From Octopus sinensis (Eukaryota): a stretch of 64,000 nt of DNA. The position numbers and the translations under genes were made by a program. Under the pieces are notes generated by a model. It saw nothing but the letters and a program-made list of their open reading frames with translations, was not told where the DNA came from and did no database searches. Location: contig NC_043000.1 of assembly GCF_006345805.1 (NCBI RefSeq), forward strand, positions 149,420,001 through 149,484,000, written 5' to 3'. How positions within the stretch are numbered: the stretch's first letter is position 1; each line of letters begins with the position of its first letter. Below are positions 1 to 64,000 of this stretch, in pieces.

Positions 1-2081
1 AAGGGGCTGAGGACTGAACCTTGGTGGACCCCAACCTCTACCCGGAATTCTTCACTGTACTCGTTGCCAACCCTCACCTTACTGATGGCATCCTTGTACA
101 TGGCTCGCACAGCTCTCACTAACCATTCATCTATCCCTAGTTTCCTCATTGACCACCAGATGAGGGATTGTGGGACCCTGTCAAAGGCTTTCTCCATGTC
201 AACGAAAGCCATGTACAGAGGTTTATCTTTGGCTAGGTATTTCTCCTGCAGCTGTCTTAGTAGAAATATAGCATCAGTGGTGCACTTCCCTGGCACGAAC
301 CCAAACTGCATCTCATCTAAACTGACTCTCTCCCTAATTAGTTGGGCTATGAACCTCTCTGTAACCTTCATTACCTGATCCAACAACTTGATACCTCTGT
401 AATTATTTGTATCTAAATCTTCACCTTTACCTTTGTAGCAGTTGACTACGGTGCTCCTACACCAGTCATTGGGTATGGCTCCTTCGTGTATTACCTGGTT
501 AACTATACGAATGACTAGGCTATATCCGACACTGACTGATATTTTGAGCATCTCTGCAGTGATTCCTGGTGAGCCGGGGGCTTTCCCTGCCTTCATACTC
601 TTGATTGCTTTATCTACCAAGGTATTGTCATTTCGGATAGCTAGTGCCTCTGTTGGGTCAACATTCAGCAGACTCTCTTTATTGAGCAACCTTTCATAGT
701 GGCGTCTCCAAACCTCTCTCTTTGCAGCCTCGTTTAGTGCAAGTGAACCATCACCCATACAGACACATTTCTCTCCTATGACATCACGATTCTCTCTCAC
801 ACCCTGTCTTGCAACACGAAATACCTCAAGTCTTTGGTCCGCACGGCGCAGAACATTGGCAAATTTTTTCTTATCTGCTTCCCCACTGGCTGAATAAACC
901 TGTCTCCTAGCTTCCCTTCTGGCAGTCTGATACAATTCCCTGCTACCTCCGTTCTTCCATTCCTTCCAAGCCTGTTTCTTTTGTCTAATAGCCCTGTCAG
1001 CCACATTGTTCCACCACCACGTTACCTTGGGTTGAGAGGGGACTTTGCATCATCCACAGATCTGGTCAGTGGCTCTCAGCTGGTTGTCCTGTAGAAACCT
1101 CCAGTTGTCTTCCACATTATGTGATGCTATATCCCCTTCTATTTCATCAAAGGCTTTGATTAATACGTCTCTAAATCATTGTCCATTTGCATGATCTTTA
1201 AGCTTCCAGACCCTTCTCCTCCAAGCTGGTCATCTTCAGAGCATCCACTTAGCCCTGATCCTGAAGTTGCTAACTACTAATCTATGTTGAGGGATACATT
1301 CTTCGCCTGGGAAGGTTTTGGCATTTATAAGCAGCCCTCTTTCCCTTTTTCTGGCGAGGATGTAGTCAATTTGGCTAGTGTGTCTGCCAGAACGATAGGT
1401 GACTAGGTGACAGGCGGGTTTCCTGAAGTTGGTATTGCAAACCATAAGATCATTTACATTTCAGAACTCCAGCAGTCTGGTTCCCTCCTCATTGCGGGAA
1501 CCTAAACTATAGCTTCCGTGTATGCTATGGAAGCCCCCTGCATGTTGTATGCCACATCCATTGAAATCACCAGCCACAAAGAGAAAGTCCCTGTCATATA
1601 TCAACGAGGTAGTCTGCAATAGGGTGTCATAAAATCGGTCTTTCTGCCCATCCGGTAGCCCCGGTTGAGGGGCATAGGCCGAGATAATGGTAGCTAACCT
1701 ATGGTGAAGCACTAATATAATCTTAAGTACTCTGTCACATACTCTGACTACCTCGATTACCTTATCAACCCATTTCTCCACAAGAAGTATACCCACGCCC
1801 CCGACCCCGTCAATGTTCCCTGCCCAGAAAATCATGTACCTGTGTTTCTTGCCTGTGAGGAACCTAACAGAACCTCCTCTCCACCTTACTTCTTGGAAGC
1901 AGCACAAATCTGCACATTTCCGTTCAAGCATCTCAACAATCTCACCAGACCTACCTTTCAGTGTGCCAACGTTGAGTGTGCCAACTCTGAGGGCGTGGGA
2001 GATGTGGGCCTGTGAGACCCTGGGATGAGGGACAGCAATGTCATGTACCTGAAAAGGAAGTTGGCATTTGGCAGAATTCAT
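1..2081 (-). mobile_element. Decayed RTE-clade LINE (APE endonuclease plus start of RT); runs off the window edge
   Basis: ORF 1461-2081 has APE motifs (VGTLNVGTL, QEVRW, SAYAPQ, GDFN). ORF 1236-1445 has SQIDYIL and QHRLVV. Further frameshifted pre-RT/RT fragments continue towards base 1. Confidence 0.9.
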
Positions 2082-2286
2082 AAAGAAACACTAGACTACA
2101 ACCTAGATACACTACGCCATTTTTATGCGCTATGTGATCAATAAACCCTACGTAGGGGTGGCAGTGGCATTAGGCCCTTAGAAACAAGGAAGACAGAGGA
2201 TAAGATCTTACGGTAAAGGTGGAGGGGTGGGAGGGTGGGTGTACCGTGAACCAACAAGTTTAGACGAGAGCATCGTCTTCTGCACT

Positions 2287-2820
2287 TCCCTCCTCCTAGG
2301 ACTGCAGCTGGGATATACCAAAAACATGTGCTTCTTGTGTTTGGAACAGCTGTGATGACAACAATCATTACATTGTAAAAGACTGGCCTAAAAGAGATGA
2401 GCACATAGTTGGTCGGTACAATGTGCAGCATATGCCACTGGTAGACCCTGCAAAAGATCTCTCTTTCACCCCTTCACATCAAACTCAGCCTCATGAAAAA
2501 ACTTTGTAAAAGCAATGACACACAATAGTTGTGACTTCCAGTACCCAAGAGTAAAATTTAGTGCAGAGAAAAGTGACGCAAAACTGAAAGCAGGCATTTT
2601 CATTGGACCAAGATCAGAGAATTGATATCTGATAGCAAATTCAGAGGTAGACTGAATCCATTTGAGTAAGGGATTCATTTGTGGTAGTTGTACAGAACTT
2701 TCTTGGAAATCATTAAGTTGAAAAGTATGCTGAATTAATAAACAATATGCTAACACCGTATGAAAGAATGGGATGCTGTATGTCCCTTAAAATGCACTTC
2801 TTGCATTCTCATCTCGATTC
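2287..2820 (+). repeat. Near-identical copy of the internal part (4994-5530) of the Chapaev3-like transposase
   Basis: ttccctcctcctaggactgcag...cattctcatctcgattct occurs at both places with only a few differences. Confidence 0.9.
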
Positions 2821-2961
2821 TATACTATGGTTAGACAAATTTAGAGAGAATGAATTAACGAAATGATAACTTTGAATAAAATAAATAAAATATGACGATT
2901 AACGGATATGCATGACCTTAAGACAAACAAGAAAGACGAAGCTATTGGAACTATGTTTACA

Positions 2962-3294
2962 TGTTAGTTAGTTAGTTAGTTAGTTAATTTTTTGGCTCAA
3001 AAAGCAAAAAGCAAGGCCATGTAGGGGGACATGCAGTTATGTACAGGGTGGTGTTCATGTAAAGAGTTCAGGCCACTTGAGGTCAAGGGAGACTTTGAAC
3101 CGAGCGGTCGTCAGCATCTTCACCATCTCGTCTGGCAGCTTATTCCACGGATCCGCAACCCGGACGGAGAAAGCCCCTCTCCTTCAATTGAGATGAAATC
3201 GTCGCAGATAGAACTTTTCGGAATGACCCCGCAGCCGACGCTCTTGAGCAGGAGTGAAGAACAGCTCTTTCGAGAGGTTACACTTTCCGCTTAG
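2962..3294 (-). mobile_element. 3' end of a CR1-like LINE with (CTAA)n tail; shorter copy at 23750-23876
   Basis: Minus-strand translation RLRGHSEKF..GAFSVRVADPWNKLPDEMVK..FKVSLDLKW matches the CR1 ORF2 C-terminus, followed by a tetranucleotide tail. Confidence 0.75.
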
Positions 3295-3334
3295 ATAGAT
3301 AATAGAGAATGAGTGGGGGGGGGGGTTAACACGC

Positions 3335-3680
3335 CTTTTTTGTCTGATTTTTTATAATAATATCCCGTTTATTAGCTTTTATAGTTTTGTCAGTATGTAT
3401 GGCGAAGTCCCAGAGAATCGGCACATTTTCTCCCTCAGTCACAGCTTCAGGATGGTGTTTATACCATTTGTCCGCGGTTTTGATTTTATAATGCCAACTT
3501 ATTGTCCAGTGTAAATACTGGCCGACTCTGTCATGTCTTGCTTTATATTCTACAGGTGCTAAGACTCTACACCCTGTGATTAGGTGGTCTATACTTTCAA
3601 TCTCATCATTACAGAATCAGCATTTTGGGTCAGCTCCATTTTTTATCAGATTGGCTTGGTAGGTCCATGTTAATAAGCTT
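3335..3680 (-). mobile_element. Fragment of an R4/Dong-like (restriction-like endonuclease) LINE
   Basis: Minus-strand translation ..KC*FCNDEIESIDHLITGC..EYKARHDRVGQYLHW..WYKHHPEAV..ILWDF: CCHC knuckle leading into the RLE region. Confidence 0.7.
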
Positions 3681-3760
3681 TTGGGCATACGGCATAGTGG
3701 TTAAGAGCGTGGGCTATTAGCCCCAAGTTTCCAAATTCGATTCCAGGCAGTGACCTGAAT

Positions 3761-3807
<47 letters not shown>

Positions 3808-3808
<1 letters not shown>

Positions 3809-4113
3809 TAGCAGTATCGCCCGGCGTTGCTCGGGTTTGTAAGGGAAATAACTATATGAGCATTTTTTGAGAGTTACTTCCCTTATATAAACCGAGCAAA
3901 AATCATTAAAAATGCGGAAAAATGATGGTAAATTTTTTCTTAAATCGTAGACTCATCGTAGGCGCGCGCTAATATCCAGAAGGGATCGATATGAATGACG
4001 ACTATAAGATACCCGCTTTTTGTTAAACTGCACCGCAAAATCTGGGAGTAGTTAGGAATCTAAATCGGAGGAGACAGAGTCTCACACACACAACTTCAAT
4101 TTTATATTTAAAG
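3808..4113 (-). mobile_element. Non-autonomous Helitron, family 1
   Basis: On the minus strand it starts A|TCTTT and ends with the CCCGAGCAACGCCGGG hairpin plus CTAG|T, with no TSD. Homologous to 15566-15964. Confidence 0.8.
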
Positions 4114-4168
<55 letters not shown>

Positions 4169-4241
4169 TAATAATAATAATAATAAAAATAACATCTAAA
4201 AATACCTTAGGAATGAGAACCCAGGTTCGAAATTTACCCAA

Positions 4242-4286
4242 GACATCTGATAAAGGCTGGAGGATATATCAGCTGAAATATTGTGT
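4242..4286 (+). ncRNA. Degenerate type I hammerhead ribozyme (G8A)
   Basis: gacat-CTGATAA-a-GGCTG-loop-CAGCT-GAAA-TA-TT-gtgtt; stems I and II and a palindromic stem III are recognisable. Confidence 0.55.
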
Positions 4287-4379
4287 TAACAACAAACAAG
4301 ATGAGGAAAAATATCCATCAAATGTAAACAATGTACATAATTCCTCATCTCTTAAATATAGAACTGTATTAATATTAGT

Positions 4380-6022
4380 GGTTTCTCAAAAAAGACCAAA
4401 GCAAAGATTGTGTATGCAAATTGTAATTGGCTCTAAAACTGATCCCACATAACTTCAAGAACCCTGTCCTAGTTCCCTTCTCTCATGCTTCACTTGAAAA
4501 TCTTGATACATCGCATGATGAACCCCCTTACTCTCCTATCAACAATGAGTATGTAGTTGACTCTAAGAAAAATGAACCAAGCTAGTTTAATCAAAAAGAT
4601 TTGAGCGATTTAGTAGAAACCTAGCATTGTCAAAGGAGAAGGCAGAAGTTTTGGGATTCAAACTACAACAATGGAATCTCCTACAGCAAGGTACAAACAT
4701 TTCCATTTTCTGTTCTCACCATAAAGGCTTATCTGTCTTTTTTAAGCAAGCAAATAATGTTTGTTTCTGTACAGACGCTAATGCACTCATGCAAAAACTA
4801 GGACATGTGCATGTGGCTAACGAAAGGAGATTTTTTATAGACTTGAGTAAAGTTAGCCTCAAAGCTGCGTTGTTATATGATGGTAATGCAAAACCTTCCT
4901 TTCCTGTGTGTCATGTTGTCAGTATAGAAGAAACTTATGAATCAATGGAACTCACTCTGAAAGGAGTTAAGTACTCAGTGCATAAGTGGTGATTTCCCTC
5001 CTCCTAGGACTGCAGCTGGGATATACCAAAAATATGTGCTTCTTGTGTTTGGAACAGCTGTGATGACAACAATCATTACATTGTAAAAGACTGGCCTAAA
5101 AGAGATGAGCACATAGTTGGTCGGTACAATGTGCAGCATATGCCACTGGTAGACCCTGCAAAAGATCTCTCTTTCACCCCTTCACATCAAACTCAGCCTC
5201 ATGAAAAAACTTTGTAAAAGCAATGACACACAATGGTTGTGACTTCCAGTACCCAAGAGTAAAATTTAGTGCAGAGAAAAGTGACGTAAAACTAAAAGCA
5301 GGCATTTTCATTGGACCCAAGATCAGAGAATTGATATCTGATAGCAAATTCAGAGGTAGACTGAATCCATTTGAGTAAGGGATTCATTTGTGGTAGTTGT
5401 ACAGAACTTTCTTGGAAATCATTAAGTTGAAAAGTATGCTGAATTAATAAACAATATGCTAACACCGTATGAAAGAATGGGATGCTGTATGTCCCTTAAA
5501 ATGCACTTCTTGCATTCTCATCTCGATTCTTTTCCAAAGAATCTTGGTGCTGTTAGTGATGAGCATGGTGAGGGGTTCCACCAGAACGTATCTGAGATGG
5601 AAACGAGGTACCAAGGCTGGTTCAATCCATGCATGATGGGTGACTACTGCTGGTTCCTACAATGGGAGACCAGCATGGTGCATAAGCACAAGAGCAAGTG
5701 ACTCAAACATTTCTGAGCTGAGCATATCTAAAATAAAGTGAGTATCCCCTTAACATAGATATACTATGTACCATTATATCATAATACTATTTGCCTTGAA
5801 CATAAATTTACTATATACAGTACTAATACTATTATAATAATTATTTACCATGAACTTAAGTATTCCTGATTCTAATATAGTATTAATATATAATTATGCT
5901 CATTATTCAAAATCCTGATGTGCTATAGCAATTCTGAGTTCAGATTCAGAATCAGTGTACTCAGTTTAGTTTAGTTCAGCACTATTTGTCTGGGTTGCAG
6001 ACAGATCCTTTTTGGCTGCCCC
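4380..6022 (+). mobile_element. Decayed Chapaev3-like (CMC superfamily) DNA transposon
   Basis: ORF 4627-4992 has FFIDLSKVSLKAALLYDGN. ORF 5456-5701 has MSLKMHFLHSHLDSFPKNLGAVSDEHGEGFHQ..RYQG..MMGDYCW. Multiple stops; ends approximate. Confidence 0.75.
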
Positions 6023-6129
6023 GGGATATTTCATTATTACACTGCTGCTATATTTATTTTATTTTCAGAAATTTGATATTGTCATTCTGATAATATATTT
6101 ATGCAGCTATACAGTGATATCATAAGAAT

Positions 6130-6745
6130 GTTAACAGAGAAACAAATCTTTGCATGGGGCAGATGTGCAAACATAAGCACTAAGAATGTCTGGGGTGGAG
6201 GATCCTTAGAAGTAATAGATAGCTTACATTATTTAGGCAACCAAGTTGACTGTAGAAGAGCAAGTTCTGAAAGCATAGTTACGAAAATAAAAACAGGCTG
6301 GGTAAAATTTAGATAGTTACTACTTCAGAGTGAAATTGTGGTAGCTGCATATGTACAGCTATGTCGCATGGCTGTGAAACATGGCCTATGACAACAAAGA
6401 ACATGTGAATGCTTGAAAGAAATGAAGTTAGTATTCTCCACCAGATGGGTAATATCTGTGAGCATGCATAACAGAGTGTAGATGATTTAAGAAGAAAACT
6501 GGGTATAAGAGACATTCAGTTGTAGTGCGCAAGTCTGTGCTGGTATGGTCATGTGATACAAAGGGATGAGGACAGATGCATATAGCAGCGCTGATTTCTA
6601 ATTGTGGAGGAACCTGTGGAAGGGGTACTACCAGAAAAACAGGGGATGACATGATCAGAAAGGATCTTCAGATGTCAGAGATGACAAGAGATCAAAACTT
6701 TCCGGCAATTTGCTGTGCTTGAGAAAACATGTCAAGCTAAGTAAG
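6130..6745 (+). mobile_element. Decayed RTE LINE 3' fragment
   Basis: LEVIDSLHYLG..KIKTGWVKFR, homologous to ORF 9074-9853. Confidence 0.8.
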
Positions 6746-6754
6746 ATTGTGACT

Positions 6755-6990
6755 ACCTATTTCTTTACTACCCACAAGGGGCTAAACACAGAGGGGACGA
6801 ACAAGGACAGACACACGGATTAAGTCGATTATATCGATCCCAGTGTGTAACTGGTACTTAATTTATCGACCCCGAAAGGATGAAAGGCAAAGTCGACCTC
6901 GGCGGAATTTCAACTCAGAACGTAACGGCAGACGAAATACGGCTACGCATTTCGCCCAGCGTGCTAACGTTTCTGCCAGCTCTCCGCCTT
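6755..6990 (-). mobile_element. tRNA-derived SINE family B (Meta-domain-like). Other copies: 7705-7915(+), 16767-16945(+), 28583-28816(-), 33604-33836(-), 41795-42020(-), 46897-47133(+), 63120-63284(-), 63896-64000(-)
   Basis: Shared head aggcggcgagctggcagaaacgttag and core gactttgcctttcatcctttcggggtcgataaa, which resembles the MetaSINE domain. Confidence 0.8.
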
Positions 6991-7389
6991 ATCTTCACAT
7001 ACCTACCATACTCCCTCTCAGCCACTTCCTTTTCTTCTTATCATCTCTTGCTACATATCTGACAAACTCCACCTCCGAGCCACTCTAATTCATTTCAACA
7101 TCACATGCTAGCTCTGCAATCTCTTAACATCTCCCCTCACACTATTATGAACATGCCCCTCTATCCCTTCTGGACTTCTTATACTAGCTGCTGCTGTTCC
7201 TTGTGGTAGGCTTCTTTGCTCGCTCAGACTGTTTTGATCTGCAACTCTCCCCAACTTTCCTCTTTCCATGTCCTACTGAGGTAGCCACGGACCTTCTCAA
7301 TAGTAAGAAGGCTACCTCTACCATACTCTAATCTCTCTACTCCATTCTCTCTCCCAGCTCAGAGGTCCTTGTATTGTGAACATGTGGAT

Positions 7390-7701
7390 GCTAGTGCCAT
7401 GTAAAAATACCTGTTTTGGTGCCACATAAAAAGCACCTGTGCTGGTGCCACATAACAAGCACCCATGCTGGTGTTACATAAAGAGCACCCATGCTGGTGT
7501 CATATAAAAGGCACCTGTGATGGTGCCACATAAAAGCACCCAGTACACTCTGTAAAGTGGTTGGTGTTAGGAAGGGCATCCAGGCATAGAGACCATGCAA
7601 AAGCAAACAATTGGTGCCTGGTGCAGTTCTCTGGCTGGCCAACTCCTGTCAAATCTTCCAGCCCATGTTAGCACAGAAAATGGACATTAAATGATGATGA
7701 T
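7390..7701 (+). mobile_element. Short RTE 3'-UTR-type element ending in (GAT)n. Relatives: 10700-10957(-), 15035-15560(-), 27250-27450(-), 35320-35746(+), 37340-37495(+), 37995-38250(+), 47868-48071(+)
   Basis: Tandem tggcac..aaaagcacc units, then ggagtggttggcgttaggaagggcatcc..cccatgctagcatgga..gttaaacgatgatg, matching the tail of the RTE at 8730-10443. Confidence 0.75.
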
Positions 7702-7998
7702 CTTGAACTGGCAGAATTGTTACTGCAGTTGGTGAAATGCTTAGTGGCTTTTTTTCTGGCTTTATGTTCTGAGTTTATTTTCCACCAAGGCTGACTTTGC
7801 CTTTCATCCTTTCAGGATCAGTAAAATGAAGTACTAGTCAAGCACTAGGGTTGATGTAATTAACTAGGCCTCTCTCCAAAATTTCAGGCTTTGTGCCTAT
7901 AGTAGAAATGATTATTTCTAATATTGCCACAAGTCCATATCTTTTGTGATTTTGGTGGAATAAGTATCAGTATTTGACTGATACTGTCATCACACTAG

Positions 7999-8329
7999 GA
8001 AAATGAAAGTCAAATATCTACTTCTGTTGAATTTGGACTTAAGATATTTTGTCCTGGAATACACCAGCTTTTGCCAGCCATTTCTCAAGAAGGTTAGTTT
8101 AATATAACTATATAATGTATAAACCATTACTAAAAATTGTAAATTTAAAAATTTAATTAATAATTCAATATTTAGTATATATTTCACCTGCTGACTAATG
8201 TATTATTTTAATGTAAATATATATAACAATGTACATAATGTATTATTTTAATGTAAATATATATAACAATGTATATAATGTATTATTTTAATGTAAATAT
8301 ATATAACAATGTATATAATGTATTATTTT

Positions 8330-8363
<34 letters not shown>

Positions 8364-8472
8364 GTTTAATGCAAATATACATAGAGTATGGTTGTTGCAG
8401 TAATAAAAATATTAACTGTCTCTTATAGGTAGAGCTGAAAATGGGCAAAATAGATACTCTGTGCAAATGTAA
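7999..8472 (+). CDS. Tentative last two coding exons (7999-8092, 8429-8472) of an unidentified plus-strand gene
   Basis: cactag|...GAAG|gttagt and aactgtctcttatag|GT.. are phase-1 compatible and give ENESQISTSVEFGLKIFCPGIHQLLPAISQEGRAENGQNRYSVQM*. Non-repetitive context; no recognised domain. Confidence 0.25.
8197..8332. repeat. 40-bp AT-rich tandem repeat, ~3.4 copies
   Basis: taatgtattatttttaatgtaaatatatataacaatgta repeated with a 40-bp period. Confidence 0.9.
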
Positions 8473-8729
8473 ACAGATATCTATATAGACTCTGTGGTAA
8501 TGAAAAAAAACACAAAGAAGTGATCAGGCTTACCTATTTTAGTTCCATTTAAGATAACAGACACTGTGTACCTGCCCATCCAGAAAAACGAATTTGCATA
8601 AGTATTTTGCAGCTAAGTCAGTTTATTAACACAGTAAGCTGTGGGTTTTGGTCAATGTAAATGTACAAAGAATATATCTGTGGTAGTAGTACAATTATAG
8701 CTGGTTTTGCATGTGTAGTGAAATACACT

Positions 8730-10443
8730 GTGAGAGCTGTACAAGCCATTTTCAAGGATGCTGTCAGTAAGGTGAAGGTTGGCAATGAGTTTAGTGAAGA
8801 ATTCCAGGTAGAGGTAGGGATCCACTAAGGTTCAGTCCTCCGTCCCCTCTTATTCATCATAGTCCTCCAGGCAATAACAGAGGAATTCTAGACAGGATGC
8901 CCCTGGGAGCTCCTCTATGCTGATGACCTTGCTCTCATAGCTGAAGCACTACCAGAACTAGAGAAGAAGTTTCAGGTGTGGAAGCAAGATCTAGAATCAA
9001 TCTAGCAGAAATCAAAGTCAATATATGTTGGAAGGCAGACAAATCACAAATCCCTTCAGGTAGATGACCCTGCTTGATCTGTAGAAAAGGCATAGGTAGA
9101 AACTCCATAAGATGTACCCAGTGTAATCTATGGACACATAAGAAGTGCAGCAATATGAAAGAAAGGCTTGCTGGGAAGATAATTTTTGTATGTGGCAAAT
9201 GTACAGGGGCAATAAACACTGAAAATGGGCAGAAAACATCTGTCATATGCCAGGGGAAAAGACTAGAAGTAGTCGATAGCTTCTGTTACCTAGGTGACCA
9301 AGTTAGTTGCGTGGGTGGATGCTCTGAGGGCATAGCTGCTAGAATAAGAATAGCCTGGGCAAAGTTCAGACAGCTCCTACATCTGCTGGTAACAAAGGGC
9401 CTCTCACTCAGAATGAAAGATGGACTGTATGACGCATGTGTGCAAACAACCATACTACACAGCAGTGAAACATGGGCTGTGACTGCTGAGGATATGTGTA
9501 AACTTGCAAGAAATGAGGCAAGTATGCTCTGCTGGATGTGTAATGTCAGTGTACCTACACAACAGAGTGTAAGCACCCTGAGAAAAAAGTTGGACATAAG
9601 AAGCATCAGATTTGGTGTACAAGAGAGACGACTGTGCAAGTATGGTCATGTGTTGCGTATGGTTGAGGACAGCTGTGTGAAAAAGTGTCACACCGGAAAA
9701 GTGGAGCGAACCTGTAGAAGAGGTAGATTCAGGAAGACCTGGGATGAGGTGGTGAAGTATGATCTTCAGATATTGGACCTCATGGAGGCAATGACAAGTG
9801 ACCGAGACCTTTGGAGACATGCTGTGCTTGAGAAGACCCAGCAAGCCAAGTGAGATCGTAACTGTGGCCTATGCCAGTGCAGCATAACTGGCCCATTTAA
9901 GAGTACCCTTCAATCATTGGGCAATAAACTATGCTTGAGAAGAACTGTTGAGTCAAGTAAAATCACTGTCTTGGTTGATACCAGTACCACCTGATTGGCA
10001 CCCATACCAGTGACACGTAAGATGCACCATTTGTGTGTGGTTGATGCCAAACCCACTGGACTGGCTCCTGTGCCGGTGGCACGTAAAATCCACCATATTA
10101 TGCCGGTGCCACCTGACTGGTCCCAAGCCAGTAGCACACAAAACGCACCATTTGACTGTGGTCATATCCAGTGCTACCCGACTGGCTCCTGTGCTAGTGG
10201 CACATAAAAAGCACCATTTGAGCATGGTTGATGCCAATACCATATAAATGGCCCTTGTGCTAGTGGCACGTAAAAGGCACCCACTACACTCTCGGAGTGG
10301 TTGGTATTAGAAAGGACATCTAGCCGTAGAAATCTTGCCAGATCAGATTGGAGCCTTGTGCAGTCTTCTGGCTTGCCAGACCTCAGCCAAACCATCCAAC
10401 CCATGCCAGCATGGAAAGTGGACATTAAATGATGATGATGATG
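8730..10443 (+). mobile_element. 5'-truncated RTE LINE (RT C-terminal half, 3' UTR, (GAT)n tail)
   Basis: PWELLYADDL RT motif near 8900-8930. ORF 9074-9853 (259 aa) has a Cys-rich insert and VDSFCYLG, SETW, RGRFRKTW. Confidence 0.9.
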
Positions 10444-11653
10444 AATGTACACAAATGTCTATGCACCAGAAACTGTACACACCCATCTTTTGTCCGCAAA
10501 GAAATTGTTTATATAGTCACTACAACAAAGGACTTCATTTAATTGGGAAATCTGATTTGTATAAATAACACGTTACAGTCTGTTGGGTCAATTAATTAAT
10601 TCTAATACAATAAAGAGTGTTGTTAGGACAATGTAAATCTACTATTGAGTATGTAATATTTCCTATGATTTTTTTTTTTTGGGGATTACATCGTCATAAT
10701 CATCATCATCATCGACGTCGTTTAACGTCTGCTTTCCATGCTAGCATAGGTCGGATGATTTAACTGAGGTCTGGCGAACCAGATGGCTGCACCAGGCTCC
10801 AATCTGATCTGGCAGAGTTTCTACAGCTGGATGCCCTTCCTAACGCCAACCACTCTGAGAGTGTAATGGGTGCTTTTATGTGCCACTGGCATGAGGGTCA
10901 GTCAGGCGGTACTGGCAACAGCCGTACTCAAATGGTGTTTTTTATGTGCCACCTGCGCATAATGTATTTTTGCATGTATTTCATGAGTATATTTGACATT
11001 CCACATAAATCTAATTGTATATTAATGCTTCACTGTTAAATGAATCCTCATTGGATGAAAATCAATACCTATGTAAGCAGTAATAGTATAACATTTTTAA
11101 TCACGGTGTGATTACTGACATATGGACAAGATAATCTGATTCAAAACCTCAACACATTTTATATCTACTCTCCATGTAAATGTTAAAGTTGAAATGTTTT
11201 CATTCTTGTACTAGAACAAATTTTAATTGTCTCTCTGTGTATAACCAAATACACTGACGAAATGCAGTCTATTTGGCATCTGCCAAACTTATAAAAGTCT
11301 GAGCAATTGTTTAGAGGCTTTTGCACTTATCCTGCTGAGCATCTAAGATATGATTTCTATCATTCACTAGTGGGTGAGTCACATCAAGAAATGTCCAATC
11401 TCCAAGTCCATGAAGATGAATTTCTTCCCATCCTCCACTGAGACTTAGACTGTCAGGAAAGCTCTTTCACTGTTATTTACATCTATGAACACTGACCTAC
11501 TACCTGGATCCTAAAAGATCAATCACTTCCAAATTTAATCTCTACAAACTGTAACTGTATTTTCACCTATCAGGTCATCTAACTGCTTCCATAATGCAAC
11601 CACCCAACATCCATCCATCTACCTACCCCAAAATGTTCCCTTCCTTTCACATC

Positions 11654-11778
11654 TTGTTAAGAATTCTGTTAAGGAGTTAAGGTTTACCTTCATTTTCTTG
11701 TGTGTGTGTTTGACCTGTGATGTTTTCTTTTAAGTGTCTCCAGCTGTGTGTGCACGTGTGTGTGTGTGTGTGTGTGTG

Positions 11779-11811
<33 letters not shown>

Positions 11812-12500
11812 TGTGTGTGCGTGTGTGCAGACATAAATATATATATTTTGGGGAAAAAATTTAAGAATTGATGGAAAATACTTTCCATTTGGAAAATACT
11901 TTCCATTAATTCTTAAATTTTTTTCCGAAATACATATATGTATGTCTGCACACACACATACACACCACTGGAGACACTCAAAAGATCAAACCCACACACA
12001 CCATCGCATTTCAAACCACCACACACCAAAACAAAGGAAAACCTTAGTTCCTTAATAGAATTCTTAACAAAATATTTATGACAGCATATACAACCTTTAA
12101 CACACAGCTGGTCACATCCCACACGTATTGAAAGGACATCCAATACAATACACATACAGATCTGGACATAAAACTCATTCAATAAATGCTTGGCAGGAAC
12201 CCACAGAGATTTTTTGAGACAGTAGACAACTACACCCCATCTCTTTCTCTCTAACACCTTGAACTCTATACCAAATTATTTACAAACAAACTATATTTAA
12301 AGAAGACTTTATTGAAAAACTCCAGACATGTTCTTACCATCAAACAGAAGACAAATACAAATTGTTTTTACTTCAAATTCCAAATTTTTATTTATATTTG
12401 ATAAGATGAATTTCATCATTGAAACTGGTAATATATTTTATTTTCTATAGATATAAAGAAAATTTTACAATCATTTTATTAATTTCTTTCTAAATTGAAA
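11654..12500. mobile_element. Old PLE-like pLTR remnant with an imperfect inverted duplication (11654-12069) and a degenerate hammerhead (12393-12435, +)
   Basis: Arms ttgttaagaattc..gtgtctccag and ctggagacac..gaattcttaacaa surround an AT-rich centre. HHR remnant: tatat-TTGATAA-gatga..tcatt-GAAA-ctgg-TA-atata. Confidence 0.45.
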
Positions 12501-12538
12501 TGTCTTAAATTTACTTCTGTGCTGTGTCCACCTCCATC

Positions 12539-12573
<35 letters not shown>

Positions 12574-12576
<3 letters not shown>

Positions 12577-13747
12577 GGTGGTACAAAAGTCTGGACCTAA
12601 TTTTAATTTTTTGTCTTTCAGATCGGTAGCTGTGGCCAAAAAGCTAACAATTTCAGAAAGAGTAGAACTTGTGCTTCTGTATGCGAAGGATGGCACCAGC
12701 TCACACCCAATTGCAGATATTTTTAATGCTAAGTAACCGAATAGACAACCAATTACACAAATAACTGTCAGCAAAACTTTTATTTGTTTTAAAAAAACAG
12801 GAAGCACCCAGAACTGGCTCCACAGTGGAAGGAAAATGATCTGCAACTGATGCTGAAACATCTGCACGGGTAATGCTGACATGTGGAAGGAAGCCCACAA
12901 AAGACATTAATAAAAGTTTCACAAGAAACGGGTGTACCTAGGCGTTCCATTGGCTGCATTTTGTCCTGCTATCATTTTCATCCATATAAACTGCGATTAA
13001 TACATGAGTTGCATGGGGATGACATGGATCGTTGTGTAGAGTATTGTCAGTGGTTCTTAGAACAAATACAGATGGAAAGGCATGATCTATTCAGTGACGA
13101 AGCAATATTTTATTTAAACAGTTTGGTTAAGACGTAATTCACAGTTTTGGTCAGCAGAAAATCCTCAGTGGATTGACGATGTGCACATCCAATACTGTCC
13201 AAGGATTATGGTGTGGGTGGCTATACTGGGAAGTACAATAATTGGTCCTTATTTCTTCCCAAACACGGTCATTTATTAAAAACATTTATTAAAAACATTC
13301 CTTAAGCTTTGCCTAGATGATGTACCATTAGCAATTTGAAGAGATATGTTGTTTCAACAGGATGGGGCTCTGCCACATTATATGAAAGATGTGCGCAGTT
13401 TTTTGGACCATACATTTCCAAGAAAGTGGATTGGACATTGAGGACTGGTTGAATGACCACTAACATCTCTGGATTTGAATCCTTTTGATTTTTTTCTTAT
13501 GGAGGCATCTTAAATCAGTGGATTATACTAACAGACCAAAGACATTACAAGTACTAAAAGATAACATCGCACAAGAAATTGAAACAATCAGAGGGAATAA
13601 CTCTATGCTCAGAAATGTGCAAAGTTCATGTGTCTCCTGAGTAAGAAAGTGTTTGGAAGAAGGTGGAAATCAGTTTGAACACTTATTGTAAACTGTAAAT
13701 TGTTATATAATAAATTGCCTATTGGTCCAAACTTCTGCACCACCCTG
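12574..13747 (+). mobile_element. Decayed mariner-like (maT/rosa-type DDxD) DNA transposon
   Basis: TIRs cagggtggtacaaaagtctggacc / ggtccaaacttctgcaccaccctg with TA flanks; transposase remnants FHPYKL, FSDEAIF, FQQDGALPHY. Confidence 0.85.
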
Positions 13748-13755
13748 TATATATA

Positions 13756-15025
13756 CAGGGATTAGACAAAATAATGGAAACACCTAGCCTCATAGCATCA
13801 TAATTTTAAAATATCTATAAAACCATCAAAAGCTTGTTTATTTTTATGCTTTTGGATTTATTATTAGTGTTGCTTAATATGTTTTGCTAAAATTGCTGTT
13901 TCTTTTCAGATATCATCAGAAAAAGTTAATTAAAAATCATTAAAATGACAGATCTATTGGACTTTGATAGAGGTCAAATTGTGGGTGCTCATATGGTAAG
14001 CACTAGTGTAATGAAAACAGCCAAAATATTTGGTGTATCAAGAAGTACTGTCTCGAAAGTAACGGCAGCCTTTGAGAAAGAGCGAACAGCCTCCTCATCA
14101 AAACAAAACTCCAAAAGAAAACCAAAACTTTCAGATAGGGACAGTCGGACTCTTATGTGAATTGTTTGAAAAAAATCACAAAAGTACAGCTCCGAAAATT
14201 ACTGCAGAGCTTAATGACTACCTCGAGAACTCAGCTTCCACAAAAACTGTTTGCTGGGAGCTGCACAAAGCCAAATTTCATGGGAGGGCTGCAATCAGAA
14301 AACAACTACTTTCAAAAACAAATGTTACAAAGCATTTAGAGTGGAGTAAAAACTACAGAATTGGTCTCTAGAGCAGTGGAAGAATGTTATTTTCTTGGAT
14401 GAATCATCCTTTACCCTATTTCCGACCACCGGCCGTGTATACGTATGGAGACAGCCAAACAAAGCATTTGACCCAGATTGCCTTCTTCCAACTGTTAAAC
14501 ATGGAGGAGGATCTGTGATTTTCTGGGTTTATATCTTGGAAATCCATCGGCATAATGGTTTCCCTTCATATCAGTATTTATAGTGAAGACTATTTAAGCA
14601 TTTTATCTGATCAAATTCATTCTATGATTGCAGAACTGTTTCCAGAGGAAACGTAATCTTTCAGGATGATGATGCACCAATTCACACAGCTAAAGTTGTT
14701 ACTGAATGGCACAAGGAACATTCTTGTGAAGTTGAACATCTTATCTGGCCCCCACAGTCCCCAGATCTCAATATTCTTGAACATTTATGGTGCATTTTAG
14801 AAAAACAAGTAAGAAGTCGATATCCTCCACCATCATCACTACAAGAACTGGAGACTGTTTTAGTTGAAGAATGGACAAAAATTCCTTTGGAAACAATTCA
14901 AACTTTGTATGACTCCTTACCTCATAGAATTCAAGTTGTAATTACTGCCAAAGGCGGTCCTACCCCATATTAAAATAAATTTGTTTGAAATTTTAAGGTG
15001 TTTCCATTATTTTGTCCAACCTCTG
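13756..15025 (+). mobile_element. Decayed Tc1-like DNA transposon
   Basis: ~28-bp TIRs cagggattagacaaaataatggaaacacct / aggtgtttccattattttgtccaacctctg with TA flanks; MTDLLDFDRGQIVGA HTH, DESSF, TVKHGGGSV, FQDDDAPIH, WPPQSPDLNILEHLW. Confidence 0.9.
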
Positions 15026-15565
15026 TATATATATCATCATCATCATCATCATCGTTTAACGTCCGTTTTCCATGCTAGCATGGGTTTGACGGTTTGACCG
15101 GGATCTGGGAAGCCAGGAGGCTGCACCATGCTCCAGTTTGATCTGGTGATCTGGCAGTGTTTCTACAGCTGGATGCCTTTCCTAACGCCAACCACTCCAT
15201 GAGTGTAGTGAGTGCTTTTTACATGCCACCGGCATAGGGGCCAGAGGAGGCTGCCAACGGCCACAATCGGTTGATGCTTTTTACATGTCATTGGCATGGG
15301 CACCAGTCAAGGCGGCACTGGCATCAGCTACGTTCGGATGGTGCTTTTAACGTGCCACCAGCACGGGTATCACAACTACAATTTCCATTTGATTTGTATT
15401 TTGAAGTTGATGTACTTGACTCAATAGGTCTCCTCAAGCACAGCAGGTCACCCTACGATCCAAGGTTAGCACAGCAGGCCGTCCTGCGAGCCATGAACTC
15501 ACTTCATCTGTCAGGTCTTCGCAGTCACAGCATATCCCAGAGGTCTCGGTCTTTCGTCATATACA

Positions 15566-15963
15566 TCTTTATATATAAAAGTGAGGTTGGGTGCTGTCTG
15601 TCTCCTACGATTTAGATTCCTAACTACTCCCACATTTTGCGGTGCAGTTTAACCAAAACCGGGTATCTTATAGTCGTGATTCATATCGAGCCCTTCTGGG
15701 TATTAGCGCGCGTCTACGATGAGTCTACGATTTAAAAAAAAATTTACCATCAATTTTTTCCCATTTTTAATGCATTTTTGACATATATAAGGGAAGTAAC
15801 TCTCTAAAAACTTATTATTAAATCTCAGAACGTAAAAAGCTACAGTAACACCCCGCCCCTTTGTGGTTTGCCATATTGAGATGGCTATTATACTTTACAT
15901 CTCTAAAAATGCTTATATAGTTATTTCCCTTACAAACCCGAGCAACGCCGGGCGATACTGCTA

Positions 15964-15964
<1 letters not shown>
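15566..15964 (+). mobile_element. Non-autonomous Helitron, family 1
   Basis: A|TCTTTATAT start; CCCGAGCAACGCCGGG hairpin followed by CTAG|T. Confidence 0.85.
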
Positions 15965-16003
<39 letters not shown>

Positions 16004-16090
16004 GTTTTAAATATTTTTGCTTAAAACCAAAACAATATAAGTTATTAAGAATTAATAATATAGGTCAATGGTTATTATTACTACTTGGTG

Positions 16091-16128
16091 TTTCAATATT
16101 TCAAGGTTAGGATCCCTTCTTTAGGAAA
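16091..16128 (-). ncRNA. Degenerate type I hammerhead ribozyme (G5A) in a PLE-like tail
   Basis: Minus strand: tttc-CTAAAGA-AGGG-atcctaa-CCTT-GAAA-TA-TT-gaaa. Confidence 0.5.
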
Positions 16129-17504
16129 TATACTAAGAAAATATGATTGTAGCTAACTGCTTTGCTCTGCAATGCATGTCATTGCTGTTACTGTTTAAAA
16201 TATAGGCTAAATTGCTGATGTTGGTATTCTTATTAATGCATATGTTTTTGTTGAAACTGTTGTTTTGTTTAAGTTCTGTTGATGTGCTGTCAGTCTCAAA
16301 ATTTGTGAAAGACTTATTTTTAATTTCAAATTTGAAATTATTATTGTTTGTGAGAGGTATGTTTTGTTCACCATTTCTATATATCAATAAGCAATTTTTT
16401 TTTTATTACCAACATTCTAGGAGCTTCCTCCAACCATATCAACAAAGAGGTCATGTTTAAAAATGAAAATAATAAGCAAAAGTCAGCGGTGGTGCCCCAG
16501 CATGGCCGCGGCCTTCGGGCTGAAACATTTTTAACGATTTAAGGAGAGTTAAAAGTAAAGAAAAAAAACGTCTGTCCACAAAACATAAAAATCAAATAAA
16601 AAAACTCTTGAGCAAAATCATCTCACATGTGGTGTGGGCTAAATGTGTCCTTTCAAATAATTAGAATAATTGTTTATTGTGCTTGCCACAACATGTGTTC
16701 AAGATTTATCTTTCAACCACTTAACTACACAATGAAATTGAATACATAGTCAAAATATTTTACTTAAGGCAGTGAGCTGGCAGAGACATTAGCAGCTGAG
16801 CAAAATCCTCAACAGTATTTCGTGTGTCTTTACATTTTGAGTACAAATTCCGCTGAGGTCAAGTTTGCCTTTCCTCCTTTCGGAGTCGATAAAGTAAGTA
16901 CCAGTTGCATACTGGGGTCATTCTAATCTACTGGTCCCCTCCCCCGTGCCTTTCATATTTCCTTAACTTTCCCCAACTATGCAGGCAAGACCATACATCA
17001 AACTTTCAGTGATTCCCTAAATGGATACCTTGAAAGAATTATTCTGTGGGTTTAATGGAAAAAAAATTAAGAAATAAGCACACCACAACACCACATTATA
17101 CTTACTAAATATGAATGGTACCCAGCCAGAGCTCTTTAAGTCCCTCTAAATCCTGGGCTTCACTACCATAGAAGATCTCTTCTGGTGAAAGCAAATCTCA
17201 AGTGAGGCTAGAGCTACATCCCAAAGAATAGCCTTTCTCTTCAAAGTAAAAAAACTATTTCAGCCTCTAAAGAACTATTGAAACTTAACAGGATTCAAGT
17301 AAGGCCCACAAGGACTTCTGCTCTCACATCTGAGACTGTGCTGTTGCTTCAAGCACAGACATTTTGGACTGCGTCCAGAAAAGGATGAGTTGATTGACCA
17401 GCATTCAGTCACTAAACTTCTGACCAACAGATGTGTGGCTTCTGTCTCTGTCTCCTCCTTCACTACTGTAATAGCCTCTATGCTTCGGGGGCTGGCTGGT
17501 CTCA

Positions 17505-17611
17505 CACCATCACCACCACCACCACCACCACCACCACCGCCACCACCACCGCCGCCACCACCACCACCACCACGGCCGCCACTGCCGCCGCCGCCACCAT
17601 CACCGCCACCA
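17505..17611. repeat. (CCA/CCG)n microsatellite
   Basis: Seen directly; it produces the poly-Gly, poly-Pro and poly-Thr ORFs. Confidence 0.95.
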
Positions 17612-17930
17612 CTCAAGCACTCCTGACTTACTCATCTCTCCACTATTTTCATTCAACTCCGTTCTCCTCAGAACAAACCATCTTGAATCTTCTTGCTCAT
17701 GTCTTTTCTGCTGGTGTTAACTGAAAATTTAAGGCATCAGCCATCATGATCTCAGAAAGCTTGCAAAGATCAGAGGCATTTGCCCTTTTTCTAGGCTCAG
17801 CATGTAAAAAAGTGACATTCAATTTTTATTCTCCATAATATATTTTAACTATAATATAAAACAGTATTTGCACATCATGGAAATTTTATCATAAAATTAT
17901 GTTCTATAATAAAGTTAATAATGCTTTGTA

Positions 17931-18483
17931 TCTTATAATAATTCTGCTTATTACTCAGTTACTTAGCCTGTCCATAATGCTTTCACGTGATTAGTTGAAA
18001 GGGTCGGGAGGGAAGGGGGAGAGAGAGGGAGAAGAGGGACAGAGGGAGAGGAGGGGATAAAGGTGAGGTAGTAGATGTGGAGGAGGGGGAGTTGGTGGTG
18101 GGTGAAGTGTGTAATCTTTTTTTTAACCAAGTTTTTTTCCTCCATTATTTAGCCAATCTTTAACACTTTCATGTGATTAGTTGAAAGGAAAGCTGAAGAG
18201 CTAGAGAAAAAGAGGGTAAGGCGAAGACTGAGAGAGAAAGAGTGAGAGTGCTGTGTATTAAATCTATTAAATTGTGTATAAAGTATATAAAGTGTATATA
18301 TAAAGTACATTAAGTTATCATCATGTTTCAATTTCCTTCACTTTTCAATGAGTAGCAGATAAGCACTTATCTTTTGATACAGACACAACATAGACTTTAC
18401 TTTCAAATTTTTTGAATAAAGTTTTCAGAAATAATCCAATAAGTTTATCATTAATTCCATAAAATATTCACAGGTCCCGCCAG
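17931..18483 (+). mobile_element. Non-autonomous Helitron, family 2 (degenerate copy of 63293-63847)
   Basis: A|TCTTATAA start and colinear similarity to 63293-63847. Confidence 0.7.
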
Positions 18484-18525
18484 TTTAAATGTAAATGATA
18501 CTCAAATAATAATATAATTTTAAAC

Positions 18526-18878
18526 AATTGCAGTGGGGAAGGTGTTTGTAAGCCATTTAAGATACACGCAAAAGCTGTTCGATCACTTCAACATTTAAGT
18601 TTAATTTGTCAAAATATTTTCGTCGCTATAAGACCGCGACCTCTTCACTGACAAAAATCTGTGCTGCATCTCGTGCTGCATCACAGATTTTTGTCAGTGA
18701 ACAGGTCGCGGGTTTTAGCAACAAAAATACTTTGACAAATTAAACTTAAATGTTGAAGTGAATTGAACAGCTTTTGCATGTTTCTTAAATGGCTTACAAA
18801 CACCTTCCACATTGCAATTATTTTCGTTTCAGCACACGATCTCAGATCAAATCACTTGCTATGCAAGTACATCTCCGA
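18526..18878. mobile_element. 353-bp fold-back element (inverted arms 18526-18819) with a 15-bp TSD; each arm carries a hammerhead-like motif
   Basis: AATATAATTTTAAAC at 18511-18525 and 18879-18893; ~140-bp inverted arms; HHR-like motifs at 18605-18655(-) and 18690-18739(+). Confidence 0.8.
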
Positions 18879-19565
18879 AATATAATTTTAAACGAAGAAA
18901 AAAACCCCAACACAATCACAAAAGCTTGTAATTTATTTCAACATAATATTTATGGGCACCGGAGGATCTCTGTTTGTGACTAATACAGATGACACCAAAA
19001 CTAACAGCATAATCCATAAATGCCTTTGAAGTAATAATAAAAGTGGTATGAAAGATAAAAGATGGCATTGAAAAAGTGGATGATTAGAAAAACAATACAG
19101 TGCATAATTAGTCAGGTACTAATATATTGAAAGCCTTCTTGCTGTACATGCAGGAACGTATTTTGAAATGATGGGCAATTAATAATTAGCCTTATGAGTA
19201 ATCATTGCAAAGTTAAGTTATATTATTTGTGATGAAAGCAGCAGATATTTTCAGAATTATGTGAACTTTGATTCAATCGTAGTAACTGTATTTTAGAAGA
19301 ACTGTGTTTAATTATATAATTGCAGCTAAAAGCATTTTTGCTGGATGAACATGGAATAAAACTAGATGAAAAAATACAAGAGGAAACAAGAATAATTTGT
19401 AAAATGGCATAAATAAAGAAATGTTGACAGTCAATCCCAGAAAACTAAAATATAAAGTTCCATGGTGGATATAAACTTAGAGCATAAATGGCATGGTATT
19501 TTCTTGTCCTATCAACAACAAAAGCAGCAACAACACTAATACCCACAAAAAAAAAAAAAGAATAT

Positions 19566-19728
19566 AGGCGCAGGAGTGGCTGTGTGGTAAGTAGCTTGCT
19601 AACCAACCTCATGGTTCCGGGTTCAGTCCCACTGCGTGGCACCTTGAGCAAGTGTCTTCTGCTATAGCCCCGGGCCAACCAGTGCCTTGTGAGTGGATTT
19701 GGTAGACAGAAACTGAAAGAAGCCTGTC

Positions 19729-19774
<46 letters not shown>

Positions 19775-19990
19775 TTGTGTGTCTGTGTTTGTCCCCCTAG
19801 CATTGCTTGACAACCGATGCTGGTGTGTTTACGTCCCCGTCACTTAGCGGTTCAGCAAAAGAGACCGATAGAATAAGTACTGGGCTTACAAAGAATAAGT
19901 CCAGGGGTCGATTTGCTCCACTAAAGGCGGTGCTCCAGCATGGCCGCAGTCAAATGACTGAAACAAGTAAAAGAGTAAAGAGTAAAGAGT
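19566..19990 (+). mobile_element. tRNA-derived CORE-like SINE family A with an internal TA/TG microsatellite. Copies: 31691-32113, 38750-39138, 61914-62330; fragments 26190-26345, 37740-37870
   Basis: Head ggcgcaggagtggctgtgtggtaag..ggttcagtccc, CORE-like accttgggcaagtg, 3' end ggcggtgctccagcatggccgcagtcaaatgactgaaacaag. Confidence 0.85.
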
Positions 19991-20990
19991 ATGAATAAAA
20001 ATATAAGCAAATTTTTATTGGCTCAAAATGGGGATAGTTCAAAGATTAAATAAGGATGAAAAATAAAGTTAAAAAAGAAGCACTTGGAGTTTACATTCAC
20101 TAAAAGATTCAGATCAGCAATATCAATAAAAGCTTTAATAAACAGATGAGAAAAAACAATAATAACAATGTAGAAAAATAATAATAAAAATAATAACTTT
20201 TGGAGACATTTAACATACTGAAATGATCAGAATCCATTGGCACGGACAAAAAAAAACAGGGATCAAATCAAATAAATTATGAAAGTATAGAAAAATAACT
20301 GTGTAAACAAATGAAGTATTAAATTGCTTGTAAAACTGATTGATTTATAAGTTAGATAATCAAGGTATTATAAATATTGGCCAGGTGATCAATCATCCTA
20401 ACAGCCTTTTCCCCTCTGAATTTCAATCAAATATTTGCCTTGGTCTTCTTAACTTATGACCAACACACTGATTACATTTTGCAATTTCTTGGTGATGGAT
20501 TCCTTGGTGTTTGACACTCACAGGTTTTTAATATCTGGTTTTTAGAATGGTTTTGAGGCACTTTTTTTTGTGATTGGAACTTTCTGAGGAGATTTGTGTT
20601 CATTTGTCATGATTTAGTAACCTGTAGTTGGACGGTTTAATGTTGCTGTAGAAAAGTCTACTTGTTCAATAACGTTAAGTCATTAGATTTTCATGTTGCC
20701 AACAGTAAGACCAGCACTTTTGGGTTGTATGCAGCTGATCCCATATCTGCAGTTTAGTCTAAGACCAAAACATGTCAGGAGACCCTCTTAGCTGTCAGAA
20801 AACATTATGATAATATTAATAATAGATTAATATTGTCCTTTCATCACTGTGTACTTATGTGTAATTAGCGTTTTAATGCTCAAAGTATTAAATATATTCA
20901 CATTAGCTTAATTATTGCTTTTATATAGATAGCATTTCAGTAATTTCTCTGAGTAACTTATTTTCTAAAAGGCAAAAAGGCAATTTGTAG

Positions 20991-21642
20991 TACCATATAT
21001 ACTCGGCTATAAGTCACACTTTTTTTCCCTGAAATTTTCGCCTGAAGTGTGACTTATAAGTGCATCCTATAAAAAAATCTTCAGATATTTTCTTGGTACA
21101 AGCCATGTTAGAAGTTCCAACACTTGGAATAACCGAAAAGACCCGAACCACTAATTTTGAAGCCAAGAAATACACAAGATAATCTTTAGATATTTCTTTA
21201 TATATTTCTTTACTTCTGTTAGTATGAAATAAACAATTAATTTTTAAAAAGTGAGTTTAATGCTTTTTTCTGTTTTTTGTACCATACCTGTCTTTCTTTA
21301 ATTCGATACAAGGCACAAATCAGAAAATAAAGGGTAAGTAATGAAGCAATTAAGTCTCAGTATGATAAACAAGTCAGCTGGCATAATCAAGGATAAAATT
21401 TTACATTATAAACAATAGTTCCTAAAATGCTTGGACCTAATGGGATAACAGTGGTTGTAAATCATCTTCAGCTTATTGAAAGCTCAGTTACCGAACAACA
21501 ACTATGTCTGTGTGATTCCTAATAGAACTTTGCTCTCCAACATCAAAAATGCTGCTGCGACTTATAGTCAGGTCAATGATAAAATTCCTGATTTGAACCT
21601 GACAAGTTGGAGGTGCATCTTATAAATGAGTATATATGGCAT
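20991..21642. mobile_element. Non-autonomous pogo/Tigger-like TIR element
   Basis: Left end taccatatatactcggctataag is complementary to the right end ttata..tgagtatatatgg(c/t)a. Confidence 0.6.
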
Positions 21643-21826
21643 TTATAGTTGAGTATATATGGTATTTATAGCTGAGTATATATGGTATTTATAGCTGAGT
21701 ATATATGGTATTTATAGCTGAGTATATATGGTATTTATAGTTGAGTATATATGGTATTTATAGATGAGTATATATGGTATTTATAGCTGAGTATATATGG
21801 CATTTATAGTTGAGTATATGTAGTAT
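21620..21826. repeat. 23-bp minisatellite x9 made from the element's right TIR
   Basis: Unit ttatagctgagtatatatggtat at an exact 23-bp period. Confidence 0.9.
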
Positions 21827-21957
21827 TTTGATTTAAGAAAATAAATGTTAACATACATACACACCACCCATATGTGTGTGAACGTGTGTGTGTATGTATG
21901 TGTGTGTGTGTGTGTGTTCCTTTTATTTTATATACATATATGTACATATTAATCAAA

Positions 21958-22851
21958 TCAGTTCTTTCCAGCTGCATAACATACATAACCCAATTTAAAC
22001 CAACCTGATTTATAAAGTTGAAGCTTTGTTTCTGGTTTATGTTTGTCCACATACATTCCATATATGATCTGTTGATCTGTACTTATTAGTTTTATGGACA
22101 AAGACTTGTTAACGAAGTTCAAATACTCTTGAGTAAATTTGTACAAAACATCATATTTACCAAGATTGCTAGCACCTCCTATCCACACCATATTGTCATA
22201 AATAATGTCTTTATACGTTATATCCTCCTGAAAATATTCTACCTGGGAATAGGCAACCTTTGTATCATCAAAATCTGTAGGTTTTGCTAATTTAAATTTA
22301 GGGTCATCATGGAGATATCGAAAAAGTCCAATATCTAACCACATAAAGTATTTAGTATGAAAATAGTTCTTTCTTATAACCCGATTAAGAAGTTCAAATT
22401 TTGCATGCATGGCACAAGAATATCCAGGTACAACAGTGTTGGGAAGATGTTTTGGGTAATCAGGCTGTGTATATATTTGAGAAATAATATCGTGTATCTT
22501 AAATGACCACAATTCCTTCTTGTTTATCAGAAATATTTTGGTTCGTACTTTAGGAAGATTTTCCCTTAACTTTTGAAAATATTTGTATGCAATCATATCA
22601 TTTGTATAAAAAATTACATTATTGGTCATGTTGCGAAATACAGACATCCATTTGTAATAGATATTTGGGGTATACTGACGTCTAAAAACTCCTTTTGCAA
22701 AGGATCCTATATTGAAATAAGCGGTCAAGACTGTGATTTCATTCGAAAGATTCATATTCATCTTTGGAAGGTCACTTTTAAAAGCGTGAATGTTTTCCTC
22801 AATTGATGATATTTTTGTAGAGTTTTCAATAAGATATTCAATTTTAAGATC
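21958..22851 (-). CDS. HtrL/YibB-like family protein (putative glycosyltransferase-like), last and largest coding exon
   Basis: Acceptor ttatttatttaacag|GAT, phase 0, then 297 open codons. Motifs TVLTAYFNIG, YSCAMHAKFELL..NYFHTKYFMWLDIG, WIGGA, STDQQI resemble HtrL_YibB proteins. AATAAA lies ~30 nt after the stop. Confidence 0.85.
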   Translation of the reverse strand, partial: DLKIEYLIENSTKISSIEENIHAFKSDLPKMNMNLSNEITVLTAYFNIGSFAKGVFRRQYTPNIYYKWMSVFRNMTNNVIFYTNDMIAYKYFQKLRENLPKVRTKIFLINKKELWSFKIHDIISQIYTQPDYPKHLPNTVVPGYSCAMHAKFELLNRVIRKNYFHTKYFMWLDIGLFRYLHDDPKFKLAKPTDFDDTKVAYSQVEYFQEDITYKDIIYDNMVWIGGASNLGKYDVLYKFTQEYLNFVNKSLSIKLISTDQQIIYGMYVDKHKPETKLQLYKSGWFKLGYVCYAAGKN

Positions 22852-24055
22852 CTGTTAAATAAATAATAATATATAAAATTAGGAAGGATCAAAATAATGC
22901 AAAATAAACAAATAAATAAATATATAAAATAAAGTTTATATTTTACTGGGGCATATTCATTGTGATACAAATCTTAAATCTGCACATTCCTTCAAAATTT
23001 GTTTGTTGTTAGTGCTCTGGTACACATTGAAGCAGTAGATTTATTGGTTTTGCTGTACTGGAACTTCAGACTATTTCATATAAATTAATGGTCTTAACAA
23101 TGACTTAACAATTGAGTAAACGAGTTTAGGACATTTACTCATGGACAATAACCTACTGAGGACAACAGATGATGATTTAAAGCTTCTTAATATATTGGAG
23201 AGGGGGTAATTAACCAAGTGGGGTAATTGTCCTGGGGGGTAATTTTCCTAGGGGATAATTGTCCTGATATGGACTAAATTATTATCCTGTACCTAAGCTA
23301 TTTATGATAGTAAAATAGAAGGAAAGAGTAGATTGACCTTTCTCTTTTCTTCTAATTTCTTGTCACAGTTGACAATTTCAGGAGTATGTGATGTATCTTT
23401 GAGTGCATCCTTAATTGCTGCCTAGCTTTGCCATGACCACTGACATTTATTAGGCACACATAAATGACACAAAACCCCTGAAGGATGTAACCCACTGTAC
23501 AGCTATAAACACAGCAGCATCAACAAGTTACACCTCTTTCAACCGGTTGCATGCACAATGGCTCATTGGATGATAGGATGTACGGACACAACAACAGCTA
23601 TAACAAATTACACCGTCTTTAAACTGGTTGCATGCACAAACCTTTTCTATAGACAAACTTTGCAGTCAGTCACATGTCAATAGCAATAACACATTACTTT
23701 CTACATCTTACACATATTTTGGTACAAGGAACTGACAATGTGAATGTATGTTAGTTAGTTAGTTAATTTTTGGCTCAAACAGCAAAAGGCAAGGCCATGT
23801 AGGAGGACATGGAGTTATGTACAGGGTGGTGTTCATGTAAAGAGTTCAGGCCACTTGAGGTCAAGGGAGACTTTGAGACTATAGTACAAGACACTTGCTC
23901 AAGGTGTTGTACAGTGGGACTGAACCCAAAACATGTGGTTACAAAGCAAGCTTCTCCCCACACACAGCTATTCCTGCACCTATTTAAATCCATAAAAATG
24001 TATAATAATAATAATAATAATGTATAATAAAATATTAAGTATATTATCACTTGTA

Positions 24056-25145
24056 ATGGCTCAGTGGTTAGAGTGTCGAGCTTACGATCGCGAGGTTGTG
24101 AGCTTGAATCCCGGACCAGGCTGCGTGTTGTGTTCTTGAGCAAGGCACTTTATTTCACGTCGCTCCAGTTCACTCAGCTGTAGAAATGAGTTGCGACATC
24201 ACAGGTGCCAAGCTGTATCAGCCTTTGCCTTTCCCTTGGATAACACTGGTGGCGTGGAGAGGGGAGGCCGGTATGCATGGGTGACTGCTGGTCTTCCATA
24301 AACAACCATGCCCAGACTTGTGACTAGGAGGGTGGGGGGTCCCGGAATAACCAACTTTACATAAAAATTTTGGAAGGCTATTTTTGAATAAATATACTCT
24401 TTTTATACATGAGTTGCCTCCTAATTCAGTGAAGGCACATGGCTCAGTGGTTAGAGCATCGAGCTTATGATCATGAGGTTGTGTGTTCGAATCCTGGACC
24501 GGGCTGTGTGTTGTGTTATTGAGCAAGACACTTTATTTCACGTCACTCCAGTTCACTCAGCTGTAGAAATGAGTTGCGACATCACAGGTGCCAACCTGTA
24601 TCGGCCTTTGCCTTTCCCTTGGATAACACTGGTGGCGTGGAGAGGGGAGGTCGGTATGCATGGGTGACTGCTGGTCTTCCATAACAACCATGCCCAGACT
24701 TGTGACTAGGAGGGTGGGGGGTCCCGGAATAACCAACTTTACATAAAAATTTTGGAAGGCTATTTTTGAATAAATATACTCTTTTTATACATGAGTTGCC
24801 TCCTAATTCAGTGAAGGCACATGGCTCAGTGGTTAGAGCATCGAGCTTATGATCATGAGGTTGTGTGTTCGAATCCTGGACCGGGCTGTGTGTTGTGTTA
24901 TTGAGCAAGACACTTTATTTCACGTCACTCCAGTTCACTCAGCTGTAGAAATGAGTTGCGACATCACAGGTGCCAACCTGTATCGGCCTTTGCCTTTCCC
25001 TTGGATAACACTGGTGGCGTGGAGAGGGGAGGTCGGTATGCATGGGTGACTGCTGGTCTTCCATAAACAACCTTGCCTGGACTTGTGCCTGGGAGGGTAA
25101 CTTTCTAGATGCAATTCCATGGCCAGCCATGACCGAAGGGGGTCT
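24056..25145 (+). mobile_element. tRNA-derived SINE family D, three tandem copies with a 382-bp period; single copy at 47392-47739(-) with TSD acatttaaatag
   Basis: Head tggctcagtggttagagc..gttcgaatcc; duplicated ORFs 24467 and 24849 are 382 bp apart; gcctcctaatt flanks the last copy. Confidence 0.85.
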
Positions 25146-25335
25146 CAGCAGCCTCCTAATTTGCAGAATGTTATTTTTGCATCATTAGTCATATTGCTTA
25201 ATTTCTTAAAAATCCTCCTATAGGTTATTGTGAAATAGTTGGAGGAAAGACAGTGATGTTGGTCAAACCAATGTAAAAATATTGGGCAATTCAAGCTTAT
25301 GTATCGCTGAAATAATTTTTCTTTCTTACTTTTTA

Positions 25336-25900
25336 TTATTATTATTGAGTGAGAGAGCAGTTCATGCCATCAAAGTGACACTGGGGTAAAATATACGAAG
25401 CCCAATATACCCATCATGACTACCCGTCTGATAAAGGTACACCAGGCACATGTATCACACCCATATGTGCGCGATATGGTGATCTCATATCAAGATAAAC
25501 AGCACATGACCTTGCAGGTGGGGCCCAGTTAGAATTTTCTTCAGGTTGATTGGCTCATCCCGCTCAAAAGGTCCCTGAATAAGGGTTGTTTAAGGATGTT
25601 GAAAGAACCACCCATGTTTCCAGAGGTGAATTATTCAAACCCCAAAGAATCCCTCTCAACACATGGCTATGATGCTCCCCCACTACTTCTGCTCGTGATC
25701 AGAGATGCACATATCGTCAGCCACTAAGGGACATGCTCAACTGGTTAAGGTCAAACAACTGACAAGCAAATCTGTGGTATTGAGCAGAATATTTGCTGTA
25801 GCCCATCTTTTATACCAAGACAAAACAATGTACATGATAACACTTCCAATCAGTTAAGATCAGAAGCCATGAGAGCCACTGCCTGGTACTGCATCAGGGC

Positions 25901-25939
<39 letters not shown>

Positions 25940-26120
25940 CATCATTATTATTATTATTATTATCATTATTATTATCATTATTATTATCATTATTATTTCA
26001 TTATTATTATTATTATTATTATTATCATTATTATTATTATTATTATTATCATCATTATTATTATTATTATTATTATTATCATCATTATTATTATTATTAT
26101 TATTATCATTATTATTATTA

Positions 26121-26170
<50 letters not shown>
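25336..26170 (-). repeat. Unclassified ~560-bp element bounded by (ATT)n, plus a long (ATT/ATC)n tract at 25903-26168
   Basis: Complex sequence flanked on both sides by ATT microsatellite. Confidence 0.45.
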
Positions 26171-27452
26171 CATTTTTATGGATTTAAATAGGTGCAGGAA
26201 TAGCTGTGTGTGGGGAGAAGCTTGCTTTGTAACCACATGTTTTGGGTTCAGTCCCACTGTACAACACCTTGAGCAAGTGTCTTGTACTATAGTCTCAAAT
26301 TAATCAATGTTTTGTGAATGAATTTGGTAGACAGGAACTGTGTGTATATACTTACATACAAAGGAGTGTCTACAAGCTGTAGACCCATGCTTGGTCATGG
26401 CACATAAACATGCTTGTGTGTGTGTGTGCATGTGCATGAGATATCTGGCACCTTGCTGTACTCAAGAAGACGCATCCACCACACCAGAATTTATGTTGTT
26501 ACTACAGGTGTGAAGTGTATGTATGTGTATGTACGTGAGTGCATGGCTGTGTATGTACACTGTGACATAGACCAATGGTTAACAGTACCAGCACCAACTA
26601 TCCACTACAAAATCAATACCTTGGGGTCAGCTAGTCTCTATCTTTACCCATTCCAGCTAAATATTCAGTAACAACCATTCTTTCTCCTTAACAACAGAAC
26701 AACAGTAATTAATTTGTTCTTGTCTCTCCCCCTTTCTTCCCCATTTTGCACAATCCCCACTCCCATATATTCGACCTCATCCTTCTCTTTCTTACTTCTT
26801 CAAACATTTGTTTTCTTTTATTCTGTTCTTTCAGTTTCACTCTTCATTTCAAGTCACATCTGCAGCGAATTAACTTGGAAATTTTAATTCTATGTTACTT
26901 TCATATAAATAAGGTATCCTCAACCTGGTGATTGGTTAAGTTGAGTATTTCTTCATTGAACAATTATTACATCAGAGGACCAGCTAATTAAGATACATAT
27001 GTTGCTTGGATTTTATCCATTCCACCCCTTCAATTTCGATTTTTAGCCATATTCACAGTAACTCTAGTAGTTAATTGTGAGCTACACCGAAACTTTCAGT
27101 TTATCGAATATCTTAGTATTTTTGATATTGGGAAAAGTGTGTAACATTTGACACCTATAAATTGTTATTGATCCGGACTGTACACTGTCCACTCATGTTT
27201 TCTATATTTTCCATGCACTGCTTGAAGCTTACAAATTATCTCCACTTGAGTCCCTAGCATTCCTTTTCCATGATGGCATGGGTTGGATAGTTTGACAGAA
27301 GCTAGCTAGGCTGGGAGCCACACCAGCCTCCATTCTTTGTTTTGGCATGGTTTCTACAACTTGATGCCCTTCCTAATGCCATCCACTTTACAGAGTGTAC
27401 TGGATGCTTTTTACATGGCTCCAGCATCATTGCTTTCTATGTGGCACCATTA

Positions 27453-27782
27453 GTGACAGGGTTCCTAAGTAACTTGCAAGATGAAGCCCTGTCAACTGGG
27501 GGTGAGGGGTAGTATTGAGTGACAGGGTTCCCAAGTAACTTGCAAGATGAACCCTGTCAACTGCAGGTGAGGGGTAGTATTGAGTGACAGGGTTCCTAAG
27601 TAACTTGCAAGATGAAGCCCTGTCAACTGGGGGTGAGGGGTAGTATTGAGTGACAAGGTTCCTAAGTAACTTGCAAGATGAAGCCCTGTCAACTGGGGGT
27701 GAGGGGTAGTATTGAGTGACAGGGTTCCCAAGTAACTTGCAAGATGAAGCCCTGTCAACTGGGGGTGAGGGGTAGTATTGAG
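27453..27782. repeat. 66-bp minisatellite x5
   Basis: Unit gtgacagggttcctaagtaacttgcaagatgaagccctgtcaactgggggtgaggggtagtattga. Confidence 0.95.
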
Positions 27783-28004
27783 GTGTTGGGCTGGTGGCTT
27801 TGTGTCAGTAGAGATTAAAGGTATAGGGGGACAGAGATAGGTGTGTTGCTGTAGAATAAATTCCAGGATACCCCAGTTGGAAAAGAAAGGAGAATGAGTG
27901 AGCGAGTAAGATAAAGAGAGTGCAGACAAGCGAGTGTTAATGATGGAGAGCAGCACAAAAAGTAGGTGATTGGTGGAGATAACAGGCAGGGGAAGGGGAA
28001 GTTA

Positions 28005-28208
28005 ATGAGAGATAGAAGTGGTTAGGGGGTGGAGGACGGAAACGTAACTGAGAAAGTGGAGGAGTGTAGAACGTACCTATTCTGCTTTCAGGTGATAGAG
28101 AAGTGATGAGAAATAGAAGTGGTTTGGGGGTGGAGGACGGAAGGTAACTGAGAAAGTGGAGGAATGTAGAACGTACCTATTCTGCTGTCAGGTGATAGAG
28201 AAGTGATG
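28005..28208. repeat. ~100-bp direct duplication x2
   Basis: tgaga.atagaagtggtt..gtcaggtgatagagaagtgatg occurs twice. Confidence 0.85.
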
Positions 28209-28339
28209 GGTGTTAGGGGATGAAATGTGGGAGAGAAATGGTCGATGATGCAGAGAGGATAGATGGGGGGGGGATGAGGCAGAGCTTCTCACAGACAAGC
28301 ATTACCAAGGTGGCTTAGGATATAAATTCTGGTGTGGTG

Positions 28340-29071
28340 GTTGAGTTTTCTTGAGTACAGCAAGGTGCCAGACACCTCGGTCCTTTGTCATCTTCTTTGT
28401 GAGGTTCAGTGTCTTGAGATCAGCCTTCAATACTTTGTCCACTGTCTTCCTGGGTCACCCTCTTCCCCAAGTTTGACCCACTTTAAGTGATCAGCACTTC
28501 TTTATGCAACTGGCCACATCCATATGCATCACAGGATTAAACCAGTGCTGTCTTCTCTCTTGCAAATTCCATTTAATTCCTCTATTTCTTTACTACCCAC
28601 AAAGGGCTAAACACAGAGGGGACAAACAAGGACAGACAAACGGATTAAGTCGATTATATCGACCCCAGTGCATAACTGGTACTTATTTAATCGACCCCGA
28701 AAGGATGAAAGGTTAAGTCGACCTCAGCAGAATTTGAACTCAGAACGTAACGGCAGACGAAATACGGCTACGCATTTCGCCCGACGTGCTAACGTTTCTG
28801 CCAGCTCACCGCCTTATTTAATTCCTCTTATGTCTAACTTTTCACTCAGTACACTAGTGCTCTGTTGCACATGCACAATTACAATGCACATTGAGCAGAA
28901 CATATTAGCATCATTCCTCTCTAATCTTCGCATGTCCTCTGTATTCAGGGCCCCCTTTTCACTACCATGTGACATTGATGTTTACACACATGAATCATTT
29001 AATCATTCAATTTCCTTTCACTCAGAGAGAAAGAGAGAGAGAGAGAGGGGGAGAGAGAGAGAAAGAGAGAT

Positions 29072-29161
<90 letters not shown>

Positions 29162-29330
29162 TTGGTTGCCAATAGAGGCAAAAGCTCTCTGAATTTTCTC
29201 CATCCCATGTTTATTCTTGCTATTACATTTTTAGTACATCTACCTCTGTTGCTAATAAGTTACCTACTTAGTAGAAATTATCTACAACTTCTAGAGAACC
29301 TCCAGGGCATTTTAAAAAAATCAATTTCAT
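28340..29330 (-). mobile_element. Decayed RTE LINE 3' fragment interrupted by a SINE and a (GA)n expansion
   Basis: [18 protein letters not shown] followed by a (CT)n expansion in ORF 28999-29208. Confidence 0.75.
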
Positions 29331-29529
29331 ATGTGTCTCTAGATTTTATGGCTACCTTGAGAAATAGGAGAATGGAGGAGAGGGATGTCGGTGATACCTG
29401 TAAAGGGATGTTGGTGACACCTGTTGAGGGGAGGGGTGTAGTAGTTGGGGAGGGATGCAAGTAGCATTAATGATGATACAGTTGACAGGGGGAAGAGAGA
29501 GGGATGACGTATTTAGGTAGGCTGAAGGA

Positions 29530-29552
29530 GTAAGAGATAGATAAATAAATAG

Positions 29553-29583
<31 letters not shown>

Positions 29584-29953
29584 TAGATAAATAAATAGAA
29601 AGAAAGAGAGAGAGAGAGAGAGAGAGAGTGGAGTGAGGGATAGATAAATAAATAGAAAGAAAGAGAGAGAGAGAGAGAGAGTGGAGTGAGGGATAGATAA
29701 ATAAATAGAAAGAAAGAGAGAGAGAGAGAGTGGAGTAAGGGATAGATAAATAAATAGAAAAAGAGAGAGAGAGAGAGTGGAGTAAGGGATAGATAAATAA
29801 ATAGAAAGAAAGAGAGAGAGAGAGAGAGTGGAGTAAGGGATAGATAAATAAATAGAAAGAAAGAAGAGAGAGAGAGAGTGGAGTAAGGGATAGATAAATA
29901 AATAGAAAGAAGAGAGAGAGAGAGAGTGGAGTAAGGGATAGATAAATAAATAG

Positions 29954-29986
<33 letters not shown>

Positions 29987-30120
29987 ATGGAGTGAGGGAT
30001 TGATAAATAAATAGAAAGAAAGAGAGAGAGAGAGAGAGAGAGTGGAGTAAGGGATAGATAAATAAATAGAAAGAAAGAGAGAGAGAGAGTGAGTGGAGTG
30101 AGGGATAGATAAATAAATAG

Positions 30121-30158
<38 letters not shown>
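29530..30158. repeat. Composite ~55-65-bp satellite (ggagtaagggatagataaataaatagaaagaaa(ga)n), ~11 units
   Basis: Seen directly. Confidence 0.95.
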
Positions 30159-30160
<2 letters not shown>

Positions 30161-30466
30161 TATGAGAAGCATAGTGCATGAGTGGAGATAAATTGGTGAT
30201 CTGAGGGGTATGGATTTGCCAATTAACATACAAATATAAATCCACATGTAGAACACACACACACACACACACACACAAACAAACACACATGATATTAAAA
30301 TAACTAACAAAGGAAGGCGTGTTCATTAGTTCAAGTACACACAGCTGTTTCCAGTATTTGTTCTTAACATATAGGCTTAAAATTTATTTATTTTTTAATC
30401 CAGATCAGTAAGTGCTGATACCTAATGAACAGTTACTTATCCTGCTATAGACAAAGCAGAATTATA

Positions 30467-31351
30467 ACACACACACAGGCAGACACAGACACACACATAC
30501 ACATACAGGCAGACACACGCATACACACACACAGACAAAAACGCATACACACATACAAACAGACACACACACACACAGACACACACACAAACACATATGC
30601 AGACCTACAGACATACACACACACACACACAAACACACAGAGACACACACACACATACACACACAGGCAGACACACACATACACACACAGAGACAAAACG
30701 CATGCACACATACAAACAGACATACACACACAGAGACACACACACATACGCAGACAGACACACACACACACAAACACACACATACACACACACATACACA
30801 CACAGGCAGACACACGTACACACACAGGCAGATACACGCATACACACACACAGACAAAAACGCATACACACATACAAACAGACATACACACACAGAGACA
30901 CACACACAAACACATACGCAGACAGACAGACACACACAAACACACAGAGACACACACATACACACACACACAGACAGACAGACACACACACACACACAAA
31001 CACACAGACACACACACAGACACATACACAGACAGACAGACACACACACACACACAAACACACAGACACACACACAGACACACACACAGACACATACACA
31101 GACAGACAGACACACACACACACACACACACAAACACACAGAGACACACACACAGACACATACACAGACAGACAGAAAGACACACACACACACATACACA
31201 CACAAACACACAGAAACACACACACAGACACATACACACACAGACAGACACACACACACACACAAACACACAGAGACACACACACAGACACACATAGACA
31301 CACTCACACACACACAGACACACTCACACACACACACACACACACACACAC
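30467..31351. repeat. Complex (CA)/(CAGA) microsatellite
   Basis: Seen directly. Confidence 0.95.
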
Positions 31352-31861
31352 GACAACAAAATATGTATACTCTACTACACAATGCAGTTTGAATTAGAAG
31401 AGCTGAAAATAATTGTAAATATTTGAAAGCTTTTGTTTTGACAGGAAGTTAAAAGAACATAAACACTTTCCTTCTCTTCATCCCCTTGAACAATAAAAAG
31501 GGCATTGTGGGACGTGACTCACATGTTTTACAGTTTGCTTATCAGTCCTTGGAGGAGAGGTGCTTGATATCATTCCCCAACTGAAAGCATAGAATATTTG
31601 GCAACCATATACAGCAACTAGAAATTAAGCTGGTACCATAGGGGACAGCTTAATTAGAATATTTGCAATTATGGGAAAACATACACAAGAGGCACAGGAG
31701 TGGGTGTGTGGTAAGTAGCTTGCTAACCAACCACATGGTTCCGGGTTCAGTCCCACTGCGTGGCATCTTGGGCAAGTGTCTTCTGCTATAGCCCCGGGCC
31801 GACCAATGCCTTGTGAGTGGATTTGGTAGACGGAAACTGAAAGAAGCCTGTCGTATATATG

Positions 31862-31902
<41 letters not shown>

Positions 31903-32191
31903 CTGTGTTTGTCCCTCTAGCATTGCTTGACAACCGATGCTGGTGTGTTTACGTCCCCGTCACTTAGCTGTTCGGCCTAAGAGACCGATAGAATAAGTAC
32001 TGGGCTTACAAAGAATAAGTCCCGGGGTCGATTTGCTCGACTAAAGGCGGTGCTCCAGCATGGCCACAGTCAAATGACTGAAACAAGTAAAAAAAAAAAA
32101 AAAGAGTAAGAGTACACACACACACACACATACACATGCACACACACACACTTGCATATACATACTCACACACACATATATATGCATACCT

Positions 32192-32662
32192 AAGGCCGCG
32201 AGCTGGCAGAAACGTTAGCGTGCTGGGCGAAATGCGTTGCCGTATTTCGTCTGCCGTTACGTTCTAAGTTCAAATTCCACCGAGGTCAACTTTGCCTTTC
32301 ATCCTTTCGGGGTCGATAAATTAAGTACCTATTTCTTTACTACCCACAAGGGGCTAAACACAGAGGAGACAAACAAGGACGGACAGATGGATTAAGTCGT
32401 TTATATCGACCCCAGTGCGTAACTGGTACTTAATTTATCGACCCTGAAAGGATGAAAGGCAAAGTCGACCTCGACGGAATTTGAACTCAGAACGTAACAG
32501 CAGATGAAATACCGCTAAGTATTCACCCAGTGTGCTAACGTTTCTGCCAGCTCAACGCCTTGTACCAGTTACGCACTGGGGTCGATGTAATCGACTTAAT
32601 CCGTTTGTCTATCCTTGTTTGTCCCCTTCTGTGATTAGCCCCTTATGGGTAGTAAAGAAATA
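32192..32662. mobile_element. SINE family B copy (+) interrupted by an inverted copy (32330-32561, -) of the same family
   Basis: The host copy breaks at ..taagtacc and resumes at gtaccagttacgc; gtacc is duplicated. Confidence 0.8.
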
Positions 32663-32689
32663 CATACATGCATACAGAGGTTAATTTAT

Positions 32690-32970
32690 GTGGAGGCGCA
32701 ATGGCCCAGTGGTTAGGGCAGCGGACTCGCAGTCATAGGATCGCGGTTTTGATTCCTAGACTGAGCGTTGTGAGTGTTTATTGAGCGAAAACACCTAAAA
32801 GCTCCACGAGGCTCTGGCAGGGGATGGTGGTGATCCCTGCTGTACTCTTTCACCACAACTTTCTCTCACTCTTACTTCCTGTTTCTGTTGTACCTGTATT
32901 TTAAAGGGCCGGCCTTGTCACTCTCTGTGTCACGCTGAATATCCCCGAGAACTACGTTAAGGGTACACGT
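32690..32970 (+). mobile_element. tRNA-derived SINE family C, partial. Full copies: 42431-42820(-) with TSD agaagtaatgt, and 60879-61253(-)
   Basis: Head ggaggcgcaatggcccagtggttagggc; body shared among the three copies. Confidence 0.8.
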
Positions 32971-33939
32971 AGGGTACCTGGGTATATATAGGGTACCTGG
33001 GTATATATAGAGTTGAAGGGGACTACCGGATAGCAATGATACAGAGGAACAGGTCCATGAGAACAGGATTGGTGTGTGGGAGGTAAGCATAGTGTATGAA
33101 AAAGCTGAAAAAGAGGTAATTTCTACTCTTCTCCTCTGGAAGCCATCTACTCGCAATACCAGAGGGCACACACTCTCCTACCCTGATGTAATCTCCAGGG
33201 ATACAGGCATCCAGCAACAGGACCTCCGTAATGCCATGATGGACCGTGAAGTCTGGCGTAGCATGGTAAATTCCATTGTCTCGACCACGGTCGAACAATG
33301 ATGATGATGAGTGTATGAAGGAGGAAATGTGAGGAAGAGAAATGTTAAGATGTAGATTGGTTTGTTGGGGCAGGGTGTGTGAAAAGTTTTTTTTGTTATG
33401 TGTTGGTGGAATATACAGATCAGGAGCTAGCAGATATCAATGATACAGTGAGACAGGGCGTATGGGTGAAACACACAAGTCGGCGGGGCTAGCAGAGAGC
33501 AATGATATAGTGGGACATGGCCAGGAGGGCAGGATTGGGGAGTGGGAGGTAAGCATAGTGCATGAAGTGGAAATATGAGAAAGAGAAGAGATGTAGAGAT
33601 ATATATTTCTTTACTACCCACAAGGAGCTAAACACAGAGGGGACAAACAAGGACCGAAAAACGGATTAAGTCGATTACATCGACCCCAGTGCGTAACTGG
33701 TACTTAATTTATCGACCCCGAAAGGATGAAAGGCAAAGTCGACCTTGGCGGAATTTGAACTCGGAACGTAATGATAGATGAAATACGGCTACGTATTTCG
33801 CCCGGCGTGCTAACGGTTCTGCCAGCTCACCGCCTTTGAGATGTAGAGATATAGTTTGGTTTGTTGTGGTAGAGTGTGGGAGAAGTTTCCTTGTTAAGTG
33901 TGGGCAGGACACACAGCACTTCTAGAACTCAGTTTCACT

Positions 33940-35275
33940 GATGTGGGTGGGTCTTCTCAAGAACCTCATATCACCAGACATCTCAGTCCATTGTCATTTC
34001 TTCTGTGAGGCCCAACATCCTGAGATCAGTCCTTACTTCATCCCATGTCTCCTTCAGTCTCCCTCTTCCACAGGTACCATCCACTTTCAGTGATCGGCAC
34101 TTCTTTATGCAGCTGTCCTCATTCATACACATCACATGTCCAAACCAATGTAGTCTTCTCTCTTGCATGCCACATGTAATTCCTTTCATACCTAACTTTT
34201 TCTCAATACATTTGCACTTTGTTGTACATGCGCACTGATGTTGCACATCCAACAGAGCATACTACCTTCATTTCTCTCCAGTCTACTCATGTCATCTGCA
34301 TTCAGAGCCCATATCTCACTACTATGGAGCATAGCCATTCTCACACAAACACCATACAGTCTACCTTTCACTCTGAGAGTCCTTTTGTTGCCAACAGAGG
34401 TAATAGCTCGCTGAACTTCCTCCACCCAATTCTTATCCTAAAAACAAGACTTTCAGTGCATCCTCCACCATTGCTAATTTGGTCACCTAGGTAACAAAAA
34501 CTATCTATAACCTTAAGAGAGCCTCTTGGGCATTTGAGAGGATCTTGGTCGTGTGTGCTTATTGTTCCTGCCAGATACAAAGACAACTTTATCTGTTAAT
34601 CTACTTGTGATTCCTCTGCACTTCTTGTGTGTCCATAGTTTACACTGGGTGCAGCAACTTCTTTCCTACTTATTGAGCAGGGCAATTTACCTGATGGAAA
34701 GAGAGTTTTATCATTTTTCTTACAAACAACATCTTTGGTCTTTGTTAGGTTGACATTAAGGCCATTTGACTCCAGGCTTTGTTTCCATACCTGGAATTTC
34801 TTCTCCAATTCTGCTAAAGATTCTGCAATAAGAGCAAGGTCATCAGCATATAGCAGTTCCCACGGGCACCCAGTTTTGAATTCCTCTGTTATGGCCTGGA
34901 GGACTATAATGAATAAGAGTGGGCTGAGAACTGAGCCTGGTGAACCCATACCTGTACGCTAAATTTATCACTGTATTCATGGCCAACTCTCACATCACTG
35001 ACAGCACCACAGCACATGGCTTGTACAGTTTTTAACAAGACATTCCTCTACTCCTAACTTCCTTAGAGACCACCATGTAATAGAGCAGAGAACTTTGTTG
35101 AAAGCTTTCTTCAGGTTGATGGAAGCTAGGTACAATGGCTTACTTTTGGTCAAGTGCCTTTCCTTTTGCTGTCTCACTAGGAAGATGGCATTTGTGGTAC
35201 TCTTCCCAGGTACAAAATCAAACTGCGTCTCATTTAGTTTAATTCTAGTTCTAATCAATTGAGCTATAACTCTCT
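33940..35275 (-). mobile_element. Decayed RTE LINE RT region
   Basis: QFDFVPGKSTTNAIF, INLKKAFNKV, GSVLSPLLF, PWELLYADDL, VIDSFCYLG, RLHWFGHV. Confidence 0.9.
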
Positions 35276-36564
35276 CTCTGTATATATGTGTGTGTGCGTG
35301 TGTTAAGTATATATGTGTTTGGAGGCAAGGCAAGGCTGGCAACGGCCACGATCGGATGGTGTTTGTAACGTGCCACCAGCACGGAGGCCAGTTGATGTGG
35401 TGCTGGCTACGGCCACATTCGGATGGTGGCACATAAGAGAACCATCTGAACGTGGCCGTAGCCAGCACCACATTGACTGGCCTCCGTGCCGGTGGCACAT
35501 AAAAAGCACCATCCGAGTGTGGCCGTTAACCAGCCTCGTCTGGCACCTGTGTCGGTGGCACATAAAAAGCACCCACTACACTCACGGAGTGGTTGGTGTT
35601 AGGAAGGGCATCCAGCTGTAGAAACACTGCCAGATCTGACTGGCCTGGTGCAGCCTTCGGGCTTCCCAGACCCCAGTTGAACCATCCAACCCATGCTAGC
35701 ATGGAAAGCGAACGTTAAACGATGATGATGATGATGATGATGATGATATATATATTTAAAGCTGGCTCATCAGAGTATGTTCTTTAAATTGCCCTTATAT
35801 GGGCATTCAAGTGGCAAATGTTCATCCTAATCTTTTTTGTAAATTGTATGTAATTATGGAATGCAGAGGGGGGTAAGGGTGAGATGGAAAGGGTAGGGGA
35901 GAAATTGAAAAAGAGCGACAGAGCTTGGAAGAAAGGAAGGGCAGAGGATTTTTGAAAGATATGTGTGAAAGATTCTTCAACAGGAAACCATTTGGTAACA
36001 TGAATTGGCTGTTATGAGACTAAGTTGTATACATATACAAGTTTGCTTTGTTTTATTGCTAGCATCACTTGAAACTTCAAATTCTTTTGTATTTCCATCA
36101 TAAAGATACAAGAGGAGCAAGTGAATTCAGATACTCTGTTATTGTCTTGTTCCCGGAAGTGTTGAGAGTAATTACAACATCAGCCTCATTCAGCTTCAGA
36201 CACCAGTTCACCAGTTTTCATTGGATTTGGATTCTAGTCCTTATTATATGCAAGCCTGCATTAGCCTATTCTACATATAGCTCATCATAGAAAGGATATC
36301 CGTCACTAAGTGGATATCTTCATCACCACAAGAGATTCCAGCCATATTAATCATTAAAATATTGATGTAATCTTTTATCCTTTTATTCTTTTACTTGTTT
36401 CAGCCATTTAACACCGGCCATGCTGGAGCACTGCCATAGAAGGTGTTAGTCAAAGAAATCAACCTCAGCACTTATTCCTTGCAAGTCTACCAAATAGATG
36501 AAAGAGCATTGTACAAAATGGAGGAGAATATATTTTAGATTAAAAAAGAACACCTTGACTCAGT

Positions 36565-37274
36565 CTGTCTTACTGCAAGAAAGTACAGCGGGTGGATCTT
36601 GCGCACCTTCAAATCAAGAGATACCTCAACAATGAAAACCCTCTGGAACAGTATGATACTTCCGAGGATTGACTACTGTTCTCAGTTGTGGTCACCAACA
36701 ACAAAGGGCCAACTATCTAAGATAGAATCGCTCCAAAGAAATTTTACCTCATACTTCTCAGAAACGAGGGACCTGGACTATTGGCAAAGACTCAAAACCT
36801 TGAGGATGTACTCAATAGAAAGAAGATTTGAGCGATACCGAATTATATACATTTGGAAAATGATAGAGCAGAAGGTGCCAAACTTTGGTATCAAAACCTA
36901 CCACTCACTGTGCCACGGAAGACGCTGCCAGCTGCCACCAATCAACAAAAAGGCTGGCCAGGCAGCAAAAACCCTGCGAGAATCAAGTCTGTTGGTTCGA
37001 GGAGCACAACTGTTCAACTCCATTCCGGTACATGTCAGAAATCTATCAGGATGCAGTGTGGAATCATTCAAATTGCAACTGGATAGATACTTAAGCACCA
37101 TTAGAGATGAACCCCATCTCCCAGGATATACACAACGAGCACAAACTGACTCAAACTCGCTCCTACACATGTCAAATTTAAGCAGAGAATACAACCTGGC
37201 AACCACACCAGACTCTGAGGGTGGAGTCTTCGACTTGGCCTGAGCATGGACTCAAACCCAAATGAAATGAAATG
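36565..37274 (+). mobile_element. 5'-truncated CR1-group LINE with an open ORF2 C-terminus and (AAATG)n tail
   Basis: ORF 36599-37243: PRIDYCSQLWSP..IESLQRNFT..DYWQRLKTLRMYSIERR..FNSIP..FKLQLDRYL. Confidence 0.85.
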
Positions 37275-37602
37275 TTCATCTCAATTTTGAAAAATAAAAG
37301 AAGTATAAAAAAAAAACACATCATTTATGGAATGATCCAATACTTGATGTTAGGAGTGGCAGCCAGCCATGGAAATCATGCCAAAGCCGACAGCAGAGCT
37401 TGATGCAGTCTTCTGACTTGCCAGTTCCTATCAAACTATCCAACCCATTAGCACCATGGAAAATCAATGTTAAATGATGATGATGATGATGATGACCAAA
37501 CTTTCCAAACAGTGCAACAATATTTTCATTTTTATGATTCAAAGCGTTTTTTAAATTTTTTTTACTTAGATATATAAAGCAGATTTTTTTAGAAAAACTT
37601 AC

Positions 37603-37664
37603 ATATAATTCTAATGGGTTAAAATTTCTCTCTTCTAGATACCACTGGCTTGGAAATAATATTC
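37603..37664 (-). CDS. HtrL/YibB-like gene, 62-nt internal coding exon (stem region)
   Basis: tacttttattttacag|GAATATT...TTATAT|gtaagt; phase 1 in and phase 0 out, exactly bridging the other two exons; encodes (G)ILFPSQWYLEERNFNPLELY. Confidence 0.85.
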
Positions 37665-38364
37665 CTGTAAAATAAAAGTAGTTGTCAGAAAAAAAAAACA
37701 CATATTGATATTATACTTAAATATATTTAGATGTAGATATGTATGTGGTGTTAAGAAGTTCACTTTGCAACCATGTGTTGCCTAAGGCAAGTTTCTTCTA
37801 CTATAGTCTTGGACTGACCAATACCTTGTCAGTAAAATTTGGTAGACAGAAACTGCACAGAAAGCCTATTGTTTTCACACACAAGAAGGCCAATCTCTAA
37901 ATGCTGAGCCTTATGAAGGAGATGACTGAAGACCCTCCCCTCACAACAGAATTAATGTCTTAAAACCAAAGTTCCATGTACAAAGAATTGATGTTGGAGC
38001 TGGTACCACATAAAAAAAAGCATTGATGTTCATGCTGGTGTGATGTAAAAAGCACTGGTGTCATAGCCATGTAAACAAGCTCTGATGGTAGTGCCACATA
38101 AAAAGCACACAGTACACTCTGTAAAGAGTTTAGCATTAGGAAGGGCATCAAATTATAGAAACCAAGCCAAAACAGACTGTGGAACCTGGTGCAGTCCCTG
38201 TTAAGCTGTTCAACCCATGCCAGCATGTAAATGGATGTTAAATGAGTATGATACATACATACATACATACATACATACATACATACATACATACATACAT
38301 ACATACATACACACACACACATACACACACATACATACATACATACATACATACATACATACAT

Positions 38365-38419
<55 letters not shown>

Positions 38420-38421
<2 letters not shown>

Positions 38422-38904
38422 AAGACATGGACAACAATTCTTACCCTTAGAACTGAGAACAGAATAATTGTTTCTGATAGTATAGGCATTTCAAAGGGAA
38501 TATTCCAGGGAAATAATCTTTCTTTATTTTTTTTTTATTCTGGCACTGAATTCATTATCATTCCTTCTGCAGAAAACAAATGGTTACATACTAGGATCTT
38601 CAACTGCTAGAAATATCAGTGTAACTCATTATTTCTTTATAGACGACCTAAAGATTTATGTTAATATTGTTAACTATGCCAAAAAAACAACTGGAATTAA
38701 TAACAACATTTTCAGCTGATACAGGCATGAAATTTGACCAAAAGAAATGTTGGCTGTGTGGTAAGTAGCTTGCTAACCAACCATATGGTCCGGGTTCAGT
38801 CCCACTGCGTGGCATCTTGTGTCTTCTGCTATAGCCTCGGGCCGAACAATGCCTTGTGAGTGGATTTGGTAGACGGAAACTGAAAGAAGCCTGTCGTATA
38901 TATG

Positions 38905-38935
<31 letters not shown>

Positions 38936-40664
38936 GTGTGTGTGTGTGTGTTTGTCCCCCTAGCATTGCTTGACAACCGATGCTGGTGTGTTTACGTCCC
39001 CGTCACTTAGCGGTTCGGCAAAAGAGACCGATAGAATAAGTACTGGGCTTACAAAGAATAAGTCCCAGGGTCGATTTGCACGACTAAAGGCGGTGCTCCA
39101 GCATGGCCGCAGTCAAATGACTGAAACAAGTAAAAGTGTAAAGTGTATATTTAGTTATAGAAGGAGGAAAGTCAGTCCCCAAACCCAAAACCTGTGCATT
39201 AACAGTCTCTCTATCACCCCCATTCTATACAAAGAATGTTACAAGTACCTTGGCATCAACAAAAATGTATCATATGAAGGCACTGAGAATAAAGACAGAG
39301 TGACCTGAGAATATTACACCAGACTTAGGAAAATATGGCAGTCGGAACTCTCCTTTTACAACAAAACAATATCCCACAATGCATTTGCAGTACCAGTGCT
39401 GATCCCAACATTTGGGATACTTGATTGGTCTGTAGAGGAAATCCACTCCATAGATATCAAAACCTGCAAAATCCTGACAACAACTGGGGACTTCCACAGA
39501 AACAATGATGTTGACAGGCTCTACCTAAGAAAAAATGAAGGTGATAGAGGCCTGAGAACAGTGCGGACAGCCTTTGAATGCAGTTTGGTATCACTCAGGC
39601 AGCACCTGCTAAACTACAGCAGCAAAAATAAATATATAAATGCAGTACTGAAAAGCGAAGTGTGCAACATCGTATGAATTAGCAGTGAGCTCCTCAAGAA
39701 GCACTCTCTTCATGATGATCTCCTACACAGCCCCAAAACAGCTCAGAGAAGACCTGGATGGAAAGCACTCAGCATACACAAAAAAAAAGAAGGACGATTA
39801 TACATGGGTATGTTGCCTGGGAATCTTGAAGAAGACAGACGAATTGATATGAAGTGCAGCTTCTCTTGGACACAAGACCACAACATTACATCACACTTTG
39901 AGGGATATGCATTTGCAATCCAGGAACAGGAGATTGCCACAAAGGACCTGGTGAACAAGAGAGACAGTGATGTTCCTGCAATCCCAAGGTGCAACTGCAT
40001 GTGTAGGCAATGTCATGTTTCTGTGGAAGATATCATGCCTGTGATTATCAGCTGTCCTAAAATGTAGTCATGGTATTACCTCCCTATGCAGCACGATATT
40101 GTTACTAAAACAATTTACAATGCTATTCTAAAAAAGACTGTCCTGAAATAAACTTAGAAAATCCCTCCGTTATGAAATACATTCATAAACACCAACTCAA
40201 GGAATACTGATGGAATATTCTCATCAAAACTTCTGTCAAATGTAAACATAACAGGCTGGATATTGTTGTTTGGGACAGAGGGGCCAAAGTATGTTTCATC
40301 ATAGAGGTCAGCTGCCTTGCAGATATAAATATCTCTTTGAAAATAAAGGGAAAAGAAGATATCTATGGACAACTGCTTTGAAACCTCCAGTTTCTATATG
40401 CTGACAATGAATTCATATTCATACCAATAATAATTGGAGCACTAGGTTTTGTTAGTAAATGCTTAAAGGAAATTTTCAGAAAGAGAAATCAACCAGCTAA
40501 TTCGTGTAGTCGTGAGTGGAACAGTAAAAATATACAAGACTGTTCCAAATGTGAATTGGTCTGTGTTAACTACATGCCACAAAGATGGAGCCTTGTATCT
40601 TAGTTGGAAACCGGTTCCATCCTCAGTGGAAGATTTATAATAATTAAAAATAGAAGAGACACAG

Positions 40665-40707
<43 letters not shown>

Positions 40708-41430
40708 TACAAACACACACAAACCATAGAAGGGATTGATCATGTCAAAATCATGGCATGGAGTACCAACAAGTTTATCACATCCCACTTTGAAAGCTAC
40801 CTCCATGCAATTCAAAAACAAGGGATCACCATCGTCTACAGCATAAAAGGCAGAAAACCTTGGCAAACAATAAATGAAGGCTGTGTAAGACCAAGACAGA
40901 AGATATCAACCATATTATTACCAACTGCAGATAATATCTTGCAGATATTTCTTTCCATGATGCAGCAGCCAGAACAGTCTGGAACAAGATAACAAGAAAA
41001 AAAAACACCTACTGAAGGGTGACCATGTTGAAACCAATGGGTGAAAAGAATACAGGTGGAACCTATAAATTAAAACAGTTTCCAAGGTAAAACACAATCA
41101 GCCAAATATAGATCTGTAGGATCATAAGGAAAAGATATGTTCTGTAGTGGAAATCAGCTGTCTCTGGACACCAATGTGGTTAGAAAAACACAAGAGAAAG
41201 AGGACATCTATTGATAAGGAGTTTGCAAATCCAATACCCAAGATACACTTTCAACTTCATTTCTGTTATTATTGGAGCAACAAGGCACATAAAATCTCAC
41301 TTAGAGAAAAGTATTGCTGAATTTGGATTTTGAGAAGAGAACACAAATCCCTAATCCATATGCTATAAATTATTACAATATCTGGAACTATAAAAATCTG
41401 TAAGGCCTTCTTAAGATTTAAAGGATGATG
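38420..41430 (+). mobile_element. Decayed R4/Dong-like RLE LINE (two fragments), interrupted by a SINE and (CA)n
   Basis: GIFQG, IDDLKIY, YKYLGI, IPTFGILDWS, EGYAFAIQEQEI, CRQC..IISC knuckle, RLE-like DIVV..IIEVSC. Confidence 0.8.
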
Positions 41431-42017
41431 GTTAAAACCAGATGCTCTCTTTCACAACCTTGCTATCAAGTAGGTGCCAGGTCAAAATTTATTCTAAATT
41501 AAAAAGACAAAGAGAACAGGCATACATAGATATTTACATGTATATACACATGCATGTGCATGCACACACACACACACACACACACTTAAAATACATAATT
41601 TTGCATATATCATTTCTCATTAGGAAATAAGTTAATGTGAATGCATCACTCTAACATCAGGTAAGAAGAGACTGTCAAAATAATTGATTGTAACCAAGAC
41701 TTTAAATAAATCTTTGACACTAAATTAAATACCGCATTCATATACTATTGTTGCTTGTTAGCATATAGTTTGCTTTTGTATTTAGAGTCATTATACCTAT
41801 TTCTTTATTACCCACAAGGGGCTAAACATAGAAGGGACAAAGACAGACATAGGTATTAAGTCGATTACATCGACCCCAGTGCGTAACTGCTACTTAACTT
41901 ATCGCCCCGAAAGGATGAAAGGCAAAGTCAACCTCGGCGGAATTTGAACTCGGGACGTAACGACAGACGAAATACGGCTACACATTTCGCCCGGCATGCT
42001 AACGTTTCTCCCAGCTC

Positions 42018-42051
<34 letters not shown>

Positions 42052-42059
42052 TGTTACTT

Positions 42060-43140
42060 ATTTTTTCGAGTGTGTGTTGGAAGGAATTCTGAACAAGGTG
42101 GTAAGTAACCATTAATAAAACAAGTTTCAAGAAATAACTTGGGATTTGTCAAAGAAAATGGCAAAAATAAGTCTGAGAAGATATTTGAGATAACACAAAA
42201 TTAAAAAAACAATTAAGTTATCTATCAGGGAAACATGAAAGAAGAAAGTTCCAAAAGACAAATGTTCAAAGAAATTCGTAGAGTAGAAAATCTTACAGCA
42301 TGGGACAACAACTGTGAAAGGATGAGGAATAGTAGAAGGAGAAATCAATTAATAATTTAAGAGAGTCAGAAGAAAATTTGGCAGAACAACAACCATGGAA
42401 GTATTTGTAGAATTGAGATAAAGAAGTAATGTGGTGGAAGCACTCTGTCGGTTACGACGATGAGGGTTCCGGTTGATCCGAATCAACGGAACAGCATGCT
42501 CGTGAAATTAACGTGTAAGTGGCTGAGCACTCCACAGACACGTGTACCCTTAACGTAGTTCTCGGGGATATTCAGCGTGACACAGAGAGTGACAAGGCCG
42601 GCCCTTTGAAATACAGGTACAACAGAAACAGGAAGTAAGAGTGAAAGAAAGTTGTGGTGAAAGAGTACAGCAGGGATCACCACCACCCCCTGCTGGAGCC
42701 TCGTGGAGCTTTTTAGGTGTTTTCGCTCAATAAACACTCACAATGCCCGGTCTGGGAATTGAAACCGCGATCCTATGACCGCGAGTCCGCTGTCCTAACC
42801 ACTGGGTCATTGCGCCTCCACAGAAGTAATGTACTGGCGATGAGAAGAGGGTTAAGGTTTAGCAGTAAAAACAAAACCAACAGTTAGTAACTTGCTTTTG
42901 TGCTTAATGAAGCAGAGAAAGAATGCCAGTTGAAGTGCCAACCCAGACATGACAATTGTATTCCATGCAACACAAATAAAAAACTTATAAAGATGAAGAA
43001 TACATTCAAAGGAAAGATAATGAACTTGGGATAGAGAACTAACTTTCATAGGAGTTGATCTAGGAGTAGATTCAATACAAATATTCCAAGTGAGTTCTTC
43101 AGCAAAAGACAAACTTAAAAGATCCAGGAAGAATATACCT
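42060..43140 (-). mobile_element. Ancient CR1/Jockey-like LINE 3' remnant
   Basis: ORF 42852-43172 (LSFAEELTWNICIES..ILHLYK) resembles the post-RT region of such elements. Confidence 0.4.
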
Positions 43141-43921
43141 GGGGTTGAAAAACCAAAAAACCAAAAAACCAAAAAAAAAAAACCACTGAATTATTACTGA
43201 GCACTTCAATCAGTTTTTATTATTCAGGTAGTAAAAAAAAAATGAAAAAACAAATCAGGAAAATCAACCATCAAACAAACTAAACTTTCCATCCAAGCAA
43301 GAATGCAATGAGATGCATATTCACATGCTTTAAGGATATAAGAGTGTGAAAACTAGCTTTTAGAACATGAAAAGCAACAGTATTTTCCCCCACTGTCTTT
43401 AAACCACTTGTATATCAGAGTCAAAAGGTCAGTGGGAGAGTGTGATGTACAAAAACCCTTTTGTTTGTAAGAGAACAAAGTAACTCATTTAAAATGCAGA
43501 ACAAACAACCCCCCTCACCCCCCCGCCCCAAAAAACCAGAAAAAAAAACAAGAGCACTCTACTAAAGCAACACCAGTGATTAATATGAGAATATCTGAGA
43601 TAAAAGCCTTCAACGAATATCATGAGACATTTTGTTTTTCTCTTCTCTTAAATTCTGGTTTTTCTTAAGTAATCCTTTGCTTTAGATCGATACTGTAAAA
43701 TATTAAAGTGTATTTAAAACCTCCTAATATAATAATGAACGTAGTTTTTTCTTTATATATTTGTGTGTGTGTATATATATATATATTATATATATATATA
43801 TATCTATATATATATATATATATATATATCTATATATATATATATGTGTGTGTGACCGCGTGTGTACCGTTGGCGATTTTTTCCCTCCGTCTTCCCTTCT
43901 TTGGATCTTTCCTTTTCCTAT

Positions 43922-43956
43922 GTTTCTGACGAAGAGCTCCGCTCGAAACGTTGAAC
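43922..43956 (+). ncRNA. Minimal type I hammerhead ribozyme with intact core, in a ~200-bp element (43850-44050) between TA tracts
   Basis: gttt-CTGACGA-a-GAGC-tcc-GCTC-GAAA-CG-TT-gaac; palindromic AACGTT stem III as in PLE-associated HHRs. Confidence 0.8.
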
Positions 43957-44046
43957 CCTCCTTCTTTCCTGAGCGTCCAATAATACGATACTTGTTCCAC
44001 GTCCTCGCGTTGTTGTGTTTTCTCTTTGTGTTTTCATGTTTGGATT

Positions 44047-44083
<37 letters not shown>

Positions 44084-44269
44084 GTTAAACATACAAAAGA
44101 TTTCACGTAAACCTGAAGGTTCAACTTTCAAAAACAACTTGTGTGATTTTTTTTGCTACCTTGGTAACTATTTATGTATTTTTCCCTGTTAATTGTTAAC
44201 AAGGGAAAAATACATGCATCTATTTATATATATACATATATGTATATATATTTTCATATATTTGTGTAT

Positions 44270-44849
44270 GAGGTAAGACGGTTTTTTTTCTCTAATTTGT
44301 TGCACACACGCATTTTTGCTAATACATACGCGGTGAAGCTACACATTAGCGTCGTATTTTTACGTTCGCTATTTCCAGTAAATATCGGTACTTAGTTGTG
44401 CCATTTATTTACTAATTTGTGTATTTTTCCCTCACGGGCTACTTTTTACTGGAAGGCAATACTTTGTATTGCATTACTGATATTTTGAAACTTCTTCACC
44501 GTTTCTCGTACTGTTAGCGTTCCGCATTTCAGTCGAGTGTGTTAGTATTAATGTGGTAACATCGTAGATTTCGTCTTGGTATATGTTTGGCTGATGAAGG
44601 TAAAATAAAATATGGGTGAGAGACATATCTTGTAAAACCTGAAACCTGCAGGTACCACATTATCCTTTTCCGGGTGTTTCATCTTTCAGATGTTCTCCCT
44701 GGAGGTAAGACGGTTTTTTTTCTCTAATTTGTTGCACACAGGCATTTTTGCTAATACATACGCGGTGAAGCTACACATTAGCGTCGTATTTTTACGTTCG
44801 CTATTTCCAGTAAATATCGGTACTTAGTTGTGCCATTTATTTACTAATT

Positions 44850-44852
<3 letters not shown>
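44270..44852 (+). repeat. 432-bp unit with a 151-bp terminal direct repeat (44270-44420 = 44702-44852)
   Basis: The two copies differ at one position by eye; the unit contains an HHR. Confidence 0.9.
44583..44660 (+). ncRNA. Type I hammerhead ribozyme with intact core and extended stem II; predicted cleavage after GUA at 44654
   Basis: atg(tt)tgg-CTGATGA-AGGT..atatg/catat..ACCT-GAAA-CCTGCAGG-TA-ccacat. Confidence 0.8.
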
Positions 44853-44887
<35 letters not shown>

Positions 44888-44889
<2 letters not shown>

Positions 44890-46200
44890 CATCGTTTAAC
44901 GTCCGCTTTCCATGCTAGCATGGGTTGGACGATTTTGTCTGAGGGCTGGCGAACCAGATGGCTGCACCACACTCCAATCTTGATCTGGCAGAGTTTCTAT
45001 AGCTGGATGCCCTTCCTAACACCAACCACTCCGAGAGTGTAGTGGGTGCTTTTTACGTGCCACCGGCACGGATGCCAGTCAGGCGGTACTGGCAATGACC
45101 TCGGTCGAATCTTTTTATGCATGCCACCGGCACAAGTGCCAGTAAGGCGACGCTGGTAACGATCAAACACGAACGGTGCCCTCTGGCAACGATCACGCTT
45201 GGTTGGTGCTCTTGGCACCCTACGAGCACGGGCACAAGTGTCAGTAAGGCGCCGTTGGTAACGATCACACTCGAATGGTGCCTTTTATGTGCCACTGGCA
45301 CGGAAGCCGGTTAGCCGCTCTGTCAACGATCACACTCATATGGTGCTCTTTGCACCTCGCTAGCACGGATGCCAGTCATCGAATTTGATTTTGATTTCAC
45401 TTGCCTTAACAGGTCTTCGCAAGCAGAGTTTAGTATCCAAAGAAGGAAAAGGTACGCATAAGCGGGCTGGTTACGCTCCTGGCAAAGACCACGCGTTATG
45501 GTCTCATTTGGCTTCCGGGTCTTCTCGAGCACAGCATATTTCCAAAAGCCTCGGTCACTGGTCATTTCCTTGGTGAGGCCTAAAGTTCGAAGGTCGTGCT
45601 TCACCACTTCATCCCAGGTCTTCCTGGGTCCACTTCTTCCACAGGTTCCCTCAACCGCTAGGGTGTGGCACTTTTTCACACAACTATCTTCATCCATTCT
45701 CGCCACATGACCATACCAGCGCAAGCGTCTCTCTTGCACACCACATCTGATGCTTCTTCGGTCCAACTTTTCTCTCAAGGTACTAACACTCTGTCGAGTA
45801 TGCACACTGACATTACACATCCATCGGATCATACTGGCTTCATGCCTTGCGAGCTTACGCATGTCCTCAGCAGTCACAGTCCATGTTTCACTGCCATGTA
45901 GCATGGCTGTTCGTACACAAGCATCATACAGTCTACCTTTTACTCTGAGCGAGAGGCTCTTTGTCACCAGCAGAAGTAAAAGCTCTCTGAACTTTGCCCA
46001 GGCTATTCTTACTCTAGCAGTTACACTTTCAGCGCACCCTCCTCCGCTACTGACTTGGTCACCTAGGTAACAGAAGCTATCTACTACTTCTAGTTTTTTC
46101 TCCCTGGAATGTGGCGGGAGTTGTTCGCTGCGCATTTTCAGTGTTTATTGCTCCCGAGCATCTGCCACATATAAAAACTATCTCCCCAGTTAGCGTTCCT
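44888..46200 (-). mobile_element. 5'-truncated RTE LINE with 3' UTR
   Basis: ORF 45323-46135: VDSFCYLG..HGSETW..RRLRWYGHV..PRKTW; same tail as the other RTE copies. Confidence 0.9.
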
Positions 46201-46214
46201 TTGATATATATATT

Positions 46215-46245
<31 letters not shown>

Positions 46246-46246
46246 G

Positions 46247-46292
<46 letters not shown>

Positions 46293-48073
46293 AGGGCAAA
46301 CAATCGCGAGAAAAAACATAATTCTCAAAAATTAATTTGCTAAGATATTATCAATTTAGTTGTCATCTGGAATGACTATTTTAAAAAATGATAATAACAG
46401 AATTACTAATATAGGTCATCACAAGCCCAAGAAAAGCATTAAATAGCTGAGGGATTAAACTTTAAATTAATCAAAGGACATACTAAGTATGTACTAAGTA
46501 TGTCTGCCTGCTGGAAATAACAGTTAAAACTCATATTTAAATCACCAAAATTACACTGATGATAACTACAGAAATCAACCGAAGTAGAACAGGTTAATAA
46601 AATCTCCTAACGTACATTAAAGTACAAGGACTCACGTGGACTGGTTTCTGTATTGGCAAAATAAATAAAATCCCCTTAACGTCATTAGTATGCGTTACCA
46701 TGAAAACAGACCCCAAACTACTTGTATCAAGAGAGAGAGGGGGGGAAGAGTGCAGGTAATATATAGAGAACAGCCCAGTGAGGTGGATCAGCGGAGAGAA
46801 GAAACATCAGGTAATGGTGGTGGGAGGAGAGAGATATCTGGTGTCGATGGTGAGATGATAAAGATCGGCGTAAGGATCAAGATATCCGGTATTGTAAGGC
46901 GGCGAGTTGGCAGAAACGTTAGTACGCCGGGCGAAATGCTTAGCGGTATTTCGTCTGTCGTTACGTTGTGAGTTCAAATTCCGCCGAGGTCGACTTTGCC
47001 TTTCATCCTTTCGGGGTCGATAAATTGAGTACCAGTTACGCACTGGGGTCGATGTAATCGACTTAATACCTATGTCTGTCCTCGTTTGTCCCCTCTATGT
47101 TTAGCCCCTTGTGGGTAGTAAAGAAATAGGTATTGTTTGGTGGTGGTGGTGGGGGTGGGGGCGCACCGCGAACAAGCGAGTTTAATTTGAGGACACGGGA
47201 CGAGGATCTAACGAAAGTAGCGGGAGTGTTTAGTATAGTATACATTCATAGAGTTCATGGCGGATAAGAAATTAAACTAGAGAAACGAGGAATAAGAAAT
47301 TAAACAGGCCAAGAGACGAGTGATTATCCTAATTTAATTAGTTAGCTTCTGAGAAAAATGAGCTGTTAGTAAACAGTACATTTAAATAGCGGTGGTGGTG
47401 ACCCCCTTCGGTCAGACACTGACCTTGGGTTTGCACCTAGAGAGTTACCCTCTGAGGCACAAGTCTGGGCAAGGTTGTTTTATGGGAGACCAGCAGTCGT
47501 CCATGCATACCGGCCTTCCCTCTCCACGTCACCGATGTTGTCCAAGGGAAAGGCAAAAGGGGCCGATACAGCTTGGCATCTGTGACGTCGCAACTCATTT
47601 CTACAGCTGAGTGAACTGGAGCAACGTGAAATAAAGTGTCTTGCTCAAGAACACATCACGCAGCCCGGTCCGGGATTCGAGCTCACAACCTCACGATCGT
47701 AAGCTCGACGCTCTAACCACTGAGCCACGCGCCTTCACATTTAAATAGTAAACAATACATTTAAAGTGTTAAAGGCGAATGAGTGAATGAAGGATCGAAA
47801 AACGAGACTTAGCTTAGCTTAGCAATGCATAATCATCATTTGGCGACTGGGCAAGAATAAGTGGGTGGCCCCTGTGCCAGTGGCACGTAAAAACCACCCA
47901 CTACACTCACGGAGTAGTTGGCGTTAAGAAGGGCATCCAACTGTAGAAACACTGCCAGATCAGACTGGAGCCTGGTGCAGCCTCCTGGCTTCCCAGAACC
48001 CGGTCGAACCGTCCAACCCATGCTATCACTTAAAACGGACGTTAAACGATGATGATGAACGATGATGATGATA

Positions 48074-48112
<39 letters not shown>

Positions 48113-48269
48113 ACACACACACACATACATATATATATAGGTTATGGGAGGTAATGGTGTCAGTGAGACCCAAAGGTGTCAGCTAGTGCCGAATAAGTGC
48201 TATGGATAGACCATAGTTAAGTTCCAGGTTCGGTGATTAGTCGAATAAGGGGTCCAACTTGGGTCATAT

Positions 48270-51200
48270 ATCAGCGTGTGTATATAATTTTTTTTCTCCG
48301 TAATGAAATAACAAACCAAGGCAGTGTAGATTTTAGAACATTTATAAATAGGTCTTACAGCTGTTTCTAGGATATTTATTATATTCCTTCATCGGAGACG
48401 GTATGAGAAGATGGTTAAGCAATAATTAATTTAGATAAGATACGAAATAGAGAGTGAGGTGGAGGAATGAAAATGGATGTGAGATATGCAGGGATATTGT
48501 CTTTGTAGATCCATTATTTAGGCAGAATGGTATACATATAAGATTCGAATACCTTATGGGTAAAATCCAATAGTATTTAAAATTGGCCATTCTAAGTATA
48601 GAGTTTATGCACAGTGTTATTGAATCAAGGGTTTTATTTAAAGTGACCTAAAAGTAGGGAATGCATTAGTAAGGTCAAATCGAAAACAGGAAGAGAGGAA
48701 TAAAGAAAGAGAAAAAATGAGAAAAAAGAGAAAAGAAAGAGAAGAAAATAAGAAGTGTGTATGGGTGTGTATGTGTGTGTAAGTGTGTTGTATTTATCAG
48801 GGGTTCTGTGTGTATCCGTGTGTGTTGGGTTTATCGGGGTGGTGTGTATGTGTGCGTGTACGTTCAGTGCATGTTGGTACTGAGTATGGTACTGAGTATG
48901 GTACTGAGTGTTTGTGTGTATATGTGGGTGTGGTTTATGTAGTTTCCGGGTGTGCGTGCATATGTGTGTGTGCTGAGTTTGTGAGTGATTTGTTTTGTCT
49001 GTATTGTTAGTGCAGTGTGTGTGTTTACGTGTGGGTGTGTTTGTGTAAGTGTGTCTATGTGTCTTGTATTTGTCGGGGAGGTGTGTGTCATTGTGTGTGT
49101 GTGCATACTTGTGTGTATGTGTGTGTGTCTGTGTGTTTGTGAGTGTTTGTTGGGATTGTATTATGTGTATATGTACATGTTTTTTCTTTTCAGTGTGTGT
49201 GTGATTTTTTACTGGGGAACGAGCGTATTGTGTTTGTGTGTCTGTGTACATATGTGTGCATATATGCATGTGTGTTTGTGTGTGTATCTGTGTATGTGAG
49301 AATGTGATTTGTAATTGTCAGGATGATGTGTAGATGTGTGCATGTACATGTTTACGTATGTGTGTATGTGTGTGTGAGTGTTGGTTATGGTTGCTAGAAT
49401 CGTATTGCAAGTGTATATATGTATGTGTTTTTTCTTGGAATGTGTGGGTTTGTGTTCGAGTGTGGGAATATTGTGTTTGTGCGTGTGTGTATATGTATGT
49501 CTTTGCGTGGGAGGTTTGCATTGTATTTGTATGTGTGTGATTTTGTACATCTGTATATGTTTTTGTGTGTGTTTGTTGTAGGTGTATACCTGGGGGAATA
49601 TGTTAGAGCGTGCTGAGTTGTGGTCTGTATTTTCGAATAAGATTATTTTCCCTATTTATTCCTGTTTGGTCAGTGGTATTGTCTGGGCATTGGTATAGTC
49701 GGAAAACTAGGAATTTGGGGGACTTGTTTTCTGCACAGAGATCTAAGTGATCACTAAGTGGTATCTGTTTTGTGATGAGATCCCTCAATTATTGGCGGTG
49801 GACTGTCATCCTTTATCTGAGGGTAAAGCTCGTTTGCCCAATGCAATCTTTGTGGTACCCTTCACACCTTATGGCATAAAGTAGATTCTTTGGTGCACAG
49901 GTGAAGTTATTTTTTACAACAAAGTGTGTCCTGACTGGAATTTGTATATTGTTCCTTCAATGAGGTGGATGCAAGTCCTGGTTGCAACGACCACATTTTT
50001 TGACGGTGGGCTTGTGTCGGGTAATTTTGCATTGGTGAAACAGAAGGTATTGTTTGGAATCAGTTGGTTTGTAGTGGATATCAGTTTCAATGTTGGTACC
50101 TTTTTTATACTAAGAATGTCAAGAAAAGGAAGTTGGTCTTGACTATATTCCATTGCAAATTAGATATGGTTGTCGACACTGTTGATTAAAGTTTTTGAAA
50201 TCACTGAGTTGGTCGAATGTGTGGGACCATAGGATGAGGCAATCATCCAAGTAGCGTTTCCAATTCTCCAACAGGTATTTATGGAAAGACAGGCCGTATT
50301 TTGATTTGGATTCTTCATAAATTTGTAATTCTAGGTAGGCCATCACCAGGTTTGCATAGGTAGGGGCAACTTTAGTACCCATTACAGTCTCTGATACCTG
50401 TCTGTAGGTATTATTATTAAAATTAAAAAAAGTTGTTTTGGAGGATAAACTTAAGGCCCTCGATGATGAATTCTTTTTTTTATTCTTTCCGGGACCCCGT
50501 TAGGGTATTTTTCAAGCCAGAAATTTAATGGCTTCTAGTCCATATTGATGTGGGATCGTAGTGTAAAGGTTTATCACATCAAAGGAGACAATGAAAATGT
50601 CTTTATTGGTATGTTTGGGGAGATGATTTAGTAGGTCCAGGTCTTACAATACTTGGTATGTGTTTGAGTATTGGTTTTAAGAGGGCATCGATAAAGTTGC
50701 TTAATCTGTGTGTTTCACAGTTTGGGTCTGCCACAATTGGTCCCAGTTTGAGATCAGTGGGATGTGGTACAGTGATGCAGGTTGAAGCGGACTTTTTGCA
50801 AGCTTCGGTAATTATTTTGCTCTTGTGGATTTTTGGAAGCCCGTAGGGGATGCTGGTTTGGCAATTAAAATTTGTTAGGTAGTCGCATTCCTTTGCCGTT
50901 AAGTTATTTCGATGTTGGCAAATGAGTGTGATTAATTTGATAATTGTTTTTGATTGTTGGTAGTTGACTATTCTTTCATAGTTGGTAGTATTTTGTAAGA
51001 GGTGAGATACAGAGTTTTTGTATTGTTGAGTATCCATACAATACAAATGACGACAGCACTACCCTTATCTGCTTCCGTGATTGTGATGTCATGATTGTTT
51101 CGTAACTCATAGAGGATTTCCCATTCCCTTTTACTGGTATTGGGTTTGGGTTTAGGTTGTGGAAGTTCACTATAAGGAAAGTTTGAAATGTAGTCACAAA

Positions 51201-51930
51201 ATTTGTCCAAAGTTTTGTTTCTGCCTTTTGTGGGATTATAATCGCTCTTGTTATGGACCATTGATTTGTCGTTATTAATTTCTTTGTAAAAAAAAATTCC
51301 TCTGTGAGGCATAATTTTCTGTAAAAGTGTGAGACATCATCCTGCATTTCACTCAGGTTAGGGTATTGTGGGGTTGGTGTGAATTTTAGTTCTTTTGAAA
51401 GGATTTTGATTTGTTGGGTTGACAGGCTTAGGTTTGAGAGATTGGGAATTTGTGGTTCTTGTGTGTTTGCATTATTTGTGTTCATATCTGGTGGGGGTAA
51501 GGAAAGGGCTGGTGTCTGCAGGGGGAGATGGTTTGGGGTGTGGAGCGGGAAGGGAGGGACGGGAATAGGTTGTGGTTCTTCCTTGCTGGTTTGCTGTTTT
51601 CTTCTTTTACTCTTCTTCTTGCCCACCTCTGTCCATTCTGTTTATTTTTCTTTTTGTACTCCTAGTTTTTCGTTTCCATCTTTCTCAGTTCCTGATGTTA
51701 CGACTGTCGAAGACGCGGTCTCCACTGGATCTTCTTTTGGTCTTTCTACAGGGAGTGGGGAAGCACTTGACCTGACCAGTGCGACAGGTTGTACTGGGTT
51801 ACATGTTACCAGTAGCGCCCAAGAGCGACCTGACCTTGTAGTGACCCTCTGTGCATACATAAGAACATTATCACATATCGAAACCGTGTTACGTCCAACC
51901 ACACGTACTTTTTTTTTTATTTATTTCTTC
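48270..51930 (-). mobile_element. Decayed Penelope-like element (RT, GIY-YIG endonuclease, pLTR with hammerhead)
   Basis: Frameshifted fragments: LKFTPTP, ADKGSAVVI, YGLPKIHK, MGTKVAPTYANL..WKRYLDD, LPFLDI, and NLLYAIRC..CIGQT (GIY-YIG). Confidence 0.9.
48352..48399 (-). ncRNA. Type I hammerhead ribozyme (U4C core variant) in the Penelope 3' pLTR
   Basis: Minus strand: gtct-CCGATGA-AGGA..TCCT-a-GAAA-CAGCTG-TA-agac. Confidence 0.7.
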
Positions 51931-53190
51931 TGATCTCACTATTTTTTTTCATTTTTACGATAAATTCGTCCGTCTCTGCCTTAATTTTTATTTCCTCTAA
52001 TGTCATAGGTAATTTCCGCACAACATTGCACAAAGTGAATAATTGAGCTCCTTAACATCATCATTCACTGCTGGATATATTCTGAATACTTTCTGAATTG
52101 AACCAATCTCATTGACAAGCATTGTTGGTAATATAAAATACATAACTCAATATCTACCAAGAGGTTCTAATGACTATGCAAATTACATGACTATGTTCTC
52201 TATTCTGATATTATGATAGTGAATGTAATATGTCTCGTCACAAAAATACACTGGTATCAATATATAGTAACTATACAAAACTTGTAGCCACATCCTATAA
52301 ATAGATGGTTCTGTAGGTAACAGCTTTTTAATAGATATATACCAATGAACCTTATCAATGAGCTTTTCAGCTGATGTTTTAGTCTCAGGTAATCAGTTTA
52401 ACTTAGTTCTTTGTAAATATGTATATAGTCAGCTTACTTTCTATAAAATCAGCTCCACTTTCTTAGTTTCAAGATATTCTTGAATTTCTATAAAGATTCT
52501 GTAATTTTTTCTGGGCTGTTAAGTACTGCTGTGGAGGCAGGTGGCTTAGTGGTTAAGGTGTTGCACCCATGATTTGTAAGATTGTGGTTTCAATTCTTGG
52601 ACTGTATTATGTGTTGTGCTCTTGAGCAAAACGCATCATTTCATGTTGTTCCAGTCCATTCAGCTGGCAAAAATGAACATTCCTGTGACGAACAATCATC
52701 CTATCCAGGGGTGAGTATATATGCCTTTGAATCTAGGAAACTGCCCCAATAATTCTATATGACCAAGGAAGGAGCTGTAAGTGCTGTCCAGGTAGCTTCT
52801 TGATACAAACTTCAAATATTTTACTGTGATGCGTTAGAAATTTTCCATGAAATAAAAGAAAATATAAACACTATTTTCTTTTGTAGTAAATTTGCAATCA
52901 ATAAAGTCCATAACCCACCTTATTGTGGATTATATTTTATAAATTATAAGTTTGATTTCTGCTTTGATTGTTAGGTCTTCTTTCAGTTTGTTACCAGCCC
53001 AATACTTGAATATCTCTGCCAGCACTATACTACAAATTATCTAGCAGCCGACCGACCGACTGACTGACCAACCATGTTTGTCAAATATCAACAATAACAC
53101 TTCTTAAGATAAATGAATTTTCAGAAACATCTAACCATATTTGGAAAAGAAAAAAAAGAAATTAAATGTAAAAGATATAAAATAACTCAC

Positions 53191-53275
53191 CTTGAGCTTT
53201 CAATGTCATAATTACAATACATGAAATTATTCCTAACATGGAAATAATCACACACCGCTTCTGAATTGGTCTCAT
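53191..53275 (-). CDS. HtrL/YibB-like gene, first coding exon (signal anchor); the exon extends to 53280
   Basis: tttttttttag|GTAAAATG...CAAG|gtgagt; encodes MRPIQKRCVIISMLGIISCIVIMTLKAQ(G), a basic tail plus hydrophobic helix; phase 1. The acceptor implies an upstream non-coding exon. Confidence 0.85.
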
Positions 53276-53729
53276 TTTACCTAAAAAAAAATATCAAGGA
53301 AACTTGGAAAATTACTCTGACATGATTTAAGCTTGTTTATTATTTAATTATTATTTAGCTAAAAATTGTTGCCAACTATTTTCGAAATCACATCCAATCA
53401 TCTTTCAATTAAAAAAGGCATAAAAAATGTAATTCTAAATACTTCCCTAACTAAAAAGATGGAATTGCTATGACTAGAACACTTTTGGTCATAGTTCTGC
53501 AGGACTGGAATTGACCAGAGGTTAAACAACAACTACTGAGGTTCATTTTGCCTTTCGTCTATCAACGGTTGATAACATGAATAGTAGTTGAGCACTGAAG
53601 TCGATGTAATAGACTTACCCCACCCCAAAATATGCTGGCCTCATGCTAACATTTGAAATCAGTATTTATACCAATGAACAAGTATTTGTATTTCATTTAA
53701 TTATTGAAGTAAGTGTAATATTTGTTTAA

Positions 53730-53950
53730 CCCTTTCGTGTTCACATTATTCTGCCAAAATTAATCCTTTTTCATTCACTTTGTTTTGAACTAATCATGCA
53801 TTATCTTGTAGCGATGAGATTTTGATGAGGTAATTCTTAATTTTTAAAACGATATTGTAGGGTTGGTGTGAGAGACCACATCTGGACAGTTTGCACATAA
53901 AACAGGCAGAATACTTTTGGCCGGATATGGCCAGTTTAAATGCTAAAGGG
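53730..53950. mobile_element. piggyBac-type MITE
   Basis: TTAA|CCCTTT ... AAAGGG|TTAA. Confidence 0.75.
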
Positions 53951-54329
53951 TTAATTCAGAGTGTGTCGACTGAAGTAAAAACTCTTGGTTCAGAAAAATC
54001 AGTTATCCAGAAAGGTTTTGGAACCAAAAGTTCCGAAAAATCAATGTTGCACCTGTATGAGAAAAACAGATTCCAAATTTTATTTTGGTTCGTAGGAGCA
54101 ACTGCCTTTCGAAGCCTCATATTGTCGTTAACTACTCGAAATGAGGAGTAGATGGACAGCCGACAACTGATAAAGGGTCGTCCTTTATGTTACCTGTCTT
54201 GTTTTCCATTTGTTTCTCTCATTGTTTGCAAGTTTGTCTTCGTATTTCATGTTGTTTACGTTTTGTGATGTCCTGTACCCATATATGCATATATATATAC
54301 TTATGCGTATGTATGTATGTACATACGTA

Positions 54330-54560
<231 letters not shown>

Positions 54561-54879
54561 ATATAATGCTACGCATCTATTTCCAAGTAAGTTCATCTTA
54601 ATAATTTTGATGCGACTCTACTCTGTACTGTTTTCTCTCTCTTCCTTTCTCTAATTCTTTTTCTCTTCTTTTTCCCTTTTGTTTTCTCTCTCCTTTCTCT
54701 AATTCTTTTTTCCTTTCACCGTTTTCTATCTCTCTCCCTCTCTCTTTCTCCTTTACTCTCTCATTGCTCATAAGTGACCATCGTCCATCTTTCTTTTCCT
54801 CATGTGATCATCTTTGTTTTCCTTCAGTCTGAACTTCCGGCGGTGTATATTTCAGTTGTCACTGTTATTTATTACAACC

Positions 54880-54969
54880 TTAACTCTAAAACCTTAACCC
54901 TAACCCTAACCCTAACACCCTAACCCTAAAACCCTAACCCTAACCCTAGAACCTTAAAGCTAAAACCAA
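54880..54969 (-). repeat. Short degenerate interstitial (TTAGGG)n tract
   Basis: taaccctaaccctaaccctaacaccctaaccctaaaaccctaaccctaaccc. Confidence 0.85.
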
Positions 54970-55383
54970 TACAAACGCACGAACGATGTCATAAATAACG
55001 GTGACAAACGAAAAATACTCCGCCGATAGTTGTTGTTGACAAACCACGGCAGTAATTTTATTCAGCTGAATACACGTCATTGATTGGTTGAAATTACCGA
55101 AACACGAGAACTTCAACACGAAACAAGGTTGTAAACATAAACTTTTCTCAAAAATGCTAAGAGTAAAAGGTGTTTCATATGACACATTCTACCAGTATAC
55201 GAAGTTTGAAAGTGTTTAGTTACAAAAAGTTATTTTTTAAATCTGTAGATCAAAAGGTAAAGATCCAAATATCTATACATATACTCATATCTACTCATGT
55301 GTACCCGTTTGCATGCTCATATATGTATACACACACATATATACATACATATATGCATACATACATACATACATACAACATAC

Positions 55384-55419
<36 letters not shown>

Positions 55420-55451
55420 GTATGCATGTATGTATGTATACATATATATAG

Positions 55452-55520
<69 letters not shown>

Positions 55521-55525
55521 ATATA

Positions 55526-56621
55526 CTAGCAGTTAAACCCGCTTTCACCCGGTCTGTTTGGATGATGTGGCTGTGATCGCTTTCGGTTAGGCATAATCTA
55601 TAACAGCGCTTCTCAACCTTATCATTTCGGGTCCCCTGTTTCGAGTGGACCCTCCAGCTGTATGAAAATTTCCTGACCCCCACTGCCCCTTGTCAGAAAA
55701 CAGCTTCAGGAGTTGTGAAGAAAGAATTTGTACGTAGTCTGTTTCTGAGAGCTATTGTATTGGACATCTGTCTAATCATTAAAACATTGATGTAATTATG
55801 AACATAGGAAGAAATTATACATCAATCCCTATTTTTGTAAGCAGTTGTATCTGTAAAAATTTTATTTGCAGATGGCAGAAATTGAAAGAAGATATGTGAA
55901 ATGGACGTGTGTGTATGTGTGTGTGTGTGTGTTGTGTGTGTGTGTGTGCGTGCTTGCTTGCGCGTGTGTATGTGAGAGAGAAAGAGGGTGAGAAAAAGAG
56001 AGATAGAGTGAGTGAAGAGAAAATATCTTCGCAGAAAACACCTTCAGGAGTTGCGAAGAGAAAATTTGTACGTAGTCTGTTTCTGAGAACTATTCTATTG
56101 GACCTCTGTCTAATCACGTCTTTTAAGGTACACACGCATACGTAGAAAATGTGAGGTCATGGTAGAAGTTTTGGCTGGCTGTCATCCTGTAGTCCCCTTG
56201 TTGCTAGCCGAATAGTATATGGCGGCTGTGTGAGCAACTGGTTGTTTTAATGGGTGAAGAAAGAGGGGAAGAAGTTTTAATCGATTTTCTCTGTAAGTAT
56301 GGGTGCAAGGAAAAAATAGAAGAGGCATTAAGAAGTTGACGTTAAGAATTGCTTTAACAGTTAGAAAATGTTTGACATTTCAATCATCACCAAAAAATGA
56401 AACTGTAAGAATTTACAAGGAAATTGTGTGTAAGAAGTAAAGCGGAAATGATTTTTAACTGTAAAGTATGGAAGAAGTCATTGTTATACGTTTATAGAAA
56501 AAATAGACACGTAACTTTTTTGAGAACAAAATGTAGGTGAGCGCTATTGTATTAGACGTCTGTGTAATCAAAGAGCAGAAATTGAAAGAAGATATATGAA
56601 ATGGACGTGTGTGTGTGTGTG

Positions 56622-56664
<43 letters not shown>

Positions 56665-57335
56665 TTTGATAGGGTGTGCGATATGGGCGAGAGAGTTAAC
56701 TGAAATTTTGTTATTCACTTGTAGTGAGAGAATGTGTGAGTGAGTAACAGAGAAAAGGAGAGAGAGGTTATGTATGTTGGCAGGGGAATTCCATTAGAAA
56801 AGTTTTAATTGATTTTCTCGGTAACTATGGGGACTAGGAAAAATACAAACTGCATTCCAATCTGTGCACCCGTCTCCACATGTGTGCCATTTTTCACGCG
56901 AATCCACCCAGCTGTTTGGCTGTGAACCTCAAGACAAGAAGGAATACAACGCTCACCTTTGTCCAATTTATATATGTCTTACTAGCAGCTAAGCCCGGTT
57001 TCACCCGGTCTGTTTGGATGATGTGGCTGTGATCGTTTTCGGTTAGGCATAATCTATAACTGCGTTTCTCAACCTTATCATTTCGTATCCCATGTGACTC
57101 CCCACCCCGTCAGAAAACAGCTTCAGGAGTTGTGAAGAAGTGATTTGTACGTAGCCTGTTTCTGAGAGCTGTTGTATTGGACCCCTGTCTAATCATTAAA
57201 ACATTAATTAATTATTAACATCGAAAGAAATTATACATTAATCCCTATTTTTGTAAGCAGTTTTATCCATAAAAATTTTATTTGCAGAGAGCAGAAATTG
57301 AAAGAAGATATGTAAAATGGTCGTGTGTGTGTGTA

Positions 57336-57367
<32 letters not shown>

Positions 57368-58049
57368 CGTGCGTGCTTGCTTGTGCGTGTGTATGTGAGA
57401 GAGAAAGAGGGTGAGAAAGAGAGATAGATTGAGTGAGTGAAGATGTGTCGTGATGATTGACGACTTTTAAGGTACACACACATACATAGGAAATGTGAGG
57501 TCATCGTAGAGAAGTTTTATGATAGTTAATTTATGGAAAAGATTATGTTAAATTTTTGAAATGCAAATATGTGAATGAAAATTAAGTTCATACCTCTACA
57601 TGGTAGCTAAACCTGGTATAAATAGCAACCAAATCTCCCCATGTCTTAATCCGACAATTGTGCCTGTCATGTAGTTTGAATGAGAAACTGTAACTAAAGA
57701 TTAAGATTATTAACCCCACAAAGAGGTAAAAGAAGAGAGACAGCATGGCGAAAGTTTTGGCGCACTGTCATCCAGTACTCCCCTTCTTGCTAGCGAAATG
57801 ATATATACCGGCTGTGTGAGCAACTGGTTGCTTTAATGGTGGAACAAACAGGGGAATTCCATTAGAAAAGTTTTGATCGATTTTCTCAGTAAGTATGGGG
57901 GCTAGGAAAAAAATACAAACCGCATTCCAATCTGTGCATCTGTCTCCACATGTGTGCCATTTTTCATGTGAATCCACCAAGCCGTTTGGTTGTGAACCTC
58001 AAGACAAGAAAGAATACAACCATCGCCCATGTCCAATTTATATTATAGA
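55526..58049 (-). mobile_element. Two head-to-tail non-autonomous Helitrons, family 3 (55526-56976 and 56982-58049)
   Basis: Both end (minus strand) in a CCGGGTGAAA..CGGG-type hairpin plus CTAG|T. The second starts A|TCTATAATAT. Internal blocks are shared. Confidence 0.75.
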
Positions 58050-58924
58050 TATATTATATTTACTACCAAAACTAATACCCACTTGAACATCACCCCACCC
58101 TTACCTTCTTTCTACCTTTTCTATGCCCATCCCTTAATGCAGCTCTACCACACCACCCCTGCTCACATACCTGACACTCTTTTACTCCTTACCCTCTTGT
58201 CTTCATGCAGGCCTCTATGCCTTCATAATCCAAAACTAAAATACTCATCTATATAAGTCTAATTAACTGGGAAACAAATTAAACACTTACACACAAATAG
58301 TCACCCCGCAAACCCACTCGCCCCAACATTCTATAATAATACACTTTACAAATACATAGATCCTCCTCCTAATCTCTAGCAATGAAACAATTATTAACCA
58401 TAACACATTTTCAAACCACCCACAATTTTGTATGAGTTAGCTCCCATTTCACCCTGTTAGAGTTATCCTCTTCACCTACACCACCGGTGACAACTAATCG
58501 TAAAGTATTAAAAAATGAATACACACGTGCGAAAAGATGTGCTTAATTAAACTAGGAAACCCGCACCTAAATAATACTCATCCCGCCCTAATTACCCAAC
58601 GAAACTAACCAATCTACCATAAGCAAACCTTTACCCAGCGAATTTACCAGCGCAAGAACAAAATTTAATGTAAGAATTACTACTTTATTTGCATTACCAT
58701 CACATATGTATCAATAAATACACATATATATACGCACATATATACACATACTCATACATACATGTATGCGTTTGTATATTCATATATGTATATATACGTA
58801 TATACATACACACACATGTATATATATATATAATTAAATGATTGTGATCCTAAAGTAATAATTGGGGAGTTAGATAAGGATTCGAATTTAAAATGGAGAT
58901 TCATAAGGTTGTTGGGGATTACCT

Positions 58925-59190
58925 ACGGTGTATTGTGGAAATATACCGTGTGGTTATCGAGGCATTCAGATGTGTGGTAGAATTTGAATGTATGAAAAAA
59001 GCGGTGGTTGCATGTGCTTGGGGCCTCATTATGTTTATTTAGTAGTGTTGAAGAGTTGTGCTTTAATATGTGGAGTGCCTCCTTCAGGCAAAACTTGCAG
59101 GTTGAGCGTTGGCCTTGGCAAGAAAGCCCTGAGTCTAATATGGACCATGACAAAGTATAGGGTATATTTGTATTTTTGAGATGATGTATG
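58925..59190 (-). mobile_element. Penelope-like GIY-YIG C-terminal fragment
   Basis: HHLKN..LSWSILD..CKFCLKEALHIL..LLNKHNE..CNH in ORF 58923-59414. Confidence 0.7.
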
Positions 59191-59194
59191 TGAC

Positions 59195-59816
59195 ATCTCT
59201 GCCAGGTCATAATGTCTCCAAAGAAAAGATCCTCCATTGGTCGAAACACGGCAGTATCAGAGAAATTGAAAAGGAGATCAAATGAATCGTCGCATAAGAC
59301 TTCAATTAGGCAATCACAAAATGCTGCATGCACAGCTACTGCAAGAGCCATGGAAAACGATGAGCAGCGTAGTATTCGCCTGACCAGGAATGCTGTATTA
59401 ACAGTTTCAGTCAATCCCCCACGCCCATTATCACGTCATTTCTTTCATGTAGATTTCTCTCGTGTGGTGCTGTTGAGCGCGCCACAGGTTTAGTTTATCG
59501 CATAGATGTAGTTCTATGTCTTCTGATTGTTCAGCGTGGTAGCGGCAGCTCCGACAGCCGCAATGGAGAGTTTTTCCACTGAGTTTTTTTGTACGTTAAA
59601 AAATCACATACCCCAACCCACTTTTCCGTGACAAGGTTAGGGTCAGGAATCTTCCACGCAGAGGCATGACATATCACATTAGCCCTTCATTTACTCCACA
59701 AATGTTTTGTTGTTAATGCTGCACTTCCTCGTATCACATGTTTCAACTTAATAGTATCATATATACAAACTATACCATTTAAATCCCGAGCAACGCTGGG
59801 TGTGTCTGCGAGTAGA

Positions 59817-59851
<35 letters not shown>

Positions 59852-59896
59852 TAGCAGACACACCCAGCATTGTTCGGGATTTAAATGGTATAGTTT
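59195..59896 (+). mobile_element. Internally deleted Helitron retaining the ORF start; an inverted copy of its 3' end lies across a TA tract
   Basis: MSPKKRSSIGRNT..ARAMENDEQRSIRL resembles RepHel N-termini. The cccgagcaacgctggg hairpin end near 59785-59813 is mirrored at 59851-59896. Confidence 0.55.
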
Positions 59897-60116
59897 GTGT
59901 GTGTGTGTGTATATATACATACACACACATATATGATATATATAGTGTATGTGTGTATGTATGTATGTATGTATGTATGTATGTATGTATGTATGTATGT
60001 ATGTATGTATGTATGTATGTATGTATCTATCTATCTATCTGTCTGTTGTCTGTCTGACTGTCTGTCTATCTATCTATCAATCAATCTATCTATCTATCTA
60101 TCTATCTATGTATATA

Positions 60117-60171
<55 letters not shown>

Positions 60172-60265
60172 TATAGGGAGAATTCACAAAAAAAAACAAA
60201 AGACGAAGACAGGTGGTGTAGAAAACAAACAGATATATTAATATAACGCTCGAGAATTGAAAAAG

Positions 60266-60303
60266 TCTTTAACGTTTCGAGCCTACGCTCTTCCACAGAA
60301 AGA
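60266..60303 (-). ncRNA. Minimal type I hammerhead-like motif (A6U core variant) in a ~175-bp element (60176-60351) between TA tracts
   Basis: Minus strand: tcttt-CTGTGGA-a-GAGC-gtag-GCTC-GAAA-CG-TT-aaaga. Confidence 0.7.
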
Positions 60304-60364
60304 AACAAGGAGAGAAAAAATGTGTGTAGTGGCTAACGATCTATCATGGCGATATATATATATG

Positions 60365-61905
60365 GTGGTTGTCTCCTCCTTGTGCATAGTGTGACCACCT
60401 CTTTTGCCTACACTTTAGATTCATCATGGCGTCTTATGTGGCTTTTTAACCCAGACAATGCATTGAAAAGACACCCACAACATAGATAGCGTATCCGATT
60501 TAGACCACTAAGAACTGATCTTTGTATATTTTAAAATGTTTCTTGAGGACTCCGTTAGAATTGCAGACCGTATGACATATACAGCATTCGAAGGCGTGCA
60601 CAGATATATAGGAGGATGGAGATTCGTTTTTCATGGGTCCTGAAATGAGATTTGAGCCCAGCAAAAGAAAGGTATGGCCTGTCACAAACTGCTTACAAAA
60701 AGGTCACTGAGATACACCGTCTCGATCGCAGCATTCTTTTTTAAATCTCTCTTGAGTCTTGCATATGTTATCCTGGCCTCCTCAAACTCTTTCACCCCAC
60801 TCTACACTTTTGTTCGCCATCCAGCTCAATCCGAAGTAAGGGTTTCTATGGCCTTTGGATCCATTCCAAGTGACTTCGTGGTGGTGGAAGCACTCCGTCG
60901 GTTACGACGATGAGGGTTCCGGTTGATCCGAATCAACGGAACAGCCTGCTCGTGAAATTAACGTGTAAGTGGTTGAGCACTCCACAGACACGTGCACCCT
61001 TAACGTAGTTCTCGGGGATATTCAGCGTGACACAGAGAGTGACAAGGCCGGCCCTTTGAAATACAGGTACAACAGAAACAGGAAGTAAGAGTGAGAGAAA
61101 GTTGTGGTGAAAGAGTACAGCAGGGATCACCACCATCCCCTGCCGGAGCCTCGTGGAGCTTTTTTAGGTGTTTTCGCTCAATAAACACTCACGACGCCCG
61201 GTCTGGGAATCGAAACCACGATCCTATGACCGCGAGTCCACTGCCCTAACCACTATATACCGTCCTTAAACCTCTTTTTAAGTTTACACCGATTGCGTTT
61301 CCCCTCTGCAAGCTCGCCACACAACTGCTGTTTGAGTGTGCGTTCATTAAGCCATTCGAACAGTATGGCCAGACCATCTCGTTTCATTTTTCAGAATCAT
61401 TGATTTAATTGAAGTGATGCCTGTGTCTAGATCAGTGCTTTTCAACATTTTTGCTGGAGCGGAACCCCAAGGAAACATTCCACTGGCTCGAGGAACCCCT
61501 GTGCAATAATTTAATTGTCTTATGCCCACATATCTGCACAGGAGAACTAAAAATTACTGCCGATTTTAGCAGTTTTGTAACTTCTTGCGGAACCCCTGGA
61601 CTGTACTGGCGAAACCCTGGTTGAAAACCACTGGTCTAGAGTAAAAAAGCCCGATTTAATGTTTAAAATGCGGCGAAGGCAGTTTTGTTGGAATCGTTCT
61701 AACAATTTGAAATGTCTTTCATTACATGTCCATGTTTCAGAAGAATACAACAGGGATGGTAAAAGACAAACGATTTGTAACGAGCCATTTTTGTGTTGTT
61801 ATTTATATGTCGTTGGTGCCAAACGCGTGATTCTAAACCACCAAATGCTTGTGCTGCCTTTTGAATTCGCAGATGTATTTCTGTGTCCAGATTTCCATCA
61901 TTTTG
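60365..61905 (-). mobile_element. Decayed RTE/BovB-like LINE 3' part with nested SINE and MITE
   Basis: DTEIHLRIQKAAQAFG, YSSETWT..LERFQQNCLRRILNI, RWSGHTVRM. Confidence 0.8.
61433..61633. mobile_element. hAT-type MITE
   Basis: TIRs cagtgcttttcaac / gttgaaaaccactg; 8-bp TSD gtctagat / gtctagag. Confidence 0.85.
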
Positions 61906-62336
61906 TATAGATAGGCGCAGGAGTGGCTGTGTGGTAAGTAGCTTGCTAACCAACCACATGGTTCCGGGTTCAGTCCCACTGCGTGGCATCTTGGGCAAGT
62001 GTCTTCTGCTATAGCCCCGGGCCGACCAATGCCTTGTGAGTGGATTTGGTAGACGGAAACTGAAAGAAACCTGTCGTATATATGTATATATATATATATG
62101 TGTGTGTGTATGTGTTTGTGTGTCTGTGTTTGTCCCCCTAGCATTGCTTGACAACCGATGCTGGTGTGTTTACGTCCCCGTCACTTAGTGGTTTGGCAAA
62201 AGAGACCAATAGAATAAGTACTGGGCTTACAAAGAATAAGTCCCGGGGTCGATTTGCTCGACTAAAGGCGGTGCTCCAGCATGGCCGCAGTCAAATGACT
62301 GAAACAAGTAAAAGAGAAAGAGAAAAAGAGAATATA

Positions 62337-62569
62337 TAGGGTTGGCCAAAAGTCACCTGACAGTAAATCAAAACTATTTAATTCCAAGCTTTATTTATGT
62401 TTAACAACTGAATGAATTTAATAAAAGCATCTAAATATGAAACATCATGAAAATTGTTCAAACTGAAGCCCTTTTTGAGCGACACAATTTACCATCCGAA
62501 TCAATACAGAATTACAGATAGTATTTATGGAATTTTGATTTACTGTCGGCTGACTTTTGGCTAGCCATG
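62337..62569. mobile_element. Tc1/mariner-type MITE
   Basis: ~35-bp imperfect TIRs ggttggccaaaagtcacctgacagtaaatcaaaa / ttttgatttactgtcggctgacttttggctagcc with TA flanks. Confidence 0.8.
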
Positions 62570-62658
62570 TATAATGCACGGGTTGGGATCATTGTGTATA
62601 TTTTTTATTTGCATTCCAAAGTTCATTCTCCTGTCTTCTTTGTCTTAAAATTCTCTGT

Positions 62659-62691
<33 letters not shown>

Positions 62692-62723
62692 CACAACACA
62701 CACACACAACACACACACACAAG

Positions 62724-62755
<32 letters not shown>

Positions 62756-62780
62756 AACACACACACACACAAGCACACAA

Positions 62781-62820
<40 letters not shown>

Positions 62821-63292
62821 ACAAACACACGCACAAACACACACACACACACACACACACAGTACATGGGCTGGAGTAAGAGTAAATCCGTTTATTTTTC
62901 GTATTCGAAAGTTCATTCTCCTCTCTTCTTTGTCTCGACTCGTATTTTTATGTTCATAAATACTGGTGAGCAAATTAATTTTTTTTCCTTTTCCTTATTG
63001 GTAGATCTAATCGATACGTTATGTCTCATCAATATATATTTAATACGGTATATGAATTTGTACTTTCATTCATTCCATTATTGGTTTAAAACTTTGGCCC
63101 AAGGCCAGCGTTTTCGGGGGGAAGGGTTAAGTGGATTACATCCACTCCAGTGCTCAACTTGTTCTCATTTTATCAACCCCGAAAAGATGAAAGGCAAAGT
63201 CGACCTCTGCGGAATTTGAGCTCAGACGAAATGCCGCCAAACATTTTGCCCGGCGTGCTATCAATTCTGCCAGCTCGCCGCCTTTATTTCAA

Positions 63293-63847
63293 TCTTATAA
63301 ATAATTCTGCTTGTTTCTCCATTACTTAGCCCGTCCGTAACGCTTCTACGTGATTAGTTGAAGGGGGTACAAAGGATAGGGAGGGGGAGGTCAATGGGGT
63401 AGGGGTAGGGATGTGCAGGATGGGGAGGGGTTTGGTGTGGGAGGAGGGGGAGATAGGGGAAAGGGAAGTAGTGGTGAGTGAAATGTGTAATCTTTTTGGA
63501 ACTGTTTTTTGCTTCCGTTACTTAGTCCATCAGTAACGTTTTCACGTGACTAGTTGAAGGGAAAGGAGAGAAAAAGAGGGTAAGGTGAAGAGTGAGAAAG
63601 AAAGAGGGAGAGTGTTGTGTATTATGCCTATAAAATTGTGCCCAAAGTATATAAAGTGTATATATAAAGTACATTAAGTAATCATCGTATTCCAATTTCC
63701 TTCACTTTTCAATGATTAACAAATGAGCGATTATCTTTTGATACAGACACAACATAGGCTACGCTTTCCGGCTTTTTGAATAAAGTTTTCAGAAATTATC
63801 CTATGAATTTACCATTAATTGCGTGAAATATTCACGGATCCCACTAG
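63293..63847 (+). mobile_element. Non-autonomous Helitron, family 2
   Basis: A|TCTTATAA start; CGTGAA-ata-TTCACG hairpin followed by CTAG|T. Confidence 0.8.
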
Positions 63848-64000
63848 TATTAATCGTTCTACTTCATATATTCTTTTATATTCCACTATTACCTTCCTAT
63901 TTCTTTATCTATTTCTTTATTGCCCACAAGGAGCTAAATATAGAGGGGACAAACAAGGACAGACAAACGGATTAAGTCGATAACACCGACCCCGAAAGGA

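What the first reader, a model, noticed from the sequence alone, without database searches (positions are those of the whole stretch)
18511..18893. Fold-back retro-element carrying two opposed hammerheads with an inferred G3-C8 swapped catalytic core
Seen: a 353-bp insertion with a perfect 15-bp TSD and ~140-bp inverted arms. The left arm (minus) reads tttgtca-GTGAAGA-g-GTCGC-loop-GCGAC-GAAA-ATAT-TT-tgacaaa. The right arm (plus) reads tttgtca-GTGAACA-g-GTCGC-loop-GCAAC-AAAA-ATAC-TT-tgacaaa. Established: type I HHRs use a CUGANGA/GAAA core in which C3 pairs with G8, and the compensatory G3-C8 swap retains activity; PLEs carry palindromic-stem-III HHRs and often leave inverted pLTR copies. Inference: combining the arms gives an ancestral GUGAACA..GAAA ribozyme, with each arm since damaged at different positions. 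Standard CUGANGA searches would miss it, and it would be mis-annotated as a MITE. It may be an undescribed non-autonomous PLE-mobilised family with a non-canonical ribozyme on both strands.
Basis: partly seen in the sequence, partly recalled or inferred. Interest (0 to 1): 0.8.

Follow-up and report, generated by a model that had tools for sequence, protein, structure and literature searches.

The report
Penelope leader fold-back with swapped hammerhead
This 353-base insertion is two head-to-head copies of the front end of a Penelope-type jumping gene found in the same genome; that front end carries a predicted self-cutting RNA fold with two paired core letters swapped, and an extra G on many copies suggests they were likely copied from the element's capped message.

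Summary
In detail: a 353-bp insertion, 15-bp duplication, about 150-bp inverted arms and a one-sided 55-bp tail. It is not a MITE and not a separate non-autonomous family. The right arm is 90% identical to the leader and first 30 codons of a 4.4-kb Penelope-like element (telomerase-like RT, Zn linker, GIY-YIG) in the same genome, which holds at least 9,906 such arms. G3-C8 with intact GAAA is the family's majority state. Two sister families carry the same fold at the same place with C3-G8 and U3-A8; 80 of 80 cells pair and 5 of 10 pairs change on both sides. So a hammerhead fold kept by selection is well supported; cleavage is untested, and no pile-up of arms starts at the cut site. In the fold-back, the arms are predicted to sequester both ribozymes. 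New lead: arms stopping at one start base carry an untemplated G in 39 of 43, as expected from capped sense mRNA templates. I found no natural G3-C8 in nine literature searches; two key papers were unavailable. The scan noted a G3-C8 candidate in another genome (e1-7369241).

The parts
18511..18525 (+). Left target-site duplication (15 bp, AT-rich)
   Evidence: 100% identical to 18879-18893
18526..18671 (-). Left arm: copy of the PLE leader from the inferred start base (+1, at 18671) to the inner 3' end (about +146); no tail
   Evidence: L166 leader aligns to 18671-18522 at 89%; 59 of 135 arms end at +139..+154
18605..18655 (-). Left hammerhead motif, G3 with position 8 decayed to G; loop II allele differs from that of the right arm
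18672..18676 (.). Head-to-head junction: untemplated G next to +1 of the left arm (C at 18672 on plus), then 4 filler bases
   Evidence: family pattern
18677..18878 (+). Right arm: copy of the PLE leader from +4 to the outer 3' end (about +206), tail included
   Evidence: L166 leader aligns to 18677-18881 at 90%; 68 of 135 arms end at +200..+209
18690..18739 (+). Right hammerhead motif: G3 18697, C8 18702, extra G after A9, G12 decayed to A, palindromic helix III damaged, predicted cut after U17 at 18732
18789..18878 (+). First 30 codons of the PLE ORF (MAYKHL...VHLR)
   Evidence: translation; same N-terminus opens the ORF in L166 and L170
18824..18878 (+). One-sided 55-bp tail, the stretch between the two 3' end sites
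   Evidence: homologous tails in sister families
18879..18893 (+). Right target-site duplication

Best explanation
The insertion is two head-to-head copies of the leader of a Penelope-like retroelement present in this genome, likely made in one insertion event by two reverse transcriptions of capped sense RNA, and the leader carries a type I minimal hammerhead fold with a natural G3-C8 core that is predicted, not shown, to cleave. Shown: the arms match the pLTR/ORF start of a 4.4-kb RT+GIY-YIG element; 3' ends fall at two fixed sites 60 nt apart; 5' ends cluster just upstream of the hammerhead; junctions differ from copy to copy; the 3-8 pair and stems I and II covary across three sister families. 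Inferred: the endonuclease nicks both strands of an AT-rich target about 13 bp apart; each nick primes cDNA at one of the two internal start sites in the ORF; on an mRNA that starts in the pLTR each cDNA runs only 150-205 nt to the cap, which adds one base; the two cDNA ends join, giving inverted arms, one tail and a variable duplication. The ribozyme would act, if at all, on the parent's RNA as a dimer or with protein help; the copies that integrate come from uncut RNA, and in the fold-back product both motifs are predicted to be sequestered.
For: Parent: L166 has the motif at 1565 and 5926 around an ORF that starts with the window's 30 codons; L123 has a 793-aa open frame with RT motifs, C-x3-C-x2-C linker and GIY-YIG-like C-terminus, whose model (pLDDT 90) matches telomerase RT in its top five PDB hits; homologs hit RVT_1 or GIY-YIG in 7 of 10 scanned, one over the cut-off. 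Core state: 5,567 exact G3/C8 hits against 465 non-C8 and 286 non-G3. Covariation: sister families at 54-55% amino-acid identity, one clade with support 100 (quick tree), have C3-G8 (3,146 hits) and U3-A8 (2,397 hits, 93 of the first 100); 80 of 80 cells pair, 5 of 10 pairs change on both sides, slid controls 22-53%. Ends. Extra G: 39 of 43 arms stopping at +1, 10 of 11 in non-inverted copies, 7 of 7 at a second stop at -3. De novo junctions: 49 of 50 distinct. Literature: two internal RT starts define the tail, both strands are nicked and extended, C3G/G8C partly rescues cleavage (PMC11167929).
Against: No cleavage data. 0 of 86 arms and 1 of 135 start at the predicted cut site. The dimeric hammerhead fold (-28.8 kcal/mol) is not the minimum-energy dimer (-32.7). 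The extra base after A9 is G, whereas the published PLE consensus has H. Most listed copies of sister family B have C at position 9, so core drift is tolerated in this clade. The covariation rests on three lineages, not eight independent rows. The start site is inferred from DNA only; no raw RNA reads were available. The +1 site also looks like a 3' splice site. The G counts pool several searches and a junction base can be counted from both arms. No copy with a wholly intact ORF was among those fetched (L166 has one frameshift), so present activity is not shown.
Confidence: 0.72

Rival explanations
1. Same origin, but the G3-C8 motif no longer cleaves; the fold is kept as a structural or protein-binding element of the leader.
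For: No pile-up of 5' ends at the cut site; position 9 has drifted to C in most listed family B copies; in Poseidon the ribozyme is dispensable for insertion in vitro and no RNA-seq ends map to it (PMC11167929).
Against: U4, G5, A6, G12, A13, A14, A15.1 and U16.1 are invariant and the 3-8 pair stays Watson-Crick in all three families, which is the tertiary pair of the active core; engineered swaps keep partial activity.
Confidence: 0.3
2. The extra G and the 5' cluster come from splicing or trans-splicing at the branch-point/polypyrimidine/AG-like sequence just upstream of ATGCAGCA, not from a cap at a start site.
For: The upstream 20 bases resemble a 3' splice site; in Drosophila Penelope an intron ends at helix I of the hammerhead.
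Against: No shared sequence upstream of the G (T15, C12, A10, G2) and no consistent match of upstream bases to a candidate exon in five long copies; a second stop at -3 also takes G, 7 of 7.
Confidence: 0.12
3. The inversion forms by self-priming on an antisense template or by later fold-back of one cDNA, as proposed for rotifer PLEs.
For: Arms of one copy usually share alleles (39 of 46) and rare variants (43 shared against 4.9 in shuffles); PMC3846280 proposes this route.
Against: Each arm ends at its own fixed 3' site; 7 of 46 copies carry different multi-base loop alleles in the two arms, which points to two templates (6 of the 7 come from the set picked for likeness to the window copy; 1 of 19 in the position-picked set); the extra G sits at the sense 5' end.
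Confidence: 0.12
4. A non-autonomous palindromic family that moves as a 353-bp unit.
For: At least 30 near-full-length look-alikes at 87-91%.
Against: 49 of 50 centres distinct; single arms, either tail state and truncated inversions are common in position-picked samples; the arm is the parent's own leader.
Confidence: 0.05
5. A MITE or other DNA transposon with a chance hammerhead-like motif.
For: Long inverted repeats; no coding capacity in the short copy.
Against: The right end is not an inverted copy of the left end; duplications are 6-16 bp and variable; RT-encoding parent; covariation.
Confidence: 0.01

Closest known systems
Minimal type I hammerheads of metazoan Penelope-like elements (Cervera and de la Pena 2014, PMC4209133; read parts 1-2 of 4, one of two supplement files searched)
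   Same: In the pLTR; extra base between 9 and 10.1; G10.1-C11.1; short palindromic helix III; U17; mostly in truncated copies; opposed pairs 100-700 bp apart; U3-A8 variant known.
   Different: G3-C8 core; extra base is G; three Watson-Crick states of the 3-8 pair in three sister families of one genome.
Poseidon element of Anolis (Frangieh et al. 2024, PMC11167929; read parts 1-2 of 4)
   Same: Hammerhead near the ORF start; two internal 3' end sites bounding the tail; AT-rich targets; uncut RNA is the insertion substrate.
   Different: There C3G/G8C is an engineered partial rescue, here it is the natural majority state; Zn linker present; tail about 55-60 nt; leader-only copies dominate.
Neptune/Nematis EN+ PLE clades (Craig et al. 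2021, PMC8557442; passages, introduction and supplement passages read)
   Same: RT, CX2-5CxxC linker, C-terminal GIY-YIG; partial tandem and inverted structures; one-sided tail; (TA)n bias, which the paper links to Neptune.
   Different: Neptune versus Nematis not resolved: no named reference sequences were on hand.
Non-LTR retrozymes (bioRxiv 10.64898/2026.07.22.740005; read part 1 of 5)
   Same: Short non-coding repeats with type I hammerheads, derived from pLTRs.
   Different: Retrozymes are head-to-tail tandem units; these copies are single or head-to-head and appear remade from the parent's leader.
Natural hammerhead core variants (Perreault et al. 2011, PMC3088659; passages read)
   Same: 3-8 covariation seen in nature as U3-A8.
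   Different: G3-C8 is not named in the passages I saw; figures not seen.

Membership tests
EN+ Penelope-like element (truncated insertion of) | Parent ORF with telomerase-related RT | tested here: met
   Pfam did not detect RT in the parent itself
EN+ Penelope-like element (truncated insertion of) | C-terminal GIY-YIG endonuclease with CCHH | tested here: met
   motif read; GIY-YIG Pfam hits in 4 of 10 homologs, one over cut-off; no Pfam hit in the parent itself
EN+ Penelope-like element (truncated insertion of) | pLTR in partial tandem that includes the ORF start | tested here: met
   L166, L170
EN+ Penelope-like element (truncated insertion of) | Inverted truncated copy, one-sided tail, variable duplication | tested here: met
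Neptune clade | CX2-5CxxC linker between RT and EN | tested here: met
   shared with Nematis and Naiad
Neptune clade | RT phylogeny with named Neptune members | not tested
   tree held no named clade references
Type I hammerhead ribozyme | Core U4 G5 A6 A9, G12 A13 A14, A15.1-U16.1, H17 | tested here: met
   60-65 of 65 arms at each position (arms found with up to 3 mismatches per half); window arms are each damaged
Type I hammerhead ribozyme | Canonical C3 and G8 letters | tested here: not met
   G3 and C8 instead
Type I hammerhead ribozyme | Watson-Crick 3-8 pair and covarying stems I, II | tested here: met
Type I hammerhead ribozyme | Stable helix III or dimer through a palindrome | tested here: inconclusive
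   6-nt palindrome present; dimer fold 3.9 kcal/mol above the minimum
Type I hammerhead ribozyme | Self-cleavage after position 17 | not testable with these tools
   no raw RNA reads; no genomic pile-up at the site
MITE / DNA transposon | Inverted repeats at both termini and fixed-length duplication | tested here: not met
Non-autonomous retroelement moving as a unit | Shared internal junction among dispersed copies | tested here: not met
   49 of 50 centres distinct
Non-LTR retrozyme | Head-to-tail tandem units each with a hammerhead | tested here: not met
   position-picked copies are single or head-to-head

The most novel reading that the evidence does not exclude
A high-copy animal retroelement uses an active natural G3-C8 hammerhead, with all three of C-G, U-A and G-C sampled by sister families in one genome, so CUGANGA-based surveys undercount ribozymes; and the thousands of leader-only copies record that Penelope-like elements prime twice on capped, uncut, sense mRNA (sometimes two different molecules), settling the sense-versus-antisense template question from genomic fossils.
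Probability: 0.4. Interest if true: 0.75.

Novelty: new variant of a known kind. Interest (0 to 1): 0.58.

Why it matters
It gives natural, phylogenetic support for the swapped 3-8 pair that had been an engineered control, and shows that a family with thousands of copies escapes Rfam and the usual core pattern. The untemplated G bears on a question left open in print (PMC3846280): whether head-to-head Penelope insertions come from sense or antisense RNA. The same data offer a simple account of MITE-like solo and inverted pLTR copies as leader-only cDNAs, and three matched natural ribozymes for direct assay.

Tried and rejected
Rfam scan: no hammerhead model matched. First search for a parent through GIY-YIG loci: none of 30 loci matched the arm; the parent was found through the upstream extension instead. 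Pfam on the parent ORF found neither RT nor GIY-YIG; single-sequence PDB search found nothing. Exon-1 or leader sequence upstream of the G: none found. C3-G8 subfamily within the family: only 2 in each first-100 list. A candidate C3-G8 motif in L180 at 7570 was dropped: the family's own motif lies at about 6100. RNA: no RNA holder listed on record; all 24 runs are contigs; laying four of them listed no common change at positions 3 or 8 among the 40 rows shown (47 not shown) and cannot show starts, ends or strand. One family C pattern had an extra letter and gave 5 hits; corrected. BLAST-based 5' ends piled up falsely at +16 and +43 through subfamily differences; redone with five references. 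Careful tree did not finish; the quick tree is cited. Lunse et al. 2017 and Hammann et al. 2012 could not be read; either may list a natural G3-C8.

Full report
Observation. The window holds a perfect 15-bp direct repeat at 18511-18525 and 18879-18893 around a 353-bp insert with inverted arms of about 150 bp and a 55-bp tail on the right only. Rfam gave no hammerhead match.

Family. The 2.7-Gb genome gave 3,043 first-look candidates, 40 scored. A 20-mer over the core has 5,567 exact hits and a 23-mer at the ORF start 9,906, controls 0. The 30 best copies share both ends, differ at the centre and have G3 and C8 in 28 of 30 right arms. In the same context 465 hits have a non-C at 8 and 286 a non-G at 3, the level expected from decay; C3-G8 was 2 of the first 100 in each list. 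Duplications are 6-16 bp, mode 13, in 32 of 73 copies; 35 lie in (TA)n and 6 gave none; the control gave 0 of 42. This excludes a MITE.

Parent. Position-picked copies include single arms, arms with and without tail, and truncated inversions. A few extend upstream; that 29-mer has 556 hits and led to long copies. L166 carries the motif at 1565 and 5926 around an ORF with one frameshift that begins with the 30 codons of the window's right arm. L123 has a 793-aa open frame with RT motifs, a C-x3-C-x2-C linker and a GIY-YIG-like end. Pfam and single-sequence PDB searches were blank for it, but a 63-sequence profile hits RTs, 7 of 10 homologs hit RVT_1 or GIY-YIG, and the model's top five structural matches are telomerase RTs. 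The best named homolog is an Octopus vulgaris protein at 55% that groups with sister family B. The linker fits Neptune or Nematis; I did not resolve which.

Is the motif a hammerhead? Two sister families at 54-55% amino-acid identity, one clade with the parent (quick tree, support 100), have the motif at the same place, 92-135 bases before homologous ORF starts and tails. Family B has C3-G8 (3,146 hits of a pattern that fixes those letters); family C has U3-A8 (2,397 hits with both positions free, 93 of the first 100). An unguided alignment of eight natural copies gives 80 of 80 cells paired and 5 of 10 pairs changed on both sides, the 3-8 pair among them; slid controls pair 22-53%. These are three lineages, so the shuffles overstate significance, but three different Watson-Crick pairs at a position with no secondary-structure role is what the tertiary pair predicts. 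The architecture matches the PLE minimal hammerhead: extra base after 9, G10.1-C11.1, palindromic helix III (PMC4209133). Against activity: no assay; the dimer fold is 3.9 kcal/mol above the minimum; family B mostly has C9. Engineered G3-C8 is partly active (PMC11167929; PMC3884650, data not shown there).

How the fold-back forms. Relative to the A of AGATGCAGCA (+1), 59 of 135 arm hits end at +139..+154 and 68 at +200..+209, matching the two internal RT starts that define the tail in Poseidon. Of 86 arms picked on the ORF start, 46 begin at -9..+8, 2 extend further upstream and none begins at the predicted cut site (1 of 135). Of 100 distinct arms that reach +1, 40 extend upstream; 43 stop there with a non-template base, G in 39; 6 more have one C or T; 7 stop at -3, all followed by G; non-inverted copies show G in 10 of 11. 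The first 100 genome hits of a pattern open at -1 gave C 51 (template), G 37, A 12 (counted by hand; T excluded). No shared sequence lies upstream of the G. That reverse transcriptases copy a cap as an extra G is recalled knowledge, not from a call. The samples are pooled and a junction base can count for both arms. Centres are distinct in 49 of 50 inverted copies. Arms usually share alleles (39 of 46; 43 rare variants shared against 4.9 in shuffles), but 7 of 46, the window copy included, carry different loop alleles; six of those come from a biased set, 1 of 19 from the position-picked set. I infer twin priming on capped, uncut sense RNA, mostly one template or one source locus, sometimes two; gene conversion between arms is not excluded. 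PMC3846280 left sense versus antisense open.

The two opposed motifs are a by-product. The parent's leader alone folds stems I and II (pair probabilities 0.7-1.0), while the whole insert folds into one long hairpin on either strand with probability 0 for those stems. Each window arm is also damaged.

Prior art. Opposed PLE hammerheads and U3-A8 are in print. Nine literature searches and two supplement searches showed no natural G3-C8 and no cap-G report for PLEs; the library lacks most subscription papers, figures are not held, one supplement file of PMC4209133 was not searched, and Lunse 2017 and Hammann 2012 were unavailable. The scan earlier noted a G3-C8 candidate in a protist PLE, unchecked here. 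No usable RNA data were found.

Verdict. A real feature: a truncated, inverted insertion of a known class of element, carrying a natural hammerhead core variant with good comparative support and untested activity, plus a testable clue to the insertion template. New variant of a known kind; interest 0.58.

Noticed in passing
L174, L176, L177, L181, L183, L287; loci L294-L323: Sister PLE family B (3,146 motif hits) has a C3-G8 hammerhead whose position 9 is C in most listed copies and A in older ones; its ORF has a long Asn-rich insert. Short copies seem to start about 55-70 bases before the motif near an AAAATGGC motif.
   Followed up: partly
L182:5779-5830, L275, L289, L180: Sister PLE family C with a U3-A8 hammerhead and a 4-base palindromic helix III (2,397 hits); some head-to-head pairs only 30-65 bases apart suggest the same leader-only products.
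   Followed up: partly
L038, L047, L051-L053, L291, L292: A distant, abundant 781-aa PLE family also shows a U3-A8 hammerhead-like motif with a 6-base palindrome downstream of its endonuclease.
   Followed up: no
L014 left flank; L289 after 1843; L274 near 5000: Family A copies sit directly at the (TA)n ends of family B and C copies, so these families nest in one another's targets.
   Followed up: no
L196, L209, L230, L257, L262 (also L067, L074, L078): One inverted copy recurs with the same junction and hundreds of bases of shared flank, likely carried inside a larger repeat or duplication.
   Followed up: no
window 21961-22854, minus strand: 298-codon open frame matching Pfam HtrL_YibB (E 7e-13), about 3 kb from the element.
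   Followed up: partly
window 1-2090, 9068-9850, 36539-37240, 45326-46144: Open frames resembling LINE endonuclease and RT fragments (judged by eye, no family scan).
   Followed up: no
L166:4870-5900: The parent's 1-kb 3' region is built largely of (TACA)n and (CA)n microsatellites, so it may seed such repeats across the genome.
   Followed up: no
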